This document shows positions 1-64,000 of a DNA stretch of 64,000 nt, piece by piece. This stretch comes from Cyanidioschyzon merolae (lineage: Eukaryota), in the NCBI GenBank assembly GCA_000091205.1, contig AP006497.2; one strand, given 5' to 3'. The position numbers were made by a program, and so were the translations under genes. The stretch's first letter is position 1. Every line of letters starts with the position of its first letter. A model generated the notes under the pieces. It did not search any database and was not told where the DNA came from. It saw only the letters and a list, made by a program, of their open reading frames with translations.

Positions 1-795
1 TTTTGCGTTTAGGGCGGGTATTCACGGGAGCGACAAGCCTAGATGCAACATTGCAGGGTAGCGTGTTCGTACCTAGAATGTCGAGGTCGTCTGCGCGCCA
101 TTTCGGTCCGCAAGCTAGCCTTTGCATCGTTGCTGATTAAAGCGCAAGGCGCTTGTTTGTTGATAAAGGCTGATGCAACGTCAACATCGGCCGTTGGCGG
201 TATTCCCGGCCCACCGCTTCTCGACAGCAGTGTTGGAAGAGCGGGATCGTTGTATTGCTAAACTCACTTAACTCCCCCATGGATCCGTGTCTACTAGGAA
301 AGCCCTATGGGCATCAGATATGAGGTGTGCCAGCACGTGCATTGGAGATAGTGGAAACGCCAAACGCCGAATAAATCAGCTTCTCCAGGAGAGTTCCGCC
401 CATGGGTGATGAAAGTGTCACCATCTCGTCTGGCGGTAAGTTCATGAAGAACCCCGTACTTGCATCGCAGTCGCTATGGCATCGTCTAGAACGCACAGCC
501 AGCTCATCGAATACGCAACTCAATAGGGAAATGCAGTCGCGATATGAAAACAAAGGTTATGTGGCGGGGAAGTCACTTATCCTAGGTAGAGCCCGAGTGG
601 CGCCCCAGTCTGGCTCTAGAACTCAAAGTGCAGCATTCTCATTTTTTCTCGCCGGCACGCCAGCTCTAACTTGTTCTCGAACCAGCGAAGATAGAAACGA
701 TATGACAGCATAGATGCGTTTGCAGACAACAAAGTCTGACGGAGTGCTATTTTTTAAAGCTCGTACCATTTTCAGCATAAAATGGATCAGGTCAT

Positions 796-2152
796 CGAAA
801 ACGGGCTCACACACGACACTTTGGGTCACTTGCCAGAGCAATCAGCACCGGCCTCTGCGACGTATTTCTCTGGTGGCTTGCTTTCCCTCCATCTGATCTC
901 CAGCTTCAAATACACCGGTCGCTCGTCACGCTCCAGCTCCATGCACAGCAGTCGACGGTTGTCGATGGCAGCGTTCAAGACCCGATCTCGCTGGCTGCAG
1001 CTGTTGTTTACGCATTTCATGCCGAGGCAAAGGTCGCGATCTGCGCCTCGCTTGCCAGGCTCCTCCTCTATGTGTACGGCGTCCGCGCGCCCCGAACAGC
1101 CACGACACGTGGCAACGGCGAGTCGTTCCCGTAGGCACACACGACGACCCCGCCGCCGACTGCCGGCCTGCGGTGCACGACCGCCCGCTTCATCGCCCGG
1201 GACATGCCCTTGACGGGTCCGGAGAGCTCCGGTCGATGCCGGCCACGGTTTTGCCGCGCCCGATGCCCTACTCCTCGATCAAGCACGTCGTCGGGACGAC
1301 GCTTTTGCTGAATGCACTGCCCGCTGCACGCCCGAGCACACGCGCTTCCATTGGATGAGGGATCCGTGGAATGCGATGTGGTCCCATGAAGAAACAAGCA
1401 CCAGAGACAGAATCCTGGCTCGGGAACGGGTCGAGGGATTTCCACTCGCCGACGCTGCCGTTGTGCGAAACGGCTAGGCATGCTGGAATGGACACGATCG
1501 CTGCGATAGTTCAGGCCAGAGTGCAGCACCCGTTTCGGTGCGAGCGGCACCGCCGGGAGCCTGCTGGAGCGTATCCCGCGAGACGTATCCTGTTGCTGTC
1601 GAATGCAGCTTCATCGATAGTCGGGAAGACAGCAGGGTTTTTGTTTTGAGGGGAATCGATTCGCGAACGTTTGACGGGTCATTGGGTTTGGATGTGAGCT
1701 TTTGAATGGATCTTCAAGAAGCGACGACAAGTTTTGACCGCCGTCAACGCAGTGGCGCAGGTTGCTGTGCCCCGCCTACACGGCGTCCAGTAGGTCGATC
1801 GATGACTTGAGGAATGCGTCGTTTGCATATGCTAAACGCAGGGAGCGGAGAAACGCGAGTGCTTTTGCCCATGCATTCGATCATCATACAGGTATTTACG
1901 AATCCCAGTGTTATCGTGTGTCGCGAATTCGCTTGATCCTGGTGAAGAACCGATGTTGAGCGGCAAAGCGCCGAGGGCGTCATTCGAAGCCCTCGACCAA
2001 GCATCTTAGAACTACACATGACTCCGCAAATTCCCGGTGATGCATCTTGAATGTCGAATCTGTGCATCCTGATCAAGTTGGAATTGAATCGGAAGGCAGT
2101 AATAGGGGGCAAGCAGTTCAGTGTTCCAGTTTTATCTGACACTGCAGCCGAG
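796..2152. repeat. Left arm of a ~1.36-kb inverted repeat; pairs with 4539-5893
   Basis: The reverse complement of 796-2152 matches 4539-5893 at roughly 97-98% identity by eye. ORF-track proteins on opposite strands are near-identical: 1744..2217(-) vs 4459..4947(+), 1068..1550(-) vs 5141..5623(+), and 782..1213(+) vs the C-terminus of 5478..6536(-). The identity breakpoints 2152 and 4539 were read directly from the sequence. Confidence 0.8.
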
Positions 2153-2342
2153 CCGCGCGATGACGCACGATGCTCCAAATCGTCGCCCGCTCTACTCGTG
2201 CACTGGTGATACGACAAGAGGCGCTGAGTCGGAGACCGAGAAGCATAGCCATTGACTGCGCCTACGCAAAAACCTCTTGGGACTTTATCCTTTTCTCGAG
2301 CACCTTCCTGGAATAAAGCTGCTGTTGAACAGTTACGAAAGG

Positions 2343-4145
2343 ATGGTGGTTCTCGCGATCGCTATTTTGAACAAGCTCGGCCGGCTACTGATTTCTCGTC
2401 AGTTTCGTGAGATGCAGCGGACCCGCGTCGAAGGTCTACTCGCCGCTTTTCCGAAACTTTTGGAAAACGAGATGACACGGAGTGGGGAGAATCGCCAACA
2501 CACGTTCCTCGAGTCGGACACGGTTCGCTACGTATACCAGCCAGTGGAAAATCTCTATGTGGTGTTAATCACGAACAAGACGAGCAATATCGTCCAAGAT
2601 CTTGAGACGCTTCGTTTGGTCAGCAAGTTGCTCGCAGAGCTCAGCCCGATCGTGGGAGTGATCGATGAAACCGCCGTATACGAAGCAGCTTTCGACTTGA
2701 TCTTTGCCTTTGATGAGGTCATCGACTGGGGCGGCTACGCAGAGGCCGTGAACGTGCCTCAGATTCGTCAGTATCTCGAAATGTATAGCCACGAGGAGCG
2801 CTTAGCAAAAATGATCAAAGAGAGCAAAATGCATGAGGCGAAAGAGGAGATGCGTCGAAAGGCGAATCTCATTGAGAAACAGAAGCAAGACCTTGCGAAA
2901 CTGCCGCCCGAGATACGACGCCTCATGGGCCTTGAAGGGAGCTCAGTTTCGGCAGGCTCTGGCGCGCCTGCAGTGTCTACCGGTGCGTATTCAACGGGGA
3001 ATATGCGAGGATTCGGGCCCCAAGACTTTTCTGGTGCTCTCGGAGGCAGCACTCTGCTTGGCGATGTTGGACCTGCTCCGTCCTTGACGCTGGGCGCCAC
3101 CAGAATAGCAGCGGACCAGTCGGCAAGCATCACGGTTTCAGCCGGAGGCCGGGGTCTGTCTCTCGGGAAGCCAAAGGCTCGCACCGAGGACTGGATGGCG
3201 CACCTGCATGCTGAGAGTGAAACATCTTCCGCAGATGCGCAACGCTCGCGCGTTACTCCCGATCATACGGAGCCTACAGCGTCGCAACGAGCTGCGAAGA
3301 CAGTCCCGTCCGAATCCGCCACTCGAGCGGTTGCAACATCTTCAATCCCTGCGTCTGATTTCCATCTAACGACCGAGGAGAAGCTGAGTATATCACTCAC
3401 TCGTGACGGTCGACTCGAGAGCTTTCAAGTACACGGCGAGCTTCTCCTTCAGATACGCGATCAAAAGCGGGCACACGCTCGCATCCGGCTGAAACCGCTT
3501 CCGGAATCGATGATGCAAAAGGTGCAGCTGCGACTGCATCCGATGTTGGATCGTTCGCTTTGGCAACAGTCGTGGGTGCTCGCACAACGCAACGCGGAGC
3601 GCCCGTTTCCCTATGGTAGCCCGACGCCAATGAGCCTGATCAAGTGGCGTTTTCAGTCCACTGATGAGAGTCTGCTGCCTGTGCTTCTGACCTGTTGGCC
3701 AACAGTCTCCAGTGATGAGACGTCGATGACGATCGAGTATGAGATGATGTCTCGCGCATCGGTTTCCTCAGACTTGTGTCCTCCGTCATCGCTGTCTTCC
3801 GTGCAGGTGCACGTACCGTTGCCGCGAACAGCAGTACAGCCTGGATTCTTCCAGTTGACACGTGTGGACGGCCGTGCAACGCTGGATGAAGCCGCCGCTG
3901 CCGTGCTTTGGACGTTGCCTCCGCTGGAGGCGCCCTGTAGCGGTGCGCTAGAGTTTACGATTGCAGCTGTAGAAAATCCCGAGCGTATGTTTCCGATTCA
4001 AATACAGATATCGGCCACAGAGGTTTATACGAAGCTTGAAATTTTGCGGGTGGAGGTGGCGACATCCCCAGAGTCGGTGCCAACGGAGGAGACGGCGTTC
4101 ACGCAGGAGCATCGCCTGCTCACCGATCGATTCGAGATTGTATGA
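2343..4145 (+). CDS. Coatomer (COPI) delta subunit (delta-COP)
   Basis: The N-terminal longin-like region MVVLAIAILNKLGRLLISRQF...QHTFLESDTVRYVYQPVENLYVVLITNKTSNIVQDLETLRLVSKLL is colinear with metazoan and fungal delta-COP. The C-terminal mu-homology-domain-length tail is present. The track starts at TTG 2277; the first in-frame ATG is 2343 (MVVLAIA). Confidence 0.85.
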   Translation: MVVLAIAILNKLGRLLISRQFREMQRTRVEGLLAAFPKLLENEMTRSGENRQHTFLESDTVRYVYQPVENLYVVLITNKTSNIVQDLETLRLVSKLLAELSPIVGVIDETAVYEAAFDLIFAFDEVIDWGGYAEAVNVPQIRQYLEMYSHEERLAKMIKESKMHEAKEEMRRKANLIEKQKQDLAKLPPEIRRLMGLEGSSVSAGSGAPAVSTGAYSTGNMRGFGPQDFSGALGGSTLLGDVGPAPSLTLGATRIAADQSASITVSAGGRGLSLGKPKARTEDWMAHLHAESETSSADAQRSRVTPDHTEPTASQRAAKTVPSESATRAVATSSIPASDFHLTTEEKLSISLTRDGRLESFQVHGELLLQIRDQKRAHARIRLKPLPESMMQKVQLRLHPMLDRSLWQQSWVLAQRNAERPFPYGSPTPMSLIKWRFQSTDESLLPVLLTCWPTVSSDETSMTIEYEMMSRASVSSDLCPPSSLSSVQVHVPLPRTAVQPGFFQLTRVDGRATLDEAAAAVLWTLPPLEAPCSGALEFTIAAVENPERMFPIQIQISATEVYTKLEILRVEVATSPESVPTEETAFTQEHRLLTDRFEIV

Positions 4146-4538
4146 GAAAGCACCTGCCTGGTGTAAGCGTTTTTTTTTGCATTCGCGTGGTCTCGTAGAA
4201 ATATGCCTCCGTGGACGCCAGTATGCGTCATGTTGGGCGCGTCGATATTTTGCGGCAAAGTGCGGCTCGATCGCCAGTCTGGGAAGCTGATGCACCAACG
4301 CACTAGTAGTGGATGCTGCGATTCAGAATAAGCGCCTTTTATATCGGTGGATCGATGCTTGGTAGCCGCATAGGGGTTCCGCTTCGTATACCAGGTGGGT
4401 CTGATTCACCTCCGGAAACCAGAGCAGGATCTACACGAAATCATGTAGGAGGATTACCGTGGACATTACGATCCAGAAGAATTCTGCACGTATTCCCCAT
4501 GATTCAGGGATGAGTGCGAATGTACCCGACCCGGATGC

Positions 4539-5893
4539 CTCGGCTGCAGTGTCAGATAAAACTGGAACACTGAACTGCTTGCCCCCTATTACTGCCTTCC
4601 GATTCAATTCCAACTTGATCAGGATGCACAGATTCGACATTCGAGATGCATCACCGGGAATTTCCGGAGTCATGTGTAGTTCTAAGATGCTTGGTCGAGG
4701 GCTTCGAATGACGCCCTCGGCGCTTTGCCGCTCAACATCGGTTCTTCACCAGGATCAAGCGAATTCGCGACACACGATAACACTGGGATTCGTAAATACC
4801 TGTATGATGATCGAATGCATGGGCAAAAGCACTCGCGTTTCTCCGCTCCCTGCGTTTAGCATATGCAAACGACGCATTCCTCAAGTCATCGATCGACCTA
4901 CTGGACGCCGTGTAGGCGGGGCACAGCAACCTGCGCCACTGCGTTGACGGCGGTCAAAACTTGTCGTCGCTTCTTGAAGATCCATTCAAAAGCTCACATC
5001 CAAACCCAATGACCCGTCAAACGTTCGCGAATCGATTCCCCTCAAAACAAAAACCCTGCTGTCTTCCCGACTATCGATGAAGCTGCATTCGACAGCAACA
5101 GGATACGTCTCGCGGGATACGCTCCAGCAGGCTCCCGGCGGTGCCGCTCGCACCGAAACGGGTGCTGCACTCTGGCCTGAACTATCGCAGCGATCGTGTC
5201 CATTCCAGCATGCCTAGCCGTTTCGCACAACGGCAGCGTCGGCGAGTGGAAATCCCTCGACCCGTTCCCGAGCCAGGATTCTGTCTCTGGTGCTTGTTTC
5301 TTCATGGGACCACATCGCATTCCACGGATCCCTCATCCAATGGAAGCGCGTGTGCTCGGGCGTGCAGCGGGCAGTGCATTCGGCAAAAGCGTCGTCCCGA
5401 CGACGTGCTTGATCGAGGAGTACGGCATCGGGCGCGGCAAAACCGTGGCCGGCATCGACCGGAGCTCTCCGGACCCGTCAAGGGCATGTCCCGGGCGATG
5501 AAGCGGACGGTCGTGCACCGCAGGCCGGCAGTCGGCGACGGGGTCGTCGTGTGTGCCAACGGGAACGACTCGCCGTTGCCACGTGTCGTGGCTGTTCGGG
5601 GCGCGCGGACGCCGTACACATAGAGGAGGAGCCTGGCAAGCGAGGCGCAGATCGCGACCTTTGCCTCGGCATGAAATGCGTAAACAACAGCTGCAGCCAG
5701 CGAGATCGGGTCTTGAACGCTGCCATCGACAACCGTCGACTGCTGTGCATGGAGCTGGAGCGTGACCAGCGACCGGCGTATTTGAAGCTGGAGATCAGAT
5801 GGAGGGAAAGCAAGCCACCAGAGAAATACGTCGCAGAGGCCGGTGCTGATTGCTCTGGCAAGTGACCCAAAGTGTCGTGTGTGGGCCCGTTTT
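4539..5893. repeat. Right arm of the ~1.36-kb inverted repeat; pairs with 796-2152
   Basis: See the left arm. The arm ends in ...tcatcgaaaacggg (reverse complement) exactly as the left arm begins. A 2386-bp spacer between the arms holds the delta-COP gene. Confidence 0.8.
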
Positions 5894-6237
5894 CGATCAG
5901 CCGGGATACCGTTCTTCGCTTTCCGACATTGATGTGAAAAGCGCGTACCGTTCCGTTCTTTCTTGCCCAGATATCGGTGACGATGCGTCCATAAGATGAC
6001 ACCCGTAGAGACCAGATACGATCACAATATCCGGTTGGCATGGGCCCCCACATCTCGCACAAACGCCCCCTGATGTTACTGGGTCGTTCTTTGAGCGCTG
6101 CAGCGCTGACGACCGGCTCCACCCGGAAACCGGCATTGCCTCTTTGCCGATGTTTATCGTTCGTGTGAGACGCTCTTCCAAAAAGCCGTAGGTGTTCTGG
6201 ACACGCGTCCCAGCCTAACACGCGATTTTGATAGAGA

Positions 6238-9024
6238 ATGGAGCGGTTGCTGACCGCCATTTCAAGATTGAAGCTGGGCACGCATCCCCAGGTCAGTTCG
6301 GTGGCTGACCACCAGCTGAAGTCTTCGGCAGCGGCGCTTTCGCGGACGCTATGCAGTACCAGTGACGGTACGCGCCTTTTCTTGCTTGGGGCAGACGGCG
6401 GGCTCTGGCTGACGAATGCCGAGGAACTGTGGCGTTCTGCACAGCGGCTCGGCGAAGAGTCGCGAACGGAGTTCTTCGTGAGCAGCTCTGGAACGCTGGG
6501 GACTCCCGTACACTTGACTCCAGCGTTACGCTTCAAGCCGATCGCTTGCGCGCTTTCGAGCTCGGATCGATTTCTTGCTCTTTATGACGAGGAGTTTTGC
6601 GCGGTTGTGGACCTCCAAACAGTGCCGAGTTCGCAGACTTGGCTGGATCAAATAGCCCCCGCACCTGTGACTGCACCCGCTGTGCTACTAGGTAGTCGAA
6701 CTAGTCAGAGGGCTGCTTTCACGCTACGAAGCATTCGCCAGGTAAGTTGGCATCCCTGGAGTGATGGACGCCTCGCTATCCTCTACGATGATGGCATGCT
6801 GGAGCTTTACGATACCTTGGAAGCTACGCTACCGGAGCAGACCTTGCGCATTCGCTTGCCGCTGTCGGGGAGTGAAGCACCTGCCGCAACAGGCGTCGAA
6901 GACACCACTGTTGCATCAGTCAGTATCCAGAACGTCTCTGGTGCGCTGGAGCAAACCGCAGGACAGCGCACATTGGTCAAAACTGAAGCTCCAGCGGCAT
7001 TCGCTTTCGGCCCATTAACGGAACCATCGGAATATCCTTGGGAGCTTGTCACGCTGTATTTGTTGCGAGAGTCTGATGGAGCGCTGTTTATTCTCTGTCC
7101 GTTTGCTCCTACTGGACTGCGCTTGCCCGCAGTGTGGGTAGAAGCTGTTCATGGTCAGCTGGAGACTGGAGCGCTCGCGGATACAGCAACTTCTTCGGCA
7201 GCAGACGCGACCACATGGGCCGAACTACAGATGCGTTTACGACGAGAATGGCTGGCACTCTGCACCAGTCGGCAAGCTCGTATGGATCTCGAGAGCCACC
7301 GCGCAGACTCCGAAAAAGCGCCTCCCGTATATCGTTTGCTTCGACCTCCACGCACCTTTAACATGCAATGGACGCCGCTTCTGCAGGGCCCGGTCCATAT
7401 CGAGCATGATGCTGCAACAGCAGCGAGTCATTGGGCACCCGCGTGCGGCATCCAGGTTCTTCCGAGCCCGCTAGGTCCGCTCCTGCTCCGTACCTGGTGG
7501 CACGGTGTTCTAGACGTGCTTGTCACTATGGAAAAGGTGGAACCTGTCTGGGCCCCGTCGTCAGAGTGTTCAGAACAGCTGCCCGCAGAGGAGGATGTTG
7601 CGCCATCGCTGCTTCTCTATGAGCGCATCTTCACGGGCGCTCCCTGTGCTCATTCGATCGTTGGCGAGAGCCCCACAGGGCTCTCCACGTCCTGTGCAGC
7701 AAACGATGAGCATTTACCACTTCCATGGGTGTCACCTGCGCAGACAGTGCCCCGTCTGCAACGCAGTGTGCTGCTCATACGCAGCCACCAGGGCGTCTCG
7801 GCCCTCTATTTGACGTGGCTGGATATGATCAGCCACGTGCTTTCCCCGAGAAGTTGGCCGTCTAGCTCGCTTTTCCATTCCGAACCGGATTCCAATGACG
7901 AGTTTATGGAAAGTGAGCAGCTTGAACAGCTGTTGGAGCAGTTGCCATGCTCCACGCTTGTGCAGTCGCTGGCGTCAGAGGCGGCTCCGCTGGGCCTCGC
8001 AGAGCTGCGCCTCCCCAGTACAGTGACACTTGTGAATGGCCCAGCCGCGAACCTGCTGCTTGCAATGGATGCTGATGGAGAGCACTTGCGAGCAGCGGCA
8101 TTGCACTGGTGGCGCTTACCGAGCGTGGGCGCGAGCCTCCGTTTCCCGCGCTCTTCCATGACTACGCGGGAACTCGAATACACGGATCTGGTGCACGCAT
8201 GTTCGCCGGCGGTGAAAGCAGGAGCAGCAGCAGCATCAACAACAACAACAACAACAGTAGCGACGAAAATACGTTCAGCATCGGGGCTAACGCCTTTGGA
8301 GCAAAAGCTCACGCAGGTATTCGGTTCCCTGGTGCCATGGCACACGTCCGGAGTCAGTCATGCTGCAGCGACAGGCGACGCGCAAGAACTTTGGGAACAG
8401 ACGCGAACGCTCGTTCTCCTTTGGCAGATGATACAGACGATTATCCAGCCGCTGCGACTTTTCTATGCACAAACGCTATCATCGACTATAGAACAGCTTC
8501 CTCTGAGACTGGAAACGAACGCACGTCAGTACAGCTACCTCCAACACCGCCTAGAAATGCTGCAAAGTCGAGCAAGAGACTTGGATCATCGCATTCGTAT
8601 CCTGGCGACAGGAATGAATGAAAATCTCCAAAAGCGCGCTGCAGGTCTATCGGAGCTGCTGCTGCATCGGAAACCTATGATCACTCCGCTGGAGCGCCAG
8701 TGTTTTCGCCAGCTCGAGCGCTATCGCGAACGCCTCTGCGAGTTCCAGCAGCGCCTTACGCAGTTACAACGGCAGGCTGCAGCGGCGCGGCAATCAGGAA
8801 GCAGGGCGCTGCCCGAGCTTGATATCAGGGAAGACTGGTCGCTGTTACGAAAAACCCAACAGCGTGAGATTCGTCAAGCTATCGAAGAGAACACCCGTCG
8901 TTTGGAACGGCTTTGCCAGGTTTCGCAGGAAACACGAGCGTCGATCGAGCGACTTGTGCATATGCACGACATGCGGTTCTCGTCGTTAACGGGAACGTGC
9001 AAAGACGACACTCGGATTCTCTAG
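6238..9024 (+). CDS. Nucleoporin Nup88/Nup82-like protein (divergent); beta-propeller-like N-terminus plus C-terminal coiled coil
   Basis: ATG at 6238. The blocks FLLGADGGLWLTNAE, IRQVSWHPWSDGRLAILYDDGMLELYD and AAFAFGPL...VTLYLLRESDGALFIL resemble Nup88 blocks (GGELFLWDG, AAWYPS...IRIY, AVAFDFGPL...YPLYILYENGE). The C-terminal about 200 aa is heptad-rich (LERQCFRQLERYRERLCEFQQRLTQLQRQ). Assigned from memory of the Nup88 sequence; moderate confidence. Confidence 0.5.
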   Translation: MERLLTAISRLKLGTHPQVSSVADHQLKSSAAALSRTLCSTSDGTRLFLLGADGGLWLTNAEELWRSAQRLGEESRTEFFVSSSGTLGTPVHLTPALRFKPIACALSSSDRFLALYDEEFCAVVDLQTVPSSQTWLDQIAPAPVTAPAVLLGSRTSQRAAFTLRSIRQVSWHPWSDGRLAILYDDGMLELYDTLEATLPEQTLRIRLPLSGSEAPAATGVEDTTVASVSIQNVSGALEQTAGQRTLVKTEAPAAFAFGPLTEPSEYPWELVTLYLLRESDGALFILCPFAPTGLRLPAVWVEAVHGQLETGALADTATSSAADATTWAELQMRLRREWLALCTSRQARMDLESHRADSEKAPPVYRLLRPPRTFNMQWTPLLQGPVHIEHDAATAASHWAPACGIQVLPSPLGPLLLRTWWHGVLDVLVTMEKVEPVWAPSSECSEQLPAEEDVAPSLLLYERIFTGAPCAHSIVGESPTGLSTSCAANDEHLPLPWVSPAQTVPRLQRSVLLIRSHQGVSALYLTWLDMISHVLSPRSWPSSSLFHSEPDSNDEFMESEQLEQLLEQLPCSTLVQSLASEAAPLGLAELRLPSTVTLVNGPAANLLLAMDADGEHLRAAALHWWRLPSVGASLRFPRSSMTTRELEYTDLVHACSPAVKAGAAAASTTTTTTVATKIRSASGLTPLEQKLTQVFGSLVPWHTSGVSHAAATGDAQELWEQTRTLVLLWQMIQTIIQPLRLFYAQTLSSTIEQLPLRLETNARQYSYLQHRLEMLQSRARDLDHRIRILATGMNENLQKRAAGLSELLLHRKPMITPLERQCFRQLERYRERLCEFQQRLTQLQRQAAAARQSGSRALPELDIREDWSLLRKTQQREIRQAIEENTRRLERLCQVSQETRASIERLVHMHDMRFSSLTGTCKDDTRIL

Positions 9025-9444
9025 CAGTGCTTTATGTAAGTTGCAGATGCGAGCGGGGAAGGCACGCACCAAGCGAGCAAGTGGGTAAACCCTGCGCTTC
9101 CGTTTGCCGCGGACGCGAGTTCTTAGACGACTCCACCGGTGTTCGCGTCGAGCCGCTCTCGAAGAAATTTCTACGCCCTGAAAAGCTCCGTATAGATGAA
9201 GCGCCGGCCCTATGCTTATCCAGCTGGGGGTCGCTTCCATGCAGCACTGCTCACGACAGTGCCTGCTCACCGCTGAGTGGCCATGCGTGACCAGCACCGA
9301 AGGCGTCCCAAATTTTATGTGTTCACGGTTGGTGAAGCACAGAGAAGTGACCTCGGAACTTGCTATCGTGGATGAGTTGTCCGTGATGCTTTCGTGAGCA
9401 TAATCGTGATCTGCGGCTCGAAAATCATGGATAGGTGCGTTCTG

Positions 9445-11619
9445 CTACCGCCAAGCCGACAACGAATCATCGCATGCGCGGAAAATCGTGGTTGACTCGT
9501 TCCAATAACGTAGAAGACGACCAAGCAGTCTCGCTGGTGGCAGATGACTGACCACCAACATGGGTAACTGTTGATGTTGCTGTTGACGCGCGGGCGCATC
9601 CTCCTGGTCGACAGGATCAGAGTGCTGGTCGTAAGGCCGGCATGCTTCGCGCTGACACTCAGTTCGGGGCGGCATCAGCACTCCCGAAGCAAATTCCGCG
9701 TGACACGGAACCATGAGATGTTCTTCACAGCGAATACCCTTGACGAGATTGCCTTCGAACTCCAAACACTCAAGACAGATGGCGAAATTGATGCCACAAG
9801 CTGCTCTGCATACACTACAGAACAGCGTCGAAACACAGATTGCCTCTTGCCACCAGCTGTGCCCTGCGACAAGTCGATCGATTGCCATTCGCGGAAATCG
9901 CCAAACCTGCGCATTGGCTAGGGTATTCGTCACGCTATTCCAAGCCCGCTGTCGCGTGGTCGTCCACGAGCGATGCAGGCGTTCAAGGCGCAACTTTCGT
10001 CGCCAGTGATGCAGCACAGCTGCAGCCTCCAAGCACGCTGCACTGGAACGAATCCAGTACACGAGAAAGCAACTTGCAGGATTGTCTGCTCGGCATTTTA
10101 GAGTCTGCTCTCGCCGAAACAGTTCAATGAGAAGCAGGTTGGCACGAACACAGGGACACAGCGCTTGCCGCAGCAGACTGCGTTCCCGATTGCTCCAAAG
10201 CGCAGCACCCGCCTGATTCAGCGCAGCCAGCATCTGCACAAATCCAAGTAACACGTCATTCACGGTTCCTGTTTTCTGGAGCGCACGTTCCCAGCCGATG
10301 GCTCTGCGGCTGAAAGCAAGCCACTCCAGTGGTGCCCAGTTGACTGCCTCTGCCACATTCCAGCCACAATTGAAACCGCAGTGATAGGCTCGCGGCATGG
10401 TCAGCACGATTTGACCCGGTACTTGCACTGCACGATACACGGGAATGCCGTGCTGAGCCAATGACGCCGGCGATATCAACAGCGACTTGCTCGTTAGAGC
10501 CCAGGGCAGGGTGTGCGGGGTGCGCAGCGCCCCCGAGCACGAAGCGTTGGCCCCGCTCAAGGACGCCGCGCTCCAGCGCTCCATGATCAGGTGCTCGACA
10601 CGATCCGCGAAACTTGCTGGTATCGCGTACCAAACTTTGGGTTCACCGAACCAGAGCATCGATAACGAGCACAGATGCATATCCTCGACGTGTAAACCGA
10701 AACGAGTGAACAACCCCCCCAAATACGCCATAGGTACGTTGATCCCTCCTGCTCGTGGCCAAAAGCGCAACAGGGAGAGAGGTTTCAGGGGTACTGCCTG
10801 CCCCCCGGGCGACGTACCCGCGCCTGTGCATCCCTCGCAACTTGTTGCCTGATGATGGTGGCGATGATAATGCAGGCCCTGCGGTAACCATGGTGGAAGT
10901 TCAGTGTCGCTGACACTACCCGAGAGGCCAACAATATCTATTGCGTACTGGACAGAGCGAGGATGACCTGCAAAGCCGTGCTCCAGCGCTTCCCAGAAAC
11001 AAGCCTCGAGCCATTGCACCCGTTCGGGGATGATACTTTTCTGCCACTTCAGTCTGGTTTCTAGTGGGATGCTCTTCGTTTCTGGCTCGCTCGTTGCGGG
11101 GAGCGAAGCACGCGCGTGCGTCTGCAGCCAATCCACGAGCTGGGCATCGAGTGCTCGCACTTGATCGCGAAACGCTGCTGCACTCATGGAGCGATTGCTC
11201 TCGGGAAAGCAGGGCCAACCAGCGTTAGACCATGTTCGACGGACTCTTTTCTGCGGTGAACGTTGGCTACGCTCGCTGGGTGCGAACTGCGGGAAGCGTT
11301 GCACGCGAGGCTGCACCATGGTCTGATGCAGCGCCTCGGTAAGCTCCATTTCGGAGACGCCGTATTTTTCCAGACAAGCCGGTGGAATCGAAAGCACCAC
11401 GATACCGTGGCTTTCCCATTCGGTGAAAGAACGATGGACATAATTCACAAAGTTTTCGAGGTCCTGCGGTGACGGGCGATAGACCGGTGCGTCTGCAGCA
11501 AACGCCGCGGGGGCTGCTCGTTCGCTATGCGCTCCAGATGCAATAGAATGCTCTTTTTCAGCATAAACACCAGATTGGGCATCGTCTGCTATACTTTGGT
11601 GAACGTTCTGCTGAGGCAT
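9445..11619 (-). CDS. JmjN+JmjC histone lysine demethylase (KDM4/KDM5-like), with C-terminal Cys/His-rich zinc-finger-like region
   Basis: ATG at 11619. JmjN-like PVYRPSPQDLENFVNYV. JmjC Fe(II) ligands in HVEDMHLCSLSMLWFGEPKVWYAIP (HxE) and YHCGFNCGWNVAEAVNWA (second His). Cys-rich tail CSVCRAACGINFAICLECLEF...CEEHLMVPCH. Confidence 0.8.
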   Translation of the reverse strand: MPQQNVHQSIADDAQSGVYAEKEHSIASGAHSERAAPAAFAADAPVYRPSPQDLENFVNYVHRSFTEWESHGIVVLSIPPACLEKYGVSEMELTEALHQTMVQPRVQRFPQFAPSERSQRSPQKRVRRTWSNAGWPCFPESNRSMSAAAFRDQVRALDAQLVDWLQTHARASLPATSEPETKSIPLETRLKWQKSIIPERVQWLEACFWEALEHGFAGHPRSVQYAIDIVGLSGSVSDTELPPWLPQGLHYHRHHHQATSCEGCTGAGTSPGGQAVPLKPLSLLRFWPRAGGINVPMAYLGGLFTRFGLHVEDMHLCSLSMLWFGEPKVWYAIPASFADRVEHLIMERWSAASLSGANASCSGALRTPHTLPWALTSKSLLISPASLAQHGIPVYRAVQVPGQIVLTMPRAYHCGFNCGWNVAEAVNWAPLEWLAFSRRAIGWERALQKTGTVNDVLLGFVQMLAALNQAGAALWSNRERSLLRQALCPCVRANLLLIELFRREQTLKCRADNPASCFLVYWIRSSAACLEAAAVLHHWRRKLRLERLHRSWTTTRQRAWNSVTNTLANAQVWRFPRMAIDRLVAGHSWWQEAICVSTLFCSVCRAACGINFAICLECLEFEGNLVKGIRCEEHLMVPCHAEFASGVLMPPRTECQREACRPYDQHSDPVDQEDAPARQQQHQQLPMLVVSHLPPARLLGRLLRYWNESTTIFRACDDSLSAWR

Positions 11620-12849
11620 GGCGGCTGGTGCTGCTGTCGCTGATACGACTGCAGGAGGCCGTTAGCGAGCAGGCGAGCGCCGGTCTCAGCAGGTCGCTGT
11701 GTTGACGGCAACGCGTTTCTTGCCCCGTTCAAATATGAAAGCCGCTATCCAGCACCTTTCAGGTGCACAAACTCTTCATCAAACTCGCATAAAGTTCAGT
11801 ATACTGGAACTGGAAACTCCGTTGCGGCACGTTGCGTCTGGTACGAACGGCCCAAGGCGTGCAACGCTGCTTCGATTCCGTTGCCATGGGGTGGCGATCG
11901 CTCGCCACGTCGCGCTCTTGTAGGCTCGTATCCAATGAACGTGTCACTCTGAACTGATCGCACTGATCTTGCTTTTCGATTTTGTTTCCGAACCTTTTCC
12001 TAGACGTAAAGCATCGCTATTCGGAGTACGTCAATACGGGCTTATGGATTCATGTGTAGTTATAGGGAGTCATGGTCGTCATTTACGAATGGCTTCTTTG
12101 GATCTCTGCTGCTGGAAATGATGAACACAACAGAATCAAGATGATCCGCAACGTACCCCTACAAGAGTTCGTGAAATACCTGAGATCACTATCAGATTTT
12201 AATGTACAAGCGTCCAGTCTGCTCCTTTCCGTACGGGTATGGCATGTTCAAATCATGCATTTTCCAAGTTCCTCTTTCGTTCTGTTTCAAGGCATCTCTT
12301 GGACGCTGCAATTCGGGTCGCCTTATTGACGAGAAAACATCCACGATATCGTATCTTGACAGCATTCGCACCTGCTTACGCCGAAATGTGAGTCAACTTC
12401 TGACGCTAAATAATCGATCCGGCTCGAAGGATAAATCTGGGTACCTTCGTGGTCATCGATGAAATGGCCTCCAACAGCACTTGGGTATCTCTCAAGGCAG
12501 ATGCTGCCCGGTGCTTCCATCTCTTCTGTTTGCCTGGAAATGCGCGTCGGGCCCGGACATGAGTCATCGGAGCGAGCGCGTCGAGTGCAGCGTACGTCAC
12601 TGCCTTGCACAAAGGGAACCTAGAAGCATCGACATTGCTCGACGTGCTCCCCGGCCTGGATATTCCTTCCCGTGCTGTGTTTCATCACGGGCAACGCCAT
12701 GCCCTGCACATCCTCTACCGAACCGTGTTGCGTGCGCTCGCAAGTGCAGCCGACCGAGTACTTGCCGAACGTAGCGATTAGAGGAGGCCGCAGAACGCGG
12801 GGTGCGGCACCAGACGCCGATGCAGAAAGCGCGCCCAACCTATCGTCAG

Positions 12850-13260
12850 GCACCCGTCGAGGGAATGTAACGTGCGGTAAAGTAAGCGTTTGTGGGCCAC
12901 ATGGCGGAACTCGGAGGAGGACCTTTTATGGACAGATGGGAACACCTGATCACAGTCAACTGCCACCACTGCCAAGGGTTCACCGAGCATGCATACAAAG
13001 GAGATGAAAAAAAACAAGCGAAATATAGATCGCAACTTCCGCCTCTGCATGAAATGCGTTGAAAACAGATCGAAGCTACGAAAACGGAGCTTGAACGCTG
13101 ACATCAGCATCCTGCAACTGCTTATCACGAAGCGGGACGGAGACGAGCGACCAGCATATTTAAAGCCGGTGATCCGAGAGAATAAAACGAAGCAGTCATG
13201 GCAAAAGTTCGCACGAAGCTGATGATGACGACACACAGAGGAGACCCGGAACTTTAGTAT
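12850..13260. repeat. Diverged partial copy (about 65-70% nt identity) of the sequence family forming the inverted-repeat arms
   Basis: The blocks catgaaatgcg, cttgaacgctg and gagcgaccagcatatttaaagcc align with right-arm 5640-5800. Translated similarity appears in both strands' frames (FKYAGRSS...LMSAFK...HFM vs FKYTGRSS...SMAAFK...HFM, and CMKCVEN...DERPAYLKP vs GMKCVNN...DERPVYLKL). The boundaries are approximate. Confidence 0.5.
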
Positions 13261-14273
13261 GCATACACGAGTTACTGAACCCGTTCCATTTCTTATTCTG
13301 ACATGGATGCAGGCTAGCAATATGGGAGCTACGATTCGGATTGTCCAAAGCTGGTCTGCGACGACGAGCCTGAAACAAGATATTCGGACGACAACGCCAT
13401 AGGATCAAGATGTGTCAGGCGAGGATGTGGCGACGCGTCATCGATAAAATACGCTTCGTCTATTCGCGCTAGACCCACGGTTCTTTAAAAGGAGTAGCGC
13501 ATATAGCTGCTTGAAAATCTTACCTAGCCTGAACTCATTCATTTGCTTTACAATATGTAACCGCTGGACCTGATATCCCTGATTCCCTAGCTATCGTGCT
13601 TCGAATGTTGCGAGCAGCTCAGCCGGCCGCTGCTCTCGTAAAAAACAGAGCAGAGCAACTGGACAAGAGCATCCTCCACCGACTGTTTACTGGTCGCTAG
13701 CTAGTGCACAGGTTGGTTTCGGCGAGTTGACGCTAGCAAGCCCGGAACGCTGCCGGCGTTGACAACTACCACGCTTGGCACTTTGACCTTAAAGAGAAGC
13801 TCCAGCCTCGCGCCCCCAGCTCCAAACCCGTTCGCTGCGCTACGCTCTGTAACCGACAAACTGGACTGCTTTAGCTGACTCGGCCGTATTCACCGTGATT
13901 TCAGGATCAGCTCTGTGTTCATCTGCTCTCTCTGCCGGCAGAAAGCCTGACTGGTATCCTCGCGCTAGACATGGGTTCAGGGCGCAGCGCACGACCATGA
14001 CCTTAGAAGCGCTTCAACGATCAGCGCAGCTATCGCGGAACACCATTTTCTGACCAGGTTTTCTGGCGTGTGTTTTCGAGCCAGCTAGACATAAGGCCAA
14101 GTCTCGACAGCCACGCACCGACTCTAACGAAAGAAGTACCACCAAGGCAAGTTCATCGCGAAAGGTTCGCTAAAGACCTGCAAGGAAAACTCACACACGT
14201 AGGCGTGTCGCTGTTGCGGTACGCTGTGAGCTAGCAGCTCGCGCAGCGAGCTACGCATATCTTCAGGCTCTTG

Positions 14274-14657
14274 ATGGCAAAGAATGTGAATGATCAAACA
14301 GAGCTCCGGATCGGACACGAGGGGAACCAACAGATAGAGGCCCTGCTCAAAGAGCGGAACGAACTCTCCGAGGCACTCGCACAGACACAGGCCCAGCTTG
14401 CTGCAGCGCTCATGCGGGTCGAGGCCGCAACTCGTGTGATAGAACGCCTCCTTCGTGAACGCCAACCACTGCCTCAGGAAGAGTCGAGCCCATCACCGTC
14501 ACCTACTTTATCGAAAGAATCCGTGGGTGCGGCAGAGCCCGCGTCATCGACGACGAGTCGCGCAGGGTCCAACACCCGTGGCCGTCGTACCCGGAGCTGT
14601 GTGCGCCGCGGAGGTTCCTTCCAGGACCTACCGGAGCGCTCCGCTAAAAAGCGATGA
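14274..14657 (+). CDS. Hypothetical small coiled-coil protein with Ser/Arg-rich tail
   Basis: ORF with ATG at 14274 and a heptad-like N-terminus (IEALLKERNELSEALAQTQAQLAAALMRVEAATRVIERLL). No recognisable domain. Could be a chance ORF in GC-rich DNA. Confidence 0.2.
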   Translation: MAKNVNDQTELRIGHEGNQQIEALLKERNELSEALAQTQAQLAAALMRVEAATRVIERLLRERQPLPQEESSPSPSPTLSKESVGAAEPASSTTSRAGSNTRGRRTRSCVRRGGSFQDLPERSAKKR

Positions 14658-16469
14658 CTCTCCGAGGCCTCCAATGATTTTCCGCCACATATGGATGCAA
14701 CACCATTCGCTTGAAGCGCTTCTTATGAGAGATTACGCGGATAGCTTGGTGGCGCTTTTCTTCACCAGCGGTTTCCCGCGCAATGACTTTGAGCCACAGA
14801 CATCGAAATCTCCGGAAGCAGGAAGCAATGCAGAAATGCAGGTCCATCGTCCTATATGGATGGATTATATCGGCTTGCTTCCAATGATGGAGCACGATTG
14901 ACGAATGCACGGATATGGATGGCAGCGCTTGAGCCGTCCCATTGTGATCCAGATCATTACCCGGAAAGATGCGCGCTGCTTTCACTGTTAATGTCGAAGC
15001 AGCGCGCTGTTTGGCACGTGGCTGCTTTCATTTTCCAAGAAGATATTCGTGGCTTGCGCTTTCGTTTTTCGAAAAACGTGCAATCCCGAAATCCGCACAT
15101 GGATAAGGACCTCGAGCAGGCAATGCTGAGCGTATGCTGAAGCCATCCTCTCTTCATATGGCGACTGCAAAAGGTACGGTATTCGGCAGGTAACCAGATC
15201 GATCGAGTGCCTTGGATGAAGCGCAGCAATCCGCTGGGACACCTAGTCCAGTTTGCGCAACGCTGCAGTGATGTAGAGACTGTACATATGCAGAGATCGG
15301 GTTCTCAGTGAACAGCAACCGAGCAGTATTCACTGGCATCTCGAGCTCGTATGCAGAGCCCAGGGTCGTGTTTTGCGGGCAGCGCTTCAACCGAGCGCAT
15401 GGAACGCTGCGGTGCGAGTGCTGCGACATGAATATGGTCATGGAGCAGGCGAGCTCTTCACCAGACTACGGGCATTTTTTTCCGCAAAAGGGTACATTCT
15501 GGTGGATGCTGCGGCACCATGTCACGGAAATTCGAACAGCTTTTCAGAGAGATAGGCATTCATCGTAAACGTCATTGCGCGGACTAAGTGGCGGGCGTTG
15601 TCCAGATACGTGACGAAACGCAAGGCGAGTGGGAGCTATTAATGGCAGGCAGGGCTCGAATCTCACCTTCGTGACTGAATATGGAGTCGCTGAGCGGACG
15701 TTTTGCGACGAGTTTACATGATCGCCCTTAGACGACGATGAATCAGAGATCGCCAGGTACAAGCGTTCCACCAAAGACGAAAATATCTGTGATGACGCTG
15801 CCGGATGCGCAGTGCTCTCACAAGGCCATGTGCAAGCGCTCCATAAAACAGACCCAAATCGCTGATGATCCGGTTGCATCGTCAGCGCTTCCAACAGGTA
15901 GCGTGGTCTCCGAATCAAGCCCCGATTCACCAAGATACGATGCCGAACAACAACACGTCGCTCCAGTGCCGATGCTTCAGTGGTGCTAGAGCCAACAACA
16001 AAGTCCTCAACCAATAACGCACGGGCACTTTTGCTAGTTTGTCACTTTGGGGCTAAAAGAAAAACTTGCCAGTGAAGGACTGCTTTGTCACGTGCTGTGT
16101 TCGCGTGAACAGGTTCCGGCCTTTTGGTGGAGGTCACACCACCTCCACCTGAGACGTCTACGATGCCCGTGGGTTCAGGAGATCACGACTCCGACCAAAA
16201 AAAACAGGCCGATTCAGGTCCTTCGACCCAGGACCAGCGGCCCGTCTGGCGGCGACAGCTTCACAGTTTTACGTGCGTAGCGGCAAACCGTACGCACCGG
16301 AGCCAGTCTGCGCGTTCGTGCGCCGGACGAATGGGCAACGGGTCAGACTCAGCATGACTCCAGGATAAACGGCATGAAGGTATTTCGGACATGATCTGCG
16401 TACCGAATCCGTCCCATTTCGAACCGGAGGAAGTATATACGCCCTCCAGGCGCGATGTCGTGGCACCAA

Positions 16470-17411
16470 TCACGCTGTGAACCAAGCACTCGTTGCTGAT
16501 GGCTTCTTCTCGCCAAGCTGTGCCACAAGTTGCTCGCGCAGAATGGGATACATAGCAACTGCAGCCTGTTGCGCACAGCAAAATGCCTTTGAGAAGCTCT
16601 CCGGAGCACGAATATCGTCGACTGTGCTGTCATCCCGACGTCGTTGGCTCGTGGCACCACGCCACTGCAGATCTGCAGTTAGGCCCAGATTCGGCAACAG
16701 AGCAACCCATAGACGCCCTTCGTGGGCGCTGGCTTCCTCTTCCGATGTTGGAAAAGCGATGCAGGTCTGCTCTGTGCCTGCATACCCCGGTGTCGCGTTA
16801 ACGGCGACAGAGACGCCGACAAGTGCATCAACGAGCGCGACCCCGGCATCTAGACAAGCGGCCCAGGCCGCGGTTGTTGCAAGCGCAAGTTCACTGCCAC
16901 CCTCCTCCAGAACCCAGATATATACCCAGAACTGTAGTCGTGGGTATTCAGTGCGAGCGATGACACACTCGAGGGAGCGCGTTAGCGCCGCTGCGAACCT
17001 TCGCTCCGTTTCGCTGAGCGTAGCGCGTCCGCGCGAGGGTGCCCAGCGCTGCTCGTCCGATTCTCCACCGGCAAACTGGAGTCCAGTGGATATCGTATCT
17101 GATTCTAGCGTCTGTATTGATAACGGGCGGCTTGAGAGCCCCTGGCGGTACTCCACGACCACGGTTGCCAGCTCAGTGTCGGTGTCGGTGCTCCCCTGGG
17201 GCGGCCGCGGTCCGAATACCGCAGCCACGACTTTTGTCTTCCCTAACTGGCAAACAGCGCTGCCCTCGGGCCTGGAAAGAACGCCCAACTGGCAGCGGAA
17301 CGACTTCATCGCATACTTACGTACTTGGCACGCGTCCTTGAAGGCACGGCGAAGGCCTGGAGCGCTATGTACTTGGGCGGCGGTTGGTACAACCACGAGC
17401 ATTTTTTTCAT
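16470..17411 (-). CDS. Exosome complex RNase PH-like subunit (Rrp41/Mtr3 family)
   Basis: ATG at 17411. GLRRAFKDACQVRKY...FRCQLGVLSRPEGSAVCQLGKTKVVAAVFGPRPP matches the RNase PH-domain N-terminal consensus (DGR..ELR...G.L..ADGSA..E.GNTKV.aaV.GP). Confidence 0.7.
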   Translation of the reverse strand: MKKMLVVVPTAAQVHSAPGLRRAFKDACQVRKYAMKSFRCQLGVLSRPEGSAVCQLGKTKVVAAVFGPRPPQGSTDTDTELATVVVEYRQGLSSRPLSIQTLESDTISTGLQFAGGESDEQRWAPSRGRATLSETERRFAAALTRSLECVIARTEYPRLQFWVYIWVLEEGGSELALATTAAWAACLDAGVALVDALVGVSVAVNATPGYAGTEQTCIAFPTSEEEASAHEGRLWVALLPNLGLTADLQWRGATSQRRRDDSTVDDIRAPESFSKAFCCAQQAAVAMYPILREQLVAQLGEKKPSATSAWFTA

Positions 17412-17696
17412 TTTTTCTCGATTTCACGAGATGTTGACATAGGCCAGCGTTCCTCGACGGTGCGCCTGATATCAGCGCGCGGTAAAGCATCCATTGATCC
17501 AACTACTTCCAGGTTCAATATTCTATACTTCATCTCGGATATACTAGTCGTCTCATACGTACTATCGTGTGCCGCGTGCCTGGCGTAATCGTCCGCGATA
17601 TAGCGCCCGTACCGTCGGTGCGGATGCAGCACGGAGACAGAACGACTCTGGCGCGCCCCAGAGTGCGTCAGCTCGAGCGCGTAAACTGATACCCAC

Positions 17697-18053
17697 TCAC
17701 TGGCGCTTCTCCGGTTTTGTTGACCCGCAGACTGCAGTCGGTTTCAGTTTGTCCTGGCAAACTTCGAGACTGGAAGGCTGCCCCACGAAGATGGCTAGCA
17801 TCAGCTCCGCAGGTCTTTTCTTCAGCACTGCACATCGCCTGATATTGATGGCGGTATTAAAGCCCCGGCTAGAGAATTCCATGTGTTGATTGTCGCTGGT
17901 GGAACTCATGAATGCGAGAATTGCGAGAACTCGTGCCCGCTGTGCCGTTTTCTGCTCTGTAAGCGCCACCTGCTTTTCTATCGTTGAGGCACTCCGCTGG
18001 CTTTTCTCCATCTCGAATTTCTGAAGTGTGCGCCCCAGCTCATCCCTCGGATT
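17697..18053 (-). pseudogene. Decayed 3'-terminal relic of a TnpB/Fanzor-like (RuvC-III region) gene
   Basis: Minus-strand translation DELGRTLQKFEMEKSQRSAS...RVLAILAFMSSTSDNQHMEFSSRGFNTAINIRRCAVLKKRPAELMLAIFVGQ...KLKPTAVCGS aligns residue by residue with the C-terminus of the 38590-40557 element: HELGCTLQRVEIEKCQRGPE...RELLALVYTTSDGKKRMEFVNRDLNAAINIRRSAVMGKRPPELTGENFVGQ...KMKPVVGGQS. The catalytic Asp of RD.NAA.NI is Gly here. Both Cys are replaced (C->R, C->S). An in-frame stop lies at 18054. Confidence 0.55.
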
Positions 18054-20093
18054 TTAGGTTTCTTTGAAAGCAATGAAATTGTTTATGGCCTTAGGTGAGG
18101 ACCGTCCCCGAGGGAGAGCGACTGGAAGAAGAAAGACGACACGTGTCCAGGTGTCACCGTGTGCTGAACACTTCAGCGAATCACTCTGTGTAGCGATCAT
18201 TATATTTCACGATAGAAATCACTCCGCTTTATTGGGTTGAATCACGCAGAGCATGTGAGAATGAAAAGCAGATCTACCCCGGAAAGAATCAGCAAAAGCC
18301 CAAACGCACGGGGGATGGTGAAACGCCACGTTGTCCAGTAGAAGGACGTCGTTAGACATCGAGGAATAGTCTTCAATGATTGGACAAAGTGCGTGCCGTC
18401 GTTTGAGCCTTCTCCACGAGCGAAACCGAGGCCACGAAATGAATCCATTGCCGCTCGAACAGAGGATGTCGTCGTTCTATTCGAGTTCGATCGTACATAC
18501 AACATGCTTCCTCGCCGCGAATCCCCATGTACGCTCCGACACTTTCGTCCGAAGCAAGTCCCATTGACTGAAACAAAATACCAACATCGCTGTGCGTCAT
18601 AACGATCGCGACATTCCAGGAACGCTGTCGTTGCGACCTCGGTGAAAGATGGCTGTGAATGAACGAGGACTCTTTTTTTGCGACTGTTTCCGAGTGATTT
18701 CAGGACCATACGAATAAGGTGCACCGGAACGGAAATGGCCTTGGATGCGACGATTGTCGCATTTGCTCTCCGTTACCTGTTCAAAGGATCGTTTCCCGCC
18801 ATTGACATCAAGCGCGCTTTGAGAGTGTCGGTTTGTTTTTCGCGGAACGCATATCTTTCTTTCTTTCAGTGTTCCTAAACCACATGAGTACGGTCGTATG
18901 AATAACCGAAGAGGAATGCAGTCCTCCTTACATTCTTCAGTAAAGAATATATCCTAAAGGCAAATCGTGAGCAATCTATACGGCACATTGCATCGTGAGT
19001 AAACCGAATTCAGTTGTAAGGCTATACCGCATTTGGATTATACACCTCGTTCGATTCACGGATCATCATGTACCACTGCAACGGGCGGCGGTTTTCTCAC
19101 CGCCACGAGAAAATGGTATCCGTGCCAAAAGACAGTCCAAAAGGATGCTTCCTTCAGATACTCGGCGCGCCTTTGTTCTACAGAGTTGTCCATGTCGCGT
19201 ACTATTCCGCCTCTGTGCCGAGTCCCGCGGCCATTTTCTTGAAGAGGGATTCTGGAATAGCGCCTGGCTCTCGCACCGATGCATCGCAGCGCTGGAACAA
19301 TGCCATCGGTGACGCTGTTGGACGCAGAGGTGCCCCGAGTATGCACACTGCTGCTCATATTTCTTGAGTCTGTCAGCTGTTTTAGGTGCTTCACATGTAA
19401 TCTAAATGCACATCGATTGATGCGCACGCAGATGCCAGAGACACGGAAATTCGATGTTTATTCCGCGTGCGATTATGGAGCCTGTCCAGAGATCTACTGG
19501 ATGCACGGGCGTTACTGGTCGGAAAATTGATGGACCCTGCTTGCGTCTGGGACACGGCCCGCAACACACTTTTCTCTGGTGTGGAACGCCCACATTTGCA
19601 TGTGAGTTGTCCTTTCAGGTCCAGCGTGCGTAGCGCTCGACGCCTGGTTCATTTCATGTACAGGGGCGTCTCTGGTGGCCGCTACAGACTCCAGTGACTG
19701 CGTTAGGATGCCTCCCGGCCGCGATACGCAACCTGTTTACATCGGCGCCAGCGTCTCCAGATGAACGACATGCCGGATGCTCGGCAATCGATTCGAGTAG
19801 CGAGGTGCTTGCACGCTCTGCACGGCAACGCTCGACACTGAAGCAAGCGGTTTGCGTAGAAGTTTCCGTGCGCGCACCAGTCTCAGATAAGTGTATCCGT
19901 GGCGGCTGCTACAGTTGCTGAAGCATCGCGCACAGGAATGATGTCTCTTTGTCATGTACGACTGGAAGCGATGACTCTCAAATAACGCTCCTCTGGGACG
20001 CGGCGAACCGACAGAAACCAAGACACTTGTGTATCGCTACCAAATCGGCATCTGTTCCCACCTGGTGCGATTGTATTCTCAGGGCATCAATGA

Positions 20094-20114
20094 CACCACA
20101 CACACACACACACG
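20094..20114. repeat. (CA)n microsatellite
   Basis: caccacacacacacacacacacgag is seen directly. Confidence 0.9.
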
Positions 20115-20827
20115 AGACCAGCTCGGATGATATGGAGCCTCAGGCGGGCGCAGGTGCACCCATGATGCTGGAGAGGTCTCAGCGTCTGCTGTACGACTGC
20201 CAGCTACAGCATGCGTCCCGCAAAGGCATGACACATTCTAGACGGCGTCTGCGTCCCGAAATCGTGATCGAGTCACGCGCCCAGCTTTGCCAGCGCAGAG
20301 ACCTAGTGGTCGACGTCGCTCGCGGACTGCGCGCCATCCAGCGCAGTGCACGCTCCATTTGATCCTTACATGCGTACACGGCACGTACCGTAGATCCTGC
20401 AACGCCTCGCATGCCCCATGAAATGCTTATCATAGCAGTGAGAAGCCAGCACGTGTATCGAAATCGCTGCCTGTACCGCGATACATGCGACGGATAACGC
20501 CATAAAGCGCCGCAACAGACCTTGCAGATCCAAGGTCTACGCGAACATCGCAAAGTATCCCCTCTATACATGGCGTCCAAAGGAGAAAATGAAGCGTGCC
20601 CTTATGACCCGTAGAGCCGATGCCCTGCGTGTCGGGATTCACCACACCATCCGTGGAGGAACGGCAGGCGCATCCCTGGTCACCAGCTGTTCGAGCGCAG
20701 CACGCACGTATCGATGGGATTCCTCACCGATCCGCGACACACAAACATCCGTGCCGCGCACGCTGTGATCTGGCGAACATCGCCCTCGAGATACGCAAGG
20801 CGCATGCGCGCTGCGTGTTAACGCTGT

Positions 20828-20873
20828 ATGCGTGCGTGCATGCGTGCGTGCGTGCGTGCGTGCATGCGTGCGC
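20828..20873. repeat. (GCGT/GCAT)n alternating purine-pyrimidine tract upstream of the SNF1-like gene
   Basis: gcgtgcgtgcatgcgtgcgtgcgtgcgtgcgtgcatgcgtg, about 135-180 bp upstream of ATG 21007. Confidence 0.9.
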
Positions 20874-21006
20874 AGCGCTTCGAGGCACGCACACGCCCCA
20901 GCAGTGATTGCTGTGCATTGCCGGGACGACAGCGCTGCGCCCAGTACCAACGGTGAGCGTTGCGCCTGAGTTCACAAAGACCCGTTTGTTTAGAGCGTTC
21001 CAGAGC

Positions 21007-22923
21007 ATGTCGAGTTCATCTGCAGAGCTTTTTGTGCGGGATCAGGCTGAGGAAGATGGTGCCTCGTCCCAGGGCGCGAATGTGGCTACGCGCTCGATTC
21101 CAAGGGCGCACGCCGGCATGAGCCTCGGCCCTATGATCGGACCCTACAGCCTTGGCCGAACACTGGGCGTCGGCTCTACTGGCAAAGTTAAGCTGGGTGT
21201 TCACGTGGAAACTGGTGAACTAGTTGCAATAAAAGTGATCCGAAAAGAGTTCATTGAGCGAAAGGAGTCGCTAAAGAAGAAGATGCAGCGCGAGATCGCT
21301 GTTATGAAACTGTGCGACCATCCTAATGTGCTGCGCCTGCTCGAAGTCTTTGAAACGAATACGCACCTTTTCCTGGTAACAGAGTACGCGGACGGTGGCG
21401 AGCTCTTCGACTATCTGGTCAAGCGAGGGAGCCTCGAACCAGACGAGGCGCGGCTATTTTTTCGTCAGATAATCGAGGGCGTCGACTACTGTCACCAGCG
21501 ATACATCGTTCACCGTGACTTGAAACCAGAGAACCTCTTGCTGGATAAGGAACATCGAATCAAAATAGCTGATTTTGGGATGGCAAGTATGCTGCCGCCG
21601 GGGAGTATGCTGGAAACAAGTTGCGGGTCGCCTCATTACGCCGCACCGGAGATTATCAGTGGTGAAATGTACAGTGGTTTTGAAAGCGATGTCTGGAGTT
21701 GCGGTGTGATTCTGTACGCGCTGGTTACGGGTAAGTTGCCATTCGATGATGATAATCTGCAGAGGTTGCTGCAAAAAGTGAGATGTGGGCTATACCATCT
21801 GCCGAGTTATCTGCCTCCTCAGCTCCGCTCTCTGATCCACTGCATGCTCACAGTGGACCCGAAGCGGCGAATTACCGTCGAAGGCATCAAAGCGCATCCC
21901 TGGTATCTGGGGAAGGGCGAGAAAGGTAGCGGACCACATCACTCGCAATCGACCGCAAGCGATGGGGCAACAGCTGAAGGCGCTGACGCCAGGGAATCGA
22001 GAACCATACCGCAGTCGCTGGAACCAGCGGCGCCGTTGTATCGAGAGCCGGTGCTGGATCCAGTTCCTGCGATCCTGCAGTCTTTAGTTGATCTCGGTTG
22101 GGGTGATTCGGACTCTTTGCGAGCGATTCTAGCGAGTGAGCAACCGAGTTTAGAGCGTGTCTTCTACCGGCAGCTCGAAATTCGCGAGCGCGAGATGAAA
22201 CAACAATCTGCGAATGATAGCGACGAGGGCGAAAGCGGAACTCCGAGCCCGCGCGCTGGAAGTGCAGCTGAGAAAGCCGCGGATATGTCATCGGCAATAG
22301 CTGCATTATCGAACGCAGAAGCGACGTCAGCGGTACGGACGCGAACGCGCCGACCGCAATGGTTTCCACCAGAGTGGTCGAATGCAACCGATGTGCCTGC
22401 TGGTGCTGGTGGTGGTGGTGGTGGTGGTGCTCCTGTTCAAGCCGCTGATCAGACCAATGACATACAGCATCGGCTCGCGCAAACGCACATCGGAGCTGAG
22501 GACGCAACCAAGGCAGCAGCGTCCACCGAGGCGGGCAATGCCGGTGTCCTTTGGGAGCGTCCGACAGTTGCCTCTGCGCCGCAGCGCATTCCGCGCGGTA
22601 CTGGAACGCATCACGGGGCGCACGAGAAGGAGAGCATATCGGGTGACACTGGGGAGCAGCCATCGGATGGTGCTGAAGCCCAGAATGCTGACGAGGACAT
22701 GTTCCTGGCCGACCTGTCAGGTCCGAAGAAGAATTGGTTCGATAGCCTCGGTCGCTACTTCTACTCGCGCCAGCGACGTCGCAGCCGAGGTCCCCCGTCG
22801 TCTCACTCGCAGAGCACGGACCAGACACCGAAAAACCCTACAACTTCAAGTAGCGATAACGGGAGCACGGCGACTGAGCAGAGTGCGGATACGCCCGTCA
22901 GCGCAGCGCACCTCTCATCCTAG
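21007..22923 (+). CDS. SNF1/AMPK-alpha-like Ser/Thr protein kinase (CAMKL family)
   Basis: Kinase subdomains: GVGSTGKVKLGVHVETGELVAIKVI (Gly loop and VAIK), HRDLKPENLLLD, DFGMAS, T-loop TSCGSPHYAAPE, and CAMKL-type KEFIERKESLKKKMQREIAVMKLCDHPNVLRL. The track start is TTG 20908; the first ATG is 21007. The C-terminal low-complexity tail has poly-Gly from (GGT)n at 22398-22431. Confidence 0.85.
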   Translation: MSSSSAELFVRDQAEEDGASSQGANVATRSIPRAHAGMSLGPMIGPYSLGRTLGVGSTGKVKLGVHVETGELVAIKVIRKEFIERKESLKKKMQREIAVMKLCDHPNVLRLLEVFETNTHLFLVTEYADGGELFDYLVKRGSLEPDEARLFFRQIIEGVDYCHQRYIVHRDLKPENLLLDKEHRIKIADFGMASMLPPGSMLETSCGSPHYAAPEIISGEMYSGFESDVWSCGVILYALVTGKLPFDDDNLQRLLQKVRCGLYHLPSYLPPQLRSLIHCMLTVDPKRRITVEGIKAHPWYLGKGEKGSGPHHSQSTASDGATAEGADARESRTIPQSLEPAAPLYREPVLDPVPAILQSLVDLGWGDSDSLRAILASEQPSLERVFYRQLEIREREMKQQSANDSDEGESGTPSPRAGSAAEKAADMSSAIAALSNAEATSAVRTRTRRPQWFPPEWSNATDVPAGAGGGGGGGAPVQAADQTNDIQHRLAQTHIGAEDATKAAASTEAGNAGVLWERPTVASAPQRIPRGTGTHHGAHEKESISGDTGEQPSDGAEAQNADEDMFLADLSGPKKNWFDSLGRYFYSRQRRRSRGPPSSHSQSTDQTPKNPTTSSSDNGSTATEQSADTPVSAAHLSS

Positions 22924-23447
22924 CAGTCAGGGTAAAATCCGGTTGTTCAGTGTGTGTGAGTGTGTGGCATGCTTCATGGGATACATTGCACAAGTCGTGT
23001 GGCTTGGCGCGGTATCGTGGCCCCGATGTCGACTCGGTGACCAGCTTCGGCTGAGAAGCATCGCTCCCGGCCGCAACCGGTGCCGGCAGCGCCCTGCCCC
23101 CCGTTTCTCGAACCCGAAAGCACTGGTAATCCGCGCGTTTACCTGATCCGTCTTTCGGAGGTTACTTGGCTGCGCAAGTGCAGCCAAACAACCTCCGAAC
23201 CGCACCGTCATTGGACGTGAATCGTAACGCTGCCTCTGTTCATGCATCCCGCGTACGTGCGTCGGATGCATCCTACATGCCTCCGACACTGGATTCTTCC
23301 GACATGTGAACGCATGTCCATATACTTCAACAGTGTGTATGTGTGTGTGTCTCGATCTATGCAATTGCATCGTATATGCTTCACATGACTGCATGCCTCA
23401 TCCATGTGCATATGTTTGAACGCGAATGACCCTCTTGGGAATGCATT

Positions 23448-25676
23448 TCACGCGACAGCCTGTGACGCTCGAGCCGGATCCAAATGCAGCGCATATTCGA
23501 GTCCATCTACCAGGGCATTCACAGATGCAACGATAATATTCGTATCCGCTGATACGGTCGTAAATCGTAGACCGCGTTTTCGGTCATGGAAAGAAACCAA
23601 GACTCTAGTGGTTGCGGCTGTCGCCGATTCCGAGTCCAAGATCCTGACTTTGTAGTCTTCTAGACTGATATGCTCGAGCTCGGGGAACGATCCCAGAAGC
23701 GCTCGACGCATTGCCGCGTTGACCGCGTCTACCGGGCCGTTGCCTTCCGCACACTCGAGCGTTGGTGCAGCACCATGCACGAGTACCTTCACAACAGCAT
23801 GGGTGTGCGTCTCGTTCCGCCAGACGGCCACAGAGGGATCTCGAGCAAGTGCCCTACGGCTATTTCTTTCGGGTATCTGAGCGCTCGGCAGAGGTGTTAC
23901 GAATAGTGGACCACCCGTTACCGGTGCCGCAGTACCATCGCGGGCGCCTTCCGAGAGCGATCGGGCAAGCGGTTCCGAAAACCAGCTATCTTCAGCATCC
24001 TCTGGGTCTTCGGGTGTAAAACAACCCTCCTGGTTCACATACAAAACGCGTTTGTTACCAGTGAAGACGGAAAAATCGACAAGTTCGAACGGCGCCACAT
24101 AATTGGGAACCGCTCGACGCCACATCATCGCTAGCGATGCCTCGGCGCCTTCGAACGTGAATCCCTTGTTCTCCAGCGCCTTGATACGCTCGAGTATCTT
24201 GGTAATACGCGCCTTCCAAACCGGATCGCGTTCATCAAAGGCGAGGTTCAAGGAGCGCAGTTTCGATTGAATGTTACCGCGTCCGCTGAGTTCGCTAACG
24301 AGTACTCGTGGCCGATTGCCCACCAAAGCGGGATCAATGAACTGGTAGCTGCGAGGGTCTTTCAGCATAGCGGCCACGTGGAGACCGCCTTTGTGCGCAA
24401 AAGCGCTCTCACCAACGAATGCACGCCATGGAACGTGCGGGCGATTCGCAATTTCGTCCACGAAGCGAGACACTGCCGTCAAATTCTGCAAGTGCGTCGT
24501 TGAGGCTACTACGGAATACCCCAGTCGCAGCTGCAAGATCGGGATAATCGACATGAGGTTGGCATTGCCAGTACGCTCACCGTAGCCGTTGACGCAGCCT
24601 TGGAGCAGCGTGGCGCCCCCGCGCACAGCTGCAATGGAATTCGCTACCGCCAGTTCCATATCGTTATGGCAATGGATACCCAAACGAACACCAGGTGACG
24701 ACTCAAATCGAGACTGCACCACACGCATAACATTTTCGACGACCCAGGGTGTAGCAGCGCCATTCGTGTCGCAAAGCACAAGGACGTCTGCGCCGGCCTC
24801 TACTGCCGCTTCCAAGCACTGCATCGCGTACGAAGCGTTCGCTTCATAGGCATCGAAAAAGTGCTCTGCGTCGAGCATGACCTCCCGTCCAGCTGCTTTG
24901 AGATACGAGACGGTGTCCCGAATCATCCGGATGTTTTCATCCAGACTCGTGCCGAGCACCTGCAGAACCTGAAAATCCCAGGTCTTGGCGACTATGGTTA
25001 CGGTGGGCGTTTCAGCGCGCAGCAGCGACCCTAGTTGCGGGTCCGCGTCGCAGGGAGTCCCTTTGTGTCGCGTTGCACCGAAAGCCACCAACTTTGCGTT
25101 ACGCATGCGCGGCAACAGTTCCTGCTTTGCCCGCAGGAAGAATTGTTCGTCCTTGGGATTGGATCCGGGCCAACCAGCTTCGATATACGCCACGCCAAGT
25201 TTCGCATCAAGCTCCGCAGCGATGCGCAATTTATCTTGGCAGGAGAGCGATATACCTTCGCCCTGGGTGCCGTCGCGGAGTGTGGTGTCGTAGATCTGGA
25301 TGTTCAAACCAGCGGTAGGTTGATCTAACGCATCCTTCCGGCCTTGGTCAACGTGCATGCAAGGCTGCCTAAGCAGAGACTCGGAGGCGTACTCGAACGC
25401 GGCACGTCGGCTTGTGCGTTGTATTCGATTGCGAATAGTCGAGCGACGCTTTCCGTGATTCCACTTCCCGGTATCGAAAGAAGAAAGCGCGACAGGTTCT
25501 GCTGAGAGGCCACGCCAGCGCCAGTAGACCGGAAGGCAGAACGCAGTTGCAGGGCGATGGTGATGAGTGCGCACACGCGCACGCGGCTGAGCGCACTGAG
25601 CCCAGCCAAGACCGAGTCCGTCACGACCTCCGCCGCTCGATCCAGAACGACACCACATCCCGGTCAGCAGCAGCAT
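23448..25676 (-). CDS. 2-isopropylmalate synthase / (R)-citramalate synthase family enzyme (HMGL-like), with N-terminal presequence
   Basis: IYDTTLRDGTQGEGISLS...GWPGSNPKD...GIHCHNDMELAVANSIAAVRGGATLLQGCVNGYGERTGNANL are classic LeuA/CimA motifs, with a C-terminal LeuA-dimerisation-length region. The track start is TTG at 25796; the first ATG is 25676 (MLLLTGMW...), preceded and followed by a Leu/Arg/Ser-rich presequence. Confidence 0.8.
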   Translation of the reverse strand: MLLLTGMWCRSGSSGGGRDGLGLGWAQCAQPRARVRTHHHRPATAFCLPVYWRWRGLSAEPVALSSFDTGKWNHGKRRSTIRNRIQRTSRRAAFEYASESLLRQPCMHVDQGRKDALDQPTAGLNIQIYDTTLRDGTQGEGISLSCQDKLRIAAELDAKLGVAYIEAGWPGSNPKDEQFFLRAKQELLPRMRNAKLVAFGATRHKGTPCDADPQLGSLLRAETPTVTIVAKTWDFQVLQVLGTSLDENIRMIRDTVSYLKAAGREVMLDAEHFFDAYEANASYAMQCLEAAVEAGADVLVLCDTNGAATPWVVENVMRVVQSRFESSPGVRLGIHCHNDMELAVANSIAAVRGGATLLQGCVNGYGERTGNANLMSIIPILQLRLGYSVVASTTHLQNLTAVSRFVDEIANRPHVPWRAFVGESAFAHKGGLHVAAMLKDPRSYQFIDPALVGNRPRVLVSELSGRGNIQSKLRSLNLAFDERDPVWKARITKILERIKALENKGFTFEGAEASLAMMWRRAVPNYVAPFELVDFSVFTGNKRVLYVNQEGCFTPEDPEDAEDSWFSEPLARSLSEGARDGTAAPVTGGPLFVTPLPSAQIPERNSRRALARDPSVAVWRNETHTHAVVKVLVHGAAPTLECAEGNGPVDAVNAAMRRALLGSFPELEHISLEDYKVRILDSESATAATTRVLVSFHDRKRGLRFTTVSADTNIIVASVNALVDGLEYALHLDPARASQAVA

Positions 25677-26055
25677 CAGTAGCAGCAGCCGTAGGAGTGG
25701 TCGTGCGCAAACAAACACAAACACACGAGAGAACGGTACACCCGAGAAACGTGTCGTGCGGCCACGAGTCCCAGGGAGTCGACGAGTTTCCAGCAATAGC
25801 TTTCGTCACGATCGCACCCAAAGGTAGATGTTGGCCAGCTGCGTCCAATCCTTTACAAAACCTTCACGTTTTAGACTATCCGCGTACACCGCACCGCCCT
25901 AGAGGCTGCTCGTACGCACCGCAACTCTTCCGTCGAAGCGAAAAGCACTACCACTACTACCACCACCACCAAAGAATCTCGCAGTCAAGGTGCTCGATGC
26001 AGGTACAAGTGCCCGGCGGCGCCGGCGTGCTACCCGAAAGCCTGGATCACAGCGC

Positions 26056-26089
26056 GCCTGCCTGCCTGCCTGGCTGCCTGCCTGCCTGG

Positions 26090-26124
<35 letters not shown>

Positions 26125-26182
26125 GCTGCCTGCCTGTCTGCCTGGCTGCCTGCCTGCCTGCCTGCCTGCCTGTCTGCCTGCC
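26056..26182. repeat. (CCTG)n tetranucleotide microsatellite with CTGG variants, about 127 bp
   Basis: gcctgcctgcctggctgcctgcctgcctggctgcctgcctgcc... is seen directly, between the LeuA-family gene (minus) and the VKOR gene (plus). Confidence 0.9.
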
Positions 26183-26245
26183 GGCGCGCCGCGCACCCCC
26201 GTCGCGCACAATCGCAGCAGCGATACGCTGCCGCCCCTGAATTGC

Positions 26246-26272
26246 GTGTGTGTGTGTGTGCGCGCGCGCGCG
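26246..26272. repeat. (TG)n(CG)n alternating purine-pyrimidine tract (Z-DNA-prone)
   Basis: gtgtgtgtgtgtgtgcgcgcgcgcgcg. Confidence 0.9.
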
Positions 26273-26338
26273 ACGGGCGGGTATCGCGGCGTCGACGACG
26301 CAGTCACCGGCCCGGGCATCGCGTTCATGGACACGAGG

Positions 26339-26365
26339 CCGCTGCTGCTGCTGCTGCTGCTGCTG
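26339..26365. repeat. (GCT)8 trinucleotide repeat
   Basis: gctgctgctgctgctgctgctgctg. Confidence 0.9.
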
Positions 26366-26508
26366 GGATGCGCACGCGCAATCATCCACGGTGGGTGCGG
26401 AGAGGCAGCGCGTTTGCGTCCATGCTTCAGGGGTTGTTCAGCGACGCAGAATTCCCGTAGGTTACAGCCGGGTTGGTTACGGAGATTAGCTGCACTACTG
26501 AAGGAGGC

Positions 26509-27894
26509 ATGGGGCAGTCGAGTGTCTACAAGGAGGCGTTTGTAACTGCTTTGAATTGCGGTGGAGGAGTTGCGAACGGTATCCAAGGTGAAAAACCCTC
26601 AGCAGGCGTCAGGAGGAAAGAGTCGCTGACGACGACGACGTGCCCTCGAACCAGTGCACCCACTTTTAAAAGCGGAGAGCGAAGATCTAGAACAGCCATT
26701 TGCCTTGAGTCTCGCTTTAAAACGCAGATAAATGATGGACGATGCGACTCGCCGTCGTGGGTCCAGGGAACGGTGCAGGCGTGCGGCCTGGCAGCGCACA
26801 CGCGGCTATGTTTCTGGTCGTATAGGCGAACGCAGGGTCGCCTTACACGACGCATGGCGCGCTCTAGTATACAAGGTTTGCGGGACCGATGGAGCATTTC
26901 GCCGGTGCGTCTGTATGACGCATCGTTATGGGTGGCAAGCGCAGGCGCGGTCGAGACCACCCTCTTAACGCTGTGGAAGGTACTGCGCAGCGAGGTGACC
27001 TGCGCTATGCGCGGCTGCAGTGACGTTCTCTCGAGTCCATATGCTAGTTTATTGGGCATTCCCCTGACTTTTTTCGGGGCGCTAACCTATTCCCTTCTTG
27101 CATTCTTTACGTTTCAGGCTCGGCGGGAAAGAGTGTCCAGAATGACATCCGGGGCTAGTGCGCAGAACGGTACTGCTCCAGTGGCCGATGCCGTCGACGC
27201 TATCCCGCTCGATGCAATATCTTTCCGATTGTTTGGGCGACAAGTTCGACTGCAGGGGATATCGTACCAAGATCTTATGTTTGGTGCGTCGACCTTTATG
27301 CTGGTATTCAGCGGCTACCTTGTATGGTTGCTGGTCTTCGAACTGCAAGCAGTTTGCCCGTGGTGCATATTCTCCGCCGCGAGCTCCGTCATCCTCTTTA
27401 CGCTCGCCTGTGCGATCGAGAATGCTTTTTATCAAGGTGAACGTTATCGAAGATGGAGCCGACTCTTCTGGGTCGCCGGATGCTCCACTGTGCTTTCGCT
27501 TTCAAGTGCAGCAGCTGCCTACGCAGCTGCACAGTGGAGTATGCGAGTGACAGCTACGGTTTCCGCGAGTGAGCTGTATGCGCCGCCACCAATCGAAAGC
27601 CATTCTTCTGAGTCGGCTGTGGCGCTCGCGAAACACCTCAGGTCCCTGGGCGCCCGAATGTACGGTGCGTACTGGTGCGAGCACTGCCACGCACAAAAAG
27701 AGCTTTTCGGCCGCGAAGCCTTCTCTCACATCGAGTACATAGAATGTTCCAAGTACGGGGTGAACGGAAAAATGAATCTGTGCAGAAAGCGGCACGTTCC
27801 GGGATATCCAACGTGGGAAATCCGCGGGGAGCTGTATCCGGGAAAGAAATCCCTCGATGAGCTCAAGGAAATCAGCGGGTACACTGGCCCGTAG
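26509..27894 (+). CDS. Vitamin K epoxide reductase (VKOR) domain fused to a thioredoxin-like domain (LTO1-type), with long N-terminal extension
   Basis: Membrane VKOR core with a loop Cys pair (CAMRGC) and CxxC in a TM helix (AVCPWCIFSAASSVILF). The C-terminal thioredoxin-like YGAYWCEHCHAQKELFG has WCxHC. The track start is TTG 26473; the first ATG is 26509. Confidence 0.8.
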   Translation: MGQSSVYKEAFVTALNCGGGVANGIQGEKPSAGVRRKESLTTTTCPRTSAPTFKSGERRSRTAICLESRFKTQINDGRCDSPSWVQGTVQACGLAAHTRLCFWSYRRTQGRLTRRMARSSIQGLRDRWSISPVRLYDASLWVASAGAVETTLLTLWKVLRSEVTCAMRGCSDVLSSPYASLLGIPLTFFGALTYSLLAFFTFQARRERVSRMTSGASAQNGTAPVADAVDAIPLDAISFRLFGRQVRLQGISYQDLMFGASTFMLVFSGYLVWLLVFELQAVCPWCIFSAASSVILFTLACAIENAFYQGERYRRWSRLFWVAGCSTVLSLSSAAAAYAAAQWSMRVTATVSASELYAPPPIESHSSESAVALAKHLRSLGARMYGAYWCEHCHAQKELFGREAFSHIEYIECSKYGVNGKMNLCRKRHVPGYPTWEIRGELYPGKKSLDELKEISGYTGP

Positions 27895-29699
27895 CTACAC
27901 GAGCATACGCGCTTTTGACCTGCATGGATCCATGCAGTACTGGATCGTCAATGATGACACGCCCTATGTTGTCCAGATAAATGCTCGAGGCCCATAAAGG
28001 CAGGCGCCTAGCCCAAGCAGGTACCGCCTGGACATGCATGCCTCGCGAATGCTTCGTGTTTGATGAGTACACAAGTGGCGTTTCGTATGCGGCAGGCAGG
28101 TCGATGCGCTCGCTAGCCGCGGACGTTGTGCCTTATCTTCCATGTGGACGGGCGTAGAGAAAACCACACCACGTATCTCGATCGAATAGCTCGAGCTGCC
28201 TGATTCTGCGTTCAGCATGTTTCCCAGATACCATGCGCGTGAAACCGGGCTCATTGCTGAGTCCCATATGTGCTGTGCACCCGATCATGGGAGAATCCGC
28301 GCTGCGCAAAAAACTAGCCACAGTGCTTGTACGACCGCGGTGATCGAGCTTGCGCGTCATTCTCTTTCGGGGCTGGGTGATTTTGATCCATATCACCAGC
28401 GACTCGGGCACCGTTATGTGCGTAGGCGAGCACGTGACGGAAGCGATCCAGCATCGCAGCACTCGTGACTCTGTCGCTCACGTTTCCTCCGTCGATCACG
28501 TGGCTGGGTCGATTCGCGTGTGTAGCGCTTGTCCGGCGACGATGACCGGAATCGAATGGCCAGTACGATTGCTCTGGTTCCTACTCGCCGCTTTGCACCA
28601 CACCGATATAAAGAGGGCTCATAGTGTCCGTTCTGCACATGCAGTCGCCATACTCTGGCTGTCTGATTGGTTGGTTGGCTTTACGGCTGATGCGCACGGT
28701 TCAGGCAGTTGCGGTATGCGTCCCATACGCGGACTCGACCTGCGCTTGCCCTGCCCCACCGTCAAACAAATCCACGAGCATCGCATGCCTAGCGCTGCCT
28801 GCGTAACCGGGGCTACGCTCGCGGCAACGCCCGTCGGTATTTCGCATCAGGAGGCCTCCGGTGTGAAGGGCACGCGATTTCACCCCTGAATCCGATCCGG
28901 ATCCAATGTGGTACATTCGCGAGCGATACCATCCAAACAGCAAGGGAGATTGACTACATGGGATCATGCGTGCGTGGAATCCTCGGGATGCAGCAGCTGG
29001 CGTCGCGGCAACGTCCCGTTCAGCTCCAATGCAGTGCAGACGTAGCGCTGAAAGAGGCATGCCTTCGGCGAAGTCTGCTTCACCAATGCTGCGATCGCAT
29101 GTGATGAACGGGATCACTCTAGCACACGCGATGATGACTTCCTCGTACTACGCGCAACAGCAGTGACACAGGCCTGCGTTGATGACTCCAAAACACCGCT
29201 GAGAGCGCTGGAAGAACGCATGATCATGAGACGGCCATACAGATGACCCTTGTTTGACGGCAACAGGCTTCCTTTCAAAGCCATCCGTGCAATGAAACAA
29301 AATAGGATCTCTGACATGGTTTGACCCCAAACGAAGTCACCCAGAACCTCCAGTGAGGCATCGGTGTCGCGGTGCACAGCACACGCGTTGCATGTCGCAC
29401 TTTTCGGATAACGGGGTTTATCAATATTTGCGCATGATTCGCTGCACTGTATCCAGTGCTTCACATATGGATCATGCGCGCGTTCAGCGGAGAACCCGCC
29501 ATGATGGAAAAATTCCGTGAGTGCCGCACCTGGAATCCGTTTCGATATCCTCTGAAAACTTAGCCTCGTGCTCTGCACATAAAACTTAGGATGCATGGTC
29601 ATAAGCACGCATGCTAGGCTAGTCAGTAAAACAAAAAAAAAGTTTAACGTCCATGGACTAGAAGTATATCTACCCAATGCAGACGCCTCCCAGCCTTTT

Positions 29700-29850
29700 C
29701 TGACTTCCAGAATGCTATCGATTTCAGTTTCTGCTTGTACACTTCGAGCATCAGACGCTACCTCACAAGCTTCGATCGCGTCAGCTCTGCAGGTTTCCTC
29801 TTCAATACTCCACATTTCCTGATATTGATGGTAGCGGGAAGTCTTGGCAC
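29700..29850 (-). pseudogene. Second decayed relic of the TnpB/Fanzor-like family (RuvC-III tail)
   Basis: Minus-strand translation ...TDVVRVPRLPATINIRKCGVLKRKPAELTRSKLVR*RLMLEVYKQKLKSIAFWKS aligns with NRDLNAAINIRRSAVMGKRPPELTGENFVGQRLMVELYRMKMKPVVGGQS of the full copies. There is an in-frame stop, an upstream TAA, and the RD of the motif is lost. Confidence 0.45.
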
Positions 29851-30478
29851 ACGAACGACATCCGTTTATTGCCGCTGTTTGAACACATTAATCCAAGGTT
29901 CCTCGAACTCGTGCCCCGTTTACCACGAAACTCTCGTCGTCGTCTCGACGTGCGAACACTTTTTCTCGCCCATAGCCGCTATGTTTCTTCTCCTTCGTCA
30001 TTTGCGCTTCTTCGCTCGATGATAGGCAACAAGCGGATTTTTCTTTTTTTCAGGCACACGGCGACACCAAGCCCGCAGGCTCTCCGCCTTCCATGCCCAC
30101 ACCGTCGCCTTGGGTTCTGTACTTTAGAGACTTAGCGCACTTGGAACGCTTCTCCTATAAATTGCGAGAAAGCGTTGCAACGCAGGCATCCACGCGCGTG
30201 GAACCCAGCCGTGCTGAAATCGAGTGTTGCGCGTGACGGCGAACGCACGCCATGCGATGCTGCTGCTGCTGCTGCTGCACCGGTAATCTCGTACGCGACG
30301 CTAGTTTCTACGAACCAACGCGATATTCTGCTGCGCTGTTGGTTTTGGTTGCAGTTTCGTTACGTATTTTTGAGCTAGATCGAGTTTGGTTGCACCTGAA
30401 CCTCACGTCGTGATACCCTGAGCGCCGTCCGTGGTGTCCTAGGGAGAGGCCTCTCGGATTCCGTGGCTTTCACACGCC

Positions 30479-31894
30479 ATGGATCTCGTGTACCTGCTGA
30501 CGTTCCTCACGTTATGCTTGACACTCACAGCGCTGCAAGTGGACAAGTCGTCTGCAGCGTTGTCAATCCAAAAGCTCATCATTCGTAAAGAACAACGAAA
30601 TGTTGTTGATGAATCTGGTGCTGATGATCAAATAAAGACACAACGGTTAGGTTTTTGCTCGTTTCAACGCACGTACCTAAGTGTGTACTTCCTTGCTGTA
30701 GCAGCGGACTGGCTGCAGGGGCCCATGGTGTATGCGCTCTATGATGCCTACGGGTTTTCAAAGCACGAAATTGCAGCCCTATTCATCGCTGGTTTCGGTT
30801 CAAGTATGGTTCTAGGTACGTATGCTGGAGCACTGGCTGACAACTTTGGGAGAAAGCGTCTCGCCTTGGTGTACTGTGCGTTTTACACAGTCTCCTGTCT
30901 GACGAAGCATTTTCCTCACTTTGGTGTGCTGCTCGTCGGTCGTTTACTCGGTGGCATGGCGACGTCGCTGCTTTTCTCTGTGTTTGAGGCATGGTACGTG
31001 AATGAGCACGAATCACGAGGCTTTCCGGCGGAATGGTTGAGCGAGTCGTTTTCGCGAGCATCTTTTGGTAATGGTCTCGTGGCCATCTTATGTGGACAGC
31101 TTGCGGGGTTGGTGGCGGGACCATTTGGCTTTGTGGCGCCCTTTGACGTGGCCATTGGCGTCCTGGTGCTTGTTGCTGTCCTGATCCATCACAACTGGAC
31201 CGAAAACTACGGCATGCGGGGTGAGCACGTCAGCCGAGGACTCCAGCGAGCGCTGAGGCACACACTCCGCGACTCGAAAATGCGCTGGCTGGGGATTCTC
31301 CAATCCTGTTTTGAAGCAGCAATGTATATTTTCGTGTTTTTATGGACGCCGGCGCTACAGGGCGCTCAAGAGAATCCCACGAATCCCATTCCGCATGGGA
31401 TGATCTTTTCGACGTTCATGGTTGCGCTGATGCTTGGTAGCGTTCTCTTCGATCGCATCCTTCGGCGCATCACACGCGAAGAAAAGGACGCATCCGCCGT
31501 GAAAACCATGAACAACGCGGTGCTTTGGCTTATGCAAATCCTTGTGGCGATCAGTATATGCAGTTTTGTGGTTGCCGCAGTCGGCGATCGCCTCCACTGG
31601 AGCGCAGCTTATCTTGCCATGATCGGCTTCGAAGTCACGTGTGGCCTCTATTTTCCAGCCATGGGGTGCCTGCGAGGTATCCTCATCCCTGAGGAATGTC
31701 GAGCCGCAGTTATGAATCTGTTTCGGGTGCCGATGAATTTGCTGGTGGTTCTTATTCTCGCTTATGTGGATCGATTTACGAACCGCTCCGTTTTCTTCGC
31801 GGCGGCAGGGCTGAACGCGATTGCCCTTCTCGCGCTAGTCCGTCTGAAGGCTGCGAAACCGGAGCCAGACACGACTGGGGAAGCTCACGCATGA
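30479..31894 (+). CDS. MFS_5-type major facilitator (molybdate-anion transporter MOT2/MFSD5-like)
   Basis: ATG at 30479. YLSVYFLAVAADWLQGPMVYALYDAYGF...IAALFIAGFGSSMVLGTYAGALADNFGRKRLALVYCAFYTVSCL matches the family signature. About 11-12 hydrophobic segments. Confidence 0.8.
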   Translation: MDLVYLLTFLTLCLTLTALQVDKSSAALSIQKLIIRKEQRNVVDESGADDQIKTQRLGFCSFQRTYLSVYFLAVAADWLQGPMVYALYDAYGFSKHEIAALFIAGFGSSMVLGTYAGALADNFGRKRLALVYCAFYTVSCLTKHFPHFGVLLVGRLLGGMATSLLFSVFEAWYVNEHESRGFPAEWLSESFSRASFGNGLVAILCGQLAGLVAGPFGFVAPFDVAIGVLVLVAVLIHHNWTENYGMRGEHVSRGLQRALRHTLRDSKMRWLGILQSCFEAAMYIFVFLWTPALQGAQENPTNPIPHGMIFSTFMVALMLGSVLFDRILRRITREEKDASAVKTMNNAVLWLMQILVAISICSFVVAAVGDRLHWSAAYLAMIGFEVTCGLYFPAMGCLRGILIPEECRAAVMNLFRVPMNLLVVLILAYVDRFTNRSVFFAAAGLNAIALLALVRLKAAKPEPDTTGEAHA

Positions 31895-32082
31895 GCCTGC
31901 ACACCTGTCATATTGACGTCCCTGAATACTTGTGTGTGAGTGTGTATGTCGCTTGCGCGCCGGGCGTGGTGGAGTTGGCGGCGGCAGTGCCGGCTCGCGC
32001 GGAACCCCGTGCTTGCCCCGCAGTCCAGGGCTTGTCGAGGCTGGACGCGATCGCTACCCGAGATGGATACGGGATACGCACC

Positions 32083-32622
32083 CTACTTGTGATAGGGCGT
32101 ATGGTTGTAAATCTCAATAGCCCGATAAATTTGTTCCATCAACACAAGTCGAGCTAGTTGATGGGTAAACGTCAGCGTAGACAAGCTCAATAATTCGTGG
32201 GCATGCTGGTAGACTGCTTGTGGCAGACCCGAGGCGCCGCCTATCACGAACGTGACGCGGGAGCCGCCTTGTTCCATCTGCCTCATGAAAACCTCTGCAA
32301 ACTCCTCACTTGTGTATACCTTTCCGCGCTGGGCATCAAGGGCAACCACTTGACCGCTGCTGCTGGCACGTTCCTGTCGAGTCCGTTTGACAAGGGCCTC
32401 CTCGTCGCGCACCCAGACCTGCTCCACGGTAACAAACGGAGCGAGTCGCTTCGTGTATTCCCGGAAACCTTCCTCGATCCACTGGAACTTGCTCTTACCC
32501 TGAGCCAGGATTGTAACGTGTAATCGCGCACATAAACTGTTCAAGGGGCGTGTGCGTTTGCACCGTGCCCGGGCCGGCTCGAGCGCGGTCCAGAGCGCTA
32601 CAAAGCCGCAGCTCCGCGGCAT
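32083..32622 (-). CDS. RlmH-type SPOUT rRNA (pseudouridine-N3) methyltransferase homolog with N-terminal targeting extension (likely organellar)
   Basis: Colinear with bacterial RlmH: LHVTILAQGKSKFQWIEEGFREYTKRL...VVALDAQRGKVYTSEEFAEVF...RVTFVIGGASGLPQAVYQHAHELLSLSTLTFTHQLARLVLMEQIYRAIEIYNHTPYHK. The track start is TTG 32646; the first ATG is 32622. Confidence 0.85.
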   Translation of the reverse strand: MPRSCGFVALWTALEPARARCKRTRPLNSLCARLHVTILAQGKSKFQWIEEGFREYTKRLAPFVTVEQVWVRDEEALVKRTRQERASSSGQVVALDAQRGKVYTSEEFAEVFMRQMEQGGSRVTFVIGGASGLPQAVYQHAHELLSLSTLTFTHQLARLVLMEQIYRAIEIYNHTPYHK

Positions 32623-33369
32623 CAGTCCGGCTGCGAAGCGCTTCAAACCGTCAAAACGCGTTCAACGTCGAGGTCAGCAAACGTGCAACCAGCGCTGGAA
32701 CCGCGCTTCGCCGGACGCGCCCCACAAACGCAGAACGAACGCTAGTCGTTCTTATGGATGAGAGACACGAGCGCCGCGTCCGCACCACGAAAAGCAGTGA
32801 AACATAGGGGTTGCATCAACAGCCGTGGAAGTGCTCTATGCGCTTCCAAACTGCATCATGCGTCCATGAATCGCTTTTACAGCATCCGCAGTGCATCCGA
32901 TTTTTCATCATGCTAGCCAGCGGGTACGTCAGGGAAGTACTCGTGAACAAGCCGGTATCCAGAACTGGGGCAGCATGTGGTTCCCTTATTTGCGCACACT
33001 CTACCCGGTCATTTGGCAAACACCGGATAGCCTGGAAACCGGAATTGGTTTGGATGCGAGAACTTTGCCTATCCAACTCACATTTATCAAATTCATCTAC
33101 TCGACATACCTTTTGAACCTTCCATCGCCTTGTTTGATTTTTCCAATAAACTTTCCGCGAAATTCTCGATACCAGGCCTCGATGCTTCCTCAGCACGACC
33201 CAGGTCCGATACAATGCGCTTCGCCACCTCAGTATCGACAAGCGCGCCCGCCTCTCCAACGTGCCGCTTTCGCGGTCATGATGGGCGAATCCTCCATGCG
33301 TCTCCATGGCACGGCGCTCGCTTGCCGAACACTCGACATTGCCAACGCAACGAGCCAGAAGAACAAGAA

Positions 33370-33410
33370 GAGGAGGAGGAGGAGGAGGAGGAGGAGGAGG
33401 AGGAGGCGGA
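33370..33410. repeat. (AGG)13 trinucleotide repeat
   Basis: gaggaggaggagg... is seen directly. It produces poly-Pro/poly-Glu runs in spurious ORFs. Confidence 0.9.
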
Positions 33411-33528
33411 AACCCTCGCAGGTCGCTCCTTGTGATCGCAAGCATGCAACTGCGAGCCAGCAACTAGCGATACGCTTCCATGCCCGAGCGGCCGTGTATG
33501 GACGGCATCACCATACATACAGCGTTCC

Positions 33529-33548
33529 AGTCGTCGTCGTCGTCGTCG
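33529..33548. repeat. (GTC)6 trinucleotide repeat
   Basis: gtcgtcgtcgtcgtcgtcgtt. Confidence 0.85.
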
Positions 33549-33816
33549 TTGCCTCTGGAAGCGCTCTCGTGTCCACGAGGCTAGCAACAAACCCATCATT
33601 GGACGAAAAAACAGCAGTGCACCCAGAGTGCATCAGCTTCGCCAGCAAACGCTTCGACCGCTGGCACGCAGAACACTCGGAGCATCTCTCTGTTACGAGT
33701 TGGCATCCGTTGTGCTAGCATTGTCGTTGCATCCGAAAACCCATCATGACAGCAGCATCAACCGGTGCGCGCACATCCTACTCTCCAGCGTGGCTGTTTC
33801 GCAGTCCACCTTGTGC

Positions 33817-36800
33817 TCAGAAATCGACACCTTCAATACGGTCTTCGATTTCGCGGTACAGATCCCGCAAGCGTTCGATATTCTCCTCGGAGGTTTCCCA
33901 GTAGCCACGGCCGTGTGCCTCCAGCATCGTTGTCACCATAGAGCGGAAGCTGTTGGGATTCGAGTCCATGAGCTTCTTCCGCATGGCCTCGTCGACAAAG
34001 AAGGTCTGGTTGGCGTTCTCATAGACCCAGTTGTCGACAGCGTCCGAGGTCACCGAGAACGCCATGGTGTTCCGCAAACGCTTGGAAAGTTCTCGCACAC
34101 CTTCGTAACCAGAGTTCACGAGTCCGTCGATCCACTTGGGATTCAGCAGTTTGGTCCGGCTATCGAGACGAATGGTCTCGTCGAGGCTGCGCACGGCAAC
34201 GTTCGCCGTCGTCGAGTCCGCGATATACGAGCGGGGCTTGCGCTTGTCACCCCGAAGGGCGGCAACCCACTTCTCGTTTGCGCCATCTGCATAATTCGAG
34301 ACGTCCGTCAAGGAGATCTCAGACGAATCCAGATTCTGCATCGTGACCTCGACGGTTTTGAGCGCCCGCTCGAAGCGCTGCCGCGCGGGAATCATGGCCC
34401 CCGGGCGATCACTATCGTAGGCGAAGGATTTGCGAGAGAGGTACTGTTCCTGGAGCTGCTGTTCATCGGTCCATCCTCCATTTTCAATGGCAATGCCAAC
34501 GTTCGCAGAATAACTGCCCGATGCATTCGAAAACACACGCGTTGCTGCCTCCCGTACACTGATGTTCTCCTCGGCTGCCTGCTCCAGGGCGTGCTTGCGC
34601 ACGTAGTTCATCTCGGGCGGTTCATCAGCCTCTGCTGCCATCTTGATCGCTTGGTCCATCAGCGCCATCTGGTTGATCAACAGATCGCGAAAGATGCCGC
34701 TAACCGTGACGACCACATCGATTCGTGGGCGTCCCAGCTCCGAGAGCGACACCAGCTCCACCCGGTTGACTCGTCCCGATGCGTCCGGCACCGGACGTGC
34801 CCCAATGAGCCACAGCACCTGGGCAATGCTCTGGCCAAACGACTTGATCGCCTCTGTGCCATAAAGTACCAGCGATACCGTCTCTGGCATTTGACCTTGG
34901 TTCGCGGCTGCTTCCCGCTCGAGCAGGCGCTCTACGACGACTTTGGCTTCGGCGAAGGCCGAACTCGTCGGAATCGACTGCGGATCCAGCGCGTGAATGT
35001 TCTTGCCGGTTGGGACGACGGCGGGGTTCCGGATGGGATCTCCCCCCGGACCCGGTTCGATGTAACGTCCTTGGAGTGCCTGCATCAGCGAACCGAGCTC
35101 GTTATCCTTAATGATCTGCTCTAGGCAGACCTCAAGGTACTCAAAGAGCGGCTTCAGGTCTCGTGCTGAGCACTGGGGAAAGCCGCTCTCCTCGAGCGCC
35201 ACCAGATACGTCGGTTTGATCGCTTCGGACAGGAACGATACCATCACGCGATCAATGCGTCCATCCTTGTTGACTGACTTGGAGACAACCCGCTCAACAG
35301 CGTTGCGGCACGCACGCTGAATGCGATCCAACAGCTCGACATCGTCTAGCGCTGTTGAGCGGTACAACTGCTCAATATCCCGATCAACAGACTCGGCTAC
35401 AATACGGGGCAAGGCCTTGAGTCCTTTCTCCGGCCGATCGACACCGGCGATATTCACGAGTGTTGCTACCGCCTCCGCCGCAGTCGGTGGTTTGCCTATC
35501 GTATGCAGCCCGATCGGCAACAAACGAGCTTCTATCTCCATGAGACGGGCGTAGATCGATCCAATAACCTGGTCCCGCTCTTGACGCGTGAGTTGATCGA
35601 ATCCGTCTACGGGCAAGTTGGGAATGTCTCGGTCGAGGTTGCACTGTCGAGCGGTTGCGACGATCGCTGCGCACAGTGCAGCAGCTCTGGACTCATTCGC
35701 ACGCAGTTCCTGGTACTCCCGGATAAGCGATTGACACTCTTTGAGTTCCTTGTAGAGGCCGGCGTTCTCTGCAGGCGGTGTAAGGTAGGAGATGATTCCG
35801 GCGTAGGAGCGTCGCTTCGCTATGGTTGCCTCCGAGGGATTATTCGCGGCATAATAGTAGAGGTTGGGTAGACCCCCGATGAGAAGGTCGGGGTAGCAAT
35901 CTCCACTCATGCCGACCTGTTTGCCCGGCATAAATTCCAGACTTCCATGCGTTCCAAAATGAATCACCGCATTCGCGTCGAAAATCTTCTGCAACCACGT
36001 ATAGCAGGCTGCGAATCCATGATGCGGCGATGCAGACTTGGAGAACAGCAGCCGCATAGGGTCGCCTTCGTACCCGAAACTTGGTTGCACGACCACGGCG
36101 ACATTTCCGAACTGTGCACCGTAGACCAGCAGATTTGTGCCGTCGGTGTTCAGGGTACCGGGAGGCGGACCCCAGTGCTCCTGCAATGAACGCTGATACT
36201 CACATAGACGTTCGTATTCGGATACAGGCATTCGATAGAGCACGTTGAGTTCAGGCGAGCTGATTTTGGCCTCGCGATCGTGCAGTACGCGCTCCATCAA
36301 CGCATCAACAGTCTCGGGAATATCACCGACGGTATAACCATCCAGCTTCATTGCCTGGAGGACCTTGTGGATCGAGCCGAACACGTCCAGATAGGCCGCG
36401 GTACCGACATTGCCCTTGTCTGGTGGAAACGAGAACACGACGACTGCAACCTTCTTCTCGCGGTTCTTCATGCGTCCAAGTTGGGCCCACTTCAGCGCTC
36501 GTGACGCCAGCAAATGAATGCGATCGTGCAGTGGAATACTCCGCCCTGTGAGTCCGTCTCGCCCCGCATAGATGAGCGGCTCGATCGCGCCGTCCAGCTC
36601 AGGCAGACTAACCTGTAATGCAGTCTGAATCGGATGCAGTCCGAGCTCGCTTCGCTTCCACTCATCAAATGTCTGGAATACAAGCGGCAGCGAGCAAATG
36701 TATGGGCGATTCAGGGCTTTGAGGGCTGCAACTGCGCGCGGATGGTCCTGTTTGGCGGGACCCCCAACCAGCGCAAATCCCGTAAGCGACACAACGACGT

Positions 36801-38091
36801 CGACCAGGGGCACTGCTGTATTCAGCGCATAAAAGAAACGGTTCACTGGCTCGCTGAAATCCAGGGCTCCCGAGAAAATCGGGATTACTTTCGCTCCACG
36901 GGCCTCCAGTTCCTGGATGAACGACACATAGTGACAATCATCTTTGGTGACCAGATGAGAGCGCTGCAGTACGATGCCGATGGTGGGCGCATCATTCGCA
37001 AGCCTTGCTCGCGGAGCGTGCTCCTTGTCGTACCAACGTATGTACTCGGTGACGTCCTCAAACATCTTGGGTGCCACAGGATGCCAGATTCCTGCATCCG
37101 GAAACAGGACCGGATCCTTCACTTCAAACTGGAAGCTCTGAACATCCTGAACGTACTTGGATGCAACCATTAAGATCATGTTTTCGAGGTTCTCTACAGT
37201 GCCCCCGAGCCAGTACTGAAAAGAGAGCATAAACGATCGCGCATCCTGAGCCTTGTCGCTCGGCAAGTACTTAAGCACCTTTGGCAGAGTGCGCAGCAAG
37301 CGAAGCATTTGGGACTCGAAGTCTGCACCCTGTTGTTCTCGCCGTTTCTTCATGATCTGCCCGATGAACGATGTCGTAGACTGTCCAGTCTGGTTCAGTT
37401 GGCCCATACTAAAAGCCCCGAGTTTGTTCAGTTTCATCACCGGAGGTAAGGACGGAAACACGACGCATGCATCGAGACGATCTCTTACAGGCGCGACGGC
37501 GGCGACGACCTTGTCGGCAAGCTCTTGGACAAAAATCAGAGATCCGATGAAAATGTTCGCATCCGCAATATCGCGCTTGAAGGCGTTGTAGTTGGCCTCG
37601 TTTCGAAGCTCCTCCAGGAGATAGCCACTCAGTTCCACCGCCATGTGCTCCTGTTTCGCGTTGATCTTTCGAACCGCAGCCGTCAGCGTCGACTGGTACT
37701 GCGACTCCAACACGACATATACAATTTTGACCAGTTTCCGTCCTTCTAGCACTGGAGGTACAATGTGCCTGTCCTCTGGCTTCGACGCCGTAAACAGGCC
37801 GCCTGGCGCTCCGGCCAGAATGCCCGTACCGTCGTCATTCACACCGTTTCCACCAGCGTTCCAGTTCACTGCAGCACCCGTACCTTTACGGCGCTCGTTC
37901 GCAGCAGTCATCACCGACCGAGTGCGCATCTGTTGCGAGCGGCGGCTGCTCGAAGGCAGCACCAGCGGCCCCCAGGCTGAGGTCTTGCCCCACTGGTGCA
38001 GCGGCTGCACGGAACCAGCTTTCACAGCAACACCGGTTCCTAAAAAGCGCTTCTGCAACGTGGTACTCGGCGCTACAAAGCTAATCTCCAT
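33817..38091 (-). CDS. CHLH: Magnesium-chelatase subunit H (ChlH), 1424 aa, with N-terminal transit-peptide-like extension
   Basis: ATG at 38091. The blocks [70 protein letters not shown] and the overall length match ChlH/BchH rather than the shorter CobN. The N-terminus [11 protein letters not shown] is Ser/Thr-rich with an early Phe. Confidence 0.9.
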
Positions 38092-38589
38092 ATTTAACGC
38101 ACGGTGGAATGTTTACCAGACCCTACGCTGGACGGAAGAAGCGTTCAGGTTGTGAAGCGTACACTACTTCTCTTCGTCAAACGTGTCTACTATGCGCAAG
38201 CCTCTGCACACGTGACAAGATGCTACGAGTTACTATACGCTCCAGGGAACGCTGAACTAGAAAATATCAAAACCAGACGCCAAGCCACAGCAATGCTATG
38301 CGCTCGTAGCAAAAGAGCGCGATAGGTTGTAAAGTGACCCGGAGATCAGTTCGACGAGGGCATGCGGCGGTGCAGTCGCACCTGCGCGTATCAGCGACGG
38401 CAGGAACGGCGGCGACGATCAGAAAACGACCGATGCAGAAGCGTTGAGGGCCGCATTGCGCAGCGCCCCGGATGGTGACCTGAAGCGTTCCTCCGGAGGT
38501 GCAGGGAAATCAGTGGAATAAAATGGATATTTATGGATAGAGTGCGTCGGGATCTGATTCTTATCTTCACGAAACGATGACATCGGGAC

Positions 38590-40557
38590 CATGGATCCCC
38601 GAATTCGGAATCTATGATGGCTTTCGGGAAAGCGTCCACCATGAAGCACTTTCCTTCAAGTTCCATTACCCATACTTGCTTTCGGATAAACAGGTCTTTT
38701 CATAGGTTCCATCCAGCGGCGAATGGCTGCCTTGAGCACTCGCCGTAGCGCCTGCACCGCTCAAGCAGATGCTGCATAGAGAGTCAGAGGGGCTCTGCAA
38801 TACCACAGAGGGCGTCGGCTCGAGGCGTCATTCATTCAACCTCGACTCGACATTCATAATGAAACTGGGAGCCTGCAAGCGCTGCTGACAGACCTACTGT
38901 CTGCGGCAGCGCGAAGCAACAGACTAGGAGTCCACTGCGACCAGGGCGACGCCCAGACGCAGTAAAGCGGCGTCTAGACCCAGAATGAACTGCGTTGCGG
39001 AAGAGTTGAACAGGTCTCACGAAAGCACCTGCCACTGGAGGAAGCATAAAGCGCGACCCGGGCAGACTCGTCCAGGTCGCGGGACCTTCCGCCTAGGGGG
39101 TAAGCTTTTGACGGCATCGGAAACTTTCCCCTCGTTTCACGTCTATCGTAAAGCGGGGAAGGAATCGTTATCTCGTTGCAATGTAGTGGTACGTTGCTGT
39201 TATTTTGTCTATACGGCGCTCGACAGGCGCACCTGGAATATCTGGCGGTCACGAGACAAGACGGATATCTCGCCGTTGAAGGGAAACCCGATCGTGATCA
39301 TTTGCGTGTTGCTCTGACGTACATGTTGTGTTTGCGTTACAGTCGTGCCAAAGTACAGTATTTCATCTCGATGGTGTTTCGACCATCAAGCAACGATATT
39401 CCGGTAGTTTTCGCGCAGTTTGTATCAGAAGCGTTCAAAAAGCGTTCTTTTTCAAAAAAACAAAAAAGGAAAGTTTTGGAGAGGCAAGTCGTCGATCCCA
39501 GAGGCCAAGTGTCACCGGATGCCGGAAAAAGCGGAGAGCACTGCCGAGCCCAGAAGCACTGGAGAGGACCGCGACGCGGAAAGTGCATGAGAACGACTTG
39601 GTCGTTGGTGCAGACGCCGGACACACGAAGATCCGTAGCCATCGCGGTTCGCGAGTGTGCGGAAGATGGCATGGACGGTAACCTACGTCCGAAAGACATG
39701 CGGCTTTTGAGCTTCTCGAGAGCGAGATGCTATCGAGAATCTGGAATCATGAATGCAAGGACAAAAATCGAGACGTGGAACGCAGGAATGAAGGATCACG
39801 TGGAAGCTTCGAGCGATGTGACGAGCCGAGGAGCAGACTTTCAAACTTTTCTGAAATGCATGGAAGTTCGCGTCGCTGACTGGGAGGCGCTGTGGAAAGC
39901 GTATCCAAAGCCCCGGTGGGCTCGTCTGCGTATGCGTCTATACTGTGGGAAGCAGCGCGCATTCGCCAATTTTTTCAATCCACTGAACGCCTTGAAGGAG
40001 GACGAGGGTCAGAGGCTCCTAGTAGCGTACGGAGCAGGGCGCTGGATGACCCAAAACAGGATATACGCCAGCTCCAACAACAAGAACGTACAAGGAGCGC
40101 GCACGGCGTTTTGTCACCATACCGATAGATGCGTTCCGAACATCGTACACACACCATGAGCTGGGCTGCACGCTTCAGAGGGTCGAGATAGAAAAGTGCC
40201 AGCGGGGCCCTGAGCATTTAAAAAAGTACGGAGCGCCGACGGAAGAGCAAATGGAAAGGAGGGCAAAAGTGCGAGAGCTACTCGCATTAGTATATACAAC
40301 CAGTGATGGCAAGAAACGTATGGAATTCGTGAACCGAGACTTGAACGCCGCTATCAATATTCGGAGAAGTGCGGTGATGGGGAAAAGACCTCCAGAGTTG
40401 ACAGGAGAGAATTTTGTGGGGCAGCGTCTCATGGTCGAATTGTACAGAATGAAAATGAAGCCAGTTGTAGGTGGCCAGTCGAGCGAGACAGTGAGGCTTC
40501 GGCGTTTCAGTTGGAGACGTTTTGTGTAGGGCGCGTTTGCCGCCACTGCTGTATACC
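38590..40557 (+). mobile_element. Copy A of a ~1.97-kb TnpB/Fanzor-like (IS200/605-OrfB-related) element
   Basis: Near-identical to 48310-50278 at a constant offset of 9721 bp with no indels across about 1.9 kb. The edges are more diverged than the core. It encodes a RuvC-fold TnpB-like protein. No terminal inverted repeats are evident, as expected for IS200/605-type elements. Confidence 0.65.
39176..40529 (+). pseudogene. TnpB/Fanzor-like RuvC nuclease gene split across two overlapping frames (+1 shift between ~40045 and ~40105)
   Basis: Frame 1 (39176-40159) carries a RuvC-I-like AEDGMDGNL and downstream ...LLVAYGAGRW. Frame 2 (open from 40050) reads RRFVTIPIDAFRTSYTHHELGCTLQRVEIEKCQRG...MEFVNRDLNAAINIRRSAVMGKRP. 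That contains the TnpB block V.P.YTS..C, a zinc-ribbon-like region and the RuvC-III hallmark RD.NAA.NI. A frameshift (or recoding) is needed to join the two frames. Confidence 0.6.
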
Positions 40558-41175
40558 GCTGCGCCACCGTGTTCCCATGGAAGAGAAATTTCGAAAACTT
40601 GAAGACTGCGTGACTGGGAGCTTCTGCACACGAATTCGAGAGTATATCATTTGCTCTCCGATGCCTTGTTCGACGGCGTCGCGAATCTTCATGTTTCCCG
40701 TGGCGTATCGAACTGCAGCGGTAAAGATCCCAGGTATCCATTCCGAAAACCCGACCGAGAATCCTAAAACTACCTTTGAGTTCTCAAGTCCGTCTCTTTA
40801 TATTTCGAATGTCGACTTTGGAAATCACGGAATAAAACATTCAGAAAAAAATGCAAAGCCACGAACACAGTGCGAGCATCTCCCAATCCACTTGTAATCC
40901 AGGATTGGCGTGGTATCATCTGCGCGCTGTTGATGCAGCACTAGCACCAATACGCTGGTCTCTCAGGAACTCAAGTCGGTTGGGTCCTAAAAACCACCAG
41001 CGTGGGAGGAATTTTCATCTGTCCGTGCTAACCGCTTGGCTGTTTCTTTGAACCAGTGGCGGGAAGCAAGGCTCGGTTCACTAGGACGAGTCTAGCGGAG
41101 CGTTACGGTGCTGATCGAAAGGCCGTGCCGCTCTACCGCCGAGCACTCCGAGTTCATGTGGCTGGCTCTTTCGAC

Positions 41176-44100
41176 ATGAGCGCCGGTCCACGTTACAGCG
41201 ACGAGTCAGGCACGTTCTTGCTCGAAACGAGCCGTTTGGCTCGGCGCCGAAGAGCCGTCGTCGAGGAGCTGTGGAACCATCGTCTGGCGTGGCCACCAGC
41301 ACAACTGCATCACGTTTACCAGGGCACGTTTTATACGAGCCTGAATGATCTAGACGTTGCTCGAAGTGCCTTCCGCGAGTCTCACGTTCCCTTACGCGAA
41401 GCGTTGGGCACCGAAATCCAAATGCTTCTGGGTTTCGACCTTGATAGTGGAAAGTGGTGCGGCCGTATGCCTGCACCGCCTCCGTTGCCGGACAGTTTCG
41501 TGTACAAAGTGCTTTTCGAGTCCGGCTTGCCTTGGCAGGAAAGCGTGCTCGCGCTTGGGTATATCCCTTTCCAGTATGGTTTATCTGGCGATGCTACCGA
41601 TCGGTTAACCCGGTTTCGTGAAACCTCTTGGCGCAAAGCACCAAGGGCGGCACCAGCAGGCGCACCCGAACAGAGTCGTGGACGCTCGCTAAAGAACAGC
41701 TCCTTGGTGGACACTACGCAACCAGTGATAGTACCTTTGCGCTTGAGCGCCGTCCTCCTGGAGCAGGCAGTGACCTTTCTAATGACAAGCGTTTCTGGAG
41801 CTTCTTTGGAGGACCCCGACACGATCGTCGTTAGAGAACGCACGAGCGCTGTTCTCTGTGGAGATGTACAAGTTGCTTCGCAGGATGAATCGACGCCATC
41901 GTCGATACCAACATTGAAACCTCACCATGAGTTCTCAGATCGTGTACAGCAACAGACGCATCGCGCCGAACCCGCCACGGATATGGCGGTTGGAGAAAAT
42001 AGGTCCAGGAGGACAACACCTGCTTGCGTGCGTCGCATGAATGTGTGCACTGGTGAAGCGCATGCAACGGCACCTAGTAGAATCACGTCGCCTACTCGGC
42101 CGGATAGGTACCAAGCAGCGTTTGGGCATCGAGCCAAAACAGGTCGATTAGCGGCCTCATCTCATGCCAGCGCTGCTGATGCTGCTGCTTCCGCGTCTAC
42201 GAATACAGCCCCAGCAGGTACGGGACAATGCGAGCAGAATGACCTGGCGCAGCGAGAGCGGCATTTTTTGATAGGGAGACATATCGCAAGGCTTCCATCG
42301 ATGCTAGCGCGCTGTTTGCTCATTCGTCTGATTGCCACAAACCAGCTAACGCTGCCGCTGCTATGCCTTTTCCAGGGATTGGAGCTGCCGATCCTTTCGC
42401 TGAGATCGTGTCGTATGCACATCACCGACACGTGGATGCCGTTAATTGGGACTTTTGTGGGGCTCGAAGAACTCGATCTCTCGTTCTGTCATCGCATCAC
42501 TGACCAGGGTATCCGTTTCCTCGCTAGGCGTTACGGATCCGAAGAGAACACCGAGGAGCCGTCGGTGGCGTCGAGAACGCTGCGATCGCTTTCTCTCCAG
42601 GGGTGCAACCAGCTGACCAATACGGCAGTTTTACACCTGGAGGCGTTTCCGCGGCTGAAACGACTCGACGTGAGCGATTGCCCCAATATGGGGAATGCGG
42701 CGCTTCAGGTTCTCGCGGAGCGCTTTCGGCTGAGAGCACTCTCGGTTGCTCGTTGCGAGCGGGTCGGGAGCTCCAGCATAGCGGCGCTGTTACGGGGAGA
42801 AAACCACAATCGCATGGCATCTAGCAAAAGCGTACAGCTCGACCAGAAAGCACCCATCGAAGAGGTACCGTTGGAGACCAATGAATGTCAGTTAGAGTTT
42901 TTGGACGTTTCTGGATGCCCAGCTGTTGGCGAGTACGCCTTTCTTGGATCCGCAACACGCTTCAGTAATCGTATCGCTGCGAACGCTGCATCGCCGTCGA
43001 CCGGCTTGCCGCTTCGGACTCTGCGTTTACGAGGATGTACGCGGGTCAACGACACGGTTTGCGAACAAATAGGGCATCTGTTCCGAAATCTGCAGGAGCT
43101 GGACCTTTACGGGTGTGCACGCGTTACCGATCGCGGCATACTAGACTTGGTACGAAGCCTCGAAGAATCCCTCCAGGTGCTCTGCTTGGCGGAAACCCAG
43201 ATTACGGACAAGGGGCTCGCCGCATTGGCACAGCTGCGGTGTTTGCGTCGCTTGCACCTGACCCGCTGTCGACGGCTGGAGTTTGCACCAGGTGTTATGG
43301 AGATGTTCTGTACCCGAATGGCTGCGCAGGCGAGTCTGAGCGAACTCCGATTGCGCTCTCTGCCTTCGGTGAACGCCCGAGTCATCGCAGAACTGAGCGG
43401 TTTGTTTGTCGCGGGCGAGCTCAAGCATTTGAATTTGACGGACTGCCACCAGGTGAACGACGAGGCACTGCTGGCTCTGGGCGAGGCGCTGCGCGTACGC
43501 CTTATGGACGCCACGCCTCGAACGTCGTCAAGAACGGGAAACTCCTCAGCTGTCGCCACACAGCGACCTCCGCGTTGTCTCGTACAATCTTTATCGTTAC
43601 GGAATACCGGTATCCGCGATACAGGCCTAATATTCAAGGTTTTTATTGGCATGCGTCATCTGGACCTGGGCGAGTGCCCGACCCTAGAGAAACTGGATAC
43701 GCTCTTTGGCGACATTGCCGAGGCGGAGGAAGCACTTGCACGTTTCGGACGCCGTTCGATGCGCCTAGAGCGGCCTGCGGTGCCCACTGCGAACCGCACC
43801 AGTGCGCCTGCCTTCAGTGCCTACGAGGGCATCGTTTCAGGCACCTGCAGCCGTGCTTGCCGCGATTCGCATGATGACGTCGCAGACTGGCGAGGTCGCA
43901 CAAACACCAACACAGAGGATGCCGGCTGCTGGGCGCCTTGGGGCCTCGCGAACGCACGCGCCTCACAGGAAGCGGGGTTGTCCCATGGACCAAGCGCACT
44001 GCCCGTGGTCCCTCCCTGGCTGAATACGCTCGAATATCTGGACTTGTCCCATTGTCAGTCGGTTTCATTCGCAAATCTGCGTACACTGCGCTCAGAAAGT

Positions 44101-44838
44101 TTGCGAATCCTCATACTCGATCATTGTTCTGGGGTGACAAACGCATGCGTCGCCCTGCTTGCCTATCACGTACCGAATCTCCAGGAATTGAGCCTGCGCT
44201 TCACTGCCGTTGGTGACCTGGGAATTGCCGCTTTTGCGAACCGCTTCCGGCATTTGGAGAAACTGCACCTTCGAGGCCTACCCGATGTGACGCATGTTGG
44301 CATACGACGACTTGCTGCGTCTCCACTGGCGACGAAGCTCCGTGTTTTGGAGCTTGCCGAGTGTCCAGCGATCGGCGAACTTGCGCTCGCATCCCTGAAT
44401 GGCATGAAAGCGCTCGAATATCTGAGCCTCAAAGGATGCACCGAAATCAACGACGCTGCATTGCGGCAATTAGAAGACGTACCAGTTTTGACGGTTCTTA
44501 ACCTGCGGCAGTGTCCTTTAGTGAGCAGCAAACAGATTGAATTGTTGCGCAGTCGACTGCCAAGTCTTGTCGAAGTGAAATTTTCAAATGAATCCAGGGG
44601 CCTTGCGGAGCACACCGGCACGCCGAGTGCGCTTGTGGATAGCTTTCTCGCCTACGTTCATGGCGGTTCGCGAAGATCACCAACGGGTCGAAATCAGGCG
44701 CTTGCGCGGCAGCAACAAGTCGATGAGGCAGCACCGTCTCCGACTCGCATTTTTCTGGACATGTTTGACGCTTGGGAGATGGGACAGCGTTCAGCCCGAC
44801 GCCGCTGCAGCCGTAGTAGCAGCAGCGCAAACCGCTAA
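41176..44838 (+). CDS. F-box/LRR-repeat protein (FBXL/GRR1-type cysteine-containing leucine-rich repeats)
   Basis: Many LRR_cc units of the form L..L.L..C..(I/V)TD.G(I/L): LEELDLSFCHRITDQGI, LRSLSLQGCNQLTNTA, LKRLDVSDCPNMGNAAL, LQELDLYGCARVTDRGI, LRVLELAECPAIGELAL and so on. A putative F-box-like LPSMLARCLLIRL lies upstream of the repeats. The track start is GTG 41056; the first ATG is 41176. Confidence 0.65.
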   Translation: MSAGPRYSDESGTFLLETSRLARRRRAVVEELWNHRLAWPPAQLHHVYQGTFYTSLNDLDVARSAFRESHVPLREALGTEIQMLLGFDLDSGKWCGRMPAPPPLPDSFVYKVLFESGLPWQESVLALGYIPFQYGLSGDATDRLTRFRETSWRKAPRAAPAGAPEQSRGRSLKNSSLVDTTQPVIVPLRLSAVLLEQAVTFLMTSVSGASLEDPDTIVVRERTSAVLCGDVQVASQDESTPSSIPTLKPHHEFSDRVQQQTHRAEPATDMAVGENRSRRTTPACVRRMNVCTGEAHATAPSRITSPTRPDRYQAAFGHRAKTGRLAASSHASAADAAASASTNTAPAGTGQCEQNDLAQRERHFLIGRHIARLPSMLARCLLIRLIATNQLTLPLLCLFQGLELPILSLRSCRMHITDTWMPLIGTFVGLEELDLSFCHRITDQGIRFLARRYGSEENTEEPSVASRTLRSLSLQGCNQLTNTAVLHLEAFPRLKRLDVSDCPNMGNAALQVLAERFRLRALSVARCERVGSSSIAALLRGENHNRMASSKSVQLDQKAPIEEVPLETNECQLEFLDVSGCPAVGEYAFLGSATRFSNRIAANAASPSTGLPLRTLRLRGCTRVNDTVCEQIGHLFRNLQELDLYGCARVTDRGILDLVRSLEESLQVLCLAETQITDKGLAALAQLRCLRRLHLTRCRRLEFAPGVMEMFCTRMAAQASLSELRLRSLPSVNARVIAELSGLFVAGELKHLNLTDCHQVNDEALLALGEALRVRLMDATPRTSSRTGNSSAVATQRPPRCLVQSLSLRNTGIRDTGLIFKVFIGMRHLDLGECPTLEKLDTLFGDIAEAEEALARFGRRSMRLERPAVPTANRTSAPAFSAYEGIVSGTCSRACRDSHDDVADWRGRTNTNTEDAGCWAPWGLANARASQEAGLSHGPSALPVVPPWLNTLEYLDLSHCQSVSFANLRTLRSESLRILILDHCSGVTNACVALLAYHVPNLQELSLRFTAVGDLGIAAFANRFRHLEKLHLRGLPDVTHVGIRRLAASPLATKLRVLELAECPAIGELALASLNGMKALEYLSLKGCTEINDAALRQLEDVPVLTVLNLRQCPLVSSKQIELLRSRLPSLVEVKFSNESRGLAEHTGTPSALVDSFLAYVHGGSRRSPTGRNQALARQQQVDEAAPSPTRIFLDMFDAWEMGQRSARRRCSRSSSSANR

Positions 44839-45177
44839 CTTGGATCTCGTATAACGACTGCAAGTTGCCACGCTTCTGGATTCGCACATGAACGCTCCCC
44901 AAAGACCGGGTCGAATGCAGGCTACAGCGAGCGCTCGGGCACGCGGAACCGAGACGCTTTCCGTTTAGACCGTTATCACATGCGGCGACGATGCGTTCTT
45001 TCGGACGACGACGAGACCGCCATACTTGCCTCCGTCAAGCGGTGTTTTCTGGTCGCATCCGGTTCACTCGCTACTCGGCGACGTAGAGACGTCAGGTGCC
45101 GTCTCAGAGCACAGCATCCGATCGATTGATGCACCTCAAGGCACAGGGCGCCTTTGTTGCAAGCATTGCCGCCAGTA

Positions 45178-45201
45178 GCGGCGGCGGCGGCGGCGGCGGC
45201 G
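45178..45201. repeat. (GCG)8 trinucleotide repeat
   Basis: gcggcggcggcggcggcggcggcg, in the convergent 3' intergenic region. Confidence 0.9.
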
Positions 45202-45831
45202 CCTGACACGACTGCCGTGCCCTGTAGTGCCTCGCTATGTACGAATACAGCCCAGGCGCATGCCCTGTGTATGTGTGTGTGTGTACAGACCTCGGCGGAG
45301 AAGTTGCGGCGTGAAACGCTTCGGTGCACAACTGGGTCACGCTAGTGCAGAGCGAGCGTTTCTCGCATGCGAACACTGCACAGGCTGAATACAGGCGAAC
45401 AGATGGGACGCTGGGGCCTGGTTACCCGCTGGGATTCCCTCTCGCGGCTGGCAAGTTGCCCCAGTCATGTCTGGCCACTCGCTTCTCATCGCGTAAAGCG
45501 CTTTTTCGCGAGACGGCGTCGTCTGCGCATGCCGGCTACGACGCCCTGCAGCATATCACGAGGGGATCAGCGGCAGCCCGCGTCGCCGCTGTACAGCGCA
45601 TCCCAGGTCACATCAGCACCTGGAGCATTGTTTAAACGTACCGCGCTTCTCAAGCCAAGTGCGGTTTATCGCGTGCTTTCGAAGATAGGGAATGGCTCTG
45701 GAACGGAGAGCTGGTCGCTTTCCCAAATGGCGATGCAGAAACGCATATCCCTGCATCCTTGGTTCGATGCAACGCGTCCACAGAAAAACGTGCCGCAGAG
45801 GCGCGATCACCGCTACGTCATCTTTATCCAT

Positions 45832-47931
45832 TTATATACTATATCGTCCAGATTCTTCCGTGCTGCCCGATGCCTTGTGTCTGCCGTTCGCATCCGCCTC
45901 GTGTGATAACGACAGCACCGCTACCGTCTCTATATGCGGTGTGTGCGGGAACTGGTCAACCAGCGCCACTTTCTCCAGGCGATACCAAGGTGCATCTCGC
46001 AAGAGTAGGTCTAGGTCACGCGTCTGGCTCGCTGGATTACAGGACACGTATACAAGGCGGCGCGGTCGTAGTGCCGGCGGTGCACCGGCGATCGCTTTGA
46101 GCTGCCGCGGGTGCACGCCGGCACGCGGCGGGTCCATTACCAGCAGGTCCACTGGATGTTGCCGCGCCAGCGGCAAGTGTCGAAAGATGACTTGCCACAA
46201 GTTCTCTTTCTCCAGGTCCGTCACTTGAAAAACCGTGTTTGTGCGTGCATTGAGTCTGGCGTTCGTGCGGGCGTCATCGACGGCACTCGCCACGAGCTCC
46301 AGTCCCAGAACTTGCTCGGCGAAAGGTGCCAAGCAAAGCGCAATGGTGCCAGTGCCGCAGAAGAGGTCCACAACGAGCGCACCGGTGTCTTGTCTGGCCT
46401 GCGGGCTCGACACGGCAAGCTCGGCAGAAGACTCTGCAGCGGGTGACACCTGACCGACGCTCGGCTGTTCCAGGAGGCCGCTGTTCTCCAGAACAACCGC
46501 CATGAGCCGTTCAGCTTGTGCTGGATTCGTCTGAAAGAAGGAATTCGCGGAAATCTGAAAGTTGATGCCCGTCTCGGACCAGGAGCTGGTTTGGATTCGA
46601 GAGCGCACGTGGCGAAGCGGACGCAGGCACTGTTCGATGGTATCCTGGGTACCTGCCAGGCGTCGTTGGCTCTCTCCGACCGCAACTCCGGAGCGATTGC
46701 TGGTAATGTTTTGCAGCACGCAAACAAGGCCACGATTGGTCTCACCGAAAGCTTTCCACAGCGCAGCCGCAACGTCCTCCAGTGCAGCCTGCTGGTGAGC
46801 GTCTGCCGGTGGGCTCGTGACTAGGTTGACCATCACCTGCGTCTGATTGTGTCGGTCTTGAGCTGTCCGAATGACCAGGTTGCGCAGGAAACCAACGTGT
46901 TCCACGAGGTCGTAGGGCGGCAAGAGCGTCTCGGCCAGCGGTCGACAATGACGCTCGACGAAGCGAAGGATTTCGTTCGCGACGTCGATCTGAAGTGCGC
47001 AGTCCTCAATGCAGAGCACCTTATCGTAGCGTCGCGGTACGTGCAGTCCCAGCGCAAACCCAGTGCGCATGTCCTCACCGCTTTCCGGAGCTGTGTCCGT
47101 CCCGGGTCGTTTCCTACCAGAACTAACCGTGTTTTCGTCTCGCGTGGACGTGTCCCGGCCCTGACGCAGCGTGACCTTTCCGCTATCGTCTGCTGTATTC
47201 GGTTTCGGACGCCATACACGAGTTCCAAAGGTGAAATCCATCTTGTTCCGATACGCGTAGAGTCCTGTAGGCACCGTTGCTCCTACGGCCGGTAAGAACT
47301 CTACCGATGCCTCAGATGCAAGTCCATCTGTCTCCAGACGGCGGAGCAAGGCCCGATACATGTCACGAACTTGCTCCTCCTTCTCGGACAACTGTTTTGT
47401 GTAGATCAAGTTCTGAAACTTGCAGCCTCCACAACCTTCGAGGAAGTGTCGACACAGTGGCGCAGTTGCGAACATCGAGGGTGGATCTAGGCGTTCCACC
47501 ACTATCGCCTCCGCATGGTTACGTTTCCGACGAATGATGCGAGCACGCACTCGTTCTCCTGGAATGGCGTTGTGGACGAGCACCACGAATGACTCGTTCT
47601 CACTCAGTTGCAAACGACTGACGCCCATGCCAGTACCGTGCGCCAGTGACTCGACAGCGAGCTCCACCAGGAGGCCGCGCGAGGGCGACTTTTGTGACGA
47701 GGGCGCTCCAGGTCCATCGGTCGCTACCATGGTAGCGCTAGAGAGTCGCTCGCCCGCTGAAAAGTGTCGAGTTTGACGACTCCTGTGACACGGACGCTGC
47801 CAGACGCGTGCCCTGTAGATAATCGGTGAAAGCACTCGCGCAAAAGCAGGTTTTAGCGACACAGGTCTTTCGAAAAGTGAAACATACGTTCGTTCGACCA
47901 GGACAGCACCAGTGCGAATCTCTGTCCGCAT
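45832..47931 (-). CDS. TRM2/RumA-family RNA (uracil-5)-methyltransferase
   Basis: ATG at 47931. TRAM-like VLVHNAIPGERVRARIIRRK. Fe-S-type Cys cluster CRHFLEGCGGCKFQN. SAM-binding VVDLFCGTGTIALCLA. C-terminal nucleophile motif LVYVSCNPAS. Confidence 0.85.
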   Translation of the reverse strand: MRTEIRTGAVLVERTYVSLFERPVSLKPAFARVLSPIIYRARVWQRPCHRSRQTRHFSAGERLSSATMVATDGPGAPSSQKSPSRGLLVELAVESLAHGTGMGVSRLQLSENESFVVLVHNAIPGERVRARIIRRKRNHAEAIVVERLDPPSMFATAPLCRHFLEGCGGCKFQNLIYTKQLSEKEEQVRDMYRALLRRLETDGLASEASVEFLPAVGATVPTGLYAYRNKMDFTFGTRVWRPKPNTADDSGKVTLRQGRDTSTRDENTVSSGRKRPGTDTAPESGEDMRTGFALGLHVPRRYDKVLCIEDCALQIDVANEILRFVERHCRPLAETLLPPYDLVEHVGFLRNLVIRTAQDRHNQTQVMVNLVTSPPADAHQQAALEDVAAALWKAFGETNRGLVCVLQNITSNRSGVAVGESQRRLAGTQDTIEQCLRPLRHVRSRIQTSSWSETGINFQISANSFFQTNPAQAERLMAVVLENSGLLEQPSVGQVSPAAESSAELAVSSPQARQDTGALVVDLFCGTGTIALCLAPFAEQVLGLELVASAVDDARTNARLNARTNTVFQVTDLEKENLWQVIFRHLPLARQHPVDLLVMDPPRAGVHPRQLKAIAGAPPALRPRRLVYVSCNPASQTRDLDLLLRDAPWYRLEKVALVDQFPHTPHIETVAVLSLSHEADANGRHKASGSTEESGRYSI

Positions 47932-48309
47932 CCACGAGCAGTGCGAAAGGGCAAGTACTCGGAGCCTGGAAACACAGCGTCAGTGCCAGTTCGAGACTGA
48001 GCGACCTGCGTCCGTCTTGGTAGAGGTTTTCAACTTGGCAGGCTCGCGAAGCCGACTTTTCGGTTAAGGGACGCACTGTTGCTGCTCTTTAATCCTAACG
48101 AGAGCTTGCCTCTTCAGCAGAGACTACCGCGTTCCAATAGCCCCGCAGTAAAGTTCGTGAAGAGAATAGAGTCTGGTTTTTCACGCGGCTCTGCGGGGGT
48201 AGCGTCTACCGCTGGTGTTTTAAGAAAAAGCGGTACGATGTGTGGTTTTGGAGCAAAAGAGCATCGCGCAGCGTAGATATGTCCTCGATGACAGAACGTC
48301 TCCATTGAT

Positions 48310-50278
48310 CAGGGATCCCAGATTGCGGGATGGATTTCGGCAAGCGGGAAAGTGTTTATGAAACTGTACCCTACCTTCAAGTTCCATTACCCATACTTGC
48401 TTTCGGATATACAGGTCTTTTCATAGGTTCCATCCAGCGGCGAATGGCTGCCTTGAGCACTCGCCGTAGCGCCTGCACCGCTCAAGCAGATGCTGCATAG
48501 AGAGTCAGAGGGGCTCTGCAATACCACAGAGGGCGTCGGCTCGAGGCGTCATTCATTCAACCTCGACTCGAGATTCGTAATGAAACTGGGAGCCTGCAAG
48601 CGCTGCTGGCAGACCTACTGTCTGCGGCAGCGCGAAGCAACAGACTAGGAGTCCACTGCGACCAGGGCGACGCCCAGACGCAGTAAAGCGGCGTCTAGAC
48701 CCAGAATGAACTGCGTTGCGGAAGAGTTGAACAGGTCTCACGAAAGCACCTGCCACTGGAGGAAGCATAAAGCGCGACCCGGGCAGACTCGTCCAGGTCG
48801 CGGGACCTTCCGCCTAGGGGGTAAGCTTTTGACGGCATCGGAAACTTTCCCCTCGTTTCACGTCTATCGTAAAGCGGGGAAGGAATCGTTATCTCGTTGC
48901 TATGTAGTGGTACGTTGCTGTTATTTTGTCTATACGGCGCTCGACAGGCGCACCTGGAATATCTGGCGGTCACGAGACAAGACGGATATCTCGCCGTTGA
49001 AGGGAAACCCGATCGTGATCATTTGCGTGTTGCTCTGACGTACAAGTTGTGTTTGCGTTACAGTCGTGCCAAAGTACAGTGTTTCATCTCGATGGTGTTT
49101 CGACCATCAAGCAACGATATTCCGGTAGTTTTCGCGCAGTTTGTATCAGAAGCGTTCAAAAAGCGTTCTTTTTCAAAAAAACAAAAAAGGAAAGTTTTGG
49201 AGAGGCAAGTCGACGATCCCAGAGGCCAAGTGTCACCGGATGCCGGAAAAAGCGGAGAGCACTGCCGAGCCCAGAAGCACTGGAGAGGAGTGCGACGCGG
49301 AAAGTGCATGAGAACGACTTGGTCGTTGGTGCAGACGCCGGAAACACGAAGATCAGGAACCATCGCCGTGCGCGAGTGTGCGGAAGATGGCGTGGACGGT
49401 AACCTACGTCCGAAAGACATGCGGCTTTTGAGCTTCTCGAGAGCGAGATGCTATCGAGAATCTGGAATCATGAATGCAAGGACAAAAATCGAGACGTGGA
49501 ACGCAGGAATGAAGGATCACGTGGAAGCTTCGAGCGATGTGACGAGCCGAGGAGCAGACTTTCAAACTTTTCTGAAATGCATGGAAGTTCGCGTCGCTGA
49601 CTGGGAGGCGCTGTGGAAAGCGTATCCAAAGCCCCGGTGGGCTCGTCTGCGTATGCGTCTATACTGTGGGAAGCAGCGCGCATTCGCCAATTTTTTCAAT
49701 CCACTGAACGCCTTGAAGGAGGACGAGGGTCAGAGGCTCCTAGTAGCGTACGGAGCAGGGCGCTGGATGACCCAAAACAGGATATACGCCAGCTCCAACA
49801 ACAAGAACGTACAAGGAGCGCGCACGGCGTTTTGTCACCATACCGATAGATGCGTTCCGAACATCGTACACACACCATGAGCTGGGCTGCACGCTTCAGA
49901 GGGTCGAGATAGAAAAGTGCCAGCGGGGCCCTGAGCATTTAAAAAAGTACGGAGCGCCGACGGAAGAGCAAATGGAAAGGAGGGCAAAAGTGCGAGAGCT
50001 ACTCGCATTAGTATATACAACCAGTGATGGCAAGAAACGTATGGAATTCGTGAACCGAGACTTGAACGCCGCTATCAATATTCGGAGAAGTGCGGTGATG
50101 GGGAAAAGACCTCCAGAGTTGACAGGAGAGAATTTTGTGGGGCAGCGTCTCATGGTCGAATTGTACAGAATGAAAATGAAGCCAGTTGTAGGTGGCCAGT
50201 CGAGCGAGACAGTGAGGCTTCGGCGTTTCAGTTGGAGACGTTTTGTGTAGGGCGCGTTTGCCGCCACTGCTGTGCACC
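48310..50278 (+). mobile_element. Copy B of the ~1.97-kb TnpB/Fanzor-like element
   Basis: See copy A. It has the same two-frame gene structure and the same frameshift. About 12 substitutions relative to A cluster in 39176-39700/48897-49421, and most are non-synonymous. Confidence 0.65.
48897..50250 (+). pseudogene. TnpB/Fanzor-like RuvC nuclease gene, copy B, with the same +1 frame split
   Basis: The 327-aa frame-1 ORF differs from A at about 9 residues (for example GVDGNL vs GMDGNL). The frame-2 C-terminal part, including NRDLNAAINIRR, is identical to A. Confidence 0.6.
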
Positions 50279-50328
50279 GCTGACGACTGCTTTCGACTTT
50301 TGAAAGGCGTTTGCTAGCGGTGTAAGCG

Positions 50329-51222
50329 TTGGCGCACCTCCGGAGGACTGACACTGGGCCCGGGCGGTCATCTGTGCAACAGTCGCATGTTCTCGGTATT
50401 CTTCGCTCATATCTGCTTCGCCCGCTCACCACTCGTGGACGCAGTCACTGGCACGCAGTACCGAGCCGAGCACTCGTGGCCGTAGCAGAGCGCCCTGCTG
50501 GCCCTGGAGGCGTGCAAAAGCGCACCGAACGCGTCGTACCGAGTGAGGCCGCTCGACAGGAGCGCACTGCCCGTCTGCGTCGCGCCGTAGACCTTCCACA
50601 AAATCGCATTTATCCCTTTCTAGAGCATAAGGTTGCTGGCGAGGCCAAACGCAAGGACCTCCTGGCCGTTCTGGAGCAGGACTCGAGTCGCTTCGAAGAT
50701 GAACGAGCCATTCGTGACTGGGTTGAGTCACAGATTCAGGAAGCGATTCGGCAAGGGGCGTTCGAGCGGCTCCCGCGAGGGCCACTGCAGCTGCCGCAAC
50801 CACCACTCGGTGTCGACCTTGTCACGTATACCATGCATGGTCTTTTACAGCGGCACGGACTGCGACCTGTCTGGATAGAATGTATGCATGAAGTAGACGC
50901 CGAAGTGAAACGTATTCGTCTGGCTCTGGAACGAGCGTATCGAGCTCGAGTTGCTACCGCCGAGGACACGTCACCTGCGAGCACAGCACAACGAGCTGAG
51001 CGCTGGGAGGCAGCAGCGCGGGAGCTCCAGGAACAGATGCATCAAGTGAACCGACGAAATGATGCTTTTAATCTCATGAAACCCGAGCGCCTGGACACTG
51101 TTTTCCGACTGCGCATGCGTTGGGAGCACGAATTCATGCGCGTCAAGCAACGAGTGGAAAGCGAGTACTCAGCTGAACCGCGTAGCAGTTTAGCTCCGGA
51201 GGCAACGGACCCGAAAGCTTGA
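50329..51222 (+). CDS. DUF1992 (DnaJC28 C-terminal domain family) protein; start codon unresolved
   Basis: IRDWVESQIQEAIRQGAFERLPRGPLQL resembles the DUF1992 core (W.E..I.EA...G.FDNLPG.GKPL). The ORF opens at TTG 50329 immediately after a TAA. The first in-frame ATG falls only at about residue 165, downstream of the conserved core. Confidence 0.45.
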   Translation: MAHLRRTDTGPGRSSVQQSHVLGILRSYLLRPLTTRGRSHWHAVPSRALVAVAERPAGPGGVQKRTERVVPSEAARQERTARLRRAVDLPQNRIYPFLEHKVAGEAKRKDLLAVLEQDSSRFEDERAIRDWVESQIQEAIRQGAFERLPRGPLQLPQPPLGVDLVTYTMHGLLQRHGLRPVWIECMHEVDAEVKRIRLALERAYRARVATAEDTSPASTAQRAERWEAAARELQEQMHQVNRRNDAFNLMKPERLDTVFRLRMRWEHEFMRVKQRVESEYSAEPRSSLAPEATDPKA

Positions 51223-53427
51223 CGGTTTCATGGGATGTTTATGAACATACGGAGCGCCTTTACAATCGATAAAGGTCATAGCGGTCAAGTATCTAGTGGT
51301 CGTTGATACCGATGATATTTGCCATGGCGAGCATGATGATGAGAATGAGCATCTTCACGCGATGGATGTGCGATGCATCATACAGTAGATCATGCGTTCG
51401 TCTACGTTGATCCGATAACGCTCATGTCAAAATACAGTTCGATGGGATCGGGTAGACAAGTCAGGTGTACGTCCTTAAATTTCATCTCTTCCCATTGTAA
51501 TAAACACCAGTCCGTGTCGGAGTTTTTTGCAACTGCTCACTTGTCGTCTCCCTCGTACCGCTGGCTTTCAATTAGCTGGTACCTCCTAGTCCTGCAGCTC
51601 GGTCGCCAACTCTTGAGAACTGTTTACCGCAGCGTTCAGGTCCGGTATTCTGCTGCTTACTCCTGTTGTGCACCAATTTCGTGCACAGACAAAGGTTGCG
51701 ATCTAGGCCTCACCTGCCATGTTCATCGTTCCTGTGCACATTTTTGGTGCGCTCGTCACTGCTGTGACACTTAGTTGTGGTCAGGTGCTTCCGTGTGACC
51801 GCCGCTTACGCTTCTTTGCGCGTCACCCTGTGGCGTATAAACGCTTGCCTTATCGCTCAGTGCATGCCCTCTACGGATACGGAAGGCGTCCACAGATTCC
51901 CGCATCCGTTTCTGGAACTCGAGCCATTTCCTGCGATCCTGGGCTTGTCATCGTCAATGCTTTCGGCGAGTACACTGTCTGCTGCATGCGCTAGCGCACA
52001 CTGTCCCAGGCAATACAGGGCTTATGGAACGCAATGTTGCCCGTGATGAGAAAAGTACCGGAAGTAAAATCCAAGCCGGAGAACAAGTAAGGAAAATTCG
52101 GTCCGCCTGTCCGCCGTTCGTGCAAGGCGACGATGCACGCTCCACTGGAAGCAAGCGCTGCGATGCCTAAACCACGAGTCGAGCAACCCTTTCCACGCAA
52201 CTAGAAGAGATCGAAGCCTCTGTGAGCACATCTCACGGGGTGTATCATGCTGCCGTCGAATCCTGACTTGTCGATGGCCACACAGTCAGGATGATTTATC
52301 ATTCGATCTGAACTGATTTTTCGACCTGAAAAGTTACGGGTACTTTCTGCATGAGCTTATAGAAAAGGCCGTTAACCAGTGGCGTCCAGTTTATGCCTTG
52401 TCAATCAAGCCGCGCAAATAGCTACGCCCGCGAATTGCCCTGAAACAAAAAATTCGAAAACCTGAATCACGCGTGATTTCAGCATGCTTCTCGCAAGGAA
52501 ACAGGATGATTCGAGCCGTGTCCATATGCATCGGATTCTGATATCCATCATTTCACGAATCCTTGTTCGAAGGTTTCCAACATCCTTTTGTTTTCCATAA
52601 CGCTACAAACTCCAGCTGCAAATCACGAAAGCAACCCCTCGAAAATTCAACAGAAAACCGGTTTGCGCATTCCTGAACTCGTTATGGATGAACCTCGATG
52701 TCGAGACTGTACATCTAGCAACCATTTCAAACAAAAATAGTTATTCATAGACAGCGCATGTATCTCGGTAAACATCGATCACAGGGATCCGCGGCGCGCG
52801 CGCTCGCTCGCGCATCTGGCACAATCGATCCAAACCTGCACGCACGCGATGCCAGGAGCGATACTGCCCCGCGATTCGACGCAGCGGCGATGCGCGGATT
52901 CCCAAGCAATATATCTGGCAGGGGCGCGGAGCGTTGCCGGTTGAACGCCGCCTCGGTCGGTGTGCTGCGTGGCGAAAGGCGGCAGCATGCAGCGCAGCGC
53001 CGCCTGCGCAGCACGGGACACGTGTACGAACGCCTCCGCTGCGCATCCGTTTTTTCGCGTAGTGCCTGCTCTGGACGCTTGCTGTGACGCGTCATAGACC
53101 CTGGGGCTTGCTCTCTCTGTCTCTCTCTGTGTGTGCGCGCGCTTGGGTGTGCCCTTGTGCTGTACAACTGTCGCCGTTACGTAGGTGAGTTGTCAGACCG
53201 TTGGCACGCGTTTGTGCGCGCGCGAGTCAACTGGTGTCCGCACAACGTTTCGGGTGAGACGCGTAGAGGCTGCTGAGCGGACGCGTGTGTATCTGCAAAC
53301 CTGCCCTGCGTGGCGCCTAGACTCGCGGGAGACACGCGTCTGGAACGGTGATCGACGTGGTGGAAGGAACGCGTGGTGCTGGTGCGTGAAGCTTGCGTGT
53401 TTTTCACGAGCTGCACCTGCGTGCGGA

Positions 53428-54789
53428 ATGCCGGCTGACTGCAGCGACCGGCCTTCAGCGGCAAGCGACGCGACAAACGGTTTGGAGCACAGGCACGATA
53501 GCCTCGTTTCCGAACCTGTAGTTCAGGACTCTGATCTCGCTGGAGGAAGCAGTGGAAGCTGTCCCGTCCCGACGGCACCGGTGAGCTCGTTGCAGTCGGA
53601 GTGCACCTCGGCGACCAAAAGCAGTGTGGGAGCACCGGCGAGCGATCCGCACCATGCCCGGGAGCTGGCGCTTGCAGACCTTGCGGAAAACGGCCCCAAC
53701 AACTTCGCACCTAACTCCAATGCAATCCACCAGACCATATCTTATTCAGCGGATCGTCTGATAGGCAACGGTTCCTTTGGCGTCGTTTTCCAGGCGACAG
53801 TGGTCGAGACCGGCGAGATCGTGGCCATCAAGAAAGTCATCCAGGACAAGCGGTACAAGAATCGGGAACTGCAGATTATGCGGATGCTCTCCCATCCAAA
53901 TATCGTAGAATTGAAACATTGCTTTTTCTCCTCCGGAGAAAAGACAGGGGAAGTGTGCCTCAACCTTGTGCTCGAGTACATACCCGAGACGGTCTACCGC
54001 ATTTCAAGGCACTACTCGAAACTACGCCAACCGATGCCGCTTTTGTACGTGCGTCTCTACGCATACCAACTACTTCGCGCCTTGGCCTATATCCACGACT
54101 TGAACATCGCACATCGCGACGTGAAACCGCAGAATCTCCTCGTCGAGCCGCGCACGCAAGTGCTCAAGTTATGCGATTTTGGGTCCGCCAAGGTTCTAGT
54201 ACCCGGAGAAAAATCCCTCTCCTACATAGTTTCACGCTTTTACCGGGCAATCGAGTTACTGATTGGTTCAGAAGACTATACGCCAGCGATTGACCTCTGG
54301 AGCGCAGGCTGCGTCATTGGGGAACTCCTGCTCGGGCGTCCGCTTTTCTGCGGTGAGTCGGGCCTCAGCCAGCTGATCGAAATCATCAAAGTTCTGGGCG
54401 CACCAACCGAGGAAGATCTCGTCGCGATGCGGAGCAAGCACAGTGACTTCAAAATTCCCCGGGTGCAGCCATTGACGCTTCGGCGTGTCTTCAAAGCACG
54501 CACGGACGCCGATGCTGTCGATCTGGTTAGCCAGTTGCTCGTCTACAATCCGCAGAAGCGGATTCGGGCGATGCAGGCGCTTGCGCATCCCTTTTTTGAC
54601 CCACTGCGCCAACTGGAAGCAGCCCTGCCGAACGGTCGTCCGTTACCGCCCCTGTTCAACTTCTCCCAACGAGAATGGGAAATCGCTGGAATCGACCTTG
54701 CTCATCGTATCCTTCCACGCGAGCACTTTGAAGCGGCGCTACGCATGTACGGGGTGTCTCGCCAGCGGGCGTCGGGCGCCTCCGCGTGA
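53428..54789 (+). CDS. Glycogen synthase kinase-3 (GSK3/shaggy)-like protein kinase
   Basis: [89 protein letters not shown] and [39 protein letters not shown] are strongly GSK3-like. The track start is GTG 53185; the first ATG is 53428. Confidence 0.9.
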
Positions 54790-54922
54790 ACGGCGCCACT
54801 GGCTGGGTACCCAGACGCCGCGAAAACAACCGTATGCATGTTCGACGGCTGGACAGGGCATCGCGCTAGGTTGCCTTCGGATCCTCTGTAAAGTCTCTAA
54901 CCATCGCTGCGACGCGCAATGA

Positions 54923-57900
54923 TCATGGATTCTCTCCATGAGGTTCCAGGGATGTTGGAGGCGACTCGTACTCGCGCTCCGAGGGGTATCTGCTGGCATG
55001 CTGTTGCCACTTTCGAACAGAAGCAGCAGTTGCCAGCAGCAGCGTCCGCGTTCGTTCTTCGAGGCCCTGCTGGGTTTCTTTCGTAGCCAGGTACGCGGCA
55101 ACTTGGTCGACCTGCAGCGCGCCGCCTTCCACTGGCATCCAACAGAACGGAACCGCGTAGACGCGCAGGCTACCTCCGTGGCGATGTCCGCAGACCTCGT
55201 TTTCCCAAAACGTACGCAGCAACGCGTGGAACTTGACCAGCGAAAGCGTACCTGTTGCGTTCACGTCTGTTGCCGCCTCATCGGTGTCTTGCTTCAAGAG
55301 CGCGCGTAGGTAGCGAGCCTCCTGTTCTCCTCGTTGGTACTGGTAGGTACCGTGCTCTATCTCGGCCCAGAAGCGCGCACCCCGTTCGGGGAGGTTTCGA
55401 TCCGGCTCCTCTCGTTTCTCTGCCATCGCCTCCAGGTACGGCCGCAGGTCATCGACGCGCAGGCGCTGCAGCTGGTTCTGGTAAAAGTCGTGGAGAAAGC
55501 ACTCGAGCCGTTCGGCAACATGCCACGGCGGATGCCGCTCCGTCGACTGTACCAGGAAGAAGAGTCCCTGCGCTCCGCACCGGCGATACACAAAGTTGGA
55601 TACCACATAGCCCAGCTGTTGGACAGTGCGTAGCTCGTGGAACAGCGGCTTCTGGAGCAGGTTCGAGAGCACCTCTACCAAGAGATCCCGTTCCAGGGAG
55701 CGCACGCCCGTCTGCACATAGTATCCGAGGCTCGCATTCGACTCCGTTGCGTTTGGCAGTGGAATGAAGAGCCCCAGGGGCGAGAGCTCCGCAGGGATGC
55801 GCAACTGGTGGCACTCGAGTCGCCGGAGAAACTGACGAAGGTCGCCGACCTCTGGACGCAAACACGGCTGGACAATCGCCATGCAGCGATCAAAAAGCAG
55901 TCTTGCTTCGTCTTCGGTCACATTGCCATGGAGAAGCGCTTCGACGACGAGGTTGCGCATGGAGCACCCAGGCGCCCCGGATGCACCACCGAACAGTGTC
56001 GTTCGGAATGCGTCGACGCTTTCCAGAGAGAAACGTTCGGTCCCAGCTGATGACGCTTCCCGCAACAACGAGAGATAGTCCCAGGTCGCGTGCCAGTGCG
56101 GTAGCTGCAGCAGCACGCGTGTGTTGTACATTACCTGCTGATACGGTTTCTGCAAGGCAGCATCCTCGTAAGAGCGTCGCAGACGATCCAGATGCGCGTC
56201 CAGGAGCCGCTGACGAATCTCCGTCGACTGCTTGACATCCTCGCCTGAGCAGGTTGCTGCAGCGGTGCGGAAAACATGCTCGGTGAAGCGGATGAAGGTA
56301 TCGGCGAAGCCGCTGAGACCAAGGAAAACACCCGTTGCTGTGGGCGTGAGTGTATACGACATGCCCGCGAGTTCGGCATCGTACGCACTCGCTGTGAGCG
56401 CATCTTCAATGAGAGCTATCGCTAGTTTCGTGAAAATGGCCTGCTCAGGGCTCGCGTACGCCATATCTGTGTAGAGTTGAAAGAAGGCCTGAATTCGTGG
56501 CTGCCGAAAACTCGTATCCAGGCTGTGGTGGAGCACCCGACCTTGGGCCTCATCCAAGAGAAGGCAGCGAGGCAACGGCTGCTGACCGTTTGCGTCGGCC
56601 GCAGCGGTTCCCGCAGCCGGTGCTACCTTCAAGCTGAAAGAACGCGGCATGAACGGGTTCGGAAGCGGTACGTGGAGCGCACGCGCAGCGGGTGTCTCTG
56701 AGTACCAAGCGGCTGCTGGCATGGTGCCCGTCAGGTAACGCGTCTGGTACCAAGGCTCCAGGCCGTGCACTAGCTGCGTGGATTCCAGCCCATAAGCCTC
56801 AGGCTGCTGATACATTTCAGTGGTCACCAGAAAAACGATCGCCTGTTCAGGGCACATGTGCTCAGAGAGAAGCTCCCGCAGCGCACAGGCGGATGGACGA
56901 TCCCAGTAGAGAAACGGCCCCGCCAGCACGTCCTCTGGATCAAAGACGCGGAGTGAGGAACTCAGCTCCACAACAGCCTGGAATGGTGAGGACTCTCGCT
57001 CCTGGTATCGAAAGTGGATCTCGCCAAGTAACTGCAGTTCCTCGTAGATGTAGGAAGGCAAGTCGGCGTCGAGGATATCTCCGGGCCCCAGCAGAGTACG
57101 CAGTAGGCGCAAGTAGGCACCTACTAGACTCAGCGTTTGTTGCCAGTGAACAAGGCCCCGCTCGGTAAGTGCGATATCGATGTCAAAAAACGCGATGCCC
57201 GTTAATTCCCAAGAGACGCCCGCACTGAGGGCAGTGGCGAACCCGTGCTCCTTTAGCGCGGCGAGCAGCGAGCCATTCGACTCATGTCCCAGGAGGTGTG
57301 CAAGACAGTGTGCCGGCTTTGTGCGATACAGCGGCCGTTGCGGCGGTATCGTGAAGACGATGCGCATCTCCCGGAGCGCCTTCACCGGTTCCACGACATA
57401 AAGTTTGCCTTGGGGTTGGTGGTCCTCTCGAAAGAGTGGCTGATGCGCATAGGACGCGGCTGGCGCCTTCTGGAGGGCACGCGGCACCTCTCCGAATAGC
57501 GACCAAACAGCGGACTGCATTTCCGCCATCGTCTGGTGCGCGGTAAAACTGACGCATAAACACATGAGGTCAGCGCCATAGTACTGACGATGAAATTCGC
57601 AAAGTGCTTCCCGAACGCTTTCCTGGCTTTCAACGACCGCAGCTGGTAGGCAGGTTGGTGCTTGGTGCGGTTCTGCTGCGGCTTCTGCTGCTGCTGCTGC
57701 TGCTGCTGATGCGGACCCCAGAAGCGTCTCGCGGTTGCCCGTTCCAAAGTTGTGAAAGGGATGCACGGGGTCCGTGAGCGATTTGAGTAGTTGGAAAAGG
57801 CGATGGGTATCACTCTGAATATTCATGCGATACTCGGCATCGACAGCATCTACTTCACGCCCGACCGCGGCTTTGTGGAAGCGAGGGTGTAGGAAGCACT

Positions 57901-58351
57901 GTGCAAAGCGATCGAGTGTCTCCAGCAGCTGCTCGGGTCCGATTTCGAAGGCGTAGTTCGTCTCCTCTAATGAAGTGAAGGCATTTGCGTGCCCACCGTG
58001 ACGAGCGATGTGCTCATGATAGGCTCCTTCGTCAGGGTATTTGTCCGAGCCCAGAAAACACATGTGTTCACAGAAATGTGCCAGGCCAGGATACGAGGGC
58101 GGGTCCTGCATGTGACCAACGCCTACCGACATGGAGGCGGCAGCGCGGTTGGCCTTGGGATCTTGGATGAGAAGCACCTGCAAGTTGTTCGAGGCGAGTC
58201 GGAAATAGCAGTAGCTGCGTTCATCGATATCGGGTTTGCGGGGCCACTTGAACACAGTGACACCTTCAGGAGGCTCCGTGGCGGTACGGCAGGGCTCGAT
58301 GGAGCGCTGCGGTGCCGGCTGAACGGCGGGGTTTGAGGTAGGATCACTCAT
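54923..58351 (-). CDS. M16 family zinc metallopeptidase (insulinase/nardilysin-like, inverted HxxEH zincin)
   Basis: ATG at 58351. GLAHFCEHMCFLGSDKYPDEGAYHEHIARHGGHANAFTSLEETNY contains the HxxEH...E zinc-binding signature. The 1142-aa length fits a four-domain M16A enzyme. The N-terminal poly-Gln/Ala run comes from (GCT)n at 57684-57709. Confidence 0.85.
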   Translation of the reverse strand: MSDPTSNPAVQPAPQRSIEPCRTATEPPEGVTVFKWPRKPDIDERSYCYFRLASNNLQVLLIQDPKANRAAASMSVGVGHMQDPPSYPGLAHFCEHMCFLGSDKYPDEGAYHEHIARHGGHANAFTSLEETNYAFEIGPEQLLETLDRFAQCFLHPRFHKAAVGREVDAVDAEYRMNIQSDTHRLFQLLKSLTDPVHPFHNFGTGNRETLLGSASAAAAAAAEAAAEPHQAPTCLPAAVVESQESVREALCEFHRQYYGADLMCLCVSFTAHQTMAEMQSAVWSLFGEVPRALQKAPAASYAHQPLFREDHQPQGKLYVVEPVKALREMRIVFTIPPQRPLYRTKPAHCLAHLLGHESNGSLLAALKEHGFATALSAGVSWELTGIAFFDIDIALTERGLVHWQQTLSLVGAYLRLLRTLLGPGDILDADLPSYIYEELQLLGEIHFRYQERESSPFQAVVELSSSLRVFDPEDVLAGPFLYWDRPSACALRELLSEHMCPEQAIVFLVTTEMYQQPEAYGLESTQLVHGLEPWYQTRYLTGTMPAAAWYSETPAARALHVPLPNPFMPRSFSLKVAPAAGTAAADANGQQPLPRCLLLDEAQGRVLHHSLDTSFRQPRIQAFFQLYTDMAYASPEQAIFTKLAIALIEDALTASAYDAELAGMSYTLTPTATGVFLGLSGFADTFIRFTEHVFRTAAATCSGEDVKQSTEIRQRLLDAHLDRLRRSYEDAALQKPYQQVMYNTRVLLQLPHWHATWDYLSLLREASSAGTERFSLESVDAFRTTLFGGASGAPGCSMRNLVVEALLHGNVTEDEARLLFDRCMAIVQPCLRPEVGDLRQFLRRLECHQLRIPAELSPLGLFIPLPNATESNASLGYYVQTGVRSLERDLLVEVLSNLLQKPLFHELRTVQQLGYVVSNFVYRRCGAQGLFFLVQSTERHPPWHVAERLECFLHDFYQNQLQRLRVDDLRPYLEAMAEKREEPDRNLPERGARFWAEIEHGTYQYQRGEQEARYLRALLKQDTDEAATDVNATGTLSLVKFHALLRTFWENEVCGHRHGGSLRVYAVPFCWMPVEGGALQVDQVAAYLATKETQQGLEERTRTLLLATAASVRKWQQHASRYPSEREYESPPTSLEPHGENP

Positions 58352-58360
58352 GGCTATGAC

Positions 58361-58660
58361 AGCAAACAGAGCCAGGCGAGTCCTTCAATGTTAGAGAAGT
58401 TTTCCGCGAATCCGATCAGGGCCTGGTGGGTCCTTCTACCGTAGTGTCGTGACCGCCGACTGCAAACAAAGCCAGGCGAGTCTTCGAGACTTTGCGTAGT
58501 CTTCCGCGTTGTCGACAAAAGCCAGACAGCTCTCGCAATCTTACGGTCCTCTTCCGCGCCCTCAAACGGAGTCAGGCGGATCTTTACGTCGCAGTGTAGT
58601 TACCTGCGACGATGAATAGAGCCAGGCGAATACCCTTTTTTCTGACGTTTTCACTCACGA
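58361..58660. repeat. Six tandem degenerate 50-bp units with core AGCCAGGCGAGTC, in the 5' leader/promoter of the M16 peptidase gene
   Basis: Core occurrences at 58369, 58419 (degenerate: cagggcctggtgggtcc), 58469, 58519, 58569 and 58619, in exact 50-bp register. Each unit begins with a (g)caaac/(t)caaac-like stretch. Confidence 0.7.
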
Positions 58661-60992
58661 GCAGGCACCGGGCCGACGCGCAATGGTGCAGTGTGCTTCT
58701 CACTCTATGCTCACGAGCACGCGAAGGCAACTCATGAAGCGGCAGTTTGTTTTCGAAGTGTGTTCACTCGGGGGTACGAAATCTCCGCCTCGCACTTGAT
58801 TTGACCAGGTCGAAACAGTGGGCATTATGCTGGGAGCATTCTACGCTGGAATCTGTATACCAGCACCTCATTGTTTTTGTTTGTTTTCTACCAGCTGTTG
58901 AACAAACCCGGAGTATCCTGTGGATCGGAGAATAGCTGCGGAAAGACGATACGCGGTCACTGGTGGCTTACGAAGGACCGCGTTGCTTCGGCAAGCCAAT
59001 TATTCTACTATTAGCAGGTAGGTGAAGCTCCTGTCACGCAGTCCTCATTCAGAACGTCGCGTACCTAAACCAGAACTTGATTAACTCGATGAATATGAAT
59101 GCCTCTTCCTCGATCTTTTCCACTCGATAGATTCCCCAAGAAATGCTACCGAACAAGGCTAAGGATGCAAAGTCTTCGCACCGTGGATACGACCGGTGAT
59201 TACCAGACACGAATGTACTGGAAACAAATCGCGTTTCTATGGAGGAGTATCGCGCATTGACCAAGTACCTATCGATCTCGTACCGAGTCGCTAACGCTTA
59301 CTACATGGCGGGACGGATGCTCGCCAACTGTGGGGAGCATTCACCTGCGAGAAACGATAGACCTGTCCATAGGCTGGCAAAGAGCAGCAAACCGCTGTTC
59401 AGAAAGCAGAGGCAAGGAGCCTCTACAAAAGCGTCACCCCAAGCGCCGATTTCATCCTGTGTACGCCAACCAAGCGCCAAATGCATGGGATCATTCACCA
59501 TCTCGTCCTTCATCGAAGCGATTCGTGGCTTCTGTTTCCCACATGCCTCTGTCCAGGGCGTAGAACGTGTGGCTCCCGATTACCCAGAAGCGGTCGGCGA
59601 GTAGGCAGCTGAAATCCGCGTCGAGCTGCTGTTCCTGCTAGCCTCTTCTTTCTCGGTACGTCCGGTCAAAGGAGTCTTGTTTTTCGTGAAACACCGACTC
59701 GAAGCTCACCGATCCATCAATGAGTCGTGCCCATCTGGGACACACTTCCTCGATGAATCGCTCTTCGACATGTCGTTCTTGATGTCACCTGGCCCTGAAG
59801 TGGTGTGTTGCACCTCTGGTCATGCACTGGAGGGAGTGGTATGAGGCGCCTCGGTCCACGGGCGTGCTCGCGACCGAGAAGGTAGCAAAGAGGTATTCGA
59901 CGAGTCGCACGTATGCATACTTATAGAGAAAGCAAGTTTCGGTTCTACCTCTCACCCAATAAGACTGAATCCCGACGGAAACGAACCGATGTAGAGGGTA
60001 CCGATCACGGCTATGCTACCGCGCCAGGTAGCGGGGAAGAAGAGATCGGACAAGGAAGAAAAAAGATCCTCACGAAAAGAGGACAATAGGAGGCAGGAAG
60101 GAAAAACACGTCGGATCGGAACCATCAGTTTGCTGTCGTCGTTAATGACTTGCTAATACAACACAACAACGAGAAGAATCTTTTGAAGCGTGCGATGCAG
60201 GTCGCCAGGCGCGATCGCGTAGCTTCGAACTCGACAAGTCTCGCGGAGCGTCTCCCGCCTTGCCGCGCATCGTCGAGCATCTAATCCAGGGCACCCGGAC
60301 ACCCAGCGCTGCTACCTGTCCACATGGTTCTCGGAATCTTTCGATCAAACCTTCATGCGATCATACAGTTCATGTTCACGACAGAACATGTCGTACGGTA
60401 TGATCCAAGGATCGGAAGTTTGCATACTCACACACATAGACAGTCACGCTTCCCAGTGTACCTTGAGCGGTCGCCACACCACCTCAGCGACTGGAACCTT
60501 AATAGCACAGATACCAAACAGGATCAAACCATGCCCAGCCGCTCCTACACCAGACGTCTGGGGACAGAGGCGCAAAGCAATGCTCGGATGCACGTCGCAC
60601 CCGATGACATCATCGATCTCATTCGAAACAAGGAGCATCTCACGAACGGGGCGCTCTATCCATGCGGCATACTGAAAAAATAACACAAAAAAGTAAGACA
60701 AGAAAAATGCGCATCCTCGGAGAACGCTGGCTTAAGGAAACGTTTTGTCCATGAGAAAAAAATCCATGCGGCATCATCGCGGCGGACTGCTGCACACACG
60801 TTGCGCCGAGACGCCAACGCGCCCCTGCGAATCGATCGTCGCGGATACGCCGCCGCCCGGCAGGCCGCAGCGGCGCCCGGCAGGAGATCGGATCTACGGG
60901 CGAGGCGCGGGTAGCCCGCAGGTCCCCGCAGTCGTAGCACGAGGCGTTGTCGTCACTGGTGCTGGCGAAGGTCTGCTTTCACTGGGCTCTTG

Positions 60993-62201
60993 ATGATAGG
61001 CTCACACGGTGAACGCGCTATTTCCATGCCTCCTCGACCTGTGCGTACCGTACTACGACGCTCCGTGGAGTTTAGTCTTTGTGCTGTTGGCATCTACGCA
61101 ACGTACCTGGGCTATGGCGTGCTGCACGAGCGGCTGTACTGGCGGCTTTACCGGACGCGTGATGGAGCAGCATACGACCGCTTCCGATACCCTCTCTTTC
61201 TTGTCTTCTGGCAGTGCCTGTGTAACGCAAGCGTCTCGTTTTTTTCTCGGAAAATCGCGCGGAGCACGCCTCACGACGAGCGTCTGCGGTTCAATGAAAA
61301 ACGACGTTTGTACAGCGCGGGAAGCGCAGCGTCGAGCCGTTTCTATGCGTTGGTTGCGGCGTGCCATGTGGTCGCCATGTGCTGTGCTTTCGGCGCACTG
61401 ATTTACGTTCCGTATCCTCTGCAAGTCCTCGCCAAGAGCAGTAAAATGATCCCAATCATGCTCACTGGAGCCGCGATGCGACGAAAGCGATACACCCGCA
61501 CCGAGATCATCCGCGTACTTTTGATCACGTTCGGTGTGGTGCAGTTCTCTCGGCAGCGGCACTCGAAGGAAAGTACTTTCCGACAGGCAGCAGTTCCAGG
61601 TCCGCAGTCAGGCGGTGGCCACCAGAGGCACCTGGGATGGGCGTTGCTCCTCATGAGCCTCGTTATGGACGGGATCGTAGGGCCGCTGCAAGAGCATACG
61701 CGCGCCCTCTTTGATGTTGAGGCGATTCACTTCATGTTTGCGCAGAATTCCTGGGCTACGTTCTGGATGACGTTGGTCCTGCTGGCGACAGGCCAGGGTG
61801 TTGCTGCATGGAGCTTTCTCCGAACACACCCGAGTGTCTGGCGAGACCTGTTCGGTTTCGGTCTGCTGAGTGCAATGGGACAACATTTTGTCTTCTACGT
61901 CGTTTGTCATTTTTCCGCACTCACTTTGGCGATGATCACGACAACTCGGAAACTCTTTTCTGTCCTGTTGAGCATTGTGGTATTTGCGCACAGGCTCTCC
62001 GTTGGTCAGGCCCTAGGGATGTGTTGCGCGTTCGCAGGATTGCTCTGGGAAGCGATAGCGAGTTTGGCCACGCGGAACGTGGCGGGCAGTGCGCTCAGCG
62101 GCAAGTGCTCGAGTTCTGTGCCAGGGGCGCAGGAGAAACAGGCCAGTGGAGCGAGTTGCAGAAACACGAGTACGTCTGTACATGTCGGCGAAGAGGGCTA
62201 G
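60993..62201 (+). CDS. SLC35B-like nucleotide-sugar/PAPS transporter (UAA transporter family)
   Basis: N-terminal LCAVGIYATYLGYGVLHERLY resembles the SLC35B signature (C..G...SYL..G.LQE.I). There are multiple hydrophobic helices. The track start is TTG 60990; ATG at 60993. Confidence 0.6.
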   Translation: MIGSHGERAISMPPRPVRTVLRRSVEFSLCAVGIYATYLGYGVLHERLYWRLYRTRDGAAYDRFRYPLFLVFWQCLCNASVSFFSRKIARSTPHDERLRFNEKRRLYSAGSAASSRFYALVAACHVVAMCCAFGALIYVPYPLQVLAKSSKMIPIMLTGAAMRRKRYTRTEIIRVLLITFGVVQFSRQRHSKESTFRQAAVPGPQSGGGHQRHLGWALLLMSLVMDGIVGPLQEHTRALFDVEAIHFMFAQNSWATFWMTLVLLATGQGVAAWSFLRTHPSVWRDLFGFGLLSAMGQHFVFYVVCHFSALTLAMITTTRKLFSVLLSIVVFAHRLSVGQALGMCCAFAGLLWEAIASLATRNVAGSALSGKCSSSVPGAQEKQASGASCRNTSTSVHVGEEG

Positions 62202-62467
62202 CGTTTAGAAACATGGGAGGTCGCTCGAACGCCATGAGCTGCGTCGAGACACCAGCGGTTGCGAGCGACGGTCCCGGATCTCGCGGTGGTGTACCCATTA
62301 CAGCGGATACTCAATTTGGCAGACGCGAAGGCACCCCGAGTTCGATCATTGAACGGAGATATCTACATTCAGCAGCATGTATGCCGGGGGATTTGTCTGC
62401 GACGCTCACCTGAGCAGCCTGGACACGTCCCAACAAACCTCGTCATTCACGGGATTGGATGCTCTTG

Positions 62468-63472
62468 TCACAGCGGATCGCAGCAGGTGTTCATACCGCA
62501 TTCAGCACTGGTTACCGACGAGGTTACATCCTCAATCAGCAACTCTTCTTGATCAACTTGATCCCAGAACCCAGCCTGTTCGAGCACGAGTTCACGTTTC
62601 AAGGCCGGACTGCGTCCGGGCGGGTGGCGCACCCGTGCGTGCACCGTCGCATGAGACACGCGCGTCTGCTCCTGGAGCAGGTTCGACGCCTCATTTCCTG
62701 TCGTCACTGCCGACGGTGTCAACTTGTCCGAAGAGCGCTCATTGATTGGTGACGCTTTCGCGCTGCGCAGCCGACGCGCCCGCGACTTGCGCGCCTGTAC
62801 AGACGGCGCTCCAGTCGTCGACGACGCGGATAAGCGCTTCGGCTCCAGCCGCTCTGTAGTGCTCGACCTCAGGTTTGACTCGGGTACCTCGGCGTTGGGC
62901 TCGAAAACGGAGCTCCCGATATTTTTTCGAAAGCGACGCTCAAACGTAACAAGCTCTTCTTCGGTGCTCGTTGGCGTGCTCAAAGAAATGATTTCGACGC
63001 TTTTGTCGCTGTCGTTTCCAGAAGGCTCTGGTGCGCCCGACGTCAACTGCCTCAGACCGTCTCCTGCCGTTATCGCGTCGACAGGTTTTCCAGGACTAAT
63101 ATTTGCTTCTAACGTCGCGTTAACCGCCTTCGTGGACGTAAGAAGGCGAGCCTTCTTGACTTGGGTCGCACGCGCCTGTGAGAGGCGCCCCCGAGCGTCT
63201 GCACCACGCTGTGCCTCGCGGTTACGCAGGTGTTCGACGTCGCCCGTCACGTCCGCCAGGGGTTGCCTGCTCCCGGCCACTCGCTTGGGAGAAGAGGGCT
63301 GCGTTGAACGGCGCTTACGGCGAGCGCGCTGCATGCTAAGCAAAACCCAACGCTGCGGATACGAGAGCCGTAGCGGAAGCCCGACAATGTCGAAGTGTGC
63401 GCGCACGGATCGCGCCAGAGCGTCCCGATGCCGAATTTGTTTTCTGTTCGACAACGGCATCTTTATACGCAT
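62468..63472 (-). CDS. Hypothetical basic, low-complexity protein
   Basis: A 354-codon ORF whose track start is GTG 63532; the first ATG is 63472. No recognisable domain. An antisense ORF of similar length (62724..63644) overlaps it, so coding status is uncertain. Confidence 0.25.
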   Translation of the reverse strand: MRIKMPLSNRKQIRHRDALARSVRAHFDIVGLPLRLSYPQRWVLLSMQRARRKRRSTQPSSPKRVAGSRQPLADVTGDVEHLRNREAQRGADARGRLSQARATQVKKARLLTSTKAVNATLEANISPGKPVDAITAGDGLRQLTSGAPEPSGNDSDKSVEIISLSTPTSTEEELVTFERRFRKNIGSSVFEPNAEVPESNLRSSTTERLEPKRLSASSTTGAPSVQARKSRARRLRSAKASPINERSSDKLTPSAVTTGNEASNLLQEQTRVSHATVHARVRHPPGRSPALKRELVLEQAGFWDQVDQEELLIEDVTSSVTSAECGMNTCCDPL

Positions 63473-64000
63473 AGAGAGAGGCTGGGAATCTTTGATGATG
63501 CGACTGGTAGCAGCTTTGAGGAAAGCATTCACCGTTCCACGCCTTAGTCGTCAGAATTCCAACACCCTTGCTTTCCCGCGGAGATACTGGTTATTCCTCG
63601 TGTTCGCTCGAGCGCCAAGTGCATCGATTGCGCGTCCACAGTGACGTCTGTAGCGCCGGTGCGGACACAGCACGAAACCAGAGCGGCTTTTGTCATGCCA
63701 CTGAGTATCTTGGCTCGAGACGGGCGCGTTTGTGCCGCTACGGGCGCTTTTTATTGAGCGCATCGACACCCTCCGGAAGGTTGCCGGACTGGATGCGGGA
63801 GAAGTGAAGCGCCCTAACCTTATGATCGTAAAATGATCAGAACTGTATAGATAGTGTTGCACCGCTTTCGTTCGCGAAGAGGACGCCTCCGCTGCCTGGT
63901 TTCTTATAGTTTTTCAACTCATTTATGTTCCAGTACCTCTGCGATATAGAGCAGGAGATCGAAATCCGGTTTTAATGTATCCTACAGATCGTAGACGAAT

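Follow-up and report, generated by a model that had tools for sequence, protein, structure and literature searches.

The red alga Cyanidioschyzon merolae is a model amenable to genetics, and its genome is very poor in repeats. Why does one of its genes carry six phased copies of one short module beside its start codon, and do these copies act as regulatory sites or record an old duplication? The locus lies in a stretch of 64,000 nucleotides of contig AP006497.2, referred to here as the window. The gene (54923-58351, minus strand) encodes an insulysin or Ste23-type M16 metallopeptidase of 1142 amino acids with four insulinase domains and the HFCEH active-site motif. The protein is 100% identical to XP_005537605.1 of C. 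merolae 10D, which identifies the window as nuclear DNA of C. merolae, and the start codon is the same, with its ATG at 58351 on the minus strand. A six-fold module at such a position lends itself readily to serial deletion, and none of the endogenous promoters of C. merolae had been dissected up to 2025 (PMC12770821). The literature searched on C. merolae repeats, cis-elements, transcription start sites and insulysin holds no description of this array.

Anatomy and setting of the array

The array consists of six head-to-tail units of 50 bp at exact 50-bp spacing, 5' of the insulysin gene (58360-58659, minus strand), as delimited by a unit table, self-match and a profile. Its consensus in the sense of the gene is approximately TCGCGGAAGACTACNCTAAGNTNGAAGGACTCGCCTGGCTCTGTTTGCNG. 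Unit 1 is closest to the gene (58360-58409) and is followed by unit 2 (58410-58459), unit 3 (58460-58509), unit 4 (58510-58559), unit 5 (58560-58609) and unit 6 (58610-58659), all assigned to the minus strand. A spacer of 8 nt, TCATAGCC in gene sense, separates unit 1 from the start codon (58352-58359, minus strand). The initial annotation had set the first unit 10 bp upstream of the ATG; the adjoining position holds, and in the 50-bp framing the unit ends 8 nt away.

The self-match of the array is 0.49, 0.505 and 0.50 at lags of 50, 100 and 150, and does not exceed 0.36 at any of the remaining lags from 1 to 159, which bears out the earlier observation of six phased 50-bp repeats upstream of the M16 start codon. 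In a periodicity scan of the 64 kb with 250-nt windows, lags of 8-200 and a threshold of 0.42, only two features pass, namely the array, which scores 0.512 at lag 50 from a start at 58351, and a GCCT microsatellite. By our own arithmetic, the lag-50 signal stands ~9 SD over a background near 0.26. The self-match values and the whole-window scan together place the phasing far beyond chance.

The units have diverged considerably. Pairwise identity ranges from 34 to 74% with a mean of about 51%, a lower figure than the 60-80% first given, and Tandem Repeats Finder does not detect the array even at a score of 30 because the units are too degenerate. The periodicity is thus demonstrated by autocorrelation, to which a profile of the six units adds matches to its own units at E values of 3.5e-10 to 5.3e-6, partly by construction as the model was built from them. 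With a constant period between 10 and 100 bp and at least three head-to-tail copies, the array has the structure of a minisatellite. The otherwise repeat-poor window also contains tetranucleotide and 12-nt repeats, such as TGCG x11 at 20829-20872; the GCCT microsatellite spans 26056-26182, with ~32 copies that include GCCTGGCT variants, in a divergent intergenic region.

The array belongs to the untranslated 5' flank, since several stops across it are in frame with the insulysin ATG, its period of 50 is not divisible by three, and it is covered by no ORF of at least 60 amino acids. The stops and the period, together with a sense strand that holds no ATG within the array, rule out a coding repeat in the form of an N-terminal extension or an array of upstream ORFs. 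The ATG-free stretch on the sense strand extends over 381 nt from the start codon and contains the whole array, with five ATGs on the other strand (58352-58732, minus strand), and represents a candidate 5' leader. Shuffled versions of this 381-nt upstream region are free of ATG in 0.18% of cases, a depletion that fits a transcribed leader but is weaker evidence than it looks, since the repetition of an ATG-free unit inherits its ATG-freeness. Most of the 18 long ORFs in the window are preceded by long stretches free of ATG, with a median of about 150 nt and a maximum of 640 nt, consistent with a general avoidance of upstream ATGs in C. merolae leaders.

Given the length of sense strand without ATG, the array probably lies partly in the 5' UTR. 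A transcription start site about 165 bp upstream is reported for another C. merolae gene (PMC12989068), and if the insulysin leader were of typical length, the array would extend over the 5' UTR, the transcription start site and the core promoter. An alternative explanation places the whole array in a transcribed leader of at least 310 nt, in which the repeats would be putative sites for RNA-binding proteins or would serve translational control. The asymmetry between the sense strand and the five antisense ATGs speaks for such an RNA-level element, as does the existence of C. merolae leaders longer than 150 nt (PMC12989068). However, the array folds no more stably than shuffled sequence (z = +0.23 for the sense and -0.31 for the antisense strand), no Rfam family matches it at gathering thresholds, and its freedom from ATG is inherited from the founder unit and is common in the window, all of which renders an RNA-level element improbable. 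A relaxed Rfam scan of 58000-61100 returns only a chance GcvB match at 60057-60189, outside the array, and a tRNA search finds none. The candidates of RNA structure, tRNA or permuted tRNA and snoRNA-like boxes were likewise examined and nothing was found, and a scan for sigma-70 promoters and terminators was uninformative, being irrelevant to a eukaryote.

The array could also be a piece of some dispersed repeat or mobile element lying beside the gene by chance, a case that the initial annotation had named as its own refutation. The best-conserved 20-mer, GACTCGCCTGGCTYTGTTTG, occurs at three loci in the JGI metagenome contigs, and all three are the array locus itself at 99.2-99.8% identity, one of them on a 120-kb C. 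merolae-type contig. The six-unit profile (nhmmer) finds no further copy in the 64-kb window or in the Cyanidiococcus loci L002 (Cyanidiococcus yangmingshanensis) and L003 (a JGI metagenome genome), with a best non-self E value of 0.16, and blastn-short of the whole intergenic region finds no further copy in the 64 kb or in L002 and L003. The closest similarity outside the array, in the DJC28 coding region (~50905-50925), covers a 16-mer with a single mismatch and is within chance, with an expectation that we estimate at about 0.4. As far as the JGI contigs, the window and these two loci show, the array is single-locus. There is also no ORF, terminal repeat or target-site feature at the array, and an origin from a dispersed element is very hard to credit.

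Conserved boxes and divergence of the units

Read on the plus strand, every unit contains at offset 10 a core resembling AGCCAGGCGAGTC, or GACTCGCCTGGCT in gene sense, which includes the near-palindrome GCCWGGC. The core of unit 1 (58370-58382, minus strand) lies 19-31 nt upstream of the ATG. The cores of units 2 to 6 are found at 58420-58432 (GGCCTGGTGGGTC), 58470-58482 (exact), 58520-58532 (AGCCAGACAGCTC), 58570-58582 (AGTCAGGCGGATC) and 58620-58632 (AGCCAGGCGAATA); their exact 50-bp spacing agrees with the initial annotation, whose positions all shift by one base (58370 and not 58369 for the first). Two of the six cores are exact (58370 and 58470), the core at 58620 has two mismatches and that at 58570 has three, and those at 58420 and 58520 each have four in 13 positions by reading. 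A second conserved box, TTTTCCGCGA on the plus strand and TCGCGGAAAA in gene sense, occupies 58400-58409 (minus strand), and a box resembling TCTTCCGCGA is present at the 3' end of most units in the plus-strand reading. Its CGCGGAA is intact in unit 1, unit 3 (58503-58509) and unit 4 (58553-58559), and degenerate in units 2, 5 and 6.

The 13-mer core is not over-represented in the window, where 20 matches with up to three mismatches are found against 25.6 expected. The non-random part of the array is its phasing and the similarity of whole units, not the abundance of the 13-mer.

The recurrence of both boxes raises the possibility of a homotypic cluster of transcription-factor binding sites, in which each unit would carry a candidate site for a probably dimeric DNA-binding protein that recognises GCCWGGC within GACTCGCCTGGCT, with the CGCGGAA box ~30 bp from the core. 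Amplification would then have built or strengthened the insulysin promoter after an inversion had cut away the ancestral upstream region. GCCWGGC keeps at least six of its seven bases in five of the six units, and the central A/T swap in unit 2 would be tolerable to a palindromic site. Since GCCWGGC or a one-off variant is found in five units and exact CGCGGAA in three, both exceed or reach the three occurrences by which such clusters are recognised. A run of nine columns, AGCCAGGCG, is kept in at least five of the six units, more than uniform decay would leave (p about 0.002, for a statistic chosen post hoc). The post hoc choice itself counts against the cluster, as does a column variance across units that is not over-dispersed (p = 0.23); the lag-1 autocorrelation has p = 0.21. 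The spacing of 50 bp corresponds to ~4.76 helical turns, so that successive sites would not be expected to face the same side of the helix.

Among the other 17 genes of the window, neither GCCWGGC nor CGCGGAA is present in the 500 bp before the start, except for GCCWGGC inside the GCCT microsatellite and one site near 17580. This distribution weighs against the homotypic cluster, which we regard as possible and somewhat doubtful. CGCGGAA resembles E2F and CGCG-box sites and is one base off the E2F consensus TTTSSCGC. From a comparison by eye with the E2F, CAMTA CGCG-box, forkhead (RYAAAYA), MYB and HSE consensus sequences none was adopted; each resemblance is one base off or confined to one or two units.

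Variation within the species provides a second view of the units. The comparison set comprises 18 C. merolae-type sequences, namely the window and ENA, JGI and Logan contigs, whose M16 proteins are at least 99% identical; the DNA of four loci compared directly is 99.2-99.8% identical to the window. Six units are present in 18 of 18 sequences. The array thus lacks the copy-number polymorphism of a VNTR, while structurally a minisatellite, and is fixed within the species and no longer slippage-prone. Its constant copy number and the divergence of 26-66% between units sustain the earlier view that the array is old and not the product of fresh slippage. Fixation of six units in every strain would also suit a homotypic cluster.

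Point variation is distributed unevenly. The array contains seven polymorphisms in 301 bp (23 per kb), compared with 31 in the 3429 bp of the coding sequence (9 per kb). Units 4-6, the distal half, hold six of the seven, against one in the 151 bp of the proximal units 1-3. In the core of unit 6, a SNP that changes CGCCTGGCT to CGCTTGGCT segregates at about 50% frequency. The 390 bp beyond the array hold about three real SNPs, as read from the listing after contig-end artefacts were discarded. The scarcity of polymorphism in the proximal units argues for binding sites in a homotypic cluster, whereas the core SNP and the concentration of polymorphism in the distal units argue against them.

Two further kinds of variation are seen at the locus. 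The poly-Ala run of insulysin (57666-57712, minus-strand coding, residues about 213-219) is encoded by a GCN/CTG-type trinucleotide repeat and, in contrast to the constant copy number of the array, varies in length, with 3, 4, 7 or 8 alanines giving proteins of 1138, 1139, 1142 and 1143 amino acids. Upstream, many independent metagenome contigs (L006, L008-L013, L018 and L020) end 726-781, 470 or 356-373 bp from the insulysin ATG. Such stops fall at about 59077-59132 and about 58707-58821 of the window, some with odd end sequence, and their recurrence suggests a mixture of strains or a structural variant in the intergenic region.

The divergence among units constrains their history. With an SSR of 0.175, where noise alone would give 0.071, a star tree with equal rates is rejected. 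Successive duplications in a clock-like ladder, with unit 6 the oldest and units 1 and 3 the youngest, fit within noise (SSR 0.032), and a single burst, modelled as a star tree with unit-specific rates, slow in units 1, 3 and 5 and fast in units 2, 4 and 6, fits at least as well (SSR 0.015), six units of 50 bp being too few to separate the two. The ladder represents a neutral history. The unit-specific rates would suggest selection on some units, and their best fit is a point in favour of the homotypic cluster. Mismatches to the consensus number 3, 10 and 16 in units 1, 3 and 5, and 18, 20 and 26 in units 2, 4 and 6. The divergence of units is independent of their physical separation, which is not what simple neighbour-by-neighbour duplication predicts. 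A higher-order unit of 100 bp is rejected on the same independence and on the dissimilarity of the even units to one another (46%, 34% and 34%).

The rearranged flank of the gene

The nearest relatives of the M16 protein are 63% (L002), 62% (L003) and 45% (L017) identical to it. The M16 proteins fall into two groups, one with at least 98.8% and the other with at most 63% identity, without intermediates, and a comparison of core and spacer conservation is defeated by this gap in distance. No periodic array is present within about 1.2 kb upstream of the M16 orthologs in L002 and L003, and the 13-mer core has no match there with up to two mismatches. At such distances intergenic DNA can no longer be aligned, not even that of L002 with that of L003, and the flank is rearranged. 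The absence of the sequence from orthologs therefore says little, and it is the absence of any array that is informative and that counts against a homotypic cluster. The array marks the species, being fixed at the same copy number in all sampled C. merolae-type genomes, with none before the ortholog of the sister genus.

Gene order differs between the two lineages. In L002, L003 and the outgroup L017 the order is M16(+)-kinase(-)-UAA(+)-X(-), and in C. merolae it is X(+)-UAA(-)-M16(+)-kinase(-)-DJC28(-), the orthology of the compared genes having been confirmed by BLASTP and Pfam. The insulysin-kinase pair (window 53185-58351) is inverted relative to Cyanidiococcus and a more distant cyanidiophyte, with both breakpoints in 5' flanks, and an inversion of this pair in the Cyanidioschyzon lineage is the simplest history. 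It follows from the gene order that the 5' flank of M16 that carries the array is a derived inversion breakpoint in C. merolae. The divergent neighbour on the other side of this flank, a UAA-family nucleotide-sugar transporter (60993-62201, plus strand), starts about 2.6 kb away; only in C. merolae does it adjoin the M16 5' flank, and this adjacency marks the breakpoint. No inverted repeats are found at the two inversion breakpoints, and the best candidate, in DJC28, is within chance.

The window also holds a 327-aa ORF at 48897-49880 (plus strand), between DJC28 and a tRNA U5-methyltransferase gene. It has no Pfam match, and none of the genes called at the corresponding place in L002 or L003 is its counterpart.

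A derived breakpoint 5' of insulysin makes the need for a new promoter plausible, which counts in favour of the homotypic cluster. In its fullest form, the promoter would have been rebuilt after the inversion by amplification of a 50-bp module with a putative site (GCCWGGC plus CGCGGAA) for a red-algal transcription factor, and the array would be a working homotypic enhancer. We consider this rather unlikely. If it were true, the array would offer, for an organism without known promoter architecture, a first endogenous cis-element open to dissection.

The explanation that we lean towards, with modest confidence, is an old tandem amplification of insulysin's own leader or proximal promoter, specific to Cyanidioschyzon, that persists as a decaying minisatellite. 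Replication slippage or unequal exchange would have multiplied a piece of ~50 bp from the proximal promoter or 5' leader into six head-to-tail copies. The array would then have been fixed and have decayed through point substitution. Slippage is now prevented by the differences between the copies, and copy number is stable as a result. The inversion of the insulysin-kinase pair would have set the 5' end of insulysin, the site of the array, beside its new neighbour. Transcription probably takes in most or all of the array as an ATG-free 5' leader, or else starts within it. A sequence-specific role, if there is one, is likely confined to the proximal units 1-3, which may serve an ordinary promoter or leader function, and the distal units 4-6 appear to evolve without visible constraint.

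How close to neutral this decay has been can be judged indirectly. Denser polymorphism in the array than in the coding sequence and a SNP in the core of unit 6 suggest weak constraint, and a ladder that fits within noise is compatible with a neutral history. The core run kept beyond uniform decay, the unit-specific rates and the few proximal polymorphisms point the other way and suggest weakly a function of the array beyond that of ordinary upstream DNA. Since it lies at an inversion breakpoint specific to its lineage, the array could reveal the way in which genes acquire upstream sequence anew following rearrangement.

Relation to known repeat systems

The kind of array described here is already known as the promoter-proximal minisatellite, and this instance is undescribed in the literature searched. 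As it stands, the array is a routine feature, a fossil minisatellite in the 5' flank of a gene, and it would gain moderate interest if the repeats were functional binding sites. In common with promoter-proximal minisatellites, it consists of a head-to-tail unit of tens of base pairs in non-coding DNA a few hundred base pairs 5' of a gene, and arose by local duplication. Vinces et al. in 2009 (Science, 'Unstable tandem repeats in promoters confer transcriptional evolvability') reportedly found repeats in a sizeable fraction of Saccharomyces cerevisiae promoters, and the INS VNTR lies upstream of human insulin. These repeats matter because unstable copy number tunes expression, whereas the C. 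merolae array is invariant across 18 sequences, 26-66% diverged and fossilised.

Homotypic clusters and repeated enhancer modules, such as the 60/81-bp enhancer repeats of the Xenopus rDNA spacer, resemble the array in the presence of a short core at fixed spacing near a gene, with the core somewhat better kept than the spacer. The array differs in its motif, which is not shared with the other promoters examined or with orthologous genes. The expression-site promoters of variant surface glycoproteins (VSG) in Trypanosoma brucei have upstream 50-bp repeats in arrays of tens of kilobases at many sites. The likeness extends only to unit length and upstream position and is a coincidence; kinship is rejected for an array of 300 bp at a single locus of a red alga, which is not a kinetoplastid.

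The closest parallels in organism are near-perfect two-copy tandem duplications of 93-101 bp in intergenic DNA of the Cyanidiococcus-type genomes, one in L002 (about 18390-18576) and two in L003 (about 18940-19143 and 4686-4860). Two of the three lie in the equivalent X-GDT1 intergenic region of L002 and L003, and their sequence is unrelated to the array. They share with the array the class of organism, the intergenic setting and tandem duplication, and differ from it in having two near-identical copies instead of six old and diverged ones. These duplications of ~100 bp show that the generating process is at work in these algae, and plausibly represent the young stage of the process that formed the array.
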